Shown in pieces: positions 1 to 64,000 of a stretch of DNA of 64,000 nucleotides. The notes below the pieces were generated by a model. That model was given only the letters and a program-made list of their open reading frames with translations. It was not told where the DNA came from and did no database searches. Made by a program: the position numbers and the translations under genes. The first letter of the stretch is position 1. Each line of letters begins with the position of its first letter. The stretch comes from an uncultured Verrucomicrobiae bacterium (lineage in GTDB: Bacteria > Verrucomicrobiota > Verrucomicrobiia > Limisphaerales > Palsa-1400). The stretch lies in NCBI GenBank assembly GCA_963764165.1, contig CAVXRD010000001.1, positions 640,001 to 704,000 of the forward strand, written 5' to 3'.

Positions 1-43
1 TCAACACGCTTAGGTGCCTGGGTTGGAGGTCAAGTGTCGGCAT
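1..43 (-). CDS. Minimal nucleotidyltransferase (MNT) antitoxin, N-terminus only (runs off window)
   Basis: ATG at 43 overlaps the 3' end of the HEPN gene; reads MPTLDLQPRHLSVL, typical of the N-terminus of MNT partners of HI0074-type proteins. Confidence 0.55.
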   Translation of the reverse strand, partial: MPTLDLQPRHLSVL

Positions 44-461
44 GGCCAAATTTCTCCCGCAAGGTGTCTTCAACGCGGCGGGCGTCCGCAATGAAGTCCG
101 GCATCAGGGTGAGGGTTTCTTCGGCAAAGCCCTCGCCGTAGTCATGAGCGGTATTGTTGCGATTGTCCCGGTAGGTGAACCAGCGTTCGACACTGGCGGC
201 ATCCATCAATCCGTGCCGGGCCGCATTGCGCAAAACTTCCTTGTAGGTGAGTTCGTCCACGGCGCGGGGGTTGGCGGTGTAGGATTTGATGGCTTTGCGG
301 AGCAGTTTGCCGGCAGTTTCCAGCGCCAGTTCAAAGCCTTTCACTGCGGCATTGCGGAAGATTTCGTATTCAATGCTGCCAGCCGGCACTTTCCGCAGTT
401 GCACGAGGGAGGATTCCAGGGTTTGGATGCAGCGCGCGAGATGTTCGGTGCGAAGGCTCAT
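30..461 (-). CDS. HEPN-domain 'nucleotidyltransferase substrate-binding' protein (HI0074 family), putative toxin
   Basis: IFRNAAVKGFELALE and the Rx4H motif RNNTAHDY; start taken at MSLRTEH. Confidence 0.85.
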   Translation of the reverse strand: MSLRTEHLARCIQTLESSLVQLRKVPAGSIEYEIFRNAAVKGFELALETAGKLLRKAIKSYTANPRAVDELTYKEVLRNAARHGLMDAASVERWFTYRDNRNNTAHDYGEGFAEETLTLMPDFIADARRVEDTLREKFGHADT

Positions 462-673
462 GGCTTTTATATTCGGGCACACCAAAGCTTTGCATCAGAG
501 CGCGGGGCGCTTTCCGAATCGCCGAAAAATTTGGTATCGCCGTTCTTTGCCATTCCATTCTTATAGCCGTCCAAGGCGACGAAATAAACAAAAAATCCGA
601 AAACCGTAGAAAATCGAGGCCGCAATATCGCCGGGTTGCGGGAATCAGGAATATCGGTGACAGTGCGATCGCT

Positions 674-1417
674 ATGAACGATTTATTAAAAGGAAAAGTT
701 GCCCTTGTCACCGGCGCGTCTCGCGGGATTGGCCGCGCCATCGCCTCGCGTTTGGCTCGGGGCGGGGCGGCGGTTTCTGTCAATTACACGAGTCAGCCAA
801 AGGCGGCGAATGAAACCGTGGCGGCCATCAAATCCGCCGGAGGCGACGCCTTCGCGATCCAGGCCGACATGGGCCGGGTCTCGGAAGTGAAGCGGTTGTT
901 CGACGAGACAATTTCGCATTTCGGGCGTCTCGATATTCTTGTCAACAACGCGGGCGTCATGTTCATCAAACCCGTCGCCAGCACCACCGAGGCCGATTTC
1001 GACCGCATCTTCAACATCAACGTGAAAGGCGTTTTCTTCGCCTGCCAGCAAGCGGCGACGCGATTGGCCGACGGCGGCCGCATCATCAACTTGTCCAGTT
1101 CGACGACAGCGCGATTGATGCTGAACTACGGCGCTTATGTAGCCACAAAAGGCGCGGTGGAGCAACTGACGCGCTCGCTGTCCAAGGAGCTTGGCCCGCG
1201 CGGCATCACTGTCAACGCCGTCTCTCCCGGGCCGACCGAAACGGAGCTTTTCACCACCGGCAAGACGCCCGAGGAAATCAAATTCTTCGGCGCGCAGTCC
1301 GCCTTTGGCCGATTGGGCAAACCGGAGGAAATCGCGGAGGTTGTTGCGTTTCTCGCGAGTGACGCGGCTTCGTGGGTCAGCGGACAAAATCTCCGCGCCA
1401 ACGGCGCGCTGGCTTGA
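674..1417 (+). CDS. Short-chain dehydrogenase/reductase
   Basis: TGASRGIG, NNAG and YVATK motifs. Confidence 0.92.
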   Translation: MNDLLKGKVALVTGASRGIGRAIASRLARGGAAVSVNYTSQPKAANETVAAIKSAGGDAFAIQADMGRVSEVKRLFDETISHFGRLDILVNNAGVMFIKPVASTTEADFDRIFNINVKGVFFACQQAATRLADGGRIINLSSSTTARLMLNYGAYVATKGAVEQLTRSLSKELGPRGITVNAVSPGPTETELFTTGKTPEEIKFFGAQSAFGRLGKPEEIAEVVAFLASDAASWVSGQNLRANGALA

Positions 1418-1449
1418 CGGAATCCGCGGCGCGGGCACGTTATATCTCC

Positions 1450-2220
1450 ATGCGAATAACGGCCGCCTTGCGATTCTTGTTTTGCCTGCTCTGTGGGGCC
1501 ATTGCCGTCCCCTGCCGCGCCGATTCGGTAACCGTCTTCGCCGCGGCGAGCCTTGCCGACAGTTTGAAGAAGATTGCCGCCGATTACGAAGCCGGTTCGC
1601 AGGATAAAATCGCTTTCAATTTCGCGGGCTCCAGCGTCCTGGCGCGGCAGATTGAGGAAGGCGCGCCAGTGGATATTTTCTTCTCGGCGGACGAGGCGCA
1701 GATGGATCAATTGCAGAAGCGCGATCTCATTGCCATTCCCACCCGCGTCAACCGACTGGCGAACTCGCTGGTTATCATTATCAGCGCGGACAGTTCGATT
1801 CGCCTCGACGCGCCGGATGATTTGGCGCGCGCCGACGTTCATCGCATCGCCTTGGCAGATCCGAAAGCGGTCCCCGCCGGAGTTTACGCAAAGGAATACT
1901 TGCAGGGCAAAAATCTTTGGCGCGCCGTGGAGGCAAAAGTCGTTCCCACGGCGAACGTCCGCGGGGCGCTCGCTGCCGTCGAGTCGGGTGATATCGAAGC
2001 GGCCATTGTTTACAAAACGGACGCGGCGATTTCGAGGAAAGTGAGGGTGGCGTATGAAATCCCGGCAACGGACGGGCCAAAAATCATCTATCCGATGGCG
2101 GAATTGAAAGGCGCTCCCGACCACAAGGCGGCGCAGCGGTTCATGAAGTTTCTTCAAACTCCGCAAGCCGGACGTGTGTTCAAGGAGTTTGGATTTGTCG
2201 TGCTGGACAAAAAAACATGA
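1450..2220 (+). CDS. modA: Molybdate ABC transporter substrate-binding protein
   Basis: Signal peptide; VFAAASL, GSSVLARQIEEGAPVDIF, VPAGVYAKE. Confidence 0.93.
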   Translation: MRITAALRFLFCLLCGAIAVPCRADSVTVFAAASLADSLKKIAADYEAGSQDKIAFNFAGSSVLARQIEEGAPVDIFFSADEAQMDQLQKRDLIAIPTRVNRLANSLVIIISADSSIRLDAPDDLARADVHRIALADPKAVPAGVYAKEYLQGKNLWRAVEAKVVPTANVRGALAAVESGDIEAAIVYKTDAAISRKVRVAYEIPATDGPKIIYPMAELKGAPDHKAAQRFMKFLQTPQAGRVFKEFGFVVLDKKT

Positions 2221-2882
2221 GCGAGGCGTGGCAAGTGGTCGGCTTTACCGCGTGGATTTCCGCCGCGAGCACGATTTTGATTTTGCCATTTGGCCTGGCG
2301 GTGGCGTGGCTCCTGGCCCGGCGCGACTGGCCTGGGAAATCCGTCGTTGAGACGCTGGTGACACTTCCACTTGTCATGCCGCCGGTGGCCACGGGTTTGA
2401 TTTTGTTGAAGATTCTCGGACGCCGCGGCGCGGTGGGCGGATTCTTTCACAACCATCTTCCTCTTGACATCGCGTTCACGTGGCGGGCGGTGCTGGCGGC
2501 GCAGGCGGTCATGTCATTTCCGCTGCTGGTGATGTTTGCGCGGACGGCTTTCGCCGGCGTGAATCCGCGCCTGGAACAAATTGCGAGGACGCTCGGCGCA
2601 AGCGAGTGGCGCGTGGCGTGGACGATCACGATTCCGCTGGCCGGGCGCGGCATCGTTGGCGGAATGATCATGGCCTTTGCCCGCGCCGTCGGCGAATTCG
2701 GCGCGACGATCATGGTCGCCGGCAACATCCCGGGCCAAACTTCCACGCTTTCGCTTTCCATTTACGAAGCGGTGCAATTGGGCGACGACGCGGCGGCGAT
2801 GAAGCTGCTCGGCGTCGCCGTGGCGCTGGCCTTCATCGCGGTGTGGATCGGAGGTCTTATGCTGCGGAGGAAATTGCGATGA
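2217..2882 (+). CDS. modB: Molybdate ABC transporter permease
   Basis: LPLVMPPVATG, FARAVGEFGATIMVAGNIPG; overlaps modA stop. Confidence 0.95.
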   Translation: MSEAWQVVGFTAWISAASTILILPFGLAVAWLLARRDWPGKSVVETLVTLPLVMPPVATGLILLKILGRRGAVGGFFHNHLPLDIAFTWRAVLAAQAVMSFPLLVMFARTAFAGVNPRLEQIARTLGASEWRVAWTITIPLAGRGIVGGMIMAFARAVGEFGATIMVAGNIPGQTSTLSLSIYEAVQLGDDAAAMKLLGVAVALAFIAVWIGGLMLRRKLR

Positions 2883-3544
2883 CGCTCGCGCTCAAAAACA
2901 TCCGCCTTCCGCTGGCCGATTTTGCCCTGGAAATCGATGCCGCATTCACGCGACCGGTCACCGCCATTTGCGGACAGTCGGGCGCCGGGAAAACGTCCCT
3001 GCTTGATCTCATCGCCGGGCTGCGGACGCCGGAGAGCGCGTTGATAAAGCTGGATGGCCGAATTCTTACTGACACGGCTGCCGGCGTGATGATCGCGCCG
3101 AACCTGCGGCGCGTCGGCTATGTGCCGCAGGACCTGGCGCTGTTTCCACATTTGTCCGTTCGCAAAAATCTGCTTTACGGAGCGAAGCGGCAAATTCCAG
3201 ACGATTCCATGTTTCATTTCGATCACGTCGCCAGCGTCCTGGAACTGAATCCTTTTGTGGACCGAGGCATTTCCGATTTGTCCGGAGGCGAGAAGCAGCG
3301 AATCGCCCTGGGGCGCGCCTTGCTTTCGTCCCCCGCGCTTCTTCTTCTTGACGAACCGCTGACCGGCCTCGATGCGGCGCTCAAAGCCAAAATCATTCCG
3401 TATCTCGCGCGGGTTCGAACCGAATTCCAAGTGCCGATGCTCTACGTGAGCCACAACCGGGCCGAGGTGGAAATGTTGTGCGATGAAATTTTCGAACTCG
3501 AGCGGGGCCGTCTTATTGAATTTCGAAGTCGCAAAGCGAGGTAG
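2879..3544 (+). CDS. modC: Molybdate ABC transporter ATP-binding protein (short form)
   Basis: Walker A GQSGAGKT, signature LSGGEKQR, Walker B LLLLDEP; ATGA overlap with modB. Confidence 0.9.
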   Translation: MTLALKNIRLPLADFALEIDAAFTRPVTAICGQSGAGKTSLLDLIAGLRTPESALIKLDGRILTDTAAGVMIAPNLRRVGYVPQDLALFPHLSVRKNLLYGAKRQIPDDSMFHFDHVASVLELNPFVDRGISDLSGGEKQRIALGRALLSSPALLLLDEPLTGLDAALKAKIIPYLARVRTEFQVPMLYVSHNRAEVEMLCDEIFELERGRLIEFRSRKAR

Positions 3545-3641
3545 GGACGCCTCGGCGAGGCGTCCGGGGTGAGGTGCAATTCAGGCACGACGCCTCGCGC
3601 ATTGCAACACGCAACCGGACGCCTCCGAGGCGTACCTACCT
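3539..3641. repeat. Family-A REPIN (inverted REP doublet)
   Basis: AGGTAGGGACGCCTCGGCGAGGCGTCCG ... CGGACGCCTCCGAGGCGTACCTACCT. Confidence 0.9.
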
Positions 3642-3690
3642 TAATTAGAAGACTTGAAACCCGCCGCATTCATGGTTCCACTGTGCGCGG

Positions 3691-4518
3691 ATGAAAGCGG
3701 ATGACATATGGCTGGCGATTTATTCGGTTGCGGATCGAATGACGAATCCGAGCACAAAGGTCGGGGCGGTCTTCTATGGCCTCGTCACGATTCTCGTGGC
3801 GTGGCTCCTCGGACGCGCCGTCAAACTGGCCATCCATCGCTCTCTCGACAGGATTCAAAGGGCAGGCGCGGATCCCACGGGCATTCGCTTTCTTGGCAAG
3901 CTGGCGAGTGTGCTCATTTATCTCGTGGCGTTCGTCGCCTACGCGCACGTCATTCCGGCCCTGACCAGCCTCGGCAAATCGATGCTGGCCAGCGTTGGCA
4001 TAGCCTCCGTCGTGGTCGGCTTGGCTGCGCAAAGCACGCTGGGCAACTTGATCGCCGGCATTTCACTGGTGCTCTATCGCCCATTTAAAATCGGCGACCG
4101 CCTGCAGCTTGCCGCCCCAACAGGCGTTGAAATTGGAACGGTGGTGAACATCGACCTCGGCTACACAGCGCTGCGGACGCCCGATCAGCGAATGCTCGTC
4201 ATTCCCAACAGCACCATCGCCAGCCAGGCGAGCGTAAACTTGACAGCCATCCCCCCACGAACCTCCTGCAATGTTTCGGTTTACATTGCCAGCGGCAGCG
4301 ATTCCGCCAAGGCGCGCCAACTGCTTCTGGACGTGGCAAAATCCCATTCCAAAAATTTGCAAGTGGATGGCTGCTACGTCACGCGCGTCACGAGCCGCGG
4401 CGTTCTATTGACACTTTCGGCGGGCTGCTCCAATCCCGATTTTGCGACTGGCGTAAAATCAGATCTGTTGGAGGGCGCGAAGACGCAGCTTGATGCGGCG
4501 GGGATCAAACTGGTTTAG
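3691..4518 (+). CDS. Small-conductance mechanosensitive channel (MscS family)
   Basis: Three TM helices; GLAAQSTLGNLIAGISLVLYRPFKIGD and IPNS motifs. Confidence 0.9.
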   Translation: MKADDIWLAIYSVADRMTNPSTKVGAVFYGLVTILVAWLLGRAVKLAIHRSLDRIQRAGADPTGIRFLGKLASVLIYLVAFVAYAHVIPALTSLGKSMLASVGIASVVVGLAAQSTLGNLIAGISLVLYRPFKIGDRLQLAAPTGVEIGTVVNIDLGYTALRTPDQRMLVIPNSTIASQASVNLTAIPPRTSCNVSVYIASGSDSAKARQLLLDVAKSHSKNLQVDGCYVTRVTSRGVLLTLSAGCSNPDFATGVKSDLLEGAKTQLDAAGIKLV

Positions 4519-6191
4519 TCGCGTTTCTTCGCGGCGTTCTTCAACAATTCTTCAGCATGTTTCCGGGTCGCTTCGCTTTGGCCGCCAAGCATGCGCATCA
4601 ATTCCTGCACGCGCTGTTTGTCTTCAAGCAGCGTGATTTCGGAAACGGTTCGACCCGCATCGGAACGCTTGGCCACTACAAAATGGGAATCCGCCGCCGC
4701 CGCCACCGCCGGCAAATGCGTAATGCAAATCACTTGCCGCCGCCGCGCAATGCGCGACATTTTTTCGCCTACCACCGCCGCCGTTTCGCCGCCAACGTTG
4801 GCGTCGATCTCGTCAAATACAAGGACAGGAATTTCGTCCTGCGCTGCCAGCACGGTTTTCAACGCGAGCATGACGCGCGACATTTCGCCGGATGATGCAA
4901 TGGCGCGCAACGGGCGGGCCGGCTCGCCGGCGTTTGGCGCGAATTGAAATTCAATTTCGTCAAAGCCGGTTGCGGTGAAACGTTCGAGTGTGCGAAGTTC
5001 GGCGTCGAACCGGCTCTGTTGAAAGCCGAGTCCGTGCAACTGCTGCATTGCCGCTTTGGCCAATCTTGGAATGGCCTGGCGGCGTTGAGACGCCAGTTCG
5101 TGGCCGGTCTTGCGGATTTCGCCGTTCACTTTTTCCAACGCCGCATTCAGGCGGGCCAGTTCGGCATCGCGTCCCTCCAGTGATTGCAAATCCGCCCTCG
5201 CCTTTTCGCCGAACGCGACCACATCAGCCAGCGTCGGGCCATATTTCCTTTTGAGCGTGTGCAGCAAATTGACCCGTTCCTCCAATTGCCGCAGCCGAGC
5301 CGGATCAACTTCGACGGTGTCCGCGTAATGGCGTAACTCTGACTGCAATTCGCCCCACGCGACGGTGGCTTGGTGATGGGCCTCCACGAGATTTGCGGCG
5401 CGCGGGTCAAGGCGCTGCAGCGATTGCAGGGTGCGCCCTAATTCTCCCGCGCGGTGCAACAGCGAATCGTCCTGCTCGCCCAGAAGACTCAGTGCCGTCT
5501 GCGAAAATTCCAACAATCGCGCCGCATTGCCCGCGCGCTTGAATTCCTGCTCGACGGCTTCCTCTTCTTCCGGCCGCAATTTCGCGGCGGCGATTTCGTT
5601 TGCCTGGAAACGGAGCATGTCGAGTTGCTGGGCGTAGGTGCGTTCGTCAACTATAAGCGCGGCCTTTTGCTCCTCAAATTGGCGCGACTGGCGGACAAGC
5701 TCCGCAAACCGCTCACGCAATGCCGCAAGCCCGGCGAAGGCGTCCAAAATGTCCAGTTGCCGGGCGGGTTGCAGAAGCGATTGGTGCTCATGCGGCCCGT
5801 GCATATCGACCAACTCCTGCCCCAACGCCGCGAGGACTTGCAGCGTGGTGGGCGAGCCGTTGACGAATTGCCGATTCGCGCCCGCCGCCGTAAAAACACG
5901 CTTCAAAATCAATTGATGATCGACACACGGCTCAAGCCCGTTGTCCTCAAAAAACTTCGCCGGGATCGCGCGGGATTGGTGAAGATCGAAGACGGCTTCC
6001 ACCGCGCACGAATCACTCCCCGCCCGCAGAAGCGTCCGGTCCGCCCGTTCCCCCAAAAGCAGATTGAGTGCGCCAATGATGATCGATTTGCCGGCGCCCG
6101 TTTCGCCGGTAATGGCGTTGTAGCCGGGCTGCAATTGCAAAGTGAGGTCCGACACCAACGCAAGATTTTTGATGCGCAGAGTGCTTAACAC
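4515..6191 (-). CDS. recN: DNA repair protein RecN
   Basis: ITGETGAGKS, ASSGEMSRVMLALK, VFDEIDANVGG, ICITHLP; GTG start at VLSTLRIKN. Confidence 0.96.
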   Translation of the reverse strand: MLSTLRIKNLALVSDLTLQLQPGYNAITGETGAGKSIIIGALNLLLGERADRTLLRAGSDSCAVEAVFDLHQSRAIPAKFFEDNGLEPCVDHQLILKRVFTAAGANRQFVNGSPTTLQVLAALGQELVDMHGPHEHQSLLQPARQLDILDAFAGLAALRERFAELVRQSRQFEEQKAALIVDERTYAQQLDMLRFQANEIAAAKLRPEEEEAVEQEFKRAGNAARLLEFSQTALSLLGEQDDSLLHRAGELGRTLQSLQRLDPRAANLVEAHHQATVAWGELQSELRHYADTVEVDPARLRQLEERVNLLHTLKRKYGPTLADVVAFGEKARADLQSLEGRDAELARLNAALEKVNGEIRKTGHELASQRRQAIPRLAKAAMQQLHGLGFQQSRFDAELRTLERFTATGFDEIEFQFAPNAGEPARPLRAIASSGEMSRVMLALKTVLAAQDEIPVLVFDEIDANVGGETAAVVGEKMSRIARRRQVICITHLPAVAAAADSHFVVAKRSDAGRTVSEITLLEDKQRVQELMRMLGGQSEATRKHAEELLKNAAKKRD

Positions 6192-6292
6192 GGCGAATTT
6201 GCGGCTGAAGGTTGAAATTTCGGGCGCGCCATACATCCCGATATTCGTGCGAGTGCCACGCTGTTTCAATCAGGAAATCTGCTGGCCTTAAA

Positions 6293-6382
6293 AGGTAGCC
6301 TCGCCGAGGCGTCCGAGGTCGTGGCACTTTTCGAACGCGGGGGACTAGCGAATGTCCCCGGACGCCTCGGCGAGGCGTCCCT
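6293..6382. repeat. Family-A REPIN (left arm slightly deleted)
   Basis: AGGTAGCCTCGCCGAGGCGTCCG ... CGGACGCCTCGGCGAGGCGTCCCT. Confidence 0.88.
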
Positions 6383-6447
6383 TCAGATCAATCAGAAACC
6401 TCATTTCGGTATTTAATGTCGCCATCAAACGATGTATACACTGCTTC

Positions 6448-7338
6448 ATGCGAGTGCTGATCATCGGCTGCGGGTATGTGGGGCTGCCTCTGGGAGCGGA
6501 ACTGGTGCGGATGGGCCACCAGGTCGTTGGTGTCACGCTGAGCGGCAAATCGCATGCCACCTTGGCCGGGCACGGCATCGAACCGTTCGCCGCTGACGTG
6601 GCGCAGCCGCACGCTTTTCAGAATCTCGCCCTGCCATTCGATTGGGTGGTCAATACCGTTGCCTCCAATCAGGGCGGCGCGATCGAGTATCGGATGACCT
6701 ATCTTGAAGGCGTTCGCAATCTTCTCCGCTGGCTGGAAGCATCGCCGCCGAAAAAATTTGTCTACACTAGCAGCACGAGTGTCTATGGGCATACGGACGG
6801 CTCGCTTGTCAAAGAAACCAGCCCGACGGAACCGCAAGGCGAATTGGCGGCAATTTTAGTATCGACAGAGAAGCTCCTTCTCGAAGCCGCGCAAACAAAA
6901 AAATTCCCGGCCATCATCCTTCGCGTGGCGGGAATTTACGGGCCGGGGCGCGGGCACCTTTTCCTGCAATATCTCAAAGACGAAGCGCGCATTGCTGGCC
7001 ATGGCGAGCGGCTGATCAACATGATTCATCGCGACGACGTGGTGGCAAGCATCATCGCGGCGTTGAAGAGCGGGCGTCCGGGTGAAGTCTACAACACTTG
7101 CGATGACGAACCAGTGCCGCAAATCCATTTCTTCCGCTGGCTCTCCGAAACGCTTGGCAAGAACATGCCGCCCTTTGTGCATGAAGACGCGGCCGCACCG
7201 CGCAAGCGCACGCCGACGCACAAAAAAGTGAGTAATCGAAAATTGCGGATGGAACTTGGGTGCGCGCTGCGCTATCCGACATTCCGCCAGGGCTACACCG
7301 CTGAGATCAAGCGGATGGAAGATGCGGGCGAGTTGTAA
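6448..7338 (+). CDS. NAD-dependent epimerase/dehydratase (atypical SDR, YeeZ-like)
   Basis: MRVLIIGCGYVG, YTSSTSVYG, LRVAGIYGPGR, IHRDD. Confidence 0.85.
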   Translation: MRVLIIGCGYVGLPLGAELVRMGHQVVGVTLSGKSHATLAGHGIEPFAADVAQPHAFQNLALPFDWVVNTVASNQGGAIEYRMTYLEGVRNLLRWLEASPPKKFVYTSSTSVYGHTDGSLVKETSPTEPQGELAAILVSTEKLLLEAAQTKKFPAIILRVAGIYGPGRGHLFLQYLKDEARIAGHGERLINMIHRDDVVASIIAALKSGRPGEVYNTCDDEPVPQIHFFRWLSETLGKNMPPFVHEDAAAPRKRTPTHKKVSNRKLRMELGCALRYPTFRQGYTAEIKRMEDAGEL

Positions 7339-7351
7339 TAGTCGCGAAGTG

Positions 7352-7451
7352 AGGTAGGGACGCCTCGCCGAGGCGTCCGAGGTCGTGGCGTTTCTCGAGC
7401 GCGTTGGGACTCGCGAACGTCCCCGGACGCCTCGGCGAGGTGTCCCTACCT
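7352..7451. repeat. Family-A REPIN between convergent genes
   Basis: AGGTAGGGACGCCTCGCCGAGGCGTCCG ... CGGACGCCTCGGCGAGGTGTCCCTACCT. Confidence 0.92.
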
Positions 7452-7459
7452 TTGAAAGC

Positions 7460-9460
7460 TTAGAAATGTCCGGTGCGCACAATCTCCCTCGCCTGCTCCA
7501 CTAACTTTATGTCCGCCGTCAGATCGCCGAATCGCAATGGCGGCGCGCCGCTCTGCTGGCGACCGAGAAATTCGCCGGGGCCGCGCAGAAGCATATCCGC
7601 TTCCGCGATGCGGAATCCGTCGTTCGTTTCTTCCATCACCTTCAAGCGCCCTCGGGCTTCGTCGGCTTTGCCGTTGGAGATCAGAATGCAAAACGAATCC
7701 CCCGCACCGCGCCCGATGCGCCCGCGCAATTGATGAAGCTGGGCGAGGCCGAATTGTTCGGCGTTTTCGACCACCATGACGGTGGCGTTCGGAACATCCA
7801 GACCCACTTCCACCACAGAAGTCGCCAGCAAAACTTTTATCCGGTTCGCGGCGAAATCGGACATCACGCGCTCCTTTTCGGCGCTGTTCAGACGGCCGTG
7901 CAGCAATCCCACTTGCGCAGGGGCGAACACTTTTTCGAGTTCCTTGAATTCCTTCGCCACTGCCTTCACCCCAGCCGCGGTGTCTTCCTCCTCGAGGCGC
8001 GAGTAAACAATATAGGCCTGGCGTCCTTTCTTCAATTCCGCCGCCACGAACGGCCAGACTTTCGGCAAACTTTCCGGGTCGCGCACAAACGTCTTGATTT
8101 TCCCGCGCCCCGGAGGACTGCGGTCGATGATGGAGATGTCGAGGTCGCCGTAAAGCGTCAAGCCAAGCGTGCGCGGAATTGGCGTGGCCGTCATGACAAG
8201 CAAATGCGGATACGCCCCTTTGCGCACAAGCTGCTCGCGCTGCGAGACGCCGAATTTGTGCTGCTCGTCAATAATGACGAGGCCGAGCTTTTCCGGCGTG
8301 AACGATTCTTCCAGCAACGCGTGCGTGCCGATAAACAGGCGCGGGCCATCCGTCCTGAAAAGCGACGACGACTCCCTCCCACCCGCCCGCACCTCGACGG
8401 GAATGTTCAGCTTTTCAAACCAGCGCCGAAAATTAATCCCATGCTGCTCGGCGAGAATTTGCGTCGGCGCCATCAGCACAACGGACGCGCCGCTTTCGAG
8501 CGCCATCAACGCCGTGCAGGCGGCGACGACCGTTTTCCCGGAACCGACATCACCTTGAAGCAATCGGCGCATCGGCACCGGCACTCCCATATCGCGGCGG
8601 ATGGTTCGCAAAACATTTTTTTGCGCGGGCGTCAGCTCAAAACCGAGCGCTCCCAGAAATGGCTTTATCAGATGGTTATCGCCGGAGCAGACGAGGGAGC
8701 GCGCGTTCTTCTCGAGATTTCGCCGGCGGGTTTGAATGGAAATCTGAAGCTCGACGTACTCGTCCAGCGCAAGGCGACGCCGGGCAATTTCGGCGTCAGA
8801 CATTTCCTCTGGGAAATGGAGCATTCGCACCGCGTGCGAACGCAAAGGCAATGGAACAGCGCCTCCCTTCAGTTCGATTTTCTGGGCAGCCAACCGAAGG
8901 GCCGGACGCGGTTCGGTGATGGCCGATTCGAATTGCTCCAACACCCGCCACACCAAAGCGCGCAGCCAGCGTTGCGGCAGTCCTTCCGTGAGGGGATAAA
9001 TGGGGGCAATGCGATTCAGATGCACGGATGTCTCCATGCGCTGGATGACTTCCGTTTCCGGATGATCGATGGTGCGGGGCCGCAGCGAATTGGGTTTGCC
9101 AAAAACCACCACCTCCTCGCCCACGTTGAAATACTTTTCCATGAACGGAAGGTTCCACCACCGGCAATGCAACCGCCCGGAGCCATCGTCAACTATAAGC
9201 TCAAATACAGAAGATCGCCCTTTGCGAAAGCGATTCAATCCCGCCGCGATGATTTTCCCGCAGATCAGCACGGGCGTGCTGAGTTCAACCTTTGAGATGG
9301 GTTGAAAATTGCGTCGATCCTCGTAGCGGCGGGGTCGGTGCAGCAATAAATCGCCAGTCGTGCGCAATTCAAGGCGCTGCAATTGGCGGGCGCGCTCGCC
9401 CCCCACGCCGGGAATATGTTCGAGCGGCGTCAGCAATGGATCGTGTGCGGCCGCGCTCAC
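7460..9460 (-). CDS. recG: ATP-dependent DNA helicase RecG
   Basis: LQGDVGSGKT, DEQH, MTATPIPRTL, QLHQLRGRIGRG, RGPGEFLG. Confidence 0.96.
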   Translation of the reverse strand: MSAAAHDPLLTPLEHIPGVGGERARQLQRLELRTTGDLLLHRPRRYEDRRNFQPISKVELSTPVLICGKIIAAGLNRFRKGRSSVFELIVDDGSGRLHCRWWNLPFMEKYFNVGEEVVVFGKPNSLRPRTIDHPETEVIQRMETSVHLNRIAPIYPLTEGLPQRWLRALVWRVLEQFESAITEPRPALRLAAQKIELKGGAVPLPLRSHAVRMLHFPEEMSDAEIARRRLALDEYVELQISIQTRRRNLEKNARSLVCSGDNHLIKPFLGALGFELTPAQKNVLRTIRRDMGVPVPMRRLLQGDVGSGKTVVAACTALMALESGASVVLMAPTQILAEQHGINFRRWFEKLNIPVEVRAGGRESSSLFRTDGPRLFIGTHALLEESFTPEKLGLVIIDEQHKFGVSQREQLVRKGAYPHLLVMTATPIPRTLGLTLYGDLDISIIDRSPPGRGKIKTFVRDPESLPKVWPFVAAELKKGRQAYIVYSRLEEEDTAAGVKAVAKEFKELEKVFAPAQVGLLHGRLNSAEKERVMSDFAANRIKVLLATSVVEVGLDVPNATVMVVENAEQFGLAQLHQLRGRIGRGAGDSFCILISNGKADEARGRLKVMEETNDGFRIAEADMLLRGPGEFLGRQQSGAPPLRFGDLTADIKLVEQAREIVRTGHF

Positions 9461-10710
9461 GTTTTGGCCGCGAGCCGCTCGCCGCGAACCCATTTGCCAT
9501 CAATCATCGACGCCGCCACTGCGCCTGTATGATTGACAACCGCGGACCACGCATCCTCCATTTTGCCCTCGTGCGGAAGGGCGATGAGATCGGCGAGGCC
9601 GTGCTCGAAAAGTCCGCCGATTTGCTTTTCGCGCCCCAGCGCGCGCGCCCCGTTTCGTGTGGCCATGCGGACGATGGCTTCGGGCGAGACGTCCGGGTTC
9701 GCTTTTGAAAATGTCCTCATCTCGGCAAACATATTCAATTCCGGCTTGGCCCGGCGAGGCGTCAGAACACTGGCCAAACTATCGGTGCCGAGGCAGACGT
9801 TGACGCCAGCCGCGTGAAGTTTCTGGTAAGGAAACGCCGCGTGGCCAAAATAGAGATGGCTGCGCGGGCAATGAACAACGCTGGAACCCGAATCGCCCAA
9901 TGACACAATATCCGCGTCCTCGAGATAATTCGCGTGGACGGCCAAAAAATTCCTCCCCAGCAGCCTATGACGGCGCGCTTCCTCAACCGGCGTTTTCCCC
10001 CGGCAATCCGACATGTCGCGCTGGCGTTTGAGCCAGTCAAACATAGGCCCGCTTTGCTTGGTGTACATTTCCTGCTCGGCGCTTGATTCGGCCAGGTGCA
10101 TCGCCACCCGCAAATGGCGCTTCTTCGCGAGGGCGGCCGTTTGGCGAAGCAACAGGGGATTTGTCGAGTAAAGGGCATGGGGCGAAAATCCGGCGGAACA
10201 TCTCGGCGATGCGAGGCTTTTTATTTTCCCGGCGGCTTCGCGCAAAATCTCCGCCGGTTTGCGGCCGCTTCGGACGCCCGTCATTTCGAGGAAGGAGAAA
10301 ACCCGCAGCGAAGTTGATGACCACACTTCCGGCAGCAATTCGGGAACAGCTTCGATGTCCGCCACCGTCGTGCAACCGGTGCGTTCGAGCATCTTTGCCC
10401 CGCGCAGCCATGCTTCGGCGTAATCTGAGTAGCTGGCGGCTGCCTTGAGCGCCAGCAAGCCCTTGATCCAATCGGGAAACTGCTTTTGCGGCGGCATCCC
10501 GGTCATATTGGTGTAATCCAGATGGCAGTGGGCGTTCACCAATCCCGGCATCAGCACCATCGCGCCCAAATCCACTGAAGGTCCGCTTGATTGAGCCGTC
10601 AAGTCCCGCCATGCGCCGACCCCCGCGATGCGATTTTGGGAGACGAGAACTGCCCCGTTTTCAATGGGGGGTGAATTGATGGGCAGAACGACTCGCGCGC
10701 GAATCAGCAT
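9457..10710 (-). CDS. Metal-dependent amidohydrolase (nucleoside deaminase subgroup; substrate unresolved)
   Basis: PGLVNAHCHLD, PHALYS, HLAES, LGTDSLAS. Confidence 0.8.
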   Translation of the reverse strand: MLIRARVVLPINSPPIENGAVLVSQNRIAGVGAWRDLTAQSSGPSVDLGAMVLMPGLVNAHCHLDYTNMTGMPPQKQFPDWIKGLLALKAAASYSDYAEAWLRGAKMLERTGCTTVADIEAVPELLPEVWSSTSLRVFSFLEMTGVRSGRKPAEILREAAGKIKSLASPRCSAGFSPHALYSTNPLLLRQTAALAKKRHLRVAMHLAESSAEQEMYTKQSGPMFDWLKRQRDMSDCRGKTPVEEARRHRLLGRNFLAVHANYLEDADIVSLGDSGSSVVHCPRSHLYFGHAAFPYQKLHAAGVNVCLGTDSLASVLTPRRAKPELNMFAEMRTFSKANPDVSPEAIVRMATRNGARALGREKQIGGLFEHGLADLIALPHEGKMEDAWSAVVNHTGAVAASMIDGKWVRGERLAAKT

Positions 10711-10746
10711 GAAGGGGGAAGCGCCTGTCAACCGGTTTCGGGCCGG

Positions 10747-11100
10747 CTAGACTTCAATTCCCTGCCGTCCTTCCTTGCCGCGCGTCCCCAACGCATGCTT
10801 GCGCGCCTTTGTTTTGCTGTGGCGCTTGCGCAACTGCTGTTCGACTTTTTTTGTCACCATATCGATGGCCGCGTACATGTCACTTTTATTGTCCTCGGCA
10901 AAAAGATCCGGTCCCGGCACCGACAGGCGGATGGAGCAGTTAAACTGCCGTTCCGGTTTTTTGAGGTGGTTGTGCTCCAGGATGACTCGCGCGCTCGTGC
11001 AATACTGGTCCAGGTGCTCTAGTTTTTCGAGGCGGGAGAGGATGTGATCTTCAATTGATTTAGTTAGCGTGACATTATGCGTACTAAGAATGAATTTCAT
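10747..11100 (-). CDS. hpf: Ribosome hibernation factor (HPF/RaiA)
   Basis: DMYAAIDMVTKKVEQQLRK; start at MKFILSTHNV. Confidence 0.88.
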   Translation of the reverse strand: MKFILSTHNVTLTKSIEDHILSRLEKLEHLDQYCTSARVILEHNHLKKPERQFNCSIRLSVPGPDLFAEDNKSDMYAAIDMVTKKVEQQLRKRHSKTKARKHALGTRGKEGRQGIEV

Positions 11101-11196
11101 ACAATTCAACATGCGCCACCTTTTCACCAAAATCCAATTATTTTGAAAATCGCAAATTTCTTTCCCGTGGCGGAGTTCTGGGGTTAAATCCGCAGC

Positions 11197-11970
11197 GTGC
11201 CGAGCAAAGTCATATCCGTGGCCAACCAGAAAGGCGGAGTTGGGAAAACGACGACGTCGATCAACATGTCCGCCTGCATGGCGCAATTGGGAAAACGCGT
11301 TTTGCTGGTGGACATCGATCCGCAAGCCAACGCCACCAGCGGCCTGGGCCTGGAAAAAACCGAGGGCGCGAGCGCTTACCGCCCGCTTCTCGGCGAAGGC
11401 GCTTTGGTTGACAAAATTTGCAAAACGGCTTTCGAGCGCCTGGACCTCATCCCAGGCGAAGTGGACATGTGCGGGGCCGAGGTGGAAATCGCGCGGGCCG
11501 AAAATCATCTGCACCGTTTATCCGCGCTGCTCAAACCCATCGTGGATGGCGGGCAGTATGACTTCATCGTGATTGATTGCGCGCCGTCGCTCGGGATTCT
11601 TACGCTGAACGCTTTCGCCGCTTCGGACTATCTCCTAATCCCTTTGCAGTGCGAATACTACGCGCTGGAAGGCATTTCCATGAGCCACAAGGTGCTGGGC
11701 CAGGTGCAGAGCACCGGGATTAACCCGCGCCTGCAGTTGCTGGGCGTGCTAATGACGATGTTCGATGGGCGGACGCGCCTTTCGGCCCAGGTGCTGGGCG
11801 AGGTTCGCCAGCATTTCCCGGACAAAGTATTTGACACGGTGATTCCGCGCGCCACCCGCCTTGCCGAAGCGCCGAGTTTTGGCAAGCCCATCATTCACTA
11901 CGACAAAAACAGCGCCGCCTCCGCCGCCTACGAAGCTTTCACGGGCGAAGTCCTCAAACGCATCAAGTAA
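11197..11970 (+). CDS. ParA/Soj family ATPase
   Basis: NQKGGVGKTT, DIDPQANAT, IPLQCEYYALEG, LAEAPSFGKP. Confidence 0.93.
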   Translation: MPSKVISVANQKGGVGKTTTSINMSACMAQLGKRVLLVDIDPQANATSGLGLEKTEGASAYRPLLGEGALVDKICKTAFERLDLIPGEVDMCGAEVEIARAENHLHRLSALLKPIVDGGQYDFIVIDCAPSLGILTLNAFAASDYLLIPLQCEYYALEGISMSHKVLGQVQSTGINPRLQLLGVLMTMFDGRTRLSAQVLGEVRQHFPDKVFDTVIPRATRLAEAPSFGKPIIHYDKNSAASAAYEAFTGEVLKRIK

Positions 11971-11974
11971 AGCC

Positions 11975-14407
11975 ATGAAAAAATACCTCTCCATTACATT
12001 TGCAGCAGCCGCCGGAATTGGCTCGCTGAACATCAGCGCCATCGCCCAAGGCGGCGGATGGCCGGACGCAGTCAGCAAAGCGCTGGAAGCAAGCGGCACG
12101 AATCGCCCGGCGATTGAAAAAGTGCTGGGGAAAGCGCCAGCCAGTGAACGCCCGGCGGTCGAGTTCCTCATCGCAAACATGCCAGAGCGCGATTTGCAAA
12201 CGCTGTCGGCGGATTACATTTTGGAAGACGTCCAGTGGGCCTCGGATGCCTTTAACGTGGCACCCTGGCACGGGCAAATTCCGACCGAGATTTTCCTCAA
12301 TGACGTTCTGCCCTACAGTTGCGCAAACGAAACCCGCGATCATTGGCGGCAAAAGCTGCACGATTTGAGCGCGCCGCTGGTAGCCGATTGCAAGACTCCG
12401 GGCGAAGCGGCGCTGCGCATCAACGCGAAACTTTTCCCGATGGTCAACGTCAAGTATTCGACCAAGCGCAAACGGGCGGATCAAAGCGCGCTGGAAACGA
12501 TGGACAGCGGGCTGGCCAGCTGCACGGGGCTATCGATTTTGCTGATTGACGCCTGCCGGTCGGTGGGCGTCCCGGCGCGATTGGTTGGCACGCCGATGTG
12601 GGCGGATAATCGCGGCAATCACACCTGGGTGGAAGTTTGGGACAACGGCTGGCATTTTATCGGCGCGGCCGAACCCGACCCCAAAGGGCTCGATCACGCA
12701 TGGTTCGAACACGACGCGGCGCAAGCAATCAAGAGTTCCTCCGAGCACGCGATTTACGCGGCAAGCTATCAAAAAACCGGCCTGAGTTTTCCGATGGATT
12801 GGGCGCCTGGCGTGAATTGGGTCAGCGCCGAGAACGTCACGGACAATTACACTCCCTCCGGCTCAAAAGAGGCCGAGCCGAACAAAATGCGCTTGCTGGT
12901 GGATGTGCTCGATCAAATCGCGGGCAAGCGTGTGGTGGCGAAGGTCAATGTGACATGCATCACCAACAGCGCCGTTCACTTTGAAGGCATGAGCACCAGC
13001 GAGACCGCGGACAAGAACAACGTCCTTCCCTTCCAGGTTCCGCGCGGAATGACCTATTTAATAACCGCAGAGGCAAATGGCCAAAAGGCGGGGCGCGAAT
13101 TTATTTCAGGCGGCACAAACGCCCAGGCCGTTGTCGTGATCTCGATGAGCGACACGACTCTGTTCCAATATCCGTCACAAATGTGCAAGGCGCCTGCGCC
13201 ACCAGAACTGATCCCTGCCGCCGATGAAACGAAATTGCGCGAGGCATTCTCCGCGTATTTTGCGGCATCACCGGACAAGCAGGCCGCGTGGAAATTTTCG
13301 CGCGGCGAGGAAAAAATGCTGCGCGAGCACGAAGCGCCAGTCCGCCAGATCGCGTGGGAAGCCTACAAATCCGCTCCAATTCATGACGCGGCGAAGAAAG
13401 ATTACGACGCGCACGAGGTTCGTTTCGACAAATACGTCAGCCCTTACACGATCAAGACGGTCGGCGCGCGCCCAGCCGCTGGCTGGCCCCTCTTCATCGC
13501 CATGCACGGTGGCGGCGGCACAGCCAAGGAGGTCAACGACAGCCAGTGGAAAATCATGCAGATTTACTACAAGGATCATCCTGAAGTCGGTGGATATAAA
13601 TATCTCGCCCTGCGCGCGCCGAACGACTCTTGGAATGGTTTTTACGATGATTACGTTTATCCGCTGATTGATAATCTCATCCGCGAATTCACGCTGTTTG
13701 GCGATGTCAATCCCAACAAGGTTTACATCATGGGCTACTCGCATGGCGGTTACGGCGCGTTCGCCATCGGCCCGAAGGAACCCGATTTATTCGCGGCGAT
13801 CCACGCCAGCGCAGGCGCTCCAACCGACGGCGAAACGACAGCCAAAACTCTCCGCAGCACCGTTTTCACTTGCATGGTTGGCGAACTGGATACCGCTTAC
13901 GGGCGCATCGACCGCGACAAGAAATTCCGCGAAACGGTGAGGGAATTGCGCGGAGACCGCACGGACATTTACCCGGTAAACGTGCAAATCATCCCCGGCA
14001 ACGGCCACACCGGCCTCCCCGACCGCGACGAAATTCTCGAGATGTATCCGGCCGTCCGCAGCACCACGCCGCGCGAGGTGACGTGGCTTATGACAGACGG
14101 CGTGATCAAGGACTTTTTCTGGCTCCACGCCGACGCGCCCGCCAAGCAAAAGGAAATCGACGCCACCTGCAACGACAACCACATCGTCGTTACCACCACC
14201 GCCAATGCCGGCCCGGCCAAAGTGTTTCTTGACAGCCGATTGGTCGATTTCCAAAAACCAATCATCCTGGAAGTGAATGGCAAATCGTCGAAGTTAAAAA
14301 TTCAGCCCAGCTTGCGCACGATGTGCCAGCGGCTCATTGAGCGCGGCGATCCTTCGCTCGCCTTCACCGCAGAAGTTCCACTGGCGCAAAGCACCGCTTC
14401 CAAATGA
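11975..14407 (+). CDS. Secreted transglutaminase-like domain plus alpha/beta-hydrolase fusion protein
   Basis: Signal peptide; ASCTGLSILL...GVPARLV...NHTWVEVWD; C-terminal MHGGG and GYSHGG nucleophile elbow. Confidence 0.7.
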   Translation: MKKYLSITFAAAAGIGSLNISAIAQGGGWPDAVSKALEASGTNRPAIEKVLGKAPASERPAVEFLIANMPERDLQTLSADYILEDVQWASDAFNVAPWHGQIPTEIFLNDVLPYSCANETRDHWRQKLHDLSAPLVADCKTPGEAALRINAKLFPMVNVKYSTKRKRADQSALETMDSGLASCTGLSILLIDACRSVGVPARLVGTPMWADNRGNHTWVEVWDNGWHFIGAAEPDPKGLDHAWFEHDAAQAIKSSSEHAIYAASYQKTGLSFPMDWAPGVNWVSAENVTDNYTPSGSKEAEPNKMRLLVDVLDQIAGKRVVAKVNVTCITNSAVHFEGMSTSETADKNNVLPFQVPRGMTYLITAEANGQKAGREFISGGTNAQAVVVISMSDTTLFQYPSQMCKAPAPPELIPAADETKLREAFSAYFAASPDKQAAWKFSRGEEKMLREHEAPVRQIAWEAYKSAPIHDAAKKDYDAHEVRFDKYVSPYTIKTVGARPAAGWPLFIAMHGGGGTAKEVNDSQWKIMQIYYKDHPEVGGYKYLALRAPNDSWNGFYDDYVYPLIDNLIREFTLFGDVNPNKVYIMGYSHGGYGAFAIGPKEPDLFAAIHASAGAPTDGETTAKTLRSTVFTCMVGELDTAYGRIDRDKKFRETVRELRGDRTDIYPVNVQIIPGNGHTGLPDRDEILEMYPAVRSTTPREVTWLMTDGVIKDFFWLHADAPAKQKEIDATCNDNHIVVTTTANAGPAKVFLDSRLVDFQKPIILEVNGKSSKLKIQPSLRTMCQRLIERGDPSLAFTAEVPLAQSTASK

Positions 14408-15300
14408 AAAGCTTAATCCCCTGGTCTCTCGGCTTGGCTCTTCTCACGCTCGGCATAGCGCGGGCGGAGGATTGGAAGTTCCCCGTTCCCAAGAGTGAAA
14501 TTGCCCGTTACACGGCCTATCACATCAGCGAGCCAATCACGATCGATGGCATATTGGACGAGGATGCGTGGAAGAAAGCTCCGCGCTCGAGCAGATTTGT
14601 GGACATTATTTCCGGAAAGCCAGCCTTGCATGACACACGCGCGCAATTGGTTTGGGACGACAAGTATTTGTACGTTGCCTACAAAATCGAGGAGCCGTTC
14701 GTCCACGCCAAATTTACGACGAACAACTCGCCGATTTATTACGACAATGACGCGGAGATGTTCATCGCCGGCCGCGATTCGTATTACGAATTGGAAATGA
14801 ACGCCTACAACACGACCTACGAGGTGTTTTTCATTTGGGACGACGCCTATAAAAATGGATTCGCGCAAGCTCCCGAATTTGCGCGCGCCAACATGGTGCC
14901 GTTCAACGGTGTCGATTATACGAATCACCCGCGCGGCGGGCGGCTCGGAAATTTCAACTGGCATTTCCCCGGCAAGAAAACCGCCGTCCACATTGATGGC
15001 ACTGTCAATAAAGATGACGACCGCGATCGCGGTTGGACCATCGAGCTCGCGTTTCCCTGGGGAGGCATGAAATGGCTGGCGCAGGCGGATGGTCGCGCGC
15101 TGCCGCCGAAGGACGGCGACACTTGGCGGATGGATTTCTCGCGATTCAATACTTACAAGGAAGCGCCACCGGCCAAGGATTCCGGCGGCTGGGTCTGGAC
15201 GCGCCACGGGGTCTGGGATTCGCACATTCCAGAGTGCTTTGCCTACATTAGCTTTTCGACGAATGACGTCAGCGCGGCGAAACCGGCGGAGTCGAAATAG
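14404..15300 (+). CDS. Secreted CBM9/DOMON-like carbohydrate-binding protein
   Basis: Signal peptide; ITIDGILDEDAWKKA, WDDKYLYVA, WTIELAFPW, WRMDFSR. Confidence 0.8.
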   Translation: MKSLIPWSLGLALLTLGIARAEDWKFPVPKSEIARYTAYHISEPITIDGILDEDAWKKAPRSSRFVDIISGKPALHDTRAQLVWDDKYLYVAYKIEEPFVHAKFTTNNSPIYYDNDAEMFIAGRDSYYELEMNAYNTTYEVFFIWDDAYKNGFAQAPEFARANMVPFNGVDYTNHPRGGRLGNFNWHFPGKKTAVHIDGTVNKDDDRDRGWTIELAFPWGGMKWLAQADGRALPPKDGDTWRMDFSRFNTYKEAPPAKDSGGWVWTRHGVWDSHIPECFAYISFSTNDVSAAKPAESK

Positions 15301-16387
15301 CGGCCAGCGCGGCCCGGACAACTTCCTCCGGGCCGATGCCGCGCAGGCATCGCATATCAATTGGGCACACGGGCAGAAAACAGGGGGCGCATGGAGCGTT
15401 GCCCCGCGCAATTTGGGCCTGTGGCGAAAAGATTGGCCCTGTTAATTCCGGGGAGGTGCTCCCAAAAACCGCCACCATCGGAGCCCCGACGGCAGCCGCG
15501 AGGTGCATGGGCCCCGTGTCATTCGTCAACACGAAATCACAAATTTTCAGGGCGCAGGCCAGTTCTCGAAGGCTCGTCTTTCCGGCCAAATTTACAGGCG
15601 CTTCCGCGCTCCCAGCTCCAATCTCCTTGGCGATGGATTCCGCCAAAGCAAGATCACCCTGTCCGCCAAAAATGACCCAGCGGCATCGCGTTTCTTTCTG
15701 CAGCAGGCGCGCTGCTTCAACAAAACCCTCCGGCGGCCAGCGTTTGGCGGGTCCATATTCCGCTCCGGGGTTCAATCCAAACCACGCACGGGCCGAATCG
15801 CGCTTTAAACTGAATTTATTGCGGACTCCTTCCGCCTCACCTTCGGAAACGTCGATTCGCGGAGCCATTGGTTCCGAGGAGGCGCCCAAAGCGGCAACCA
15901 AGTGGAGGTAATGGTGGACGTGATGCGCCGTCGAGGAAAAAACCGTCCTTTCGCCACCGGACTGAATGCGCTTCTGTATTTCCCCCACGGTGCGTTTCCG
16001 CATTTTGACCGAGCGGGGTCGCGGCGGCACGGTCTCTGTCAAAAGGAAAAAACTGCCCGGACGCTTCACCCCAATGCGCCGCGGAATTCCGGCAAACGAA
16101 AGCTCCGCCGCCGAGCGGATCGAATTTGGGAACGCCAGCGCTGCTGTAAATTGTTTCGCCTTCAGCCGCCGGGCGATTTGAAACGGGCTTTCGCCAGGAA
16201 AGAATGTCAGAACTTCATCAAGCATCCGCTGGCCATGCCAAAGTCCCGCGAGTTTCTCATGCGTCAGAATGGAAATGCGCGCCGCCGGATGAGCCTCGCG
16301 CAAACGAATCAAGGCCGGGATGCTCATGACGGCGTCGCCCAGCCAGTTGACGCCGCGGACGAGGATGTTCTCGGTCGGGGCGCCCAT
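15269..16387 (-). CDS. waaF: Lipopolysaccharide heptosyltransferase II (GT9)
   Basis: NWLGDAVMS, NPGAEYGPAKRWP, TNDTGPMHLAAA. Confidence 0.9.
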   Translation of the reverse strand: MGAPTENILVRGVNWLGDAVMSIPALIRLREAHPAARISILTHEKLAGLWHGQRMLDEVLTFFPGESPFQIARRLKAKQFTAALAFPNSIRSAAELSFAGIPRRIGVKRPGSFFLLTETVPPRPRSVKMRKRTVGEIQKRIQSGGERTVFSSTAHHVHHYLHLVAALGASSEPMAPRIDVSEGEAEGVRNKFSLKRDSARAWFGLNPGAEYGPAKRWPPEGFVEAARLLQKETRCRWVIFGGQGDLALAESIAKEIGAGSAEAPVNLAGKTSLRELACALKICDFVLTNDTGPMHLAAAVGAPMVAVFGSTSPELTGPIFSPQAQIARGNAPCAPCFLPVCPIDMRCLRGIGPEEVVRAALAAISTPPVSPR

Positions 16388-16388
16388 G

Positions 16389-17552
16389 TCAGCGAAGGCA
16401 GATTTTGCGGACGCAGTCGTCGAAATCTTCCGCGCCGCTAAGGATTTTTATTTCCACGCGCATAAAATAAATCGGCAGATCGCGGCGATCTAATTTCGGG
16501 AAGCGCACGGCGTCCTTTTGCGTTGTGATGATGACATCGGCCTGCCGCTTCTTGCTGCGATTGATGGCGTTGAGAATTTCCTGCTGGGTGAAGCGATGGT
16601 GGTCGGCGAAACGCTTGGAATAAACGAGTTCGCGGCACAATTTCACAAGGCTCTGCTCGAAACTCTCCGGCTGGGCGATGCCGCTCAGGCTGGCCACGCG
16701 CAGGTTTTTCATGAAATCCAGCCCTTTGCGCTCGCCGGTGAAAACGTCCTCAAAGTAAAGAGGCGCATGAATGCACTCGATAATGCCGGCGGTCGGATTG
16801 TAGCGGGTGATGCGCTCGCGCAATTCCTTCGTCTTGCCATCGCTCTTGGTGATGAACACGACCGCCGCGCGGCTCAGGTGCGACGGCGGTTCGCGGAGCG
16901 TCCCGCGCGGGAATAGATGCTCGTTGCCGAACGGCTGCTGGCAGTCAACAAGAACAACATCCTGCCGCCGCCCAGCCAGGCGCCAATATTGAAATCCATC
17001 GTCCAGCAGCAGTGTATCGCAGCCAAAATGCTCAATGGCGTAGCGACCGCTTTTCACCCGGTTTTTGTCCACCAGAACGACGACATCTTTTAGGTTTGAC
17101 GCCAGCATGTAAGGCTCGTCACCAGCGGTTTCGGAATCGAGCAGCAGGCTTTTGCCATCGGAGACAATGCGCGGGGGGGTGGTATCCTCGCGCAGCAGAA
17201 ATTTATCCAGAAGCGTTTCCGCGACAGGTTTTGGCCGCGACCGGTAGCCGCGCGTAAGGATGGCGACTTTGCGCCCCTGTTTCTGCAATTCGCGGGCAAA
17301 TTTCTCGACCACCGGAGTCTTGCCGGTGCCCCCAAGCGTTAGATTGCCAATGGCAATCACCTGAATGCCAAGAGTTGAATCCCGCATCAAACGCACCTTG
17401 ATGCAGAAACGATGAATCGCCACCAGCAACTGGTAAAATTTAGAAAGAACGAACAAACCGGACCGAACAAAAGCAGGGAACTTCCCGCGCCGTTGCTCAA
17501 AGATGATTTCCAGATACGGCGTTTCGATAGATTCTAACCAAGCGCGGAACAT
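16389..17552 (-). CDS. lpxK: Tetraacyldisaccharide 4'-kinase
   Basis: [38 protein letters not shown]. Confidence 0.93.
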
Positions 17553-17738
17553 ATTCCGCCCCAAGTCTGCACATTGCAGCGCGTTGCCGCAAGCGGCAGT
17601 GCATTGTTTGTTACTATTTTCTTCGTTTACTTTGTTATCTTCTGTTCATTTTCGGCTTCGGTTTTCAACTTGTGACGCGCGGGGCGTTGTGCCCAAAATA
17701 ACTGAGCCGGTTTTCAAAAGCCAAAACCGGATTCTGTA

Positions 17739-18158
17739 GTGAAACTCTCAATCAAAAGCGATTACGCAGCCCGCGCCGTCCTCTGGCTTTGCCAGCATCA
17801 ACGTGACGGTGTTGCCCGGACCGTCGAGGAAATGGCTTCGGCCCAGGGAATTCCGCCCAACTATCTAGTCCAAATTCTTATCGAGCTAAAGTCCGCCAAC
17901 ATCGTCAAAAGCCAGCGCGGAAAAGACGGCGGCTACCTGCTCGCCCGGCCGCCGGCGGAGATTACTTTTGGCGACGTCCTCCGCTGCATTCACGGCGAAA
18001 TCTTCGATCCGCCGGGATTAGCGCAGGCCCAAAGCCCGCCGGAATTGCGCCAGGCGTGGGCGCGATTGAAAGATGCGGTCAACCGCGAAGCAGACGCGCT
18101 GACCTTTCAGAAGCTGCTCGAAAACGCGGCCGAGAAGAGCAAAATGTATTATATTTGA
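17739..18158 (+). CDS. Rrf2-family transcriptional regulator
   Basis: IPPNYLVQIL, SQRGKDGGYLLARPPAEIT. Confidence 0.9.
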   Translation: MKLSIKSDYAARAVLWLCQHQRDGVARTVEEMASAQGIPPNYLVQILIELKSANIVKSQRGKDGGYLLARPPAEITFGDVLRCIHGEIFDPPGLAQAQSPPELRQAWARLKDAVNREADALTFQKLLENAAEKSKMYYI

Positions 18159-18242
18159 CGCTCGCAAGTCACTTCGCGCCCGGCTTTTCGTATTTCTTCA
18201 ATTCGCCGTGCGGAGAGATCGTCACGCGGACTACCCAAAGTC

Positions 18243-18376
18243 GTAGCGCAGATTTCCAAACCTGCCAGCCGCAAACTGCAACAGGCCGCTTGCGGACTAC
18301 CGATGCAATCAGTTCCAATTGTGAGGCAAGCGGATTTGGAAATCCGCGATACAGCAGACTTGGAAGTCTGCGCTGC
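18243..18376. repeat. REP-like element, family C (GTAGCGCAGATTTCCAAACCTGC / GCAGACTTGGAAGTCTGCGCTGC)
   Basis: GTAG-led imperfect inverted arms with an extra hairpin GCGGATTTGGAAATCCGC; lies between convergent genes. Confidence 0.7.
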
Positions 18377-18398
18377 AAAACCGAACGCTTGACAGGCC

Positions 18399-19304
18399 TC
18401 AGGCGCCGGGCGCGGGAGTCTCATAGCTTCGGACAAAGGCGTGCACCGGATGCATTTGGCCGCACATGATGCACCGCACCATTTCGAATCGAGTCCCGCA
18501 GCTTGGGCAAACACCGTGGTTGCCGAACATATCGAACGGCTGGCGGCATTTGCCGCATCCCCAGAATTTCCCCATCGGCGGGGCCTCGCCGCAGCTAGGA
18601 CACGCCAACCCCACGTGCCGGCCCGCTTCTTCGATCTTGGCGAATTCCCGAGCGTATTGCAGTCCGCCCCAGCATTGGAACAGCGCGAACACCGCCATCA
18701 TGACCATCCATTGTGACCGAATCGAAAAGAGAAGAAGCACGCCAACGGTGACAAACCCAAGAATCGACGCCACTTTCAAGCTTCGCGCAAAGCCGAGCCA
18801 GTACCAAAGCAGCGATTGCACAATCTTACCGCCATCCAGCGGATAAACCGGCAGCATATTGAAACAGAGAAGACCGATGTCGATGGTCAACGTGTTGGTC
18901 AGCAATTCAATGATCTGCTGATCCGCGCCGGACCTTGCCGACACGAGCGTAGCAACAAATAAAATCGGCGCCAGAAGCACATTCACCAGCGGCCCCGCGG
19001 CGATGCTCCAAAGCATGGCGCCAGGCCGCCACGGCGGACTGACATAGGCCACGCCACCAAGAGGCCACAAGACGATTTCATCCGCTTTTCCCCCGACACT
19101 GCGGCAAGCCAGCGAATGGCCGAATTCGTGCATGAGCACCATTGCGAACAGGAAGAGGCACTGCCAGGCGGCCCAAACATAGGAGCCGCTCGCGCTCCCC
19201 ACGTACGAAGTGAGAAAAAAAGGGACGATGAACCACGACCAATGCAAATAGACATTGATCCCCAAAAATTGGAATAATCGAATCGAGCCTTTGGAGGTCG
19301 GCAT
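18399..19304 (-). CDS. Site-2 protease (M50) with C-terminal zinc-ribbon region
   Basis: HEFGH, AAGPLVN, NMLPVYPLDGG; four CxxC pairs at the C-terminus. Confidence 0.88.
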   Translation of the reverse strand: MPTSKGSIRLFQFLGINVYLHWSWFIVPFFLTSYVGSASGSYVWAAWQCLFLFAMVLMHEFGHSLACRSVGGKADEIVLWPLGGVAYVSPPWRPGAMLWSIAAGPLVNVLLAPILFVATLVSARSGADQQIIELLTNTLTIDIGLLCFNMLPVYPLDGGKIVQSLLWYWLGFARSLKVASILGFVTVGVLLLFSIRSQWMVMMAVFALFQCWGGLQYAREFAKIEEAGRHVGLACPSCGEAPPMGKFWGCGKCRQPFDMFGNHGVCPSCGTRFEMVRCIMCGQMHPVHAFVRSYETPAPGA

Positions 19305-19346
19305 GACAAGTGGACGGTACAGGCAATTCGGAGAATGAGCAAGGTC

Positions 19347-19444
19347 AGGTAGGGACGCCTCGCCGAGGCGTCCGGGGTGTGGCTCTCTACATGCTGTTTC
19401 GACAATTTTCTCGCCTCACCCGGACGCCTCGGCGAGGCGTCCCT
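19347..19444. repeat. Family-A REPIN
   Basis: AGGTAGGGACGCCTCGCCGAGGCGTCCG ... CGGACGCCTCGGCGAGGCGTCCCT. Confidence 0.9.
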
Positions 19445-19448
19445 TTAA

Positions 19449-21281
19449 TTATTCCTCCACTGGCACGACCAGATTTTCCATGATGTAATCTTTTCGCTCA
19501 GGCGTGTTTTTGCCCATGTAGAATGTCAAAATGCCCGCCGTCTCGGGCTTCGATGCGTATTCAACTTGACTCAAACGCATCCCCGTTCCGATGAATTGCT
19601 TGAATTCGTGCGGGGAGATTTCACCCAAACCTTTGAAGCGCGTGACCTCGGAACTTTTGCCCAATTTCGACATGGCCGCGTCGCGCTCGGCTTCGCTGTA
19701 GCAATAAATGGTCTCCTGCTTGTTGCGCACGCGGAAAAGCGGCGTCTCCAGCACATGCAGATGGCCCTCATGCACCAGATGCTCGAAAAAGCGGAAGAAA
19801 TACGTGATAAGCAAATTGCGAATGTGCAGGCCGTCGACATCGGCATCGGTGGCCAGAATCACTTTGTCGTAGCGCAGGCTTTCGACGGTATCCTCGATGT
19901 CCAGGCTGCGCATCAAATTATACATTTCGTCGTTGCGATAAACGATGTCGCGCTTCAAATCCCAGACATTGAGCGGCTTGCCCTTGAGGACAAAGACGGC
20001 CTGCATGTTGACATCGCGGCAGCTCATGATCGGGCCGGCGGCGGACTGCCCTTCTGTCAGGAAAATCATCGTTCCCTTCCCTTTGCCCTTTGCTTTGTCA
20101 AGATGAACCTTGCAGTCGCGCAATTGCGGGATGCGGATCGTGATGGCCTTGGCCCGTTCGCGGGCCAGCTTTTTGACCTCCTGCAATTCCTTGCGCAACT
20201 GCTGCGTATCCGCAACCTTGGCCATGATTTTCTCGGCCACTTCCTTGTTGCGATTGAAGAAGTGCAGCAACTCCTCGCGCACGGTGTTGACGAGGTCGGA
20301 GCGGATTTCCGTGTTGCCGAGCTTGTTCTTCGTTTGCGATTCGAACACCGGATCCTTCAGGCGGATCGCCACCGCGCCAATCATGCACTCGCGGACATCG
20401 TCGCCTTCGTATTTGCCCTTGGAGTATTCGTTGACAGCCTTGAGCAAGCCTTCGCGAAAGGCGCTCAAATGCGTTCCGCCGTCCGAGGTGTACTGGCCGT
20501 TGACGAATGAGAAAAAAGTTTCGCCGTAACGGCTGTTGCTGTGCGTAAAGCAGAATTCCAGCGTCTTGCTGGTGTAATGCAGCGGCGGATAAATCGGCTC
20601 GGCATGATCGGCTGCCAAATCCTCCATCACGAGATCGAGCAAGCCGTTGCGCGAAACGAATGTTTGCCCGTTGTAAATGAGCTTCAAGCCAGAGTTCAGA
20701 TAACTGTAATGGCGAAGGCGCTTCTCGATGAATTCCGGGCGCAACTCGCTGTTCTTGAAAATTTCCGGGTCGGGCACGAAGCGAATAAAGGTGCCGTCCG
20801 GCTCATTCGGAAGTTCGCCCTTCTTTTCGCCTTTCAATTTTCCCGTCTTGAAGGACGCCTCGACAAATTCCCCGCCGCGATGGCTGCGAACCAAAAAATC
20901 CTTCGAGAGCGCATTGACAGCCTTGGTGCCGACGCCGTTCAAGCCGACGCTGAATTGGAAAACGTCGTCATTATACTTGGCGCCCGTGTTGATCTTCGAG
21001 ACGCAATCGATGACTTTCCCCAGCGGAATGCCGCGCCCGAAATCGCGCACGTTCACGGTGGTGCCCTCGATATCAATCCGAACTTCCTTGCCGTGGCCCA
21101 TGATGTATTCGTCGATGGCGTTATCGATGACCTCCTTAAGGAGGATGTAAACGCCGTCGTCGTAATTGGAGCCATCGCCGATGCGCCCGATGTACATGCC
21201 GGTGCGCAGGCGGATGTGCTCCAGGGACGACAGCGTTTTGATTTTGCTCTCGTCGTAAACGTGCTTTTTATTTTCAGCCAT
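19449..21281 (-). CDS. parE: Type IIA topoisomerase B subunit (topoisomerase IV ParE type)
   Basis: EVIDNAIDE, RDFGRGIP, GLNGVG, TEGQSA, TDADVDGLHI, RFKGLGE; short ParE-like C-terminus. Confidence 0.85.
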   Translation of the reverse strand: MAENKKHVYDESKIKTLSSLEHIRLRTGMYIGRIGDGSNYDDGVYILLKEVIDNAIDEYIMGHGKEVRIDIEGTTVNVRDFGRGIPLGKVIDCVSKINTGAKYNDDVFQFSVGLNGVGTKAVNALSKDFLVRSHRGGEFVEASFKTGKLKGEKKGELPNEPDGTFIRFVPDPEIFKNSELRPEFIEKRLRHYSYLNSGLKLIYNGQTFVSRNGLLDLVMEDLAADHAEPIYPPLHYTSKTLEFCFTHSNSRYGETFFSFVNGQYTSDGGTHLSAFREGLLKAVNEYSKGKYEGDDVRECMIGAVAIRLKDPVFESQTKNKLGNTEIRSDLVNTVREELLHFFNRNKEVAEKIMAKVADTQQLRKELQEVKKLARERAKAITIRIPQLRDCKVHLDKAKGKGKGTMIFLTEGQSAAGPIMSCRDVNMQAVFVLKGKPLNVWDLKRDIVYRNDEMYNLMRSLDIEDTVESLRYDKVILATDADVDGLHIRNLLITYFFRFFEHLVHEGHLHVLETPLFRVRNKQETIYCYSEAERDAAMSKLGKSSEVTRFKGLGEISPHEFKQFIGTGMRLSQVEYASKPETAGILTFYMGKNTPERKDYIMENLVVPVEE

Positions 21282-21373
21282 AAACTGGCTCCAATATTGG
21301 GACGAACGGCGCGATTGCAACCGGAAATTTCCGCTCGTCGTGCCTTTGTGGCGGCGTTAGGCTGCCGCGGGCC

Positions 21374-21775
21374 ATGGCAAAACTCCGCATCACCAAACGC
21401 AAAGTTTCCGGCGGCGCGCTCGCGTTCGCCGGTTACATGCTCTCGCCGCTTTCGTGGTGGAACGATCTTTTTGTGAACTGGCCCATCGCGCTGGCCTTCG
21501 CGTGGGTGGTCAGTTTCTTTTACAAGCCCGCCTTCACCGCGACCTTGATTCTCGGCTATTGGCTTACGAATATTTTGGGCTTCGTGCTCATGCAAAAAGG
21601 CGGGGCGAAAATTATCAGCGAAGAGGATAAGCCCTACACACGCCGGCTCCTCTATCGCGACCTGGCCATTTCTCTTCTTTACACTGCGGCGGTGGTGGTG
21701 CTGGTGAAAATTGGCATCATCGCTCCAATTCAGGATACGGTGCAAAAAATCGAGAATTTCGTGCGCGGCAAATGA
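21374..21775 (+). CDS. Hypothetical membrane protein
   Basis: Several hydrophobic segments; LSPLSWWND motif. Confidence 0.7.
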   Translation: MAKLRITKRKVSGGALAFAGYMLSPLSWWNDLFVNWPIALAFAWVVSFFYKPAFTATLILGYWLTNILGFVLMQKGGAKIISEEDKPYTRRLLYRDLAISLLYTAAVVVLVKIGIIAPIQDTVQKIENFVRGK

Positions 21776-21781
21776 CTCCGC

Positions 21782-21887
21782 CGGAGCGCGGCTGTGTCGA
21801 AGACCAGCCGCAGCAGCGTTCGAATGAACCGGCGCGCGTCTCGGTGTTAACATGGCTGCGGCTGGTCTTCGACACAGCCGCGCTCCG
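21782..21887. repeat. Perfect 33-bp inverted repeat (GGAG-led REP-like doublet, family D)
   Basis: CGGAGCGCGGCTGTGTCGAAGACCAGCCGCAGC at 21782-21814 and its exact reverse complement at 21855-21887. Confidence 0.9.
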
Positions 21888-21888
21888 A

Positions 21889-22293
21889 TTACTTCCCCAT
21901 CTTTATCAAATGATCGTATTGCGCTTTCGTCAATGGCATGACCGAAAGCCGCGAATTCTTGACAAGATGAATTTCTTTTACAGCCGCGTCGCTTTTGACA
22001 GCGGCGAGCGTGACAGGTTTCGCCAGGAGTTTGACGGGAACCAGCGCCACCGCCACCCAATCGCCATCCTCCGCCGTTGGGTCCGGATAGGGCGCGACGG
22101 AAACGCTGGCGATTCCGACGATCTGCTTTTCGTCGCCGCTATGGTAGAACAAAACAGTGTCGCCCTTTTTCATGCCGCGAAGATTGTTTCGCGCCTGAAA
22201 ATTCCGCACGCCCGTCCATTCGGCGCGGCCTTCTTTGACAAAATCCGCCCACGAATAGGATTCCGGTTCCTGTTTCACCAGCCAGTAATTCAT
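21889..22293 (-). CDS. EVE domain protein
   Basis: YWLVKQEP, WTGVRNFQARNNL, FYHSG, RLSVMP. Confidence 0.92.
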   Translation of the reverse strand: MNYWLVKQEPESYSWADFVKEGRAEWTGVRNFQARNNLRGMKKGDTVLFYHSGDEKQIVGIASVSVAPYPDPTAEDGDWVAVALVPVKLLAKPVTLAAVKSDAAVKEIHLVKNSRLSVMPLTKAQYDHLIKMGK

Positions 22294-22302
22294 AACCCAT
22301 TC

Positions 22303-22998
22303 TTACGCCGTCGCAGGTTTGATGGCAATCACACGCACTTCCCGGCCCAGCTTGCACACATGCACTATGCGCCTGATCAAACGAAAGCCCGTCTCGCCCA
22401 GATGCAATTTCGCCGCCCACACTGCGGCGAATCGCGAATAACCAAACTCGCCAATGCCCGCCTGCGAAATTTCAAAACCGCATTCGCTCACAAGATTGCC
22501 GAGCGTCTGGACGTTCCATGAATACAGATGGCGATTCGGCTCGTCCGGCCGAAATTTCCGGTAGCGGCGCTCGCGCTCATAGGGCACGCACAAAACCAAT
22601 CTCCCCGACGGCTTCAACCAGCGGCGAATTTCATCGAGGACTTCCGGCGGATTGGGAACATGCTCGAGGGTGTGGTGGCAAATCACTACGTCCGCCGCGC
22701 TGTTTGGAAAGGCGCGCGGTTCCGTGATGATTTCAATTCCGAGTGGCTGGAGTTTGGCCAGTTGGGATTCTGCGATGTCGAAGCCTAATTTGCGGCGGCA
22801 TTTGAGGCCCGCCAAATTCCAGCCTGCGCCCACGCCATATTCGGCCACCACGTCTTCGCTCGCGACGAACGGGGCAAATTTGCGCGCCCGCAGCGCGATC
22901 ACCCACGGGACGGCTTGCTCCGGGATGCCGCGCTTGGACTCGTGGTATTGGCGTCCCGCTTCGCCGCGGTAATGGCGCTGAACCTGGTCAATCGGCAC
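22303..22998 (-). CDS. Class I SAM-dependent methyltransferase
   Basis: EYGVGAG, DVVICHHTLEHVPNP, LKPSG; GTG start assumed. Confidence 0.8.
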   Translation of the reverse strand: MPIDQVQRHYRGEAGRQYHESKRGIPEQAVPWVIALRARKFAPFVASEDVVAEYGVGAGWNLAGLKCRRKLGFDIAESQLAKLQPLGIEIITEPRAFPNSAADVVICHHTLEHVPNPPEVLDEIRRWLKPSGRLVLCVPYERERRYRKFRPDEPNRHLYSWNVQTLGNLVSECGFEISQAGIGEFGYSRFAAVWAAKLHLGETGFRLIRRIVHVCKLGREVRVIAIKPATA

Positions 22999-23063
22999 GC
23001 CGAACTTTATCCGCCCGCGCGCGGTTGCACAATGACTGTGTTGCGACGATCGCGATCTCTTAA

Positions 23064-23081
23064 AGGTAGGGACGCCTCGCC
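23064..23081. repeat. Family-A REPIN, 5' half of left arm (interrupted by the IS)
   Basis: AGGTAGGGACGCCTCGCC immediately followed by the IS terminal repeat. Confidence 0.9.
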
Positions 23082-24764
23082 GAGACTGTCTCAAAACGTT
23101 TTAGTCTGGCCGATCTGGTTATATGGGCACCAATAGGGGCTGTGGAAACGGGTGTCAACTTTTAGTTGTCAGAGCGTGGCTGGCGTCAGCGATGACGCCA
23201 AGCTTCCCTTTCCCTCCTTTTTTAGGCCGCCATCGCCAAATTTCCTTCAACCGCGGCGGTTTTGACTTCCATTTTCGGCGTCTGGACCCGGGCCTGCCAC
23301 TTTTTATAGAGGATTCGCAGGTTCAAGGTGGCGCATAACAAGGCCCATTGGGCTTGCACGGCTTCCAGACCCCAAACTGTCCAACGCCGAAAGCCGTCGT
23401 GTTGCTTGAGCTGCCCAAACCGGCGTTCGATGATCTCTTTGCGCTTTCCATAAAGCGCGGCGGGTCCTGGCTCTTGCAGCCGGGCCCGCATGGCTTGCAC
23501 CAGCGTGGTGTGCGGCCACACTTCGACTTGCCGCCCTTTGGGATCGCGGCTGCAGAGGGCGCGCACGGGACAGTCTCGGTGATGGCAGCGGAAGCGCTCA
23601 ACGGTCTGGCCTTTCTTGGTGGTCTGGCCTTCGTGGTCCAGAAGGCGCTCTTGCGGGCAGGTGACGGTGTGGGCCGCCTCGTCATAATGAAAATGCTGCG
23701 TCGCGTAGGCGTTGTCGTGGGCTGGCTTGCCCTCCGCCGGCGGGGCCAGCACATTCATCTGCTGTTCCACGGCCGCTTTCAAGTCGGCCCCGCCCCCATA
23801 GCCGGCGTCGGCGGCGGTGAGGGTTGGAATGGCCGCCGGACCGAGGTTTTGCCTCGCTTCTTCAATCATGGGGACCAGCTGGCCGGCGTCGGTTTCCTGG
23901 CGGGTGGCTTGACAGGCGACCATGATGCCCTCCTGGCTGTCGGCCACCGCCTGGGCGTTGTAGGCAAAGCGGTTGGTGTCGCCGACTTTCATCCGGCGCG
24001 CCTCCGGTTCGGCTGGATGGTAATGGTGGCGCCCGTCGGCCTGCAGCTGGGCCAGGCCTTTTTTGATTTCCTCGCGCAGGGCCTGGCGCTGGGCCAACCC
24101 GGCGGGCAGCCGGCAGCCCGGTGCGCTGGAATCCTGGTTCTCCGCCACGACTTTGAGCTCGATTTCCTCCAAGGCGCCATCCAGCTGGGCCAGGAGCTTC
24201 TCCATGTAAACCTTGCTCCAGCCCTGCGGCCCGCTGCAGGCGGCTTGAATCTTGGTGCCGTCCAACGCTTGCAAGGCAAATCCCACCGCCCCGGTGCGGA
24301 GGGCCAGCTGCACGGTTTGCTTGAAAACCTGGCGCAGGGCCTTTTTGTTTCCGTCCCAGAACCGCCAGAGGCTGTTGTGGTCGGGGGCGTTGAGCCCCGT
24401 CAGCCACAGCAGCGAGACATGCTCCGTGCAGGCGGTTTCCAGCTTGCGGGTGGAGCGAATGCGGTGGAAATAACCGTAAAGCCAAATCTTGAGCAGGAGG
24501 CTGGGGGCATAGGGCGGACGGCCTTCGGCGGCGGCGGGAATGACAAACCCAAGCTGGGGCAGATCCAACTGGTCGACAAATTCGCGCAGGAAGCGGGCGG
24601 GATGGTCGGCGGACACCCAGTCCTCCAGGGCGGGCGGGAGGAGGAACTGCTGTCCGTAATCAGGGGCAATCGGTTGAGCCATATTTGTTGAACGGCATTG
24701 TCAACTAAAGGCTCACATATTGTCAAATACATTCCTCAAAAAACAGAAGTTTTGAGACAATCTC
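23082..24764 (-). mobile_element. IS1182-family insertion sequence, 1683 bp, 16-bp terminal inverted repeats, CGCC target duplication
   Basis: GAGACTGTCTCAAAAC / GTTTTGAGACAATCTC (15/16 match); CGCC at 23078-23081 and 24765-24768. Confidence 0.93.
23222..24682 (-). CDS. IS1182-family DDE transposase
   Basis: GRPPYAPSLLLKIWLYGY, ALDGTKIQA, YNAQAVAD, ADAGY, YGKRKEIIERRFGQLK. Confidence 0.93.
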   Translation of the reverse strand: MAQPIAPDYGQQFLLPPALEDWVSADHPARFLREFVDQLDLPQLGFVIPAAAEGRPPYAPSLLLKIWLYGYFHRIRSTRKLETACTEHVSLLWLTGLNAPDHNSLWRFWDGNKKALRQVFKQTVQLALRTGAVGFALQALDGTKIQAACSGPQGWSKVYMEKLLAQLDGALEEIELKVVAENQDSSAPGCRLPAGLAQRQALREEIKKGLAQLQADGRHHYHPAEPEARRMKVGDTNRFAYNAQAVADSQEGIMVACQATRQETDAGQLVPMIEEARQNLGPAAIPTLTAADAGYGGGADLKAAVEQQMNVLAPPAEGKPAHDNAYATQHFHYDEAAHTVTCPQERLLDHEGQTTKKGQTVERFRCHHRDCPVRALCSRDPKGRQVEVWPHTTLVQAMRARLQEPGPAALYGKRKEIIERRFGQLKQHDGFRRWTVWGLEAVQAQWALLCATLNLRILYKKWQARVQTPKMEVKTAAVEGNLAMAA

Positions 24765-24919
24765 CGCCGAGGCGTCCGAGGATGTGGCGGTTTGTGGGCG
24801 TCTAAATCCGCGCAGAGATCAGGGCGGCCCAAAAGACCTTCCTGCGAAGCCTTTAAAAAAAGAAGATCACGCTTCTAAACCGCAACATCCCCGGACGCCT
24901 CGGCGAGGCGTCCCTACCT
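24765..24919. repeat. Family-A REPIN, remainder after the IS
   Basis: CGCCGAGGCGTCCGAGGATGTGGCGGTTT ... AAACCGCAACATCCCCGGACGCCTCGGCGAGGCGTCCCTACCT. Confidence 0.9.
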
Positions 24920-24964
24920 CAATCACTGTGTTGCGGCGCGTCCCCGCCGCCCGTAGACTTCGGC

Positions 24965-25756
24965 ATGCCCGAGATGGCTGAAGTGGAATATTATCGCAAG
25001 CAATGGAGCTGCGGTGAAAAGCAGAAGGTGCTGGCGGTGGAGTTGCATCCGGCCGCCCGAGTTCTGCGCGGAGTGGATTCGGCGGCGCTGAAAAAATCCC
25101 TGACCGGCGCAACATTTCTCGGCTCGGAAGCTCACGGCAAACGCCTCTTTTTCCGATTCTCGAATGACGCGTGGCTCAGCTTGCACATGGGCATGAGCGG
25201 AAGTTTGACCTCGCAAAAAGCGGACGCCGAAATCGGACGCCACGATCATCTGGTGCTGCGGCAGGCCAGGCAAAGTTTATTCTTTACAGATCCCCGACAG
25301 CTCGGCCACGCGCGTTTTCACGCAGGCGAAACTCCGCCATGGATGGCTAAACTTCCGCCTCAAGTTCTGTCGCCGAAATTCACCCGCGCATTGATGGACA
25401 AATTTTTGGCCCGGCACGGACGGCAGCCATTGAAAGCGTCGCTGTTGGCGCAGGAATGTTTTCCGGGCATCGGGAATTGGATGGCGGATGAAATTCTCTG
25501 GCGCGCCCGGCTTCGTCCCTCGCGGCGCTCGGATAGCCTGTCAAGCGCGGAAGCAGGCAAGTTGTATCGCGAAGTTCGTTTTGTGGCGCGGGAATCTTTG
25601 CGCACCATTGGCGAACGCCTGGGTGATCCGCCGCCTTCGTGGCTGTTTCACGTCCGGTGGCGGGCCGGCGGTTTGTGCCCGCGTGACAAGTCGAAATTGG
25701 AACGCACGCAAGTCGGCGGGCGCACGTCGTGCTGGTGCAGGAGTTGCCAAAAGTGA
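24965..25756 (+). CDS. Fpg/Nei-family DNA glycosylase/AP lyase
   Basis: N-terminal MPEMAEVE, HMGMSG, GIGNWMADEIL, C-terminal zinc finger. Confidence 0.9.
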   Translation: MPEMAEVEYYRKQWSCGEKQKVLAVELHPAARVLRGVDSAALKKSLTGATFLGSEAHGKRLFFRFSNDAWLSLHMGMSGSLTSQKADAEIGRHDHLVLRQARQSLFFTDPRQLGHARFHAGETPPWMAKLPPQVLSPKFTRALMDKFLARHGRQPLKASLLAQECFPGIGNWMADEILWRARLRPSRRSDSLSSAEAGKLYREVRFVARESLRTIGERLGDPPPSWLFHVRWRAGGLCPRDKSKLERTQVGGRTSCWCRSCQK

Positions 25757-25778
25757 CTTTTTCTCTCTTTAATCTCAC

Positions 25779-26396
25779 GTGGACGTCAAAGTAAAAATTT
25801 GCGGGATAACGAGCGTGGCCGATGCCGAAGCGGCGGTCGCCGCGGGCGCGGATGCGCTGGGCTTGATGTTTGTGCCCAGCAGCCCGCGCTATTTGACGCT
25901 CGAGGCCGCGGTGGAAATCGCGCGAAGGCTGCCGCTGTATATTTTGCGCGTCGGCGTTTTTGCGGATGCACCGGCCGCTGATGTTTTCGCGGCCATGAAC
26001 CATTGCCAATTGACGCTTCTCCAGTTTCATGGCGCGGAGCCGCCCGCTTACTGCGTGCAATTTGGCTTGATGACGATGAAGGCATTTCGTGTCAAGAATA
26101 GTGATTCGCTGGCGGATTTGGCCAATTACCAAACCGACGCGTTTTTGCTCGATAGCTTCGTCCCAGGCCGCGCGGGTGGAACTGGCGAAACATTCAATTG
26201 GGATTTGGCGATCGAAGCCAAAAAATTCGGCAAGCCGATTTTTCTCGCGGGCGGATTGAATCCGCAGAACGTGGCCGAAGCCGTCCGCAAGGTGGAGCCC
26301 TTCGGCGTCGATGTCTCCAGCGGCGTCGAGCTTTCGCCGGGGAAGAAAGATCCAAAAAAAATGCAGGACTTTGTCGCCGCCGTTCGCGGCGCATAA
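25779..26396 (+). CDS. trpF: Phosphoribosylanthranilate isomerase
   Basis: VKICGIT, QFHGAE, GGTGETFNW, LAGGLNPQNV, GVDVSSGVE. Confidence 0.95.
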   Translation: MDVKVKICGITSVADAEAAVAAGADALGLMFVPSSPRYLTLEAAVEIARRLPLYILRVGVFADAPAADVFAAMNHCQLTLLQFHGAEPPAYCVQFGLMTMKAFRVKNSDSLADLANYQTDAFLLDSFVPGRAGGTGETFNWDLAIEAKKFGKPIFLAGGLNPQNVAEAVRKVEPFGVDVSSGVELSPGKKDPKKMQDFVAAVRGA

Positions 26397-26399
26397 ATT

Positions 26400-26975
26400 A
26401 TGAGCAAGGAAATCTCGCGTTGTCCGTGGCCGGTGGATGAGCTTTACCAAACATATCACGACACGGAATGGGGCGTGCCGCTGCACGATGACCGCGCCCT
26501 TTTTGAATTCCTGATTTTGGAAGGCGCGCAAGCTGGATTAAGCTGGCACACCGTTTTGAAGAAGCGCGAAAATTACCGCGCCGCCTTCGACCAATTCGAT
26601 CCGGAGAAAGTCGCCCGTTACACGCCCGCAAAAATCGCCAGGCTGCTGGCCAATCCGGGAATCATCCGGAACAAATTAAAAATCGCCTCGTCCGTTCAAA
26701 ATGCGCGGGCGTTTCTCAAGGTGCAGGAAGCCTTCGGCAGCTTTGACAAATATATTTGGGGCTTCGTCAATGGCGCCCCCATTGTCAATCATCCGCGCAC
26801 CATGAAAGACGTCCCCGCCCGCACGCGCGAGTCAGACGCATTGAGCAAAGACCTGAAACAGCGCGGATTTAATTTTGTAGGTTCCACGATTTGCTACGCG
26901 CACATGCAGGCGACGGGCATGGTGAACGACCACCTCGTCCATTGCTTCCGCCACGCGGAACTTTGCGGGAAGTAG
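26400..26975 (+). CDS. tag: DNA-3-methyladenine glycosylase I
   Basis: RCPW, YHDTEWG, LEGAQAGLSW, NDHLVHC. Confidence 0.95.
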   Translation: MSKEISRCPWPVDELYQTYHDTEWGVPLHDDRALFEFLILEGAQAGLSWHTVLKKRENYRAAFDQFDPEKVARYTPAKIARLLANPGIIRNKLKIASSVQNARAFLKVQEAFGSFDKYIWGFVNGAPIVNHPRTMKDVPARTRESDALSKDLKQRGFNFVGSTICYAHMQATGMVNDHLVHCFRHAELCGK

Positions 26976-27012
26976 AGCGCCGAAGATGCTGGGCGATCTT
27001 CCATGACCTTCC

Positions 27013-27498
27013 CTAATCCTTCAAGTGTTTCTGTTCGCCTACTGCGTAAGCCTCCCGCAGCCAGCCCTCAACCTCCTCATCTACCTCCATCACCGACATC
27101 AGGCGGAAATGATGCACATGGTTTCGCCGCGAAATCGTCTCGATGCGCCGAATGCGGGGAGCTTCCAGCCGACGTGCCAGCACCACGTGCCCGTCCACCC
27201 ATCGCGTCCGCGGCGTCACCTGCGCGAAGGACATCCGCACTTGGAATGCGATGCGCGTTTTCTCCGGCAGCACCTTTACCGGTCCGATTTTTCGGATTGC
27301 GCCCAACACCGCCTCAAAAATCGCCCGCACCTCCGCCGGTTTCCCCGCGAAGTGCGTTTCCAAATCATGCTTCCCGCAAAAGTGCGACTGGTTTCGATTC
27401 GCAAACTCGCGCCCGCAGCCCGGGCAGCGCCACAACGGTCTTGCCGCGCGTTTTAGGCAGCCGGCAGGATTTGCATCGTGTTTTCCGCGCATCGTCAA
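27013..27498 (-). CDS. DUF5655-like protein with N-terminal CxxC
   Basis: WRCPGCGREFANRNQSHFCG; VEGWLREAY; start uncertain. Confidence 0.65.
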   Translation of the reverse strand: MTMRGKHDANPAGCLKRAARPLWRCPGCGREFANRNQSHFCGKHDLETHFAGKPAEVRAIFEAVLGAIRKIGPVKVLPEKTRIAFQVRMSFAQVTPRTRWVDGHVVLARRLEAPRIRRIETISRRNHVHHFRLMSVMEVDEEVEGWLREAYAVGEQKHLKD

Positions 27499-27947
27499 GG
27501 TTTCAACGAGAGCTTTTCGGCGGCGGCCAATCTGCGCTGATTCGCATCAAATGTCAGAAATTCCTTCGCCTCCAAATGTAATGCGGTTGCCACATGAAGA
27601 ACATCAAAGCTCCGATGCCCACTCAGAGACGTGTGCTTTTTCGAGAGTTGCTCTGCCAGGACAAACACATCCTGAAAGTTGCAAGGCATTAAGACTGCCA
27701 CACCGTTTGAAAGATCAGTGTCAAATTGCAGAAAAGCAGCCTGAGCAACTGACGGGGCGATCCCTTCGCACGGATTTGCGGAGTGTCTCCAAGTTTGAAA
27801 ACGAAGCGACTGGCGAAATTCATAGGCTAGAAAAGCCGCAACATGAAGCGGCTCGCGCATGCCTGCGGCATACGCGGCGGCGGAAGGTGAATTCGACTGC
27901 TTCACATAAAAGGCGCACAGAAAACTTGTGTCCGGGTACGCCGTCAT
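27495..27947 (-). CDS. PIN-domain (VapC-like) toxin
   Basis: YPDTSFL, RSFDVLHVATAL, FLTFDANQRRLA. Confidence 0.88.
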   Translation of the reverse strand: MTAYPDTSFLCAFYVKQSNSPSAAAYAAGMREPLHVAAFLAYEFRQSLRFQTWRHSANPCEGIAPSVAQAAFLQFDTDLSNGVAVLMPCNFQDVFVLAEQLSKKHTSLSGHRSFDVLHVATALHLEAKEFLTFDANQRRLAAAEKLSLKP

Positions 27948-28198
27948 GACAGGTCTCCCCGACTGAGTTCAAGACCCCGCGCAATGTCTGATGAATCGTA
28001 GCACGCATCCCCGAAAGTTTGCTGCAGACGCGCCATGATATCCGGCATTTTAAATTTGCGCGGTGTTTGGCGAGTCGCCGGCACCAGCCGGGCAATCACT
28101 TTTCCTGATTTGGTAATTTCCACCGACTCGCCCTCCTCAACCCACGCAGCCACACGAGGAAAGTGATTTCGCAAGTCCCTGACAGTCGCTGTTTTCAT
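27944..28198 (-). CDS. Phd/YefM-family antitoxin
   Basis: MKTATVRDLRNHF...GESVEITKSGKVIARLVP; overlaps the toxin start. Confidence 0.88.
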   Translation of the reverse strand: MKTATVRDLRNHFPRVAAWVEEGESVEITKSGKVIARLVPATRQTPRKFKMPDIMARLQQTFGDACYDSSDIARGLELSRGDLS

Positions 28199-28276
28199 CG
28201 TGAGACAAACGTGTCTCACAGCGCTTGAAAAATCAACAAAAAATCACAGTAGGTCAAGCTTTTGATTAACCCGATT

Positions 28277-28717
28277 TCAAAAGGCGTCGGGCCGAAGGGG
28301 TTCGGCCTTCAAAATGTCGAATCTCCAATCCAAGGCGTCACACTCGAAAGTCTCATCCCTAAAGTAAAACAGAAAATGCCGGGAGCGTTCGGCTGCCCGG
28401 TCGACCTCAACCCATTCGTCTGGGCATTCCGCCAATCGCAAATCGCCTTCTACCTCGTAAAATTCTCCCCATCGCGGAGCCAACCCGGTGAATCGACATT
28501 GTCCGCGAAACCAACCCTCATCATTAGTGGCGCCGAGGCGATAACGAAGACAAGAAACGAATCGCAGCCGTCCTTTGTCCTCAGCACTGAATTGCGGAAA
28601 CTGGAACGGGTTCAAAAAAAACGTGACGACAACATCACCACCCTCGATAGCGACTCTCGGATCAGGTGCATTAGGCTCGGCGTTCCACCCCTCATTGAGT
28701 TGTCGGAAGGTCGTCAA
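28277..28717 (-). CDS. Hypothetical protein coupled to the GNAT toxin gene
   Basis: TTG start overlaps the GNAT stop; globular-looking sequence with NDEG and HFLFYFRDETFEC. Confidence 0.65.
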   Translation of the reverse strand: MTTFRQLNEGWNAEPNAPDPRVAIEGGDVVVTFFLNPFQFPQFSAEDKGRLRFVSCLRYRLGATNDEGWFRGQCRFTGLAPRWGEFYEVEGDLRLAECPDEWVEVDRAAERSRHFLFYFRDETFECDALDWRFDILKAEPLRPDAF

Positions 28718-29229
28718 GGTATCAGTTTGAACTCCACACTTTTAATAACATCCTTCATCATAAGCATCATGTGAAACGAATTTACCGGCGAAGGAATGAA
28801 GCCGTATTTGGAGTAAAAGTCGGCGGCCCGCTGGTTCTTGGCATGCACTAACACGGCGCGAATTCCGATGACGCGGGAAGCTTCCAATATCTTTAGCAAA
28901 GCGTGCTTTAGCAGGCCTGGGCCGATTTTCTGGCCTTGAAAATTCGTATCTACAGCCAGCCTTGCCAACAAGGCAACCGGGATCGGATGCTGTGGGGTTC
29001 CTTTGGCCACTCTTTCTGGAACGGCTGCCCGTTCAACAGAACCTGCTGCAATCGAAAAATATCCGACCACGATAGTCTGATCCACAGGGGTAGTTACATA
29101 CGTCCTGGCGATTCCCGCGCTTGTGTTGGCCAGGGCATATTTGATGAGAAACTCGTTCAAAGCGGTGTTTCCACAATCAAAATTCCGAACGTCATGGGCA
29201 CTGCTTATCAGGGCTGGAGGCGAGAACAT
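28714..29229 (-). CDS. GNAT acetyltransferase toxin (TacT/AtaT-like)
   Basis: FDCGNTALNEFL, LLARLAVD, QGQKIG, VHAKNQRAADFYSKYGF. Confidence 0.9.
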   Translation of the reverse strand: MFSPPALISSAHDVRNFDCGNTALNEFLIKYALANTSAGIARTYVTTPVDQTIVVGYFSIAAGSVERAAVPERVAKGTPQHPIPVALLARLAVDTNFQGQKIGPGLLKHALLKILEASRVIGIRAVLVHAKNQRAADFYSKYGFIPSPVNSFHMMLMMKDVIKSVEFKLIP

Positions 29230-29531
29230 CAACGCGCCTCAAAAACGGATGGTTCAGACAATAACCGTTTCAGTTCAGGAATTTCCTTTGCCGGCGCATC
29301 CAGTGCCGCATTGAACGCCAGCCATTGGGCCTTGGGCAGAACAAACCGGGTCTGCTCCGCCAATATTGCTTCCGCAGCGTCTTGGGACGAGCGCACGACG
29401 AAATCAGTAAGCGAGTTTTTGCGCAGTTTTGCCGCCTTGAGGATCAGAATTTTCACCGCTGGCGCAATTCGCAAATTCAGGCGCTCGGTTGCCGCCTGTG
29501 TATCAACACGGGGTTTCGATATTGTGCTCAC
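29229..29531 (-). CDS. DUF1778 antitoxin (TacA-like)
   Basis: ERLNLRI...KAAKL...SLTDFV...FNAALDAP; TGATG coupling to the GNAT gene. Confidence 0.88.
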   Translation of the reverse strand: MSTISKPRVDTQAATERLNLRIAPAVKILILKAAKLRKNSLTDFVVRSSQDAAEAILAEQTRFVLPKAQWLAFNAALDAPAKEIPELKRLLSEPSVFEAR

Positions 29532-29743
29532 AATGTGCGTACATTAGGCTTTTCGCTCTGGTTGTCAAGGGACCTTTGTTCCAGCCGCGGATGCTGCCCG
29601 AAATTGTCCCGCCACCGGGCTGAATGATAAATTCGGCCTCACTTTATAATTGTTAGCGCTTTTGGCTTATGGCATGGTTTGTCCAGCGGCAGCCACGAGT
29701 GTTGGCTGGGCTTTGCTGAAGCACAATCTAACGAAAGCATTTT

Positions 29744-30109
29744 ATGGACGTTCCGCCATTAACCACAAATTTGCCGCCGTCGGCCACCCCAAGAGGAAGT
29801 GACAAAATTTGGACGGTGCTCAGTCATCTCTCGGTTTTTTTGGCCGTGCCGTTCATTTTGCCATTAGTCGTTTATCTAGTGATGAGGGATGAGTCACGCT
29901 ATGTCTCGGAGAATGCAAGGGAGGCGCTCAATTTTCACGTTTCACTGCTGATTTATTCGCTTTGCTGCATCCCGCTCGCGCTGATAGGAATCGGTTTTCT
30001 CTTATTGTTCGTCATATGGATATCCTCCTTGATTTTTGCGGTCGTTGCGGCTGTAAAATCATCCGATGGATCATGCTACCGCTATCCGCTGACGATTCGG
30101 CTGATTTGA
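29744..30109 (+). CDS. DUF4870-type membrane protein
   Basis: LSHLS, NAREALNFH, YRYPLTIRLI. Confidence 0.85.
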   Translation: MDVPPLTTNLPPSATPRGSDKIWTVLSHLSVFLAVPFILPLVVYLVMRDESRYVSENAREALNFHVSLLIYSLCCIPLALIGIGFLLLFVIWISSLIFAVVAAVKSSDGSCYRYPLTIRLI

Positions 30110-30240
30110 GGAATCCCTAGCCGAACGATGCGGCCAAAAAAGCAGCGCGACTATCTTGGTCTTCTCTAGGCGGCGTCCGCCGACTGGCTCCGGCAGAAGA
30201 TCCAAATTCGCCAATCGATGATGAAGCAAAAGCGGAAGAA

Positions 30241-30288
30241 GTCTTCGGCGAGACGCCGAAGACGGCGGTCGAGACGACCGCGCTCCCC
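30241..30288. repeat. REP-like double hairpin (GGAG-led on minus strand)
   Basis: GTCTTCGGCGAGACGCCGAAGAC followed by GCGGTCGAGACGACCGC-GCTCCCC, between convergent genes. Confidence 0.65.
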
Positions 30289-30302
30289 AATTTGCTCAAA
30301 TC

Positions 30303-30455
30303 TTACCTTCTTCTGAATCCGCCGGTAAACGCCATGATGATAATGATGAGCAGGATGAGGCCGACACCGCTTCCGCCGTAGACAGGTCCGCCCCAATAAA
30401 AGCCGCCGCCGCCCAGCAGGAGGAGAAGAATAATGAGAATGATTAATGTATTCAT
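30303..30455 (-). CDS. Small membrane protein (DUF3309-like)
   Basis: MNTLIILIILLLLLGGGGFYWGGPVYGGSGVGLILLIIII. Confidence 0.75.
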   Translation of the reverse strand: MNTLIILIILLLLLGGGGFYWGGPVYGGSGVGLILLIIIIMAFTGGFRRR

Positions 30456-30640
30456 GAACGAGCATCGTGCCGAAATCACCCCTACAGCGCGATAGGGTGT
30501 TTCACATGCTTTAATTGACACGCAACCCGCACCCCAGCGAAATCAAGACCCCATGTGTTCAGGCAAGACCGAAACCTTGAAGAGATACTTTTTACACACT
30601 CCGGAATTGAAAAAGTTGGGGAACGATACATGATTCCTAT

Positions 30641-30951
30641 ATGAAAACCTGCTCCTACCCTGTGGTATTGAAAGGCGAATTGCTCCACGAGATTCCGCAG
30701 ACTGCCAAGGTGACAGGCCTTTCGGTCGCGGATTGCATCCACCAAGGCGCAAAGCTGGGGCTGCCGAGTTGCGGGAACAACTTGCGGGGGGCAGTGTAAG
30801 AATCACCAACGTGAATCCGTTGCCAGCCAAAGCCGCCGGGGCTCTCTACGCCGAAGCGGACGACGACACGGCGGCCATTAATTTTTTCATGGAGGCCCAG
30901 TCTAATTCACAGTGGATAAATCGAACCTCACCCACAAGCGCGGCATGGTGA
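30641..30951 (+). pseudogene. Frameshifted ribbon-helix-helix antitoxin-like ORF
   Basis: MKTCSYPVVLKGELL...TGLSVADCIHQGAKLGLP continues as LREQLAGG... only after a one-base shift near 30765-30770. Confidence 0.45.
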
Positions 30952-31218
30952 CGTTAGAGCGGAGGCGAGATATCGCCCGGAAGATTATCCGCGGACCGGC
31001 GATAGCCGGACTGTAGGGGTGCTGCGGCCAAAATTGGGGCAGATTAGCGCTGACAGGGAGTTGTCGAAAAGCCGCGGCCAGTGAGTGCCGTCAAGCACTC
31101 CATATTTGTAGCAACCACCAAGAAAAGTCCCAAGCCCCCGGTAGGGAGCGCACATATTCCGCGCATACAAGCGGGCCAACGCCAGCCGATCTCGAAAGCT
31201 CGCAATATTGCCTCATAG

Positions 31219-31785
31219 TTATCGCTCCTTTGCCTTCTGGTTTTCCGCAATGAGGCGCAACTCTGTGACAACTCGCTGTGCCGCCCCATACAAATCTAAA
31301 TGCTTCTGATTGCTTTCATTTACGACATTCCAGTCAGTGTCAATCACTCGAACCCCGTCGTAGCACACAAGATAAAAACGCAGATGATTGCTTGCGGGGT
31401 ATGGATACTCCTTTGTGGGAATCGCTGCGTCGTAATAGTGCTGTGCGACCTTGACGCATTCTCTGGCAGCGATTCGAACTCTTTCGTGACCAATGCCACC
31501 AATGACTCCAAATGTGCCGGTTGTATAGATGCTCGCGTCCCCTGTGGCGCGAGCAATAACAGTAGCGATTGCGGGCTCAATCGGCCAATCCATGATAACC
31601 GCACAAACTTGAGGAAACTCCGCCGTCGACTTTTCGCCAAAGTCGGAAGGCACCATAGTCAACTGCTTTAGACGCATCTCACGCATGGTCTCGGCTGGAC
31701 TCTTCTTCGCTGCTGGTTCGTTGGTTTGCGCCATAGCTGCGAACGCTTCAATAATCAAAGACGCGATGAAAAGCAATGGGTGCAT
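31219..31785 (-). CDS. Hypothetical exported protein
   Basis: Signal-like N-terminus; GDASIYT...GVIGGIGH; lower GC than neighbours. Confidence 0.7.
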   Translation of the reverse strand: MHPLLFIASLIIEAFAAMAQTNEPAAKKSPAETMREMRLKQLTMVPSDFGEKSTAEFPQVCAVIMDWPIEPAIATVIARATGDASIYTTGTFGVIGGIGHERVRIAARECVKVAQHYYDAAIPTKEYPYPASNHLRFYLVCYDGVRVIDTDWNVVNESNQKHLDLYGAAQRVVTELRLIAENQKAKER

Positions 31786-31836
31786 AGCGTGGGTCCAAAG
31801 ACCAAAAAATAGAGCACCCTCCCCCTATTGGCGAAA

Positions 31837-33297
31837 TCACACCAATATCTTCTTCACCAAATCCGGGAAGGTGCAGTCCTGGCAAAGCGCGTTCGTGCGG
31901 TCGCAGAAATCGTGGGTGATTTGGTGCAGGCCTTGTTGCGCGGCGGCGGTTCCGAGGCGGAGGTTTCGCTGGCCGCCGATTAATCTTTGGCGGGCGAGGC
32001 GGAGGATGGCGTTGTCCTGGGCGGCGGGCCAGGCGAGGTAACGATTCTCGGCGGCAGTGGTCAGGGCGGCGTTCTTGCCGGCGTTCGCGCGGGCCCAGAA
32101 CCATGGGAGGATCACGTTGATGGCGAGATCGGTGGTGCGCTGTTCGCCCAAGAGGGGCTGCGGTTTGCCGAGGCGCGGGGAGGCGAAGCTCCAATGCCAC
32201 GACCAATAATCGTCGGCAGGCGGCTGCAGGCAGGCGAGCAGGCTGGAGGGAAGCTCGCCATCGGCCACCGGCTTGGTGAACCATTGTTCGAGGCGCGGAA
32301 TGAAATCGTTTGTTGACACCCAGTGGGCGGCCAGGGCGAGGCGGCGCTGGGGCTGGTTGGCGGGGCGCAATCCATACATGCGCCACAGATTTTTCGGAAG
32401 CGTGACGGGCTGGAATTTTTCGCGCTCGCGCCACCAGTGATCCCACAAAATTCTCGGATATTCTCCAGGCGTTCCGGCGGCGGAAATGTCGGAAGGCAAG
32501 AATCCGCTTACGCCAAACAATCGCGCCTGCATCCCGACGAGCGAAACTGCCCGGCCGCCTTCGCCTTCGGCTTCGCGCAGGACAGGCAGCAATTCCGCCA
32601 CCCGTTGCATGGCCCAGACGTTCTGGCGGTAGCCCAGTCCGCGGAAAAGCCCTTCCCAAAGCGCCTGTTCCCACCCGGCGTGGCGGGCGCGGGTTTCCAA
32701 TTCCCGGGCTTTGCGATTGAACCGCACCATCGCCGCCTGATGCAAAAGTTCGGCCGTCCGCTCCATTCCGAGCAAGCTCAGCGGAGCGGAGCACGCGCCG
32801 CGCAATGTTTCCGGCCAATTCTCGGAACTTCCGCCAGCGCCCCATTTCCGCAAATCGTCCAAAGGCAAATCCAAATAATTTTCGAGCGCCAGCATGCGGC
32901 GCGCGCCGCCGGACGCCTCCGTGCCGCCGGTCCAAACGACGTGCAGGATTACCCCCGCGAAAGCTTCATTGGTGTGGTGTTGGTGAGCCTGCCAATTTTG
33001 CGGGATAAGGTCGATTTCCACGTCACCCGAGCGCGGCTCCTCGTGGCCGAATTGCAGGACTGCGCCGCGAAAATCCGGCCCCGCGCCGTGATTCCAAAAG
33101 CCGGGGTGCAGCACGCGGACGGGATGGCCATCGGAGGTGCGAAGTTCCTCGCGGCGAAGACGCTGGTGATGCCAGACGCTTTGGAGCAGCCGTTCAGGGG
33201 GGTGAGGCGAATTGCTCTCACCCAGGAGCGCACGAGCTTCCTGCTCGGCGCGCCATTGAACATACAAATCCTGCCCGAGAGCACCCACAATCTTCAT
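31837..33297 (-). CDS. DUF2851-family protein
   Basis: PERLLQSVW, PGFWNHGAGPDF, GDVEID, VILHVVW, LRPANQPQRRLA, AQQGLHQI, C-terminal Cys cluster. Confidence 0.85.
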   Translation of the reverse strand: MKIVGALGQDLYVQWRAEQEARALLGESNSPHPPERLLQSVWHHQRLRREELRTSDGHPVRVLHPGFWNHGAGPDFRGAVLQFGHEEPRSGDVEIDLIPQNWQAHQHHTNEAFAGVILHVVWTGGTEASGGARRMLALENYLDLPLDDLRKWGAGGSSENWPETLRGACSAPLSLLGMERTAELLHQAAMVRFNRKARELETRARHAGWEQALWEGLFRGLGYRQNVWAMQRVAELLPVLREAEGEGGRAVSLVGMQARLFGVSGFLPSDISAAGTPGEYPRILWDHWWREREKFQPVTLPKNLWRMYGLRPANQPQRRLALAAHWVSTNDFIPRLEQWFTKPVADGELPSSLLACLQPPADDYWSWHWSFASPRLGKPQPLLGEQRTTDLAINVILPWFWARANAGKNAALTTAAENRYLAWPAAQDNAILRLARQRLIGGQRNLRLGTAAAQQGLHQITHDFCDRTNALCQDCTFPDLVKKILV

Positions 33298-33546
33298 TTG
33301 ACTCCGAATACGCCGAATGTCAAGTATGCGACACCGAATTTTTGGTGGCGTAAGGCGCGGCAGCCTCTGCGCACTCATCTTCTCTGCGCGAAAATTCTTT
33401 TCCCTCGGGCTGACCGTTGAGGATGCGCATGATGCCGTCCTTGATACGCTCAGTCCAAGGCCGCTGCGAAAGGCCGCTCGCGAAAAGGTCTCGCCTTGTC
33501 CGCCAGGCCATGCTACAAGTGGGCTTGAGGAAAGCCTGTAATCCAA

Positions 33547-34329
33547 ATGAGCAGATTCGTTAACTTGGAATTTGAAGGCCCGGACGGCGAGCATAATCCC
33601 TTCGCGGACTCCGCATCCGTCGCGGTCAAGGACGAATCCTTCTATCAACGCGCCGCCCAATCCGCTTTTGAAGCCGGCGATTTCCAGAACGCACTCCGCG
33701 CCTACGCCAAAGTCCTCGAATTCAATCCAAGGAATGCCGCGGCGTGGACCGCCCAGGTTCGCATGCTGACCGAATTGGATCAATTGGAGGAAGCCAGCGC
33801 CTGGGCTGACAAGTCGCTTGAAAAATTTCCGCGCGAAGCCGATTTGCTCGCCGCCAAAGCCGTCGTGCTCGCGCGCCGCGGAGAAATTCAAAATGCGCTC
33901 GCGTTCTCGGATGCGGCCGTCGGCGAAAACGGATCCTCGCCCTGCGTGTGGCTGGCGAGGGGTGACATCTTGTTGACAGCCCGGCAAACGCTTGCGGACT
34001 ATTGCCTTGAAAAGGCGATGATGCTCGCGCCCGGCGATTGGAGTGTCGCGCTCCAGGCTGCCCGCATCCGCAGCCGCCACAGCCAATTTTCCCTCGCCCT
34101 GCGCCCGTTGCAGCAGGCCGTGGAATGGAACCCGCGGCATTTTCGCGCATGGATCGAACTGGGCAAATGCCAGGAAGCGCTCGGCCTGGCCAACGCGGCT
34201 GAGAAATCTTTTGTCCAGGCGCAAGCGCTGAATCCCAAGGACGAGACGGCAGCCGAAGCCTTGGCGCGCCTTTCCTCCCGCGGTGCGGCAGACCGGTTCC
34301 GCAAATGGTGGCGGCGGATCAGCAAATGA
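33547..34329 (+). CDS. Tetratricopeptide-repeat protein
   Basis: Repeated helix pairs (ALRAYAKVLEFNPRN, AWIELGKCQEALG). Confidence 0.85.
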   Translation: MSRFVNLEFEGPDGEHNPFADSASVAVKDESFYQRAAQSAFEAGDFQNALRAYAKVLEFNPRNAAAWTAQVRMLTELDQLEEASAWADKSLEKFPREADLLAAKAVVLARRGEIQNALAFSDAAVGENGSSPCVWLARGDILLTARQTLADYCLEKAMMLAPGDWSVALQAARIRSRHSQFSLALRPLQQAVEWNPRHFRAWIELGKCQEALGLANAAEKSFVQAQALNPKDETAAEALARLSSRGAADRFRKWWRRISK

Positions 34330-35387
34330 CCGACTCGCATCTCAACCGCCTCCTTGAAGCGGCCAGCGAATCGGAAGCGAGCGATCTCCATTTAGTGGCG
34401 GGTGTGCCGCCGGCCTTCCGCGTTAACGGCGAAATCATTCTGGCCAGCGAAGACGCGCTAAGCGTCGAGGCGCTTTCGGCCATCGCCGACAGCGTTCTCA
34501 ATGAGCAGCAGCGCGCCAAGCTGGATCAGGATTGGGAGCTTTGCATTTCCATGCACCACGATGTCGGCGGCCGCGTGCGTGTGACGTTCTACCGCCGCAA
34601 CGGCCACACCGAAATGAGCCTGCGCTTCTGCGGCCATCGCGTGGCCAGCCGCGAGGAATTGGGGCTGCCGGAAAAAATCGACGAACTGGCCCGCCGGCCC
34701 AACGGCCTCGTGCTCGTCACCGGCCCGACCGGCGCAGGGAAGACCACCACGCTCAATTATCTTGTTGACCTCATCAATGGAGAGCGCCGCTGCAAAATTG
34801 TCACCATCGAAGACCCGATTGAATTCGTCCACGAAAACCGCCGCGCCATCGTCGTGCAGCAGGAGGTGCTGACCGATGTGCGGTCATTCAACCGCGCGCT
34901 CATTCACGTCCTGCGCCAGGATCCGGATGTCATTGTCGTCGGCGAGATGCGCGATCACGAAGCCATCTCGACGGCGCTGACTGCCGCGGAAACGGGGCAC
35001 CTCGTGCTGGCCACGATGCACTCGCCGAATGTCTCGCACGCGCTCGAGCGCATCATCAGCGTCTTCGAGGGCGGCGCGCAATTGCAGATCATCACGCAGC
35101 TTGCCAATTCGCTCGTCGGCATCCTCGCGCAGGATTTGTTGACAGCGACGGACCGGACGCGCCGCGTGCTCGCCTGCGAGCTGTTGATCGCCAACGGCGC
35201 CGTGCGCAACATGATCCGCGAAAACCAGCTTCATCAATTGGAAAATTGCATTCAAATGGGCCGCAAGGAAGGCATGATGCTGATGGACAATTCCCTCTAC
35301 GATCTCTACTGCAAATGCCTTATTTCCTACGACACCGCCGTCAGCCGCGCCCGCAATCCGGAGCGCATTCTCCGCGACCGCAAATAA
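34326..35387 (+). CDS. pilT: PilT/PilU-family type IV pilus ATPase
   Basis: GPTGAGKTT, TIEDPIE, QDPDVIVVGEMRD, AAETGHLVLATMH, AVRNMIRE. Confidence 0.85.
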   Translation: MTDSHLNRLLEAASESEASDLHLVAGVPPAFRVNGEIILASEDALSVEALSAIADSVLNEQQRAKLDQDWELCISMHHDVGGRVRVTFYRRNGHTEMSLRFCGHRVASREELGLPEKIDELARRPNGLVLVTGPTGAGKTTTLNYLVDLINGERRCKIVTIEDPIEFVHENRRAIVVQQEVLTDVRSFNRALIHVLRQDPDVIVVGEMRDHEAISTALTAAETGHLVLATMHSPNVSHALERIISVFEGGAQLQIITQLANSLVGILAQDLLTATDRTRRVLACELLIANGAVRNMIRENQLHQLENCIQMGRKEGMMLMDNSLYDLYCKCLISYDTAVSRARNPERILRDRK

Positions 35388-35399
35388 TGGCGATGAAAG

Positions 35400-35475
35400 G
35401 GCGCATTTCAATCTATGGCAATCGAACACACGCTCGCTGCCGGCTGATTCCCTCGCCCCGCCTTCGGGGAGAGAG
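35400..35475 (+). repeat. Family-E dispersed repeat (GGCGCATTTCAAT-N34-ATTCCCTCGCCCCGCC), intergenic copy
   Basis: Same two blocks at the same spacing as the reverse complement of 47239-47316. Confidence 0.7.
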
Positions 35476-35566
35476 CCAGGGAAACGGGTACTCGGCAAAC
35501 GACATAAAACCTGACGACTTCAATGCCCATGGCTTCCAGAGAGATTTTTGGGCACCCTCTCTCCTT

Positions 35567-35593
35567 CTCTCTCCCTGCCATGCAGGGAGAGAG
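35567..35593. repeat. Perfect 12-bp stem-loop
   Basis: CTCTCTCCCTGC-CAT-GCAGGGAGAGAG. Confidence 0.7.
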
Positions 35594-35661
35594 CGATCAC
35601 GGGTCTGCCTGCCAGGAGTTCGTCGGCCGCCAGCCTTCCCCAAAGCGGAGACGCCACCGCG

Positions 35662-37026
35662 ATGAAACGCCTGCGGATTTTATTGTCTGCCGCAGCCGTG
35701 CTGGCCGCATTTGCGGGGTGGGCCGGGGCCGCCCCGGTCGATGCGGACATCACGCGATTCATTGATTCCAAAAGCAATCACATATACCGGGCGTCGCAGG
35801 ATGAGGAGGCTCCCGTCCCGCCGGAAGTGTGGAAGATGTTTTCAGCGGCCTCGGCCGGGAAGTGGGCCGACGCCTCCAATTTGCTGGAAACTCTCAAAGC
35901 CGCCTACGCTCCTTTCGCGCCGCGCCCGCTGCCGGCGGACATTTGGTTCCGCGTGCAGGATGTGGGCGGAATCTGCTCGGTGCTCAGCGCCTATGACCTG
36001 AAATTCTGCCGCCTATTTGCGGAAGAAGTTTTCAAAACCATTCCGCGCGGAAGCATTTATTTTGGCGGCACCGATCCCGGCCGCTTCGCCATTACCGCGC
36101 TGAGCGTTTCGCACGAGGACGCCAATCCATTTTTCACATTGACACAGAATCAACTGGCCGACACCAACTACTTGAAATACGTCCGCGCCCTTTACCGCCA
36201 GCAGATCGTTCTTCCCGACGACGCCAAAGTATCGGACGCCTTCTCGGAATACCTGAGCGACGTCCAGCGCAGGTCGGAGCATGACAAGCAATATCCCAAC
36301 GAGCCGAAACAAATCGTCCCGGGCGAGGAGGTCAAAAACGTCAATGGCCGCCTGCAAGTCACCGGGCAGGCTGCTGTCATGATGATCAACGGCATCCTTG
36401 TGCGCGATATTTTGCAAGCCAACCCGGATCGTGATTTTTACCTGGAAGAAAGCCTGACGCTCGAATGGATGTATCCCTATTTTCTTCCCGCCGGCCCCAT
36501 TGTCAAACTGCGCCACGCCCCGAGCGAGGGCTTATTTGCGGAGACGGTGCGCAATGATCGTGAGTATTGGCAGAAGCTCACACGCCGCCTCATCGGATTG
36601 GTCGTCCACAATGAAACCAGCGTGGCGGAAGTCTGCGCGATGGCGCAGGACTTGAACGGCGTCCCCCAGGATTTTGAGGGCGACCCGGCGTTCCTTCGCG
36701 ACTCCAGCGCGCGGGGGGCCTTCTCGAAATTGCGCTCATCGATCAGCGGCCTTTATTTGTGGCGGGCCGCCCACTCGCGAAATTCCGAAGAGCGCCGGGA
36801 CATGCAGCGGGAAGCCGACCTCGCCTGCAAACAAGCTTATTTGCTGTATCCAAAAAATCCGCAAGCCCTCTGGCGCTATGCAAACCTATTGGCGACAGAA
36901 GGCCGGGTGGAAGACATGCAAAAGCTGATCGAAGCCGCCCGCAAATTGAACCCCGAGGACGCCACCGTCAATTCCCTCTCGACCTACGCCAAGCAACTGT
37001 CCGACTGGCAGCGCGCGAACAAATGA
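35662..37026 (+). CDS. Exported hypothetical protein with C-terminal TPR-like helices
   Basis: Signal peptide MKRLRILL...AGA; IYFGGTDPGRF, FYLEESLTLEWMYPY. Confidence 0.75.
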   Translation: MKRLRILLSAAAVLAAFAGWAGAAPVDADITRFIDSKSNHIYRASQDEEAPVPPEVWKMFSAASAGKWADASNLLETLKAAYAPFAPRPLPADIWFRVQDVGGICSVLSAYDLKFCRLFAEEVFKTIPRGSIYFGGTDPGRFAITALSVSHEDANPFFTLTQNQLADTNYLKYVRALYRQQIVLPDDAKVSDAFSEYLSDVQRRSEHDKQYPNEPKQIVPGEEVKNVNGRLQVTGQAAVMMINGILVRDILQANPDRDFYLEESLTLEWMYPYFLPAGPIVKLRHAPSEGLFAETVRNDREYWQKLTRRLIGLVVHNETSVAEVCAMAQDLNGVPQDFEGDPAFLRDSSARGAFSKLRSSISGLYLWRAAHSRNSEERRDMQREADLACKQAYLLYPKNPQALWRYANLLATEGRVEDMQKLIEAARKLNPEDATVNSLSTYAKQLSDWQRANK

Positions 37027-37061
37027 GGCAGGGACGGCCCGCCGAGGCGTCCGGTTGCGTG
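37026..37061. repeat. Degenerate single family-A REP arm
   Basis: AGGCAGGGACGGCCCGCCGAGGCGTCCGGTTGCGTG. Confidence 0.75.
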
Positions 37062-37166
37062 TGCATTGTGTCAATAAAAGCTAACATAGGAGGGCAAACC
37101 GAACCGGAAAGACGCTCTGCTCCCCTTCGTTTCCTTCTGTTAAAAACCGTTCCGGCAACGCCCTCC

Positions 37167-38489
37167 TCACTTGTCTTCCGGAGCAAGCTGCCACGGGAGC
37201 GGGCGCGTTTGCGAGTTGGCGGAAAAATCGACGGGGTGAATGCGCCTCAATATGGCTTGGAGCCTTTCCTGCCACGGCTCTAAATGGGCGCTGCCGAGGA
37301 CCATTCCCCACGTCCAAATTTCGCTGTCGCGGGTGACGACGACGCCCACTGGAATATGCACGCCAGGCGGGGCGTCATGCGCTGCGCCGGCAATGAAGGC
37401 AACATAATCCTTTTTCAGTCCGATCCTGCGGAATTTTGGCGGCCCGAATGGTGGCCTCGGGCCATTGGGCAAACCACAGGAAGCGTCCATGAGCCACAGC
37501 GAGCCGTCCTTCTTGGTCAAACCCTGGCACCACCAGTTCCCGCAGGCTGATATGCCTCGCCAATCGCTATCGGCCCCGATTCGCACCGGCGACACGTCCA
37601 GATCTTGATTCATCACGCCGGTATATGCGTGCGCTTGACGGCCCCAAGCCCACAAAGAGCCGTCGGATTTGATGGCAAACACTGTGTCGTCCGTCCCAAA
37701 GCCGACGTCCACCCAATTTGAATCGGCGCCCACACGCGTCGGAATGACAATTTGATGAGTGGCTGGAGCAACAGATGGATTGGGATTTTCTCCCCAGTAC
37801 CAGAGTGTGCCGTCAGATTGCTGGCCGACGACCGCCAGCCAGCCTGCCCATACCTTTACCCAATTGGTGGACTGGCCCACTTGCATGGCTTTGGCACACG
37901 AGCGGTTGGTTATGCCGATTCCCAATTCGCCCGCCCAGTTCATGCCCCAGGCCCAAAGCGTGCCATTTTTCTTTAAGGCGAAGCTGCTGTAAGCTCCAGT
38001 GGACACCTGGCGCCAATCGTTTCCCGGAACGCTTCGGACGGGAACCATCCGCATTTTTGCTTTGGTGCCGTCGCCCAATTCGTCCGACGTGTTTTCCCCC
38101 CAGGCCCAAATCGTGCCGTCGGATTTAAGGGCCAGGTTGTGCTCGCACGCCGCTGAAATGCCCACCCAATTCGTGTCATGCCCGATGCGGGTCGGTTGAA
38201 CCCGATAGGCAACATTGCTAAGCCCAAGCACGGGCCAGCCAAGAAAGGATGTTCCCCATGACCACAGGCTGCCATCCGGCGCAAGGATAAGCGCATGAGT
38301 TTCGCCAAGGCTCACTGCCGGAGTCACGGGGCCGGCCGGCAATTTAGTTGCAATCAGGGACTCCGGAAGCAACCACAGAACCACGACGGCTGCCAGCATC
38401 ACGAGCGATGCCGCCAAAACCACCTTCTTGCGTTTCGCGCCTGCCACAAAATTCACTTGAAAGCCGGGAATTGGAAAAGTCAAGGCCAT
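37167..38489 (-). CDS. Membrane-anchored RCC1-repeat beta-propeller protein
   Basis: One N-terminal TM segment; repeated (LA)LKSDGT(L/I)WAWG units. Confidence 0.85.
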   Translation of the reverse strand: MALTFPIPGFQVNFVAGAKRKKVVLAASLVMLAAVVVLWLLPESLIATKLPAGPVTPAVSLGETHALILAPDGSLWSWGTSFLGWPVLGLSNVAYRVQPTRIGHDTNWVGISAACEHNLALKSDGTIWAWGENTSDELGDGTKAKMRMVPVRSVPGNDWRQVSTGAYSSFALKKNGTLWAWGMNWAGELGIGITNRSCAKAMQVGQSTNWVKVWAGWLAVVGQQSDGTLWYWGENPNPSVAPATHQIVIPTRVGADSNWVDVGFGTDDTVFAIKSDGSLWAWGRQAHAYTGVMNQDLDVSPVRIGADSDWRGISACGNWWCQGLTKKDGSLWLMDASCGLPNGPRPPFGPPKFRRIGLKKDYVAFIAGAAHDAPPGVHIPVGVVVTRDSEIWTWGMVLGSAHLEPWQERLQAILRRIHPVDFSANSQTRPLPWQLAPEDK

Positions 38490-38841
38490 GCGGATTAGCC
38501 GCCTTGAGAAATATTTCACAAAAATCGCGCCGAAAAACCTCTGGCAGGTTTTCTGTTCCTGCAATGGTTTGGTAAAGTGTCCTCATGGTCATAAACAAAA
38601 TGATGATCGGAATGATTAAGGGCCGCGCAGCAGAGCACAGACCGGCGGAATGGCGCGGTTCGGAAGAACTGTCCGGACGCAACTGCCAGTATCACCTAGT
38701 CGCAGCAAATCGCACCAAATCGCACCTGTTTTTTGGAAAACGAGACCCATCCCGAAGGCTCCGAATTTGATTTCTCTTTCGCGAGGTTGGACGGAAAATG
38801 TCCGTGCGTTGTGGTAACCTTCTTGTCAAAGCAAGCTTGGC

Positions 38842-39537
38842 GTGAAATCCGATGGCTCCAGTGAAATTGTGCAGTTGCGGCAGATCTTGTCGGAACGCTT
38901 TCCGCATTTGCGCCAGTGGCGGGAGGAGGCCGCAGCCAAACCCGCCCCCGTCTGGCCCACTGCCCTGCCCTCGCTCGATGAACGTCTGCACGGCGGATTG
39001 CCCACTGGCGGCATCACCGAGGTCGTCGCGGAAAAATCCGGCACGGGCAGCGCGGTTTTTCTCCGGGCGCTGGTGCGGCAGGCGCGGGCCAAGGGCAAGC
39101 CAATTGCTTTGATTGACGGCTTGGATTCGTTTGACGCGGCTACGCTTGAACCCGCCGTTCTTTCCCAATTGCTTTGGGTGCGCTGCAAGACGTCCGACGA
39201 AGCGATGAAGGCCACCGATATTCTTTTGCGCGATCGCAATTTATCGCTCGTGATGCTCGATCTTAAAATGAATCCGGCCGCCCAATTGCGCAAAATCTCC
39301 AGCCCCACCTGGTACCGGCTGCAACGCATTTTGCGCCAGACAGGCATGGCGTTTGTGGTGGTGACGCCGTTTGCCATGGCGTCCAGCGCGGATGTCCGCC
39401 TCCGGCTGGCCAGCCAATGCGCGCTCGACGCGCTCGGCAAAAATGAAGATGAAGTTCTAACGAATCTACACTTCGACTTGACACGCTTTGCCGTGGCGGG
39501 GCACAGCGCGGAGTCGATGGCGGCGGAGGCTGGGTGA
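38842..39537 (+). CDS. imuA: ImuA (RecA-like) mutagenesis protein
   Basis: PTALPSLDERLHGGLPTGGITEV with degenerate P-loop; first gene of the cassette. Confidence 0.8.
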   Translation: MKSDGSSEIVQLRQILSERFPHLRQWREEAAAKPAPVWPTALPSLDERLHGGLPTGGITEVVAEKSGTGSAVFLRALVRQARAKGKPIALIDGLDSFDAATLEPAVLSQLLWVRCKTSDEAMKATDILLRDRNLSLVMLDLKMNPAAQLRKISSPTWYRLQRILRQTGMAFVVVTPFAMASSADVRLRLASQCALDALGKNEDEVLTNLHFDLTRFAVAGHSAESMAAEAG

Positions 39538-41045
39538 TGTTCGCCGTCATTTACATTCCCAATTTTCATTTGCAGGCCGTCATGCGCCTGGAGCCGGAAT
39601 TGCGCGGCAAACGCGCCGCCATCCTCGACGACACGATGCGCAAGGCGACCGTGTTTCAATTGACAGAGGAGGCGCAAAAAGCAGGCGTGGAAGTCGGGCT
39701 TACGCCGACCCAGGCCATGGCGCGGTGCCGCGATGTCGCCATCCGCTCCCGCTCGCGCGCGCAGGAACAGGCGGCGACGGAGACGCTTCTGCAATGCGCT
39801 TATTGTTTTTCGCCGCGCATCGAAGCCACCGCCGAGGGCGTTTGCACGCTGGATTTGAAGGGCTTGCCGCAGGACGACGCGCTGCAATCGCATCACCGCG
39901 ACGATATCGAAGATTGGGCAGCGACGATTTTGCGCGCACTCGGCCAGGTGCAATTGGACGCGCGCGTCGGCGTGGCGGAAACACCGTCGCTGGCCTGGAA
40001 AGCGGCGCGGCTCGCGCGGCCGTTTTTGGCGGTGGGGGATTCGGATAGTTTCGTTCGCGATCTTCCGCTGGAAAGTTTGAATCCGCCGAGGGAATTGCTG
40101 GAAGTGATGGAAAAATGGGGTGTGCGCAGTGTCGGCGCGTTTCTCGCGCTGGGAAAGGACAAAATCGCGGAGCGGCTCGGCCCGGAAGCGGTGGAAATAT
40201 TCGATCTCGCCACCTCGCGCGAAGTGCGCCCGCTGAAATTGGTGGTGCCGCCGGAGACATTCGAGGAATCGATGGAGTTTGAGCAGCCCGTGGAATTGAT
40301 CGAGCCGCTGCTGTTTGGACTGCGCCGATTTGTCGAAAGCCTGACGCGCCGTTTGGATTTGATTTATCTCGTCGCTGCCGAGCTGCATTTGCGCCTCAAT
40401 CTCGTTTCCGGCGAGAAATACGAGCGCGCGCTCACCGTCCCCGCCCCGACCTGCGACAACGACATTCTTTTCCGAATGCTCCACACGCATTTGGAAAATG
40501 TGCGGACGGATTCGCCGATTCAAAGCATCCGACTCTCGGCCAAACCGGCGCGGTCATTGAATTATCAATTCGGCCTTTTTGAAGTTTCGCTGCGCGATCC
40601 GAATCAATTTCAAGAAACGCTGGCGCGATTGAATGCGTTGCTGGGACCGAATCGCGTCGGCACTCCGCATGTGGAGGATACGCACCGCCCCGACAGTTTT
40701 CACATGGACACGGAGCGGATCAGCCGCGGGATTTTTGGCGAGAACGAGGAGGAATCGAACGCTCCGCAACCCCTGCCCATCCACGCAGGCGGATTGGCCT
40801 TGCGGCGGTTTCGCCCGCCGTTGTCCGCTGTCGTCGAAGTGCGCGAGTCGCGCCCGGCCATTTTGCGCAGCACGGTTTTCATCGGCGCGATTTCCGAGGC
40901 GCAGGGGCCTTGGCGAATTTCCGGCGATTGGTGGGCCGAGCGCAACTGGGCTCGCGACGAATGGGATGTGCAAACCCGCGACGGCGGACTTTTCCGCCTT
41001 GTGCGGCAGGACGACCAATGGTTCGTGGAAGGCATGTTTGATTGA
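39537..41045 (+). CDS. imuB: ImuB (inactive Y-family polymerase)
   Basis: Y-family fold lacking catalytic motifs; C-terminal GPWRISGDWW...RDEWD...WFVEGMFD. Confidence 0.88.
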   Translation: MFAVIYIPNFHLQAVMRLEPELRGKRAAILDDTMRKATVFQLTEEAQKAGVEVGLTPTQAMARCRDVAIRSRSRAQEQAATETLLQCAYCFSPRIEATAEGVCTLDLKGLPQDDALQSHHRDDIEDWAATILRALGQVQLDARVGVAETPSLAWKAARLARPFLAVGDSDSFVRDLPLESLNPPRELLEVMEKWGVRSVGAFLALGKDKIAERLGPEAVEIFDLATSREVRPLKLVVPPETFEESMEFEQPVELIEPLLFGLRRFVESLTRRLDLIYLVAAELHLRLNLVSGEKYERALTVPAPTCDNDILFRMLHTHLENVRTDSPIQSIRLSAKPARSLNYQFGLFEVSLRDPNQFQETLARLNALLGPNRVGTPHVEDTHRPDSFHMDTERISRGIFGENEEESNAPQPLPIHAGGLALRRFRPPLSAVVEVRESRPAILRSTVFIGAISEAQGPWRISGDWWAERNWARDEWDVQTRDGGLFRLVRQDDQWFVEGMFD

Positions 41046-44000
41046 TGTACGTTGAACTCCACAGCCGCAGCGCGTTTAGTTTTCTCCGGGGCGGATCATT
41101 GCCGGAGCAAATGGCAGTCACCGCCGGCGAATTGAATCTCGGCACGATGGCGCTCTCAGATCGCAACGGTGTTTACGGGCTTCCGCGCTTTTCGGCGGCA
41201 GCCAAGGAAAACGGCGTTCGCCCAATTCTCGGCGCGGAATTGACGATGGAGGATGAAACGGTTCTACCCGTTTTGATTGAGTCGCGCGCGGGCTACCAAA
41301 ATCTCTGCCGCCTCCTGACGAAATCGCATCTGCGCAGTCCGAAGGGTGAGGGGCGAATTCGTTGGAGTGAATTGCCTGAGTTCGCCGGAGGGCTAATGGC
41401 GTTGACCGGCGATGAGGAAGGGCCGTTGATTGCAGCCGTCCGCCATTCGTGGCAACCGGCGAAAATGCGGCGAACAAGTCCGCAGCAAGTTTTGGAAAAG
41501 CTCATTCAAGCGTTTGGCAAGAATCGCGTTTGGGTGGAAATTCAGCGTCACTTTTTGCGCGGCGAAGAGCGCATCAACAAATCTCTCGTTGATCTCGCGG
41601 CCAGCCATCGCCTTCCCTTGCTGGCCACTAATGGCGTCGTTTACGCCAAACCGCGGAGCCGCCAGATTCTCGATGTTTTCACCTGCATTCGCAACCACAC
41701 CCATCTGGACGCGGCGGGCCGATTGTTGACAGCCAACAGCGAGCGCTTTCTCAAAACCGCGCCGGACATGGAGACACTTTTCCGTGATTTGCCGGAAGCC
41801 GTCGCCAACACGGAACGCCTCGCCAACCAGCTTCGCTTTTCGCTGGAGGATTTGGGTTACGAATTTCCCACCTACCCGGTTGGTGCGGGCGAAACGATGG
41901 ATAGTGTGCTCCGCGAACAAACCCTGGCCGGCGCCCGCTGGCGTTATGACGGCGAAATTCCCGACAAAGTCCAAAAACAAATCCGGCACGAATTGGCCAT
42001 CATCGAGAAATTGGGCTTCGCCGGATACTTCCTGATCGTGGCGGACCTTGTGAAGTTTTGCGTCAATAACAATGTCATGGCGCAGGGCCGGGGCAGCGCG
42101 GCCAACAGCACTGTTTGCTTTTGCCTCGGCATCACGGCGGTGGACCCGATCAAATACCACACGCTGTTCGAGCGTTTCCTGAGCGAAGGCCGCAAGGGGT
42201 GGCCGGACATCGACATTGATTTGCCGAGCGGCGACCGGCGCGAAAGCGTCATCCAGGAAGTGTATCGCCGTTACGGAAAACACGGCGCGGCCATGACGGC
42301 CAACGTCATCACCTATCGCGGCCGGAGCGCGGCGCGGGAAATTGGCAAGGCGCTTAATCTTCCTCTTGACGTGCTGGATCGCTTTTCCAATTTGTTCGGC
42401 AACGGCGACTATCCGCATTCCGTCGCGCTGCCGGAGCAGATGGCGCAGGCCGGATTGCCGGGCGAGCATCCGCGCGCGCCCGCCTTCGCTTCGCTTTATG
42501 CGCAGATGTATTCGCTGCCGCGCCATCTCGGGCAGCACTCGGGCGGCATGATTATTTGCCAGGGAAAACTCGACGCCGTTGTCGCGCTCGAAAATGCCTC
42601 CATGCCCGGCCGCGTCGTCGCGCAATGGGACAAGGACGATTGCGAAGACCTCGGCATCATCAAGGTCGATTTGCTTGGCCTCGGCATGATGTCGCTTTTG
42701 CAGGACGCCATCGAGATGACACGCCAGCGCGGGCATCCGGTGGATTTGGCGCGGATTCCAAACGACGATCCGGCCACCTACAAAATGATGCAGGAGGCGG
42801 ATACCATCGGCGTGTTTCAAATCGAAAGCCGCGCCCAAATGGCGACGCTGCCGCGCATGAAGCCCAATTGTTTTTACGACGTGGTAGTGGAAGTGGCGAT
42901 CATCCGCCCCGGCCCGATCCAGGGAAAAATGGTGCATCCCTATCTTAACCGCCGCGCCGGGCGCGAGCCGGTCGTTTATTATGACGAACGTTTGCGTCCA
43001 GTGCTGGGGCGCACGCTTGGCATCCCGCTGTTTCAGGAGCAATTGCTGGAAATCGCGATGGTCATGGCGGATTTTTCCGGGAGCGAGGCAGAAGAATTGC
43101 GCCGCGCGCTCAGCTTCCATCGCTCGGAAGAGCGCATGAATCGCGTGGCTATCCGGCTTCGCGCCAACATGGAAAAAAAGGGAGTCGCGCCGGAAGTCAT
43201 TGAGCAGATTTCGTCGGCCATCAAGTCGTTTGCCCTCTATAGTTTTCCGGAATCGCATGCGATCAGTTTTGCCATTCTCGCCTATGCCAGCGCGTGGATG
43301 AAAACGCATCGCGCGCCCGAATTCTACGCCGCGCTGTTGAACAACCAGCCGATGGGGTTTTATTCCGCCGCCACCATCGTCAAGGATGCGAAGCGCCACG
43401 GCGTTAAAATCCGGCCGGTCAGCATCGAACATTCCGACTGGCTTTGCACCATTGAGGCGGATGACGCGGTGCGGCTCGGCTTCTGCGTGGTAGGCGGATT
43501 GGGGCAGGAACTTGGTGAGCGCGTCGTGGGCGAGCGCAAGCGCGAGATTTTTTCCTCGATGGAAAATTTCAAGCGGCGGACGCGCCTTGGAAAATCGGAA
43601 TTGCGCGTGCTGGCGGAAATCGGCGCGCTCAACGGCCTGGCCAGGCATCGGCGCGACGCTTTGTGGAAAGTGGAGGCAATGCCCGCGGAGGACGACCTGT
43701 TCACGCTGGCCGAAGCGAAGCGGCAAGAAGAACCTTCGCCCTTGCTGCCGATGAACGCCATGGAGCGCCTGCGTGCCGATTACCGAGGAATGCATTTGAC
43801 AACCGGCCCGCATCCGATGACGCTGATTCGCGACCGTCTGGAGGGAGTTTCGCGCGCGGCGGATTTGCCGAAAATCCCCCACAATCAATTGGTGCGCATT
43901 GCCGGCGCGGTCATTTGCCGCCAGCGCCCCGGCACGGCCAAGGGATTCGTCTTCATCAGCCTCGAGGATGAAACCGGCGTCAGCAACGCCATCGTGACGC

Positions 44001-44164
44001 CGCAGCTCTTTGAAAAAATGCGGCTGACGATCACGCAAGAGCCGTTCCTCACCATCGAAGGCCCTGTGCAAAATACGGACAACGTGGTGGTGGTCAAAGC
44101 CCGCCGCATCGAGCGCCTTTTTGAGCCGCAATTGGTGACGGGGGCATCGCACGATTTTCACTAA
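41045..44164 (+). CDS. dnaE2: Error-prone DNA polymerase DnaE2 (ImuC)
   Basis: YVELHSRSAFSFLRG, GRGSAANS, PDIDID, QWDKDD, C-terminal SHDFH. Confidence 0.95.
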   Translation: MYVELHSRSAFSFLRGGSLPEQMAVTAGELNLGTMALSDRNGVYGLPRFSAAAKENGVRPILGAELTMEDETVLPVLIESRAGYQNLCRLLTKSHLRSPKGEGRIRWSELPEFAGGLMALTGDEEGPLIAAVRHSWQPAKMRRTSPQQVLEKLIQAFGKNRVWVEIQRHFLRGEERINKSLVDLAASHRLPLLATNGVVYAKPRSRQILDVFTCIRNHTHLDAAGRLLTANSERFLKTAPDMETLFRDLPEAVANTERLANQLRFSLEDLGYEFPTYPVGAGETMDSVLREQTLAGARWRYDGEIPDKVQKQIRHELAIIEKLGFAGYFLIVADLVKFCVNNNVMAQGRGSAANSTVCFCLGITAVDPIKYHTLFERFLSEGRKGWPDIDIDLPSGDRRESVIQEVYRRYGKHGAAMTANVITYRGRSAAREIGKALNLPLDVLDRFSNLFGNGDYPHSVALPEQMAQAGLPGEHPRAPAFASLYAQMYSLPRHLGQHSGGMIICQGKLDAVVALENASMPGRVVAQWDKDDCEDLGIIKVDLLGLGMMSLLQDAIEMTRQRGHPVDLARIPNDDPATYKMMQEADTIGVFQIESRAQMATLPRMKPNCFYDVVVEVAIIRPGPIQGKMVHPYLNRRAGREPVVYYDERLRPVLGRTLGIPLFQEQLLEIAMVMADFSGSEAEELRRALSFHRSEERMNRVAIRLRANMEKKGVAPEVIEQISSAIKSFALYSFPESHAISFAILAYASAWMKTHRAPEFYAALLNNQPMGFYSAATIVKDAKRHGVKIRPVSIEHSDWLCTIEADDAVRLGFCVVGGLGQELGERVVGERKREIFSSMENFKRRTRLGKSELRVLAEIGALNGLARHRRDALWKVEAMPAEDDLFTLAEAKRQEEPSPLLPMNAMERLRADYRGMHLTTGPHPMTLIRDRLEGVSRAADLPKIPHNQLVRIAGAVICRQRPGTAKGFVFISLEDETGVSNAIVTPQLFEKMRLTITQEPFLTIEGPVQNTDNVVVVKARRIERLFEPQLVTGASHDFH

Positions 44165-44187
44165 CAGTCCCGTGAAAAGCGAAACGC

Positions 44188-44300
44188 GGTAGGGCGAGGC
44201 TCCTGCCGAGCCGTCCCATGATTCCTGGTCATCGCATAAAAATGGGACTTATAGGACATATAAGACCTATGAAACGCCTCGGCAGGAGCCTCGCCCTACC
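44188..44300. repeat. Family-B REPIN
   Basis: GGTAGGGCGAGGCTCCTGCCGAG ... CTCGGCAGGAGCCTCGCCCTACC, with an internal 9-mer array. Confidence 0.88.
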
Positions 44301-44324
44301 ATGCGGATGGGTTTAAGCGCAGTT

Positions 44325-45416
44325 TTACTTCTTCTCATCCGGCAGAGGAAGCAACTGAGGAATGCGATCCTTGAACGGCGGAATGGCGGGGCCTTCGCCT
44401 TCGGCTTTGTCAACGTAATAGTAACCCACCGTAGTGTAGGAATTTCGGAGCGGTTTGCGGTCTTCATCCCAGCCGCCGCGTCCGTGTTCCAGTGTAAACA
44501 ATAAACTTTTCTTGAACGGCACTGGGTCCTGGATGTGCCAGCGGTAGCAGGTGTTCAGGATGCCGCGTTTTTCGCCGCCTTTGCTGGCGTTGTCATAAAA
44601 CGGCACGCCAAAATACGGCGTCCAAAATGCCTTGCCAAAATCCCATGCGCCGCAGAAATAATCTTCGCTTCCCGTGCCGCTGATGGACGGTTTCTTCGCG
44701 CCATCGACATACCAGTAATCGTTCCCCTCGCCCCACCAGCCATCGCTGTTGGCAAGAACGGAAATGAACGTGCCAACATAATGCCCTGCCCCGGTGCTTT
44801 CACAAATCGTCAGCGGCTCGCCTTTGGGCGCAGGAAAATAGGTTCGGTATTGCGTATGGAAGTAGCGGACATCCTTTTGCGCACGTTCGTCGAGGCGGTA
44901 GTCGATGTTGTAGTAATAGCTGTCCACCGCTTTTTCGCCTTCGTTGGAGACAGTCAGCACAGCGTGTTTTTTGAACGGCATCGGCCAATAGCAATTCAGC
45001 GCCATCCGCGAACCGACACTTACCGCTGCGCTCTGAAATTCCACATATTTGCCGTGGCCTTGGGCAAAGAAATCGCCGACCGGGCATTCGACAGCGGGCT
45101 TGCTCGCGTCGTCCCAGGTCATGCGCAAAACCAATTCGCGCAGATGTTCGTGCGATGGCGAGGCAATTGTAAACCAGATATGCTCGATGCGTCCGTTGCC
45201 GGTGATGTCCGCCAGCGTGTATGTCTGCCCCGGCTCGATGCGGCGGGCGTCGCCGTTGCGTCCGTTGGGATCGGTGCTGGAAGCGCGGCCAGCGGTGAAT
45301 TCCTTTTTCGCGGCGAGATCAGCCGGGAGCTGGGCGAACGCGACCTGCGGCGCCAGCGAAGCAAAAGCGGCCACGCCCAATAAACCCGCGGTAACTGACT
45401 TCAACGAGGTAATCAT
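44325..45416 (-). CDS. DUF2961 (GH172-like) secreted protein
   Basis: Signal peptide; HIWFT, PVGDFF, NCYWPMPF, WWGEG, GTGSEDYF, YRWHIQDP. Confidence 0.88.
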   Translation of the reverse strand: MITSLKSVTAGLLGVAAFASLAPQVAFAQLPADLAAKKEFTAGRASSTDPNGRNGDARRIEPGQTYTLADITGNGRIEHIWFTIASPSHEHLRELVLRMTWDDASKPAVECPVGDFFAQGHGKYVEFQSAAVSVGSRMALNCYWPMPFKKHAVLTVSNEGEKAVDSYYYNIDYRLDERAQKDVRYFHTQYRTYFPAPKGEPLTICESTGAGHYVGTFISVLANSDGWWGEGNDYWYVDGAKKPSISGTGSEDYFCGAWDFGKAFWTPYFGVPFYDNASKGGEKRGILNTCYRWHIQDPVPFKKSLLFTLEHGRGGWDEDRKPLRNSYTTVGYYYVDKAEGEGPAIPPFKDRIPQLLPLPDEKK

Positions 45417-45498
45417 GCCCGCACCATATAGCGGGCGAGAAAACGGAGTCAAGCTCAGGGCTGTTCAAAGGCAGCAACGCCGCGCTTCGCGACAACAA

Positions 45499-46146
45499 TC
45501 ACCGCGGCTTGATTTCGCCGGAGCCGGTGATTCGCTTTTGCACGTTGGGCGGATTTCCTGAGTAGCGCACCGAGCCGGAGCCGGTGATGCTGGCGTCCAC
45601 AGTTTCCGAGGCGTTCACGAGGGCGCGTCCAGAGCCGGTCACACCCACCGAAACGGTCTTTGTTGCAAGCTCCATCGCCTTGATTTCACCGGAACCTGTG
45701 ATTTGTCCGTCAAGAAGATCGGCGGAGCCTTTCAAAACGATGCTCCCGGAGCCTGTCACGCTGGCGGTAAATTTCTTGGCGCTCACTCCATCCGCATGGA
45801 TTTCGCTGGAACCAGTGACAGACGCGCCATCGAGCTTCGGCACCGTAATTTTCAACTTCACCCCGATGCTCGTGCTGTAGGATTCCTTCGAGCCAATGTT
45901 GAGCGTGTCGCCGTCAACTTTGGTTTCGATGATCGGCAGCAGATTGTCGTCCGCCGTGATGGTCAGCGACACCGGGGCACCAACCGCAATTTCCACTTCA
46001 GGCGAACCGGTCACGTTGATTTTGGAAAATGCGCCGACCGTTCGCGTTTCCGTTTTGGCGACGCCGGAACCGTGAATGGATTTGAAATCGCAGCCGCAAA
46101 GACCTGCCAGCGCGACGCACAAAATGGGAAGGCATATTGTCTTCAT
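45499..46146 (-). CDS. DUF2807 (head GIN) lipoprotein
   Basis: Lipobox-like LCGC; ADDNLLP; repeated TGSG units. Confidence 0.85.
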   Translation of the reverse strand: MKTICLPILCVALAGLCGCDFKSIHGSGVAKTETRTVGAFSKINVTGSPEVEIAVGAPVSLTITADDNLLPIIETKVDGDTLNIGSKESYSTSIGVKLKITVPKLDGASVTGSSEIHADGVSAKKFTASVTGSGSIVLKGSADLLDGQITGSGEIKAMELATKTVSVGVTGSGRALVNASETVDASITGSGSVRYSGNPPNVQKRITGSGEIKPR

Positions 46147-46188
46147 GGGAGTACTACACAGCAGCATCAATAAAGTTTCAACAGTTCC

Positions 46189-47160
46189 TCATGCGCCGCA
46201 AAGCCTGTCAACCAAAAGGTTCTTAAAACCGTCCATGTTCGTCCAGGTGGCTGCCACGTTGATTTGCTTCGCCTGCGGGTCGATGACAGTCATGCCATCG
46301 TCCGTCACGCGGATGCCAAGGCGTTCCATCCGGCAAAAATCCCGCGCCACCGCCAGATAGACGGCAACCGTATCGAAGAGCGTGGTGGAGCCTTTCGATG
46401 AATCCATGTCTGCCTTTCCCGCGCTCCAAAGCCGGTAGTTCGCGATCACGCTTGCGGCGACAGGGTCGCGGGACTGGAGCAGGCGCTGATAACGCGGGCC
46501 GTCGAGCGAGATAATGCCGCAGGTGTCGAGCGGAGTGATCGTCATTTCCCAAGGCGCGGTGAAACATTCCCGGGCGGCGGCAACATCGGCCTTCACATTC
46601 CATTCCGCCCCGGGAATCTTGGAGCCGCCGTAGCCAAGCCGCACGCTGCCGTCCATGCCAACAATGCGGGCACGGGTGGCGATGCGAGGCTCCCGCTTCA
46701 GCGCGGCGGCGACATTGGCCATCGGGCCGATGGCGATCACGGTTACCGGTTCAGGCGAATTCATGATGACGTCGACAATGGCGCCGATGCCGTCCGCGTG
46801 AACCTTACCCGGATAAGCCTTCAGATCGTAATCGTTGACCCACTTCAGCAAATCTCCGGCGCCGCGCGGTTCGACATCCGGGCCAACCGCTATGGGGATA
46901 TTGCCATGACCGGTTGTTTGCAGAAATTTCGCCAGCAGCTTTGCGCGATAGTTCGGCTTGCCGTATTCCGTCGCCACAAGTTTCAAATTCAGCTCCGGGC
47001 ATTTGAGCAGGAAGCCGAGCGCCCATGTGTCGTCGATGTCGTCGCCGATATCCGTGGCAAGGATGACCGGCGTGGGGAGCCCCGACGGCTCGGCCAGGGC
47101 GCTAAGGCTGGCAAAGGCGAGTGTTGAGGTCTGAATAAAGGTGCGGCGATTGATTTTCAT
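46189..47160 (-). CDS. Nucleoside hydrolase-family protein with Tat signal
   Basis: NRRTFI; TDIGDDIDD, IGPMANV, AEWNV, TLFD. Confidence 0.85.
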   Translation of the reverse strand: MKINRRTFIQTSTLAFASLSALAEPSGLPTPVILATDIGDDIDDTWALGFLLKCPELNLKLVATEYGKPNYRAKLLAKFLQTTGHGNIPIAVGPDVEPRGAGDLLKWVNDYDLKAYPGKVHADGIGAIVDVIMNSPEPVTVIAIGPMANVAAALKREPRIATRARIVGMDGSVRLGYGGSKIPGAEWNVKADVAAARECFTAPWEMTITPLDTCGIISLDGPRYQRLLQSRDPVAASVIANYRLWSAGKADMDSSKGSTTLFDTVAVYLAVARDFCRMERLGIRVTDDGMTVIDPQAKQINVAATWTNMDGFKNLLVDRLCGA

Positions 47161-48665
47161 GCGGCGACTGACCGCCATTCAAGCACCAGGCAGCCACCGG
47201 CAACAAGCTCAATATCCAGTTCGTGAACTTGCCCGGCACCCCTCTCCTCGCTGGGCGGGGCGAGGGAATTGATGAGACGTGTTTCGGCCCTCGATCGCAG
47301 CAAATTGAAATGCGCCTCACGCGTTCGCCAACTGGAGCTGCCACCTGAGTAAATAGTGTTGACGCTGCTCGCCGGGGCCAGAAAGGGCAGCGTGAAAGCC
47401 TGCTTCTCTCTGGACAAATTTGTCACGACGAGATGCTCCAGCGCATTTCCGCCGCTCCATTTTACGGCGAAACAGGAATCAATTCCTGTTTCGCAAAACT
47501 CGGGAACTCCTTGTCCGATAAGCGTCTTGGACAGGCGCCGGATCAGATCGCGATAAAACGCCGCCATCTCCAAATCTTCCGTTTCCGGCCAATAGGAATT
47601 GAACTGCACTGGCGCGCGGTGCTTTCGTCCCGCCAATTGTCCGTCATGCAACAAACGCAGACCAGGTTGCGCGAGCAATAACACCGCCGCTGCCCGTCCC
47701 TCCTCCGATGTCAGCAGGGCAGCTATGGGCGCTTCGTCGTGATTCGCGAGAAAGCGCGCCGGACGAAAACTTTCCGCAACCTTGCGCACATGCTTTTGCA
47801 AGGCGCTGAATTTTCGCTCGACCAACTCGTCGAGAAATTTTTTGTCGTAGCAATAATTGAAGCCCAATTTTTCCAATCGCGGTTCGGTGTCCCAATAGGC
47901 CTCCGCGAGGAACAGAAAATCCGGCTGGCGTTGCCGAACTTCAGAGATGGCGTCCTCCCAGAATTCAGTCGAGGGCGTTTCCCCGGCGGCAGGAAAATCC
48001 GCCCATGTCTTGGCGAAAATGTCGTTCAGCAAGAGCATCGCCATGTCGCACCGAACGCCATCGCATTGCGCGGCGACGGATTGGAGAACATCCGTCATCG
48101 CCCGGCGGGTGGCCTCGTTTCGGTAATCCAACTGCGCTGTATCAATCCACGGCGGGAAGAATGGATCCTTTCCATGCGCGACCCAATGGGCGCCGAGGTG
48201 GAACGTCCCCGCCTTTTCGACAGGACTGCGTACGAACAATTCGCTTCGCTGCTCAAGCCAAGGATGATCGACGCCGAGGTGGTTCGGGACGAAATCGAGG
48301 ATCAATTGCAAGCCATGTCGATTTAGAAGGGACCGGAATTCGCGCAGTCCGCTCGCTCCGCCGAGCAATTCCGCGACGGAATATTCCGCAATGGCATAGG
48401 GCGAGGCAGCCAATCTTTGCGGGCCGTTTTCCCCGAAGGCGTCAATGCTCAACTTGCGGAAGCCTGGCTGGCTGCGGGCAATCTCCAAAGTTTTCGGACC
48501 CGTCGTCCAAACTCCCATTAGCCAAATGTGCGAAAAACCCAAATCCTTCCAATCGCGGACAATCGACTCAGGAACGCGATCCAGCGTGACCAAGTTTTGC
48601 GAGCCCCCAGCCAGCTCCCGCAGCCAACAGCGCGTGTTAATTTCCAAAACGAGCGGATGAGCCAT
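47157..48665 (-). CDS. Alpha-amylase family (GH13) glycoside hydrolase
   Basis: LDFVPNH, GVRCDMA, FLAEAY, FLANHDE. Confidence 0.88.
   Translation of the reverse strand: MAHPLVLEINTRCWLRELAGGSQNLVTLDRVPESIVRDWKDLGFSHIWLMGVWTTGPKTLEIARSQPGFRKLSIDAFGENGPQRLAASPYAIAEYSVAELLGGASGLREFRSLLNRHGLQLILDFVPNHLGVDHPWLEQRSELFVRSPVEKAGTFHLGAHWVAHGKDPFFPPWIDTAQLDYRNEATRRAMTDVLQSVAAQCDGVRCDMAMLLLNDIFAKTWADFPAAGETPSTEFWEDAISEVRQRQPDFLFLAEAYWDTEPRLEKLGFNYCYDKKFLDELVERKFSALQKHVRKVAESFRPARFLANHDEAPIAALLTSEEGRAAAVLLLAQPGLRLLHDGQLAGRKHRAPVQFNSYWPETEDLEMAAFYRDLIRRLSKTLIGQGVPEFCETGIDSCFAVKWSGGNALEHLVVTNLSREKQAFTLPFLAPASSVNTIYSGGSSSWRTREAHFNLLRSRAETRLINSLAPPSEERGAGQVHELDIELVAGGCLVLEWRSVAA
47239..47316 (-). repeat. 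Family-E dispersed repeat inside the GH13 CDS
   Basis: Reverse complement matches the blocks and spacing of 35400-35475. Confidence 0.65.
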
Positions 48666-48684
48666 TAATGCAAGTCTCCTCAAA

Positions 48685-48861
48685 AGGTAGACGCCTCACC
48701 GGGATTGTCTCAAAACTCCAAAATCCTCAAAGTGTGTCAATACCACGACTCTCTCATTTGCGATAGGGCGCATTTCTATTTTCGGCGAGGGTGTTTTTGT
48801 GGTGCTTTTTAAAGCCGCTTTTGAGTTTTGAGACACTCTCCACCGAGGCGTCCGGTTGCGT
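48685..48861. repeat. Family-A REP arm split by a MITE
   Basis: AGGTAGACGCCTCACC [MITE] CACCGAGGCGTCCGGTTGCGT. Confidence 0.85.
48701..48840. mobile_element. 140-bp MITE with IS1182-like ends and CACC target duplication
   Basis: GGGATTGTCTCAAAACTC / GAGTTTTGAGACACTCTC (16/18 match); CACC at 48697-48700 and 48841-48844; no ORF. Confidence 0.9.
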
Positions 48862-48911
48862 ATGAAAATGTTCGCGGCTTTCGGCGTAATTAACGTCCCG
48901 ACCCGGACCTC

Positions 48912-49313
48912 TTAGCTATTGAGCAGCTTCATCGCCTTTTTGGCGTCGGAAACGCGGAGAATGAGCAAGCCCTTCTTGGCATCCGGCGGCGTGGCGGAAT
49001 AGGCGTATTCGATGTTGACCTTGCCAGCGGCCAAGTGCTGCGCGACTTTTGCCAGCGAGCCCGGTTTGTTGTCGGCCGTGAGCATCAGCACGTCATCCTC
49101 CACCACCAGCGTCCCGTGCTCCTCAAAGACAAAGAGCGCCTTGACCGGATCGCTGACGACCATGCGCACGACGATGTGATCGACGGTGTCGCTGGTGGAG
49201 AGTGCGTAAATGTTGATCTTGGCCGCGCTGAGAGCCTCGCAGATTCGCGCGAGCATGCCCGGCCGATTCTCGAGGAAGAGAGCCAACTGCTTTGTTATTT
49301 GCATAATTTCCAT
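48912..49313 (-). CDS. Tandem ACT-domain protein
   Basis: FLENRPGMLA...INI and DNKPGSLA...VNIEYAY. Confidence 0.88.
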   Translation of the reverse strand: MEIMQITKQLALFLENRPGMLARICEALSAAKINIYALSTSDTVDHIVVRMVVSDPVKALFVFEEHGTLVVEDDVLMLTADNKPGSLAKVAQHLAAGKVNIEYAYSATPPDAKKGLLILRVSDAKKAMKLLNS

Positions 49314-49404
49314 TAATCATGCCGCCCCCGGGCGGCAAAAGGGGTTTTGCAACATCATAACACAGGCAGGCGATAAAGCCATTCCCTCTCGAACCGGCGG
49401 TGTC

Positions 49405-49752
49405 CTAATTTGCCTCCAATAGAACCGCCAAACTCTCCGCGACAAATTGGATGATGGAAACCTTGCAGACTGGGTAACCATTTCCTTTGCACCAAGACGT
49501 AATTGCAAGCGGGGTCACCACAATGCGTCGCGCAATAAACCCTTGGTCGTTGTAACGCTTTTCAAGATTCTTGATGTTCGCCCGGAAAGCTTCATAGGGA
49601 ATCGCGTTTTGTTGCTCGGGCAATGGCAGCATCGCAAGGACGCTTAAATAGTCCTGCTCACTCTCGTACCATTCCACTGGCAAGACGAGCGTGTCTGAAC
49701 TGGCGCTCTTCATTTTGCTTTGCACATCCGGCACACCAGCAAAGTTAACCAT
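49405..49752 (-). CDS. Hypothetical protein (lower GC)
   Basis: ORF fills the intergenic gap; WYESEQDY...PYE...SWCKGNG; start uncertain. Confidence 0.55.
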   Translation of the reverse strand: MVNFAGVPDVQSKMKSASSDTLVLPVEWYESEQDYLSVLAMLPLPEQQNAIPYEAFRANIKNLEKRYNDQGFIARRIVVTPLAITSWCKGNGYPVCKVSIIQFVAESLAVLLEAN

Positions 49753-49856
49753 TGGCCCCCTTTATTCAACCAAATCAGGGCCCGCCGGAAATTCAGGCCA
49801 ATATGAGTGATTTTCCTTGATCTCGCTCAGAGTTTCCCCTATGTTGGCCTCGCCCT

Positions 49857-50726
49857 ATGAGTCTATCCCAACTGAAATCAAAGGGGAATCTGGAGGAAAA
49901 GCACTGGAAAGCTTTAACGAGTCTTCTCGCCGACGATGACGCAAAGGTTTATCGCACCGTCCGTGAAACCCTTCTTTCCTACGGTCCTGCCATCGCCCAG
50001 CGCATGCGCGAGCATAGTTGGAGCACTGATCCGGTCCTTCGCCGCCGCGCCAAGGAAATCATCGATCACTTTTCCCGTCAGGAAGCCGACAACCAGTTCC
50101 TCGCCTTCTGCCTGAATCAAGGTGAAGATTTCGATCTCGAGCAGGGCGTTCTCCTGCTTTGCCGCACTCAATACCCGCAAATCAGCCTCGATGGCTATTC
50201 CGCCTGGATGGATGATTACGCCACCGAATTGCGCCAGCGCCTCGACCTCAACGGGCCTGTCGATCAGACCATTCGCGTCATCAACGATTACCTTTTTCGC
50301 GAATTGAAATTCGCGGGTGACGAGAAGAACTTCAGCGACCCGGATAACATTTATTTCAATCGCGTCCTAGATCGCCGCGTTGGCAACGGCATCAGTCTGA
50401 GCCTTCTCTATTTGCTGATCTCGCGCCGCTTGCGGCTGCCGATGACGTGCATTGGCTTGCCGGGAAATTTTCTGTGCCGCCTGCAGACCAGCCGGATGGA
50501 ACTCTACATTGATCCCCTCCACGGCGGTCGCCTTCTCGTGAAGGCGGATTGCGTGAAGCTGGTGATGAATTCGCAGCACCGCTTTGACGACAGCTTCCTG
50601 TCGCCCGTAAGCCCGAGGCGGATACTGCTGCGCATCTGCGCTAATCTGCACCAGATTTACACGCAGCAGAAATCGACGCTTCAGGCTGAACGTTTGCAGC
50701 GGTATTTGGTGGCACTGGCGAAATAA
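49857..50726 (+). CDS. SirB1/transglutaminase-core-2 family protein
   Basis: FAGDEKNFSDPDN, VLDRRVGNGISLS, GLPGNFL, RILLRICANL. Confidence 0.82.
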   Translation: MSLSQLKSKGNLEEKHWKALTSLLADDDAKVYRTVRETLLSYGPAIAQRMREHSWSTDPVLRRRAKEIIDHFSRQEADNQFLAFCLNQGEDFDLEQGVLLLCRTQYPQISLDGYSAWMDDYATELRQRLDLNGPVDQTIRVINDYLFRELKFAGDEKNFSDPDNIYFNRVLDRRVGNGISLSLLYLLISRRLRLPMTCIGLPGNFLCRLQTSRMELYIDPLHGGRLLVKADCVKLVMNSQHRFDDSFLSPVSPRRILLRICANLHQIYTQQKSTLQAERLQRYLVALAK

Positions 50727-50836
50727 GATTTATTCGGGGAACGCAGCCGCTGAGCCGCCCTATTCGTCCCATTCCTCTCATTTCTCGCAGGAAGATGGGA
50801 ATTAGAGGAATGATGGGAATAATGGGGATGTCTCCT

Positions 50837-51992
50837 TTACGTCTTTTTCACCTTCCGCATCCAGCCGCGCCATTGCCAGGCTGCGAGCATCGGGTCAAGG
50901 CGCGCCACCACCAGATAGGCGATTCGCGATTTGAATCGCGCCCACAATGTCCGTTTCGTCCGCCATTCCTCCAAATCAATCCGTTTGGAATGGGTCAGGA
51001 TCCGCTCGAAATATTTCCGCGCCTTCCTGAGCCAGTCGCGGGTCGGACAGGCGCAGCATGAGCTCGTAATTTATGTCCAGGGCGCGCGGGTCGAGATTGT
51101 TCGATCCGGCATAGACAATATTATCGAGCAAATACAATTTCGCGTGCAGGATCTGCGGCTGGTATTCGTAAATCTCCACGCCAGCGATGAGCAGGCGGCG
51201 ATAAAAGCTTTGGCCGGCCAGGCGCGACATTGGCACATCGCTTTTGCCGGGCAGAATCAATTGCACGCGCGATCCGCGCCGGGCTGCCCGCCCCAATTCG
51301 TAGCGGAGGCGCCATGGCGGCAGGAAGTAGGCGCAGACAATCCGCACAGACTTCGCCTTCGCCAAGTCCCGCCGCAGCGCGAGCTTCACTGGCTTCGTCG
51401 CGGCGGGGCCGCCCAGGAGCAGCTGCGCCGCGGGCGCCGCCACCACCTTGGGCTGCGCTTTCTTCCGCAATCGCACGAACGGCTGGAATGTAAAATCCGC
51501 GTTGGCGAACATTTGATCGAACGCCGCCGCCATTTCGGGAACAAGCGGCCCGCGAACGAGCATTCCCAAATCGCGCCAGCCGGAATTCACGCCGTCGCCG
51601 TCGTATTCGCTGGCAATGTTCACTCCCCCGATGAAGGCGAGGCGGTCGTCGCACAGCAACAGTTTGCGATGATCGCGAATGCTCGCCGTTTTCAATGTCA
51701 GCGTCAGCGGATTGAACCAGCGAAATTCGCCGCCGCACGTTCGCAACGGATTCCAAAAGGTGTCAGCCAGCCCCATCGAACCAAACGCGTCAACAAGAAC
51801 CTGAACTTTCACGCCGCGGTGGCAGGCGGCGGCCAGCGCATCGCGGACGCGCGCGGCGGTTTCGCCCGCGCGGACGATGAACATCTCGAGCCGGATGTTT
51901 TTTTTGGCCGCCCCGATCTCGGCCAGCATGCGGCGCAGCATCTCGGCGCCTGTCGCCAGCCATTCGTAATCGCGGGTGCCCTGCAAATTCAT
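50837..51992 (-). pseudogene. Cardiolipin synthase (ClsB-like phospholipase D) with one-base frameshift near the 3' end
   Basis: Two HKD motifs (HRKLLLCD, HAKLYLLD); frame stops at 50976 but continues in the +1 frame to TAA at 50837. Confidence 0.7.
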
Positions 51993-52996
51993 GTGACAAA
52001 GCCTCCGCCAGACTTGGCGCCGGGGCAATGGACGTTTGCACCCCATGTCTCTCGGATGGACTGCGGCGTGACGCCTTGTCCGCGCAAGGCGCGCAAACTT
52101 AACGCGTCTTCGCGTTTGGCCAAACGGCGCCCGCTTTCGTCCGTCATCAGCAAGCAATGAAAAAAATCCGGCGGACGCAACCCAAGCGCGCGATACAGCA
52201 AGATTTGCCGGGCGGTCGACAGCAGCAGGTCTTCACCGCGCACAACTTCCGTGATTCCCATTGCGGCGTCGTCCAATGTCACAGCTAATTGGTAGGACGG
52301 AACGTCGTCGTGCCGCCATACCACAAAGTCGCCAAAATCCCGGCCCGACACGAAGCGCTGCGGACCGCGGGCGCCGTCGGCGAATTCAACCGCTTCGCCA
52401 TCCGAAACCTGGAAGCGCCAGCTTGGCGGACGCTGGGATCCCAAAGGCAGGGACGCCTCGCCGTGGCGTCCGGTTGCGTGCCAAAATGGAACCTCACCCC
52501 GGACGCCTCGGCGAGGCGTCCCTACCTCGGAGCGGACCTGCGTTAACGCAGATTGATTTGTGCTCGGTTGGACAGACGGACGGCACGTCCCTGGATAAAC
52601 CGGCTCCTCGTCGCCCGCATGGGGAGCGCGGAGAGCGCGCATGACATCCTGCCGCGAGCAATAACACGGATAAACGCGGCCTTCCCGGCGAAGCTGCTCG
52701 AAACCGGCGCGGTAGAATTCGCGGCGCTCGCTTTGCGAATACGGCGCGTGCGGGCCGCCGCAATCGGGGCCTTCTGTCCAGCGAAATCCAAACCAGCGCA
52801 AATCCTCGATCATGGCCGCGGCGAATTCCGGGCGCGACCGACTCGGATCAAGATCCTCGTTGCGCAAAATCAGCGTGCCCCCCGCCGCGTCGGCCCGTTG
52901 CTGGGCCGTCCAGAATGTTCGCGCGTGGCCCAAATGCAAATAGCCGGTGGGCGATGGCGCGAGCCGTCCGCGATACGCGCCAGCCATGCCGCTCAC
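51989..52996 (-). CDS. gluQ: Glutamyl-Q tRNA(Asp) synthetase
   Basis: RLAPSPTGYLHLGH, EDLD, CYCSR...YPGTCR, VVRGEDL, RLAKR; no anticodon-binding domain. Confidence 0.9.
   Translation of the reverse strand: MSGMAGAYRGRLAPSPTGYLHLGHARTFWTAQQRADAAGGTLILRNEDLDPSRSRPEFAAAMIEDLRWFGFRWTEGPDCGGPHAPYSQSERREFYRAGFEQLRREGRVYPCYCSRQDVMRALRAPHAGDEEPVYPGTCRPSVQPSTNQSALTQVRSEVGTPRRGVRGEVPFWHATGRHGEASLPLGSQRPPSWRFQVSDGEAVEFADGARGPQRFVSGRDFGDFVVWRHDDVPSYQLAVTLDDAAMGITEVVRGEDLLLSTARQILLYRALGLRPPDFFHCLLMTDESGRRLAKREDALSLRALRGQGVTPQSIRETWGANVHCPGAKSGGGFVT
52445..52527. repeat. Family-A REPIN inside gluQ
   Basis: AGGCAGGGACGCCTCGCCGTGGCGTCCG ... CGGACGCCTCGGCGAGGCGTCCCTACCT. Confidence 0.92.
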
Positions 52997-54078
52997 CGTT
53001 GAATCCGGGCCGACCCGCCCTTCATGACGTGCATCACTTCATCGAGCAAAACCTGCGAGGTGTCTCCACGGGTGGTTTGCAGCAGCGCGCCGTGGGCCGC
53101 GCCGAAATTCACGATGTCCTCCGGCGGCATGCCCTTGATCAATCCGTAGGCGATGCCGCTGGAAAATCCGTCCCCGCCGCCGACGCGGTCTTCGATTTCC
53201 AAATCCTTGAACGTCCGCGCTTCGCAGAATTTTCCGTTCATCCACAAAATTCCGCCCCAATTATTGACAAGGCCGCTCTTGACCTCGCGCAGCGTCGTGC
53301 AAACGGCTTGGATGTTCGGATACGCTTCCACCACTCGAAGCACCATGCGCTTGTAGGCTTCCACCGGCAATTCGCGCAGATCATGTGTCGTGCCCTCAAC
53401 TTCAAAGCCGAGCACCTTTTGAAAATCCTCCTCGTTGCCAATGAGCACCTGGACATGCGGAATGATGTCCTTGGTCACGGCAATGGCTTTTTCGCTGCTC
53501 CACAATTTGCTGCGAAAATTCAGGTCGTAGCTCGTGATGGTTCCGGCCGAGTTGGCGGCTTGCAGCGCCGCCTTGGTGACCGCCGCACTGCTGTCGGAAA
53601 GCGAGGCAAGAATGCCGCCAGTGTGCAGCCAGAGTGCGCCTTCCTCGTCGAAAATTTTCTTCCACGAAATTTCCTCCGGTTTCATCGAAGTAATAGAGGA
53701 ATGGCCGCGGTCATACATGGTTACGCTGGCGCGCACGCCGGTGCCGACCTCGGTGAAATTCAAGCCGACGCGCCCTTTGCGGCCGACGCCATCGAATTTC
53801 TCCATGAGCACATGCGATACGTCCATCCCGACGGCGCGGGCGTGATTGAGGATGATGCGCGCGACGGGATTATCCGGCAGCTTGCTAATGAAACCGGTGC
53901 GCAATCCAAGCCGCGCGCAAGCGTAAGCGACATTGAACTCGCCGCCGCCCACATCGACTTCGAGCGTTTTGGAAAATTCGATGCGGCCGTGGCCGGGCGG
54001 AGCCAGCCGGACCATGCATTCACCGAGGGACAGGAGATCAAACCGGCACTTGGCCGGGTCACGTAATTGTAGCGCCAT
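52993..54078 (-). CDS. kdgK: PfkB sugar kinase (2-keto-3-deoxygluconate kinase-like)
   Basis: GGGEFNVA, YDLNFRSKLW, GNEED, DRVGGGDGF. Confidence 0.8.
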   Translation of the reverse strand: MALQLRDPAKCRFDLLSLGECMVRLAPPGHGRIEFSKTLEVDVGGGEFNVAYACARLGLRTGFISKLPDNPVARIILNHARAVGMDVSHVLMEKFDGVGRKGRVGLNFTEVGTGVRASVTMYDRGHSSITSMKPEEISWKKIFDEEGALWLHTGGILASLSDSSAAVTKAALQAANSAGTITSYDLNFRSKLWSSEKAIAVTKDIIPHVQVLIGNEEDFQKVLGFEVEGTTHDLRELPVEAYKRMVLRVVEAYPNIQAVCTTLREVKSGLVNNWGGILWMNGKFCEARTFKDLEIEDRVGGGDGFSSGIAYGLIKGMPPEDIVNFGAAHGALLQTTRGDTSQVLLDEVMHVMKGGSARIQR

Positions 54079-54141
54079 ATATTTAGTTCAGGCGAGATTA
54101 GAGGTGAGCGCGGCAAAATGCCATAAAATCACGCGCCCTTA

Positions 54142-54243
54142 AGGTAGACGCCTCGCCGAGGCGTCCGGTTGCGTGGGAAAAATGCCGTGGTTGGCGCATG
54201 AAGAGCGCCTCAACCCGGACGCCTCGGCGAGGCGTCCCTACCT
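54142..54243. repeat. Family-A REPIN
   Basis: AGGTAGACGCCTCGCCGAGGCGTCCG ... CGGACGCCTCGGCGAGGCGTCCCTACCT. Confidence 0.92.
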
Positions 54244-54268
54244 ATGGGACTTATACGACGCATAGGAC

Positions 54269-55444
54269 TTATACTTTCCCAATCCACTTGCGGTCTTCCC
54301 AGACGGCTTTGAGGGAAGTCAGGTTGCGACTGTCAAATATGTTTTTTGCCGCCGCCAGGACTTTGCCCTTTTTCAAATTGAGATAAGCATCGCTGGCGCT
54401 GATGGCCACGAATTGCAGCACGCTCGGATCGCGGTAGCAATCGATCATGCACTTGGTGCAGCCGTCGCGAATCAGCTTGGATTCGTCGAAATCGTAGATC
54501 GAGCACATCGGCTTGTCCCAAGCGTGGCAGCGGTAGAGGTTCAAGTTCCAATCGAGGTAGAAATACTTGTGGCCCCCGAGGCAGCCGAATTTTTCCGGCT
54601 CCTTCCGCAAATGCCGCTGCATTTCAGAAAGCGATTCCCGCGGGTTGACCACGGGATAACCGCTCGTGACTTTCATCCGCTTGATTTGCTCGAAAACACC
54701 GATCAGCTCCTCCGTTTTGTAATTGACCAGCGACGAATCGCTGAAACTCAAATAGCTCGAAGCCAGGCTGGTCAGCGGATAACTGAATGTGCAGCTCGCA
54801 AAACCGAGCGAGCGCAAAAATTCCGGCAGCTTCGCGTAATCATCAATCAGCCGGCTGGCGGTGACGCTGGCTGTCGTTTGCACGCCGAGTTCCGCAAAGA
54901 ATTCGTTGGCCCGTTTTATTTTCCGGCAGACTTCCGGCAAGCCGCGGTTTTTCTCGTGGCGGGCGACATCGTGTGAATCAATCGACATGATGACGCTGCT
55001 CAAACCGTCGGAGGCCAGCGCCCGCATGTTTTGTTCCGTCCACAACGATCCATTGGTGCAGATCATCGGGTGAATCCCCTTCTCTGCCGCGTAACGAACC
55101 ATCTCCCGGAGATTCTTGTGAACCAGCGGCTCGCCGCCCACGAACAGCAGATAGCCAATGTGATTCTTGACCGAAATATCGATGACGTCTTTGGCCTCTT
55201 GCAGCGTCACCGTCCGGCGCTGTTTGGGGTCAAAGCGATCCACCGCAAATCCGCAGAAATCGCATTTTGCGTTGCAGATATTAGTAATGGCGAACTGAAG
55301 GTAACCCGGCCCGCCGTGATTTAATATCTCGCCAACCATCGCCCCGAGTTTTTTCCTCGGTTTGACGACGGGCGTTAAAATCTCCGCCGCGCTGGAGGCG
55401 GAAGGCTTAACTGCTTTTTCTGGCAAGGCAAACACACTGCTCAT
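54269..55444 (-). CDS. Radical SAM protein with C-terminal SPASM-like cysteine domain
   Basis: CNAKCDFC, GGEPL, TNGS; CLGG...YRCH...CTKCMIDC. Confidence 0.88.
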   Translation of the reverse strand: MSSVFALPEKAVKPSASSAAEILTPVVKPRKKLGAMVGEILNHGGPGYLQFAITNICNAKCDFCGFAVDRFDPKQRRTVTLQEAKDVIDISVKNHIGYLLFVGGEPLVHKNLREMVRYAAEKGIHPMICTNGSLWTEQNMRALASDGLSSVIMSIDSHDVARHEKNRGLPEVCRKIKRANEFFAELGVQTTASVTASRLIDDYAKLPEFLRSLGFASCTFSYPLTSLASSYLSFSDSSLVNYKTEELIGVFEQIKRMKVTSGYPVVNPRESLSEMQRHLRKEPEKFGCLGGHKYFYLDWNLNLYRCHAWDKPMCSIYDFDESKLIRDGCTKCMIDCYRDPSVLQFVAISASDAYLNLKKGKVLAAAKNIFDSRNLTSLKAVWEDRKWIGKV

Positions 55445-55580
55445 ACTCGCAGGAAAAATGCCAACGGTTTCAAAAAATGTCTAGTCCCCCGTTGCGAATT
55501 TCAGTGTTAGAAAAACTCATTGAAAATAAGGTTTTCCCCTAGATAAATTCCCATGCGGAGACTTCAAATCCATCTCGCCA

Positions 55581-56429
55581 CTATAACATGCCATTATCAA
55601 TCAGGCGGGTTTTTCCAATAAAAACCGCCAGCGCAAGTTGCGTCCCTTTTTGCGCGTTTTCAACCTCCTCCAAAGTTTCGGGATCGAAGAACTCTATGTA
55701 ATCCACGCTGCTATCCGGCACTGAGGAAATGAGCGTCGACAGTTCGGCTTCCAACTTCTTCGCAGGGACGGGGCCCGGCGCAACCGCGGCCCTGGCGTAG
55801 TTTATCGCCTCGAACAAAACGGAGGCTTGCTGGCGCTGCTCTGGCGTAAGGTACTTGTTGCGGGAACTCATGGCGAGACCCGAAGGTTCACGCAAAGTCG
55901 GGCCAATGATGATCTTCAGCGGGAAATTCAGATCGTCCGCCATTTTCTTAATGACTGCCGCTTGCTGAAAATCCTTTTCCCCAAATACGGCCGCCTTCGG
56001 TTGGATAATGTTGAACAGCTTGGCCACGATGGTGGTGACGCCGCGAAAATGCGTCGGGCGGGCATCGCCTTCCATGCGTTTGGAAAGCCGCTCCTCCGCC
56101 ACGTAAGTGCTGTAGCCGCCGGGATACATCTCTCCGTCAGCGGGAGCGAAAACGACATCCACGCCGGCGTGCTCGCAAAGATCGCGGTCGCGGGAAAAAT
56201 CGCGCGGATAAGCCGCCAGATCCTCGGTGGGCGCGAATTGGGTGGGATTCACATAAATGCTCAGCACGACCACGCCTTTCTCCCCGACTGACTTGCGCGC
56301 CAGCGTAACCAGGCTCAAATGTCCTTCGTGCAAGAATCCCATGGTCGGCACGAGGCCGATGGGAATCTGGCGCGAACGCCATGCCTTGACTTGACGCTGC
56401 ATGGCCGAAACAGTCCGAATGACTTTCAT
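55581..56429 (-). CDS. panC: Pantoate-beta-alanine ligase
   Basis: VPTMGFLHEGH, YVNPTQF, FGEKDFQQ, GLAMSSRN, RLIDN. Confidence 0.96.
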   Translation of the reverse strand: MKVIRTVSAMQRQVKAWRSRQIPIGLVPTMGFLHEGHLSLVTLARKSVGEKGVVVLSIYVNPTQFAPTEDLAAYPRDFSRDRDLCEHAGVDVVFAPADGEMYPGGYSTYVAEERLSKRMEGDARPTHFRGVTTIVAKLFNIIQPKAAVFGEKDFQQAAVIKKMADDLNFPLKIIIGPTLREPSGLAMSSRNKYLTPEQRQQASVLFEAINYARAAVAPGPVPAKKLEAELSTLISSVPDSSVDYIEFFDPETLEEVENAQKGTQLALAVFIGKTRLIDNGML

Positions 56430-56449
56430 CAAATTTATCTCTGATATTT

Positions 56450-56564
56450 GGCAGGGCGAGACTCGGGAGGCGGAACTTCCGCTCGATCCTACTTTGGATT
56501 TTGCACCTTTGCGGTGTCCCGGTTCCCTAAATCCAATCAGGGCTCGACGGAGTCTTGCCCCACC
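56450..56564. repeat. Degenerate family-B-related REPIN
   Basis: GGCAGGGCGAGACTC ... GGCTCGACGGAGTCTTGCCCCACC. Confidence 0.65.
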
Positions 56565-56659
56565 GTCTAATGCGCCCGGTCAACGGTGTTGTCAAGGTGC
56601 CATGCTCGTAGGGTAGGGCCTGCTTTGACATTGGGCGGCTTTCGGCCATAGTTTTACCT

Positions 56660-57424
56660 ATGACCGATGAATCCGCCAGCGCCCTCCGCTTAGAATGCGA
56701 CCGATTGACCGCCGCTTTGGCAGAAAAAACGGCGCAATTGGATGCGATTTCAAAGGAATTTGAACAGTTCAGCCAGGCCATTTCCCACGATCTTCGCGCG
56801 CCGCTGCGGGCGGTCGAAGGATTTGCCCAAATTCTGGCGGAGGATTACGGAGACAAGCTCGACGAGGACGGCAAGCGCTGCATCGAAACTCTTTCAAACG
56901 GCGCGCACAAGGCTTCGGCGCTGATCGAGGCCCTGAGGGTGTTTACCCGCCTCTGCCGCGCTCCGTTTAACCCCGCCACGCTCGATATGAAGAAGCTGGT
57001 GGCTCAAAAAGTCGAGGAGTTCAAGGCCGAGGGGGCCGCGGCAAAATTCAAAGTCGAAGCGCTGCCCGAGGCGTGGGGCGATTCCCATTTGGTGGAGGCG
57101 ATTTTTGAGCAGTTGCTGTCGAATGCCGTGAAGTTCTCGCAATGCCAGACACGCCCTGTCATTGAAGTTTCCGGGCGCAAGGAGGCGGAAGGGTCGGTGT
57201 ATTCTGTCCGGGACAATGGAGTCGGATTTGATCCCAAATATGCCGGTCGTCTCTTCGCTGTTTTTCAACGTCTGCACGAGGAAAAGGATTTTCCGGGCTA
57301 CGGGATTGGCCTGGCCACAGTTCAACGGGCGGTGCATCGGCACGGCGGGAAAGTGTGGGTCGAAGCCAAGCTCAATGCCGGCGCGACGTTTTCCTTTACG
57401 CTGCCGGCGCCTCGTTCAAAGTAG
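56660..57424 (+). CDS. Histidine kinase core without sensor domain
   Basis: ISHDLRAPL, LLSNAVKF, DNGVGF, GIGLA. Confidence 0.88.
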   Translation: MTDESASALRLECDRLTAALAEKTAQLDAISKEFEQFSQAISHDLRAPLRAVEGFAQILAEDYGDKLDEDGKRCIETLSNGAHKASALIEALRVFTRLCRAPFNPATLDMKKLVAQKVEEFKAEGAAAKFKVEALPEAWGDSHLVEAIFEQLLSNAVKFSQCQTRPVIEVSGRKEAEGSVYSVRDNGVGFDPKYAGRLFAVFQRLHEEKDFPGYGIGLATVQRAVHRHGGKVWVEAKLNAGATFSFTLPAPRSK

Positions 57425-57505
57425 CGACGCTGCGGCGGGGCATCCCTGCCAACAACTAGCACTTTGAACTTTCAACATTGCGGCTCCTGCCCGTAAAGTT
57501 CCGGG

Positions 57506-58072
57506 ATGACGACGAAAGAAACAGTGGAAATTTTTCGCCGCACCGGCGCGCTGTTGGAAGGGCATTTCATTCTGCGCAGCGGATTGCACAGCCGCCAATA
57601 TTTCCAGTGCGCGCTGGCCCTGCAATTCATGCCGGACGTGGAGCGCCTTGGAGCGGCGCTGGCGCAAAAGCTTCACCCGCTCGGCGCAGCCACGGTTATA
57701 GCGCCGGCGATCGGCGGCTTGGTCATCGGGCAGGAAGTGGCGCGGCAATTGGGCGTGCGATTCATCTTCGCGGAGAAGGAAGAAGGCAAACTCGTCATGC
57801 GCCGCGGCTTTAAAATCGCGCCCGGCGAAAAAATTCTCGTGGTCGAAGATGTCGTGACCAAAGGCGGACGCGTCCAGGAAACCATCAACATCGTTCGCGC
57901 GCATCAAGGCAACGTGCTGGCGGTGGCCACGATCGTGGATCGTTCCAACGGGTTGGTCGATCTCGGCGTGCCGATGTTCAGTTTGCTGGCGTTGCAGGTG
58001 GAGGCGTTTCCCGCGGACAAACTCCCGCCCGATCTCGCGAAAATTCCCGCCGAGCATCCGGGCAGCAAGTAA
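57506..58072 (+). CDS. pyrE: Orotate phosphoribosyltransferase
   Basis: LLEGHFILRSGLHS, VVEDVVTKGG. Confidence 0.92.
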   Translation: MTTKETVEIFRRTGALLEGHFILRSGLHSRQYFQCALALQFMPDVERLGAALAQKLHPLGAATVIAPAIGGLVIGQEVARQLGVRFIFAEKEEGKLVMRRGFKIAPGEKILVVEDVVTKGGRVQETINIVRAHQGNVLAVATIVDRSNGLVDLGVPMFSLLALQVEAFPADKLPPDLAKIPAEHPGSK

Positions 58073-58073
58073 T

Positions 58074-59561
58074 ATGGCCTTCGCGTCGTTCGGCCAATTC
58101 GTGCAGGCGTTGGAACAGGCGGGCGAGCTTGCGCGGATCCGCGAGCCGATGGCGACGGAATTGGAAATCACCGAACTGGCCGATCGCGAAATGAAATCGC
58201 CCGGCGGCGGCAAGGCGCTGCTGATCGAAAAGCCGCTCGTCCATGGCCAAGTCTCGCCCTTCCCGCTGGCGATCAACACTTACGGATCAAAACGCCGCAT
58301 GGCCATGAGCCTCGGCGCGGATTCCGTAGACGCCGTTGCCGCCGAACTTGGCGCGCTCTTGAAAGCCAAGCCGCCCACGAGTCTCGGCGAGGCAATCAAG
58401 CTGCTCGGCTCCGCCATGGATTTGCGCCATGCCAAACCAAAACTGGTATCCAAAGGCGCGTGCCAAGACGTCGTTCATCAAGGCGCGGAGTTATCAGCCA
58501 ATTCAACCGGCGAATGTCCAACGCTTCTCTCCATGCCGATATTGAAATGCTGGCCGATGGACGCCGGACGTTTCATCACCCTTCCCTGCGTGGTGACGAA
58601 AGACCCCGACACCGGCGAGCGCAACGTCGGAATGTATCGCATCCAGATTTACGACGGCCAGACGACGGGCATGCACTGGCAATTGCACAAGGTCGCCGCA
58701 CGTCACGGCAAGCGTTATTACGAGACAGGCCAGCGCATGCCCGTCAGCATTTTTCTCGGCGGCGATCCAGTGCTGGCATTTTCCGCCACCGCCCCGCTGC
58801 CGGATGGCTTGGACGAATTTCTCCTGGCGGGCTACCTGCGAAAGAAGAGCGTGAATCTCGTCAAATGCGTGACAAACGATCTCGAAGTTCCCGCCGATGC
58901 GGATTTCGTCATCGAAGGATACGTCGATCCCAAGGAACCATTGCGGACGGAAGGACCGTTCGGAGATCACACCGGCTATTACTCGCTGGCCGATTTGTAT
59001 CCCGCATTTCACGTGACAGCCATCACGCACCGGCGCGACGCCGTTTATCCCGCGACTATCGTCGGCATTCCGCCGATGGAGGATTTTTACATGGGCACGG
59101 CGAGCGTCCGGATTTTCCTGCCGGTGTTCAAAATGAATTTCCCCGAATTGGTGGACATCGCGCTCCCCGCTGAGGGCGTTTTCCATAATCTCGTGTTCGT
59201 GAGCATCAAGAAAACCTATCCGATGCAGGCCTACAAAATCATGCACGGCCTATGGGGCATGGGCCAGATGATGTTCACGAAATATATCGTCGTCGTCGAT
59301 GAGGACGCCGACGTCCATAACACCAGCGAAATCCTTTTCCGCCTTTGCGCCACAACCGATCCGCAGCGCGACTGCATTTTCACCCGCGGCCCCGCCGACG
59401 TCCTCGACCACGCCACCAGCGAGCTCGCGATCGGTTCAAAGCTAGGCTTCGACGCCACCCGCAAACTGCCTGGTGAAGGCTTCAAACGCGAATGGCCACC
59501 GCTCATCAAGATGGACGAAGCGGTCAAGCGAAAAATCGACGAATGGCGAAGGCAAGGGTAG
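58074..59561 (+). CDS. UbiD-family decarboxylase (menaquinone-biosynthesis type)
   Basis: NVGMYR, EGPFGDHTGYY, GIPPMED, GLWGMGQMMFTK. Confidence 0.9.
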   Translation: MAFASFGQFVQALEQAGELARIREPMATELEITELADREMKSPGGGKALLIEKPLVHGQVSPFPLAINTYGSKRRMAMSLGADSVDAVAAELGALLKAKPPTSLGEAIKLLGSAMDLRHAKPKLVSKGACQDVVHQGAELSANSTGECPTLLSMPILKCWPMDAGRFITLPCVVTKDPDTGERNVGMYRIQIYDGQTTGMHWQLHKVAARHGKRYYETGQRMPVSIFLGGDPVLAFSATAPLPDGLDEFLLAGYLRKKSVNLVKCVTNDLEVPADADFVIEGYVDPKEPLRTEGPFGDHTGYYSLADLYPAFHVTAITHRRDAVYPATIVGIPPMEDFYMGTASVRIFLPVFKMNFPELVDIALPAEGVFHNLVFVSIKKTYPMQAYKIMHGLWGMGQMMFTKYIVVVDEDADVHNTSEILFRLCATTDPQRDCIFTRGPADVLDHATSELAIGSKLGFDATRKLPGEGFKREWPPLIKMDEAVKRKIDEWRRQG

Positions 59562-59704
59562 AGCCACTGACTGGCCCAAATCAAACGCGAATTTGAACGG
59601 GAGGAAGGCCGAGGAACGGAGAGAAAAATGATCCGCGGGCAAAGGGCATTTTTTTATGTTTTCCTGGCATTTCACCTGCCTAATTTCAGTCTTATCAAGA
59701 TTCC

Positions 59705-60157
59705 ATGCGCGCCGTTATTCAACGGGTAAGCCATGCCGAAGTGGCCATTGGCGGAGCTGTCAAAGCAAACATCCAGAGCGGACTGCTGGTGCTTCTTGCC
59801 ATCGAAGACGCCGACAACGGCGAAGACATCGAATGGCTGAGCGGAAAGATCCTCCGCCTGCGCATCTTCACCGATGAAGAGGGCTTGATGAACCGCTCCG
59901 TGCAGGACATAGGCGGCGGGATATTGCTGGTCAGCCAATTCACGCTTTTCGCCAGCACCAAGAAAGGAAACCGCCCGTCCTTCTCAAAATCCGCGTGTCG
60001 AGAAATCGCAATTCCGATATACGAACAGGTCATTGCCAAACTGACGGCAGATATGGGCAAGCCGATTCAAACCGGGGAGTTCGGCGCAGACATGAAAGTT
60101 TCCCTGCTGAACGACGGGCCTGTGACTATTGTCATTGACACAAAGAACCGGGAATGA
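59705..60157 (+). CDS. dtd: D-aminoacyl-tRNA deacylase
   Basis: MRAVIQRV, SQFTL, KGNRPSF, NDGPVT. Confidence 0.96.
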   Translation: MRAVIQRVSHAEVAIGGAVKANIQSGLLVLLAIEDADNGEDIEWLSGKILRLRIFTDEEGLMNRSVQDIGGGILLVSQFTLFASTKKGNRPSFSKSACREIAIPIYEQVIAKLTADMGKPIQTGEFGADMKVSLLNDGPVTIVIDTKNRE

Positions 60158-60406
60158 TTTGTGCTTGAAAGTCCGATCCAGAAGCCGCAAGTTGCATCTT
60201 GTCCCCAACCTGATGGCATGCGCCATGGGCATCCTCTTGGGGCTGGGAATTGAACTGCTTTGCGGGATAAAGCCGCGCGGTTCGCAGAGTTGACACGCCG
60301 CCGGCCATTACAATTTCGCCGCAATTTCCAAATTGCTGGATGCGGTCGCCAGATGCTAGGTTTCGTTCGTGCTGCCATCCTGAGATTCCAATAATAGGAT
60401 TAATCA

Positions 60407-61312
60407 ATGAACTTTGGCTTCAATCTTGAATGGCCTCCGTATGTGGGGAGCGTGGTTGGAATTCTGGCGAGCGCCGCGGCGGTGATCGGCGCTTTGGTTG
60501 CGGGAGTCCTCATGATGCGCAGGCTGATTCTGGCGTGGCGCAACTGGGGCAAGCCTGTCGCGCTGGGTGCGTTTGCCAGCCGGGCTGACTTGCTGAACGA
60601 GAGCATGCCTGTCGTGGGGCTGCGGGAGGGCAAGGAAGTCGGACGCGCTTTTGACGTCATTTTAGATTTGCAGACGGGATGTGTCGCTGGCTTCCGGGTT
60701 AGGGCGCGCTGGCACAAGCGGCTTTTGCCGTTCGAGCGAGTCAAGAGCATCGGGCGCGATGCAATTACCGTCGAGTCCGCAGCCGAATTGCAGGTGCCGG
60801 ACACGCTGCCGGCGCTGGCCGCGTTGGCAAATTCGAAATACCGGTGGGAGGAATGCGAGGTCGTAACGGAGGCCGGTTCCAAACTTGGAACTGCCTCCTG
60901 GCCCGATCTCTGGTATAACCGGCTCGACGGCGTCGTTGAGCTGGCCATCGAAACATCCCATCATTCAATGATGAACGGTCTGCTCTCGTGGGCCATCGAG
61001 CTGGCCTCGGTATTTCAGCCAATCGACGACTGGATCGGCCAGCCGGCCAAACTCTCGGTGCGAGCGCCGCTGCGCGCGTTTCGCGCCGCCAGCCGCAGAA
61101 TGATCATTCTTAGCACGGAGGGAGAAGCGCAGTTCCAGTCAGCTATGCAAACGCAGGCGCGCCAGACCCGCGAAAGCGTCGACAATTTTCTTGGCAAATT
61201 GAAGGATTTTATGAATCGGCGCTGGCGGGGATGCCCGCGCCCTTCCCCGAGCCCAGGCCTCAGCGCTTCCGCCGCGGCTCCGCAGTCCTCAGGGGCCGAC
61301 CGCAAAGATTAA
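60407..61312 (+). CDS. Membrane-anchored PRC-barrel protein
   Basis: N-terminal TM segment; MPVVGLREGKEVGRAFDVILD...LPFERVKSIGRDAITV; second VVTEAGSKLG unit. Confidence 0.65.
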   Translation: MNFGFNLEWPPYVGSVVGILASAAAVIGALVAGVLMMRRLILAWRNWGKPVALGAFASRADLLNESMPVVGLREGKEVGRAFDVILDLQTGCVAGFRVRARWHKRLLPFERVKSIGRDAITVESAAELQVPDTLPALAALANSKYRWEECEVVTEAGSKLGTASWPDLWYNRLDGVVELAIETSHHSMMNGLLSWAIELASVFQPIDDWIGQPAKLSVRAPLRAFRAASRRMIILSTEGEAQFQSAMQTQARQTRESVDNFLGKLKDFMNRRWRGCPRPSPSPGLSASAAAPQSSGADRKD

Positions 61313-61328
61313 TTGCGAACATTGGACT

Positions 61329-62069
61329 TCAGACTCTCCAGGCGCTTTTCCATGGTGACCGCTGTTTGTCACAAGACCACTCGATCAGCCAAGCCCGGGG
61401 CGTGATGCACAACTGGACCACCAAACCAAGGTTCATCAGGGCGATGTGCGCCAAATCCCGCACCGGACGGAAGTGCGATTGCCGCAATTGGCCGGGCTCG
61501 TAACTGCATTGCACCGGAATAGCCACGATCGCCGTGCCGGCCCACGAAGCGCGCACCATTATTTCCAATTCAAACGCGAACCGCCCGGAACGAACCTTCA
61601 GCCGTTGCGCCAGCAAAATGGGGTAGCAGCGAAATCCGCACTGGGAATCGCCAAGGCGAACCCCTGTCTCCACCCGAAACCAAAAGCTGGAAACCGCGTT
61701 GGCCCGCCGGCGGCCAGCGGGGCAGTTCGATGCGTAAAAGTCGCGCACACCTACTATGAGGGCGGCTGGCTTTGCGGCCGCAGCTTCCATCATTTTCGGA
61801 AGATCGGAGGCGAAATGCTGGCCGTCAGCATCCATTGTGATCACATGACTGAAGCCAAGCTCCGCCGCCCGCTTGAAGCCGGCGGCCAGCGCCGCTCCCT
61901 TTCCGCAATTGAACTCCAAACGCAGCGTTCGGCATCCCGGCACTTCCGCCAACGGCACCGCCGACCCGTCGTCCACGATGATAACCGGGCAAAACTCCCG
62001 CGCCGCGCCCGCCACGGCGGCGACGGTGGCGGCGTGGTCAAAACACGGTATGACGATGCAAGGGTTCAC
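61329..62069 (-). CDS. Glycosyltransferase family 2
   Basis: VIPCFD, VDDGS, GKGAAL, MDADGQH, DSQCGFRCYP. Confidence 0.9.
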   Translation of the reverse strand: MNPCIVIPCFDHAATVAAVAGAAREFCPVIIVDDGSAVPLAEVPGCRTLRLEFNCGKGAALAAGFKRAAELGFSHVITMDADGQHFASDLPKMMEAAAAKPAALIVGVRDFYASNCPAGRRRANAVSSFWFRVETGVRLGDSQCGFRCYPILLAQRLKVRSGRFAFELEIMVRASWAGTAIVAIPVQCSYEPGQLRQSHFRPVRDLAHIALMNLGLVVQLCITPRAWLIEWSCDKQRSPWKSAWRV

Positions 62070-62145
62070 AGCGGTTGATATTCAGCAACTGACGGATTCG
62101 GTTCGCGACGCAGCCAGGCGCTTAACGCGGCTTGCGCTTAAATTA

Positions 62146-62222
62146 TGGTGCCAGCGAGTGGAATCGAACCACTGACCTCGGGCTTATGAGTCCCACGCTC
62201 TAACCAACTGAGCTACGCTGGC
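62146..62222 (-). tRNA. tRNA with CAT anticodon (elongator Met or Ile2; not initiator)
   Basis: GCCAGCGTAGCTCAGTTGGTTAGAGC...CTCATAA...GGTTCGATTCC...GCTGGCACCA; G1-C72 paired; CCA encoded. Confidence 0.92.
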
Positions 62223-62329
62223 TGGCTGTGCCGCCTTATATTTCGCGGACATCGCCCGCCGTGTCAATTTGGATTTTTCCCTTGATTAGCGCCCGTTCGC
62301 ATTTAAGTTGCCCTGAGTAAATCAATTGC

Positions 62330-63292
62330 ATGAAAACACTCAGCCAGTTTGTCCATTTATTTGCCACTGCCGCTTCGGTCGCCGCCGCGGTCGCGATCGT
62401 TATTCCTGCGCAGGCGGGCGATGCCCCGAAGAAAATCCTTTTTTTCTCGAAGTCATCCGGGTTTGAGCATCCGATGATCGTGGAGAAAAACGGCGCCAAG
62501 AGCAAGGCTCAGGTCATTCTGGAGGAGATCGGCAAGCAGCATAATTACGAATTTACGTTCACCAAGGATGGCTCGGTCTTCACGCCGGAGAATATCAAGA
62601 AGTATGACGCTTTCTTTTTTTACACCACCGGAGACTTGACGGAGGCTGGCACCGACAAACATCCTCCCATGAGCAAGGAGGGAAAGGCTGCCTTCCTGGA
62701 AGCAATCTATCGTGGAAAAGGATTCATCGGGACACATTCGGCAACCGACACGTTCCACTCGCCCGGCGGCAAGGAGCACAGCCCTGCGCGATGGCTGTTG
62801 GACGGCGACAATGCCGATCCCTATGTCAAAATGATCGGGGCGGAATTCATTATCCACGGCAACCAGCAGCCCGCGCATCAAATCGTGGTGGATAAGAATT
62901 TTCCGGGAATGGCGGCGGTGCCGGACGGCTTCGGGCCAAACGAAGAGTGGTATTCCCTCAAGAATTTCCAGGCCAATCTGCACGTCCTGCTGGTGCAGGA
63001 CACTTCAACCATGAAGAAGACCGCCAATGATGGCCCGGCCTATGATCGTCCAAATTATCCGTCCACCTGGGCGCGGCTGTACGGCCAAGGCCATGTCTTT
63101 TACACCAGCATGGGCCATCGCGATGACGTCTGGAGCAGCCCGGTGTTTCAATCGGTGCTGATCGGCGGCATTGATTGGGCCGTTGGCCGCGTAAAGGCCG
63201 ACGTCACACCCAATATCAACACCGCCGCGCCCGAAGCAGACGTCCTCCCCCCTCCCCCAAAGCCCGCGCCGCCAAAAGCTGCGAAGAAGTAA
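62330..63292 (+). CDS. Secreted ThuA-like domain protein
   Basis: KKILFFSKSSGFEH, GFIGTHSATDT, EEWY, VFYTSMGH. Confidence 0.85.
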   Translation: MKTLSQFVHLFATAASVAAAVAIVIPAQAGDAPKKILFFSKSSGFEHPMIVEKNGAKSKAQVILEEIGKQHNYEFTFTKDGSVFTPENIKKYDAFFFYTTGDLTEAGTDKHPPMSKEGKAAFLEAIYRGKGFIGTHSATDTFHSPGGKEHSPARWLLDGDNADPYVKMIGAEFIIHGNQQPAHQIVVDKNFPGMAAVPDGFGPNEEWYSLKNFQANLHVLLVQDTSTMKKTANDGPAYDRPNYPSTWARLYGQGHVFYTSMGHRDDVWSSPVFQSVLIGGIDWAVGRVKADVTPNINTAAPEADVLPPPPKPAPPKAAKK

Positions 63293-63318
63293 GAAGTAAA
63301 TTGTGAGAATGGGATAAA

Positions 63319-64000
63319 ATGGCTGGAGAACCCGTAAGAGTTTTATTAATCGACGACGAGGAGGCATTTTTTATTCTCCTGCGCCGGATGCTGGCCAAGG
63401 TGCCCGGCAAAAAATTCGTCACCGACTGGGCTCCCAACTACGATGAGGGCCTGAAGGCGCTCAAGGAAAACCGCCACGACGCCTGCCTGCTGGATTACCG
63501 CCTCGGGCTCCACACCGGGCTGGAGCTTCTGCGCGAAGCCACCGCGGCGCGCATCCAGGCCCCGATTATCATCTTGACGGGATCGGACGACGCGCGGGTC
63601 GATCTGGAAGCCACCGAATTGGGCGCTGCGGATTTCCTGCTCAAAGATCAATTGGATCCGGTCATCCTGGAGCGGGTGATCCGTTATTCCGTCCAGCACG
63701 CCGCGACGCTCCAGGCGCTCCAGAAAAGCCACGAGCGCTTTCGGCTCCTGTTCGAGCGCAGCCTGGATGCCATTCTCATTTCCGACGATGCCGGCCGGTT
63801 CGTTGAGGCCAATGGCGCGGCGTGCGTGCTGTTCGGTTTGAACCGCGAGCAGGTGCGCGAATGGACGTGGGGCGATCTCTCGGTCGAGGCGCTGGCCCAG
63901 CTCAACGAGCGCCGTTCCGAGGGCCTCGGCGAAATGTCGTTCGTCAAACCCAACGGCGAGCGCTGCTTCATCGAATTTTCCTCCACTCAACTGGCCGCCA
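63319..64000 (+). CDS. Receiver + PAS signalling protein, 5' part (runs off window)
   Basis: My translation: VRVLLIDDE...ACLLDYRL...IILTG...DFLLK, then FRLLFERSLDAILISD. Confidence 0.85.
   Translation, partial: MAGEPVRVLLIDDEEAFFILLRRMLAKVPGKKFVTDWAPNYDEGLKALKENRHDACLLDYRLGLHTGLELLREATAARIQAPIIILTGSDDARVDLEATELGAADFLLKDQLDPVILERVIRYSVQHAATLQALQKSHERFRLLFERSLDAILISDDAGRFVEANGAACVLFGLNREQVREWTWGDLSVEALAQLNERRSEGLGEMSFVKPNGERCFIEFSSTQLAA

Follow-up and report, generated by a model that had tools for sequence, protein, structure and literature searches.

In Pseudomonas putida KT2440, ISPpu9 inserts in REPs and is accompanied by a MITE, MITEPpu9 (ssr9) (PMC12288879). ISPpu9 belongs to IS110 and the pair has no terminal inverted repeats; the excerpts of that paper describe no target duplication and report 8 MITE copies in three strains. 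Other ISs that target REPs are ISRm22 (IS4), ISPsy8, IS1397, ISKpn1 (IS3), ISPa11 and IS621 (IS110) (PMC1525189, PMC3184786), and the excerpted text of PMC1525189, which covers REP-targeting ISs of five families, never names IS1182. Within the IS1182 family, the staphylococcal elements IS1272 and TnSha1 insert at palindromes, where the hairpin is deleted, no duplication is formed and no sequence consensus is described in the sections available (PMC5678879, PMC4923244). A duplication of the loop only is sketched as a possible pathway in PMC5678879, and in passages of both papers Siguier et al. are given as the source on IS1182 members that target palindromes. Regarding REPs themselves, a RAYT that acts on REPs with perfect stems and 3-nt loops was seen to bind a GCAG substrate and barely cleave it (extract of PMC8266576), and GTAG repeats have been reported in Verrucomicrobia (abridged text of PMC3733652); passages of PMC3281130 and PMC3184786 contained nothing decisive here. 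A literature search over titles and the starts of abstracts, outside ISfinder and subscription papers, returned no description of an IS1182 element with GTAG REPs as its target or with a discrimination of tag variants.

The sequence analysed here is a stretch of 64,000 nucleotides, hereafter the window, from a 7.0-Mb genome in 5 contigs with 57% G+C. The window carries a non-coding MITE of 140 bp (48701..48840, plus strand) with terminal inverted repeats of 17/16 bp, whose ends are GGGATTGTCTCAAAAC and GTTTTGAGACACTCTC. The target duplication CACC is present on the plus strand at 48697..48700 and 48841..48844, and the MITE splits a variant REP-A into a tag-proximal half (48686..48700, plus strand), with GTAG at 48687-48690, and a distal half (48841..48853, plus strand). 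A CACC duplication at the apex of a variant REP is what the original prediction had described. Compared with the REP-A family, this REP has lost 2 bp between the tag and the stem. Within the MITE family, the copy in the window has diverged most, with 9 differences from the majority sequence. One of these falls in each terminal repeat, and this copy may no longer be mobile.

The REP, the MITE and a decayed linker make up 246 bp (48666..48911, unstranded) located between an alpha-amylase-domain gene (47157-48665), whose start is likely the ATG at 48665, and an ACT-domain gene (48912-49313). In three of the five relatives tested (G001, G004 and G011) all 246 bp are missing at the orthologous junction and the two genes directly abut, indicating that the insert split a tightly coupled gene pair. 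With regard to the empty sites that the original prediction had proposed to look for, these three lack the whole insert, and no allele with the REP and without the MITE was found among the relatives tested. In the 4 genomes of the same genus, the MITE was absent and there was no empty REP at the window locus.

The window also contains an IS1182-family IS of 1683 bp (23082..24764, minus strand), inserted in a GTAG REP-A and flanked by CGCC duplications at 23078-23081 and 24765-24768. The GTAG-proximal REP-A half beside it (23066..23081, plus strand) has its GTAG at a distance of 16 nt from the end of the IS, and the doublet partner of the split REP is an intact empty GTAG REP-A at 24893..24917 (minus strand), one of 13 intact REP-A copies in the window. 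The duplications of the window MITE and of this IS both occupy positions 13-16 of the 25-nt REP, which agrees with the earlier claim that the two elements share one insertion register. The transposase of 486 aa (23222..24682, minus strand) scores 346.7 bits against NF033551, above the cut-off of 270, and contains DUF772 and DDE_Tnp_1_6; these features, together with inverted repeats around one ORF and a DDE fold, place the element in IS1182. The predicted structure of the transposase (pLDDT 79) is nearest to the Tn5 transposase (Z 15.1, rmsd 5.0, 279 aligned). A sequence search retrieved no solved relative of the protein, and the search by fold offered no clue to a target-reading surface.

BLAST detected 27 full and nearly identical copies of the IS in the genome. 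Among the 26 with both flanks, 19 are identical, and the diversity is 0.00035 per site. These copies carry the only kind of intact transposase of this type in the genome, which otherwise has one relic, a left end of about 300 bp at C1:1276500-1276790 that shows 80% identity, is frameshifted and lies in a GCAG-tagged REP. Of the 9 loci that encode transposases with at least 63% identity, 6 are labelled as Verrucomicrobia.

The same type of search revealed 22 full copies of the MITE, with a mean G+C of 39%. In the majority sequence, the terminal repeats of the MITE are identical to those of the IS over 17 bp on the left and 16 bp on the right, and the duplications are exact and of 4 bp in 19 copies, of 5 bp in one and with one mismatch in two. 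The element therefore has the traits of a bacterial MITE, being short and non-coding, with inverted repeats, dispersed copies, duplications and the ends of a resident autonomous IS. Outside the terminal repeats, BLAST with a word size of 4 gave only matches of up to 18 nt between the MITE and the IS (best E 0.094). These data bear out the original prediction of a multicopy non-autonomous element that has the ends and target of the IS and an interior that cannot be aligned with it. The alternative named there, a one-off internal deletion scar of the IS, was rejected on the basis of the 22 copies and an interior that does not derive from the IS. No match to the interior was found in the genome beyond the copies themselves, nor in 27 related-IS loci except for a MITE in L046, and no further paired elements with these ends were found in the genome.

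The interior is A+T-rich and partly conserved over 13 aligned sequences. We also considered that it could be an RNA gene: no Rfam family matched at threshold, the folding z values (-2.8 and -3.2) are mainly owed to the terminal repeats, and none of the 29 predicted pairs, 17 of which are the terminal repeats, showed a two-sided change among the 13 sequences. There is an outward TTGACA near the left end, and a promoter scan of two copies found no promoter. According to crude gene calls, the TTGACA points downstream in 7 of the 13 copies located between co-directional genes; this lack of orientation bias led us to discard a portable-promoter reading. TGTCAA/TTGACA motifs are also found inside both IS ends (24690-24730 and 23140-23175), as they are in the window MITE (48733-48739) and in several relatives, and are possible candidates for subterminal binding sites or -35 boxes.

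The MITE family comprises 13 haplotypes and has a diversity of 0.037 per site over its 21 copies of 140 bp. Compared with 0.00035 for the IS, this indicates that the MITEs predate the recent IS burst. Identical copies form groups of 4, 4, 2, 2 and 2 and suggest continued movement of the family. The MITE moves as a unit, since identical haplotypes are found in different REP types and in both orientations, and a spread of the MITE as REP cargo was rejected for the same reason. Judging from the ends, the target and the haplotypes, the MITE has very probably been moved in trans by the IS1182 transposase. We also considered that an earlier, dead IS1182 relative alone spread the MITE and that the present transposase does not move it. 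The roughly 100-fold greater diversity of the MITE, the persistence of the relic and the fact that the interior is common to MITEs of other genera and absent from this IS all point in that direction, and it was probably an earlier IS relative that first spread the MITE. As a complete explanation, however, this is very improbable: the MITE ends are closer to the present IS than to the relic, the register and the junction mismatches described below are common to MITE and IS, and there are groups of identical copies, even though identity over 140 bp dates poorly.

All 49 insertions (22 MITE and 27 IS) are flanked by REP halves and lie, in both orientations, at the apex of a GTAG-type hairpin. No MITE copy is thus found outside a REP, a location that the original prediction had named as evidence against it. 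One IS is at a contig edge with a single visible flank, leaving 48 insertions with both flanks, which fall in REP-A (43), in REP-B (4) or between one half of each (1). REP-A is GTAGGGACGCCTCGCCGAGGCGTCC, with 182 exact intact copies, and REP-B is GTAGGGCG..CGCCC; the two constitute 0.18% of the genome, so that the concentration of the insertions in REPs greatly exceeds chance. Allowing up to 2 mismatches, there are 410 intact REP-A cores, 276 of them with a neighbour within 140 bp. The left end of the element faces the tag in 16 of 26 IS and in 15 of 22 MITE insertions.

The duplications at the 48 sites are exact and of 4 bp in 37 cases, of 5 bp in one and imperfect in 10, including the hybrid site. 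Since 37 of the 48 insertions have exact 4-bp duplications and both arms are kept, a hairpin replacement of the IS1272 type was ruled out. REP targeting of the IS110 type, as in ISPpu9, was also dismissed, given the IS1182 transposase and the terminal inverted repeats. The review by Siguier et al. is said to mention that some palindrome-targeting IS1182 members duplicate the loop. The hybrid, an IS at C2:2992595, is placed between half a REP-A and half a REP-B, without a duplication, and is possibly a product of recombination between copies. Two REP doublets are doubly filled, with a MITE and an IS about 60-80 bp apart (C1:597575-599476 and C2:1391614-1393490), and the outermost ends of each pair might function together as a composite element.

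The REPs have their own transposase tier. A search with PF01797 gave 10 Y1 transposases, none flanked by REP-A, and a later motif scan gave two intact RAYT genes (C2:2170011-2170472 and C4:582541-583032), each bracketed by inverted GTAG REP-A copies and scoring 93.0 and 90.6 bits against NF047646, with a cut-off of 80. This arrangement identifies the REPs as a proper RAYT-associated family, with GTAG before a short palindrome, high copy number, doublets and inverted REPs around RAYT. The original prediction of three tiers, REP, IS and MITE, held for these layers and has to be extended by a fourth, with the two REP-flanked RAYT genes. Additional RAYT-like genes are located at C1:422344, flanked by a GTAGGGCGAGG-type REP, and at C1:294008, flanked by a different repeat family.

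Analysis of the sequences around the insertions revealed that the distance between GTAG and the end of the element is exactly 16 nt in 44 of the 48, and that the 4-bp duplication begins 12 nt after the G of GTAG. Of the remaining four, one has the tag at 17 nt, one has GCAG at 16 nt, and two, the window copy among them, have no correctly placed tag and still keep the register. Intact REP-A copies carry GTAG in 233 cases, GCAG in 113 and another sequence in 64 (n=410), GCAG thus making up 113 of the 346 tagged copies, while the 43 occupied ones carry 41 GTAG, no GCAG and 2 others (Fisher p = 5e-7; REP-A only, the REP-B, hybrid and contig-edge copies being omitted). Among copies with perfect stems, GTAG and GCAG are equally often inside long ORFs (43/182 and 13/56). 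The use of GCAG is not absent, as seen in one IS in a GCAG REP-B, in the relic and in 3 ends in other genomes.

An explanation without any reading of the tag is that the shape of the hairpin alone is recognised, and that GTAG is in excess owing to doublets that are young, intact or extruded more often, or to the loss of insertions from GCAG copies. It has a precedent in IS1272 and TnSha1, which in the same family target hairpins without a sequence consensus (PMC5678879, PMC4923244, in part), and GCAG copies are indeed more often imperfect, with exact stems in 56 of 113 compared with 182 of 233 for GTAG. Nevertheless, the bias persists among perfect stems, with 35 GTAG and no GCAG occupied against 182 and 56 intact (p 2e-4). 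Moreover, the genome has 818 strong hairpins, of which 463 are neither of the REP types nor GTAG-tagged, and none of the 49 insertions falls in these 463, which include a family of 92 perfect hairpins, CCACGCTCACGCGAGCGTGG. The position of the duplication also argues against shape alone, as it does not lie at the centre of REP-A and is in every case displaced towards the tagged arm, even when the central base differs. On the other side, the doublet partners of occupied REPs are themselves rich in GTAG (15 GTAG to 1 GCAG, with 28% GCAG expected; p 0.037), and this suggests that an effect of the locus, and not the direct reading of one base, may be involved.

The comparison with other genomes bears on the same question. 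Of 60 relatives, 2 have related MITEs of 147-149 bp, and both are members of the family outside the genus; the 4 genomes of the same genus have none. Among 300 genomes sampled from the order, 5 encode transposases that are 64-82% identical, and E 1e-50 is passed by 2590 of the 8000 proteins scored. At clade loci elsewhere (16 IS and 14 MITE, a set in which several assemblies join ends of different copies and some loci are close kin), a tag lies 15-17 nt away at 26 of 49 distinct ends, against a background of 88 in 127,382 positions. About half is the expected maximum, since only one side of each site is tagged. The 26 ends comprise 20 GTAG, 3 GCAG and 3 other sequences, and 18 have GTAG at exactly 16 nt. 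This constant distance over differing stems is not expected if shape alone is recognised. More in keeping with that explanation, at least 121 metagenome stretches have the same terminal core (119 readable, in many interior clusters), and among the matches listed many are at the apices of unrelated hairpins; 7 of those listed have the interior of the window MITE. Recognition of shape alone is, in our estimation, improbable, and the choice of site likely uses the sequence of the tag as well as the palindrome.

We also observed related elements in other settings. The metagenome MITEs (L078-L198) are 127-157 bp long, with a common terminal core and many unrelated interiors, some containing internal REP-like hairpins; some lie in GTAGGGGCG REPs one base further out and others in A/T tracts without duplication. 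The relatives L038 and L178 are in untagged hairpins. In G011 (L012:1047-1210) a related MITE and the left end of a related IS1182 element are separated by 9 bp, with a partial REP between them, and in G171 (C390) a distinct, shorter MITE of about 110 bp has the same terminal repeats in a genome with a related IS.

In all 10 imperfect duplications, it is the base touching the element that departs from the sequence of the REP family. The altered base is on the tag side in 9 cases (5 A, 4 G and no T) and on the far side in 1, a skew with p 0.035 given the detectable bases, which includes the hybrid and is weaker without it. The mismatches occur in both elements (8 IS and 2 MITE). Each altered base is found beside the same end of another copy, which fits the carry-over of a donor-flank base followed by segregation; we propose, tentatively, that the junction on the tag side now and then keeps one such base. 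The mismatches could also come from errors of assembly polishing, which may explain up to 4 cases of the G type and hardly the 5 of the A type, which are minority bases.

The polarity towards the tagged arm, in register and in junction mismatches (9 to 1, p 0.035), has a further possible source in RAYT. The MITE would still be moved by the IS1182 transposase, and REPs that are bound, nicked or unwound by RAYT would be chosen, the GTAG rule being that of RAYT; the IS1182 clade and its MITEs would then hijack a domesticated RAYT system by inserting into RAYT-bound or RAYT-cut REPs. Such a hijack would account for the GTAG rule, for the 12-nt measure from the tag and for the restriction of a donor-derived base to the junction on the tag side. 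It agrees with the two intact RAYT genes flanked by GTAG REP-A, with the presence of RAYT above the cut-off in all 5 genomes tested, each a carrier of the IS/MITE clade, and with the excerpted data of PMC8266576, where the T-to-C change avoided here gave the poorly cleaved GCAG substrate. We consider both this choice of REPs and the hijack as such unlikely. Insertions in REP-A and REP-B, which differ in their stems and share the GTAGGG start, are in one register; in the extracts seen, RAYT cuts CT or CA dinucleotides beside the REP and not the apex (PMC8266576), and the REP specificity of IS1397 and ISKpn1 is set by the transposase itself (PMC1525189).

The reading that we favour, with some confidence, is that the MITE is mobilised in trans and that the transposase itself reads the GTAG(GG) tag plus the adjoining hairpin without RAYT. 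RAYT would spread the REPs and so supply several hundred mostly intergenic safe sites for the IS. A Tn5-like DDE transpososome would cut across the apex with a 4-nt stagger, taking its register from the tagged arm. The MITE would contribute its ends only and compete for transposase and sites.

The choice of targets in IS1182 has been little studied, and the papers found, as far as their available sections go, give hairpin targeting by structure only. The 49 natural insertions, with the 410 unused look-alikes as a built-in control, provide a testable rule (tag, 12-nt distance, apex and 4-bp stagger) that recurs among relatives with different stems, and end-processing in the IS1182 family may have left its characteristic mark in the junction mismatches. 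GTAG has so far been known as a signal for another enzyme. If the transposase reads the tag, it would have come by convergence to use the same signal as an HUH enzyme to which it is unrelated, and would be a compact site-specific DDE integrase with a natural vector of 140 bp; if RAYT is needed, two transposase chemistries would be engaged in cross-talk, and this would give access to the cellular role of RAYT.

Compared with the described systems, the one reported here resembles ISPpu9/MITEPpu9 in having, within one genome, an IS at one REP position and a non-autonomous element with matching ends (PMC12288879, in part), and differs in its DDE IS1182 transposase, terminal repeats, 4-bp apex duplication, 22 copies and relatives in other genera. 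With MITEPye1/ISPye18 of Paracoccus yeei it shares IS1182-type repeats, 4-bp duplications and movement in trans, which was also inferred there; MITEPye1 has 1-3 copies per chromosome, and the extracts of PMC11578231 make no mention of REP targeting. IS1272 and TnSha1 share the IS1182 family and the palindromic targets (PMC5678879, PMC4923244, in part), whereas in the present system the apex undergoes duplication and the use of sites can be predicted from a sequence tag. As in the REP-targeting ISs, all copies are in REPs, and for ISRm22 and ISPsy8, too, the insertion point is the axis of symmetry and the duplications are short; in those systems, as excerpted, there is no discrimination of tag variants and no companion MITE (PMC1525189, PMC3184786). 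REP-A has the GTAG, perfect stem, 3-nt loop and doublets of the RAYT/TnpA-REP systems and flanks RAYT genes in inverted orientation, so that the REP tier shows no difference from them in the published portions available (PMC8266576, PMC3733652); beyond those systems, an unrelated DDE element obeys the same tag here. The original prediction of an undescribed system thus does not stand as worded, since REP/IS/MITE layering (PMC12288879), IS1182-type MITEs (PMC11578231) and hairpin targeting (PMC5678879, PMC4923244) have been published, according to the parts of these papers available. The layering is of a known kind, and the new parts are the clade-wide GTAG target rule and the junction signature.
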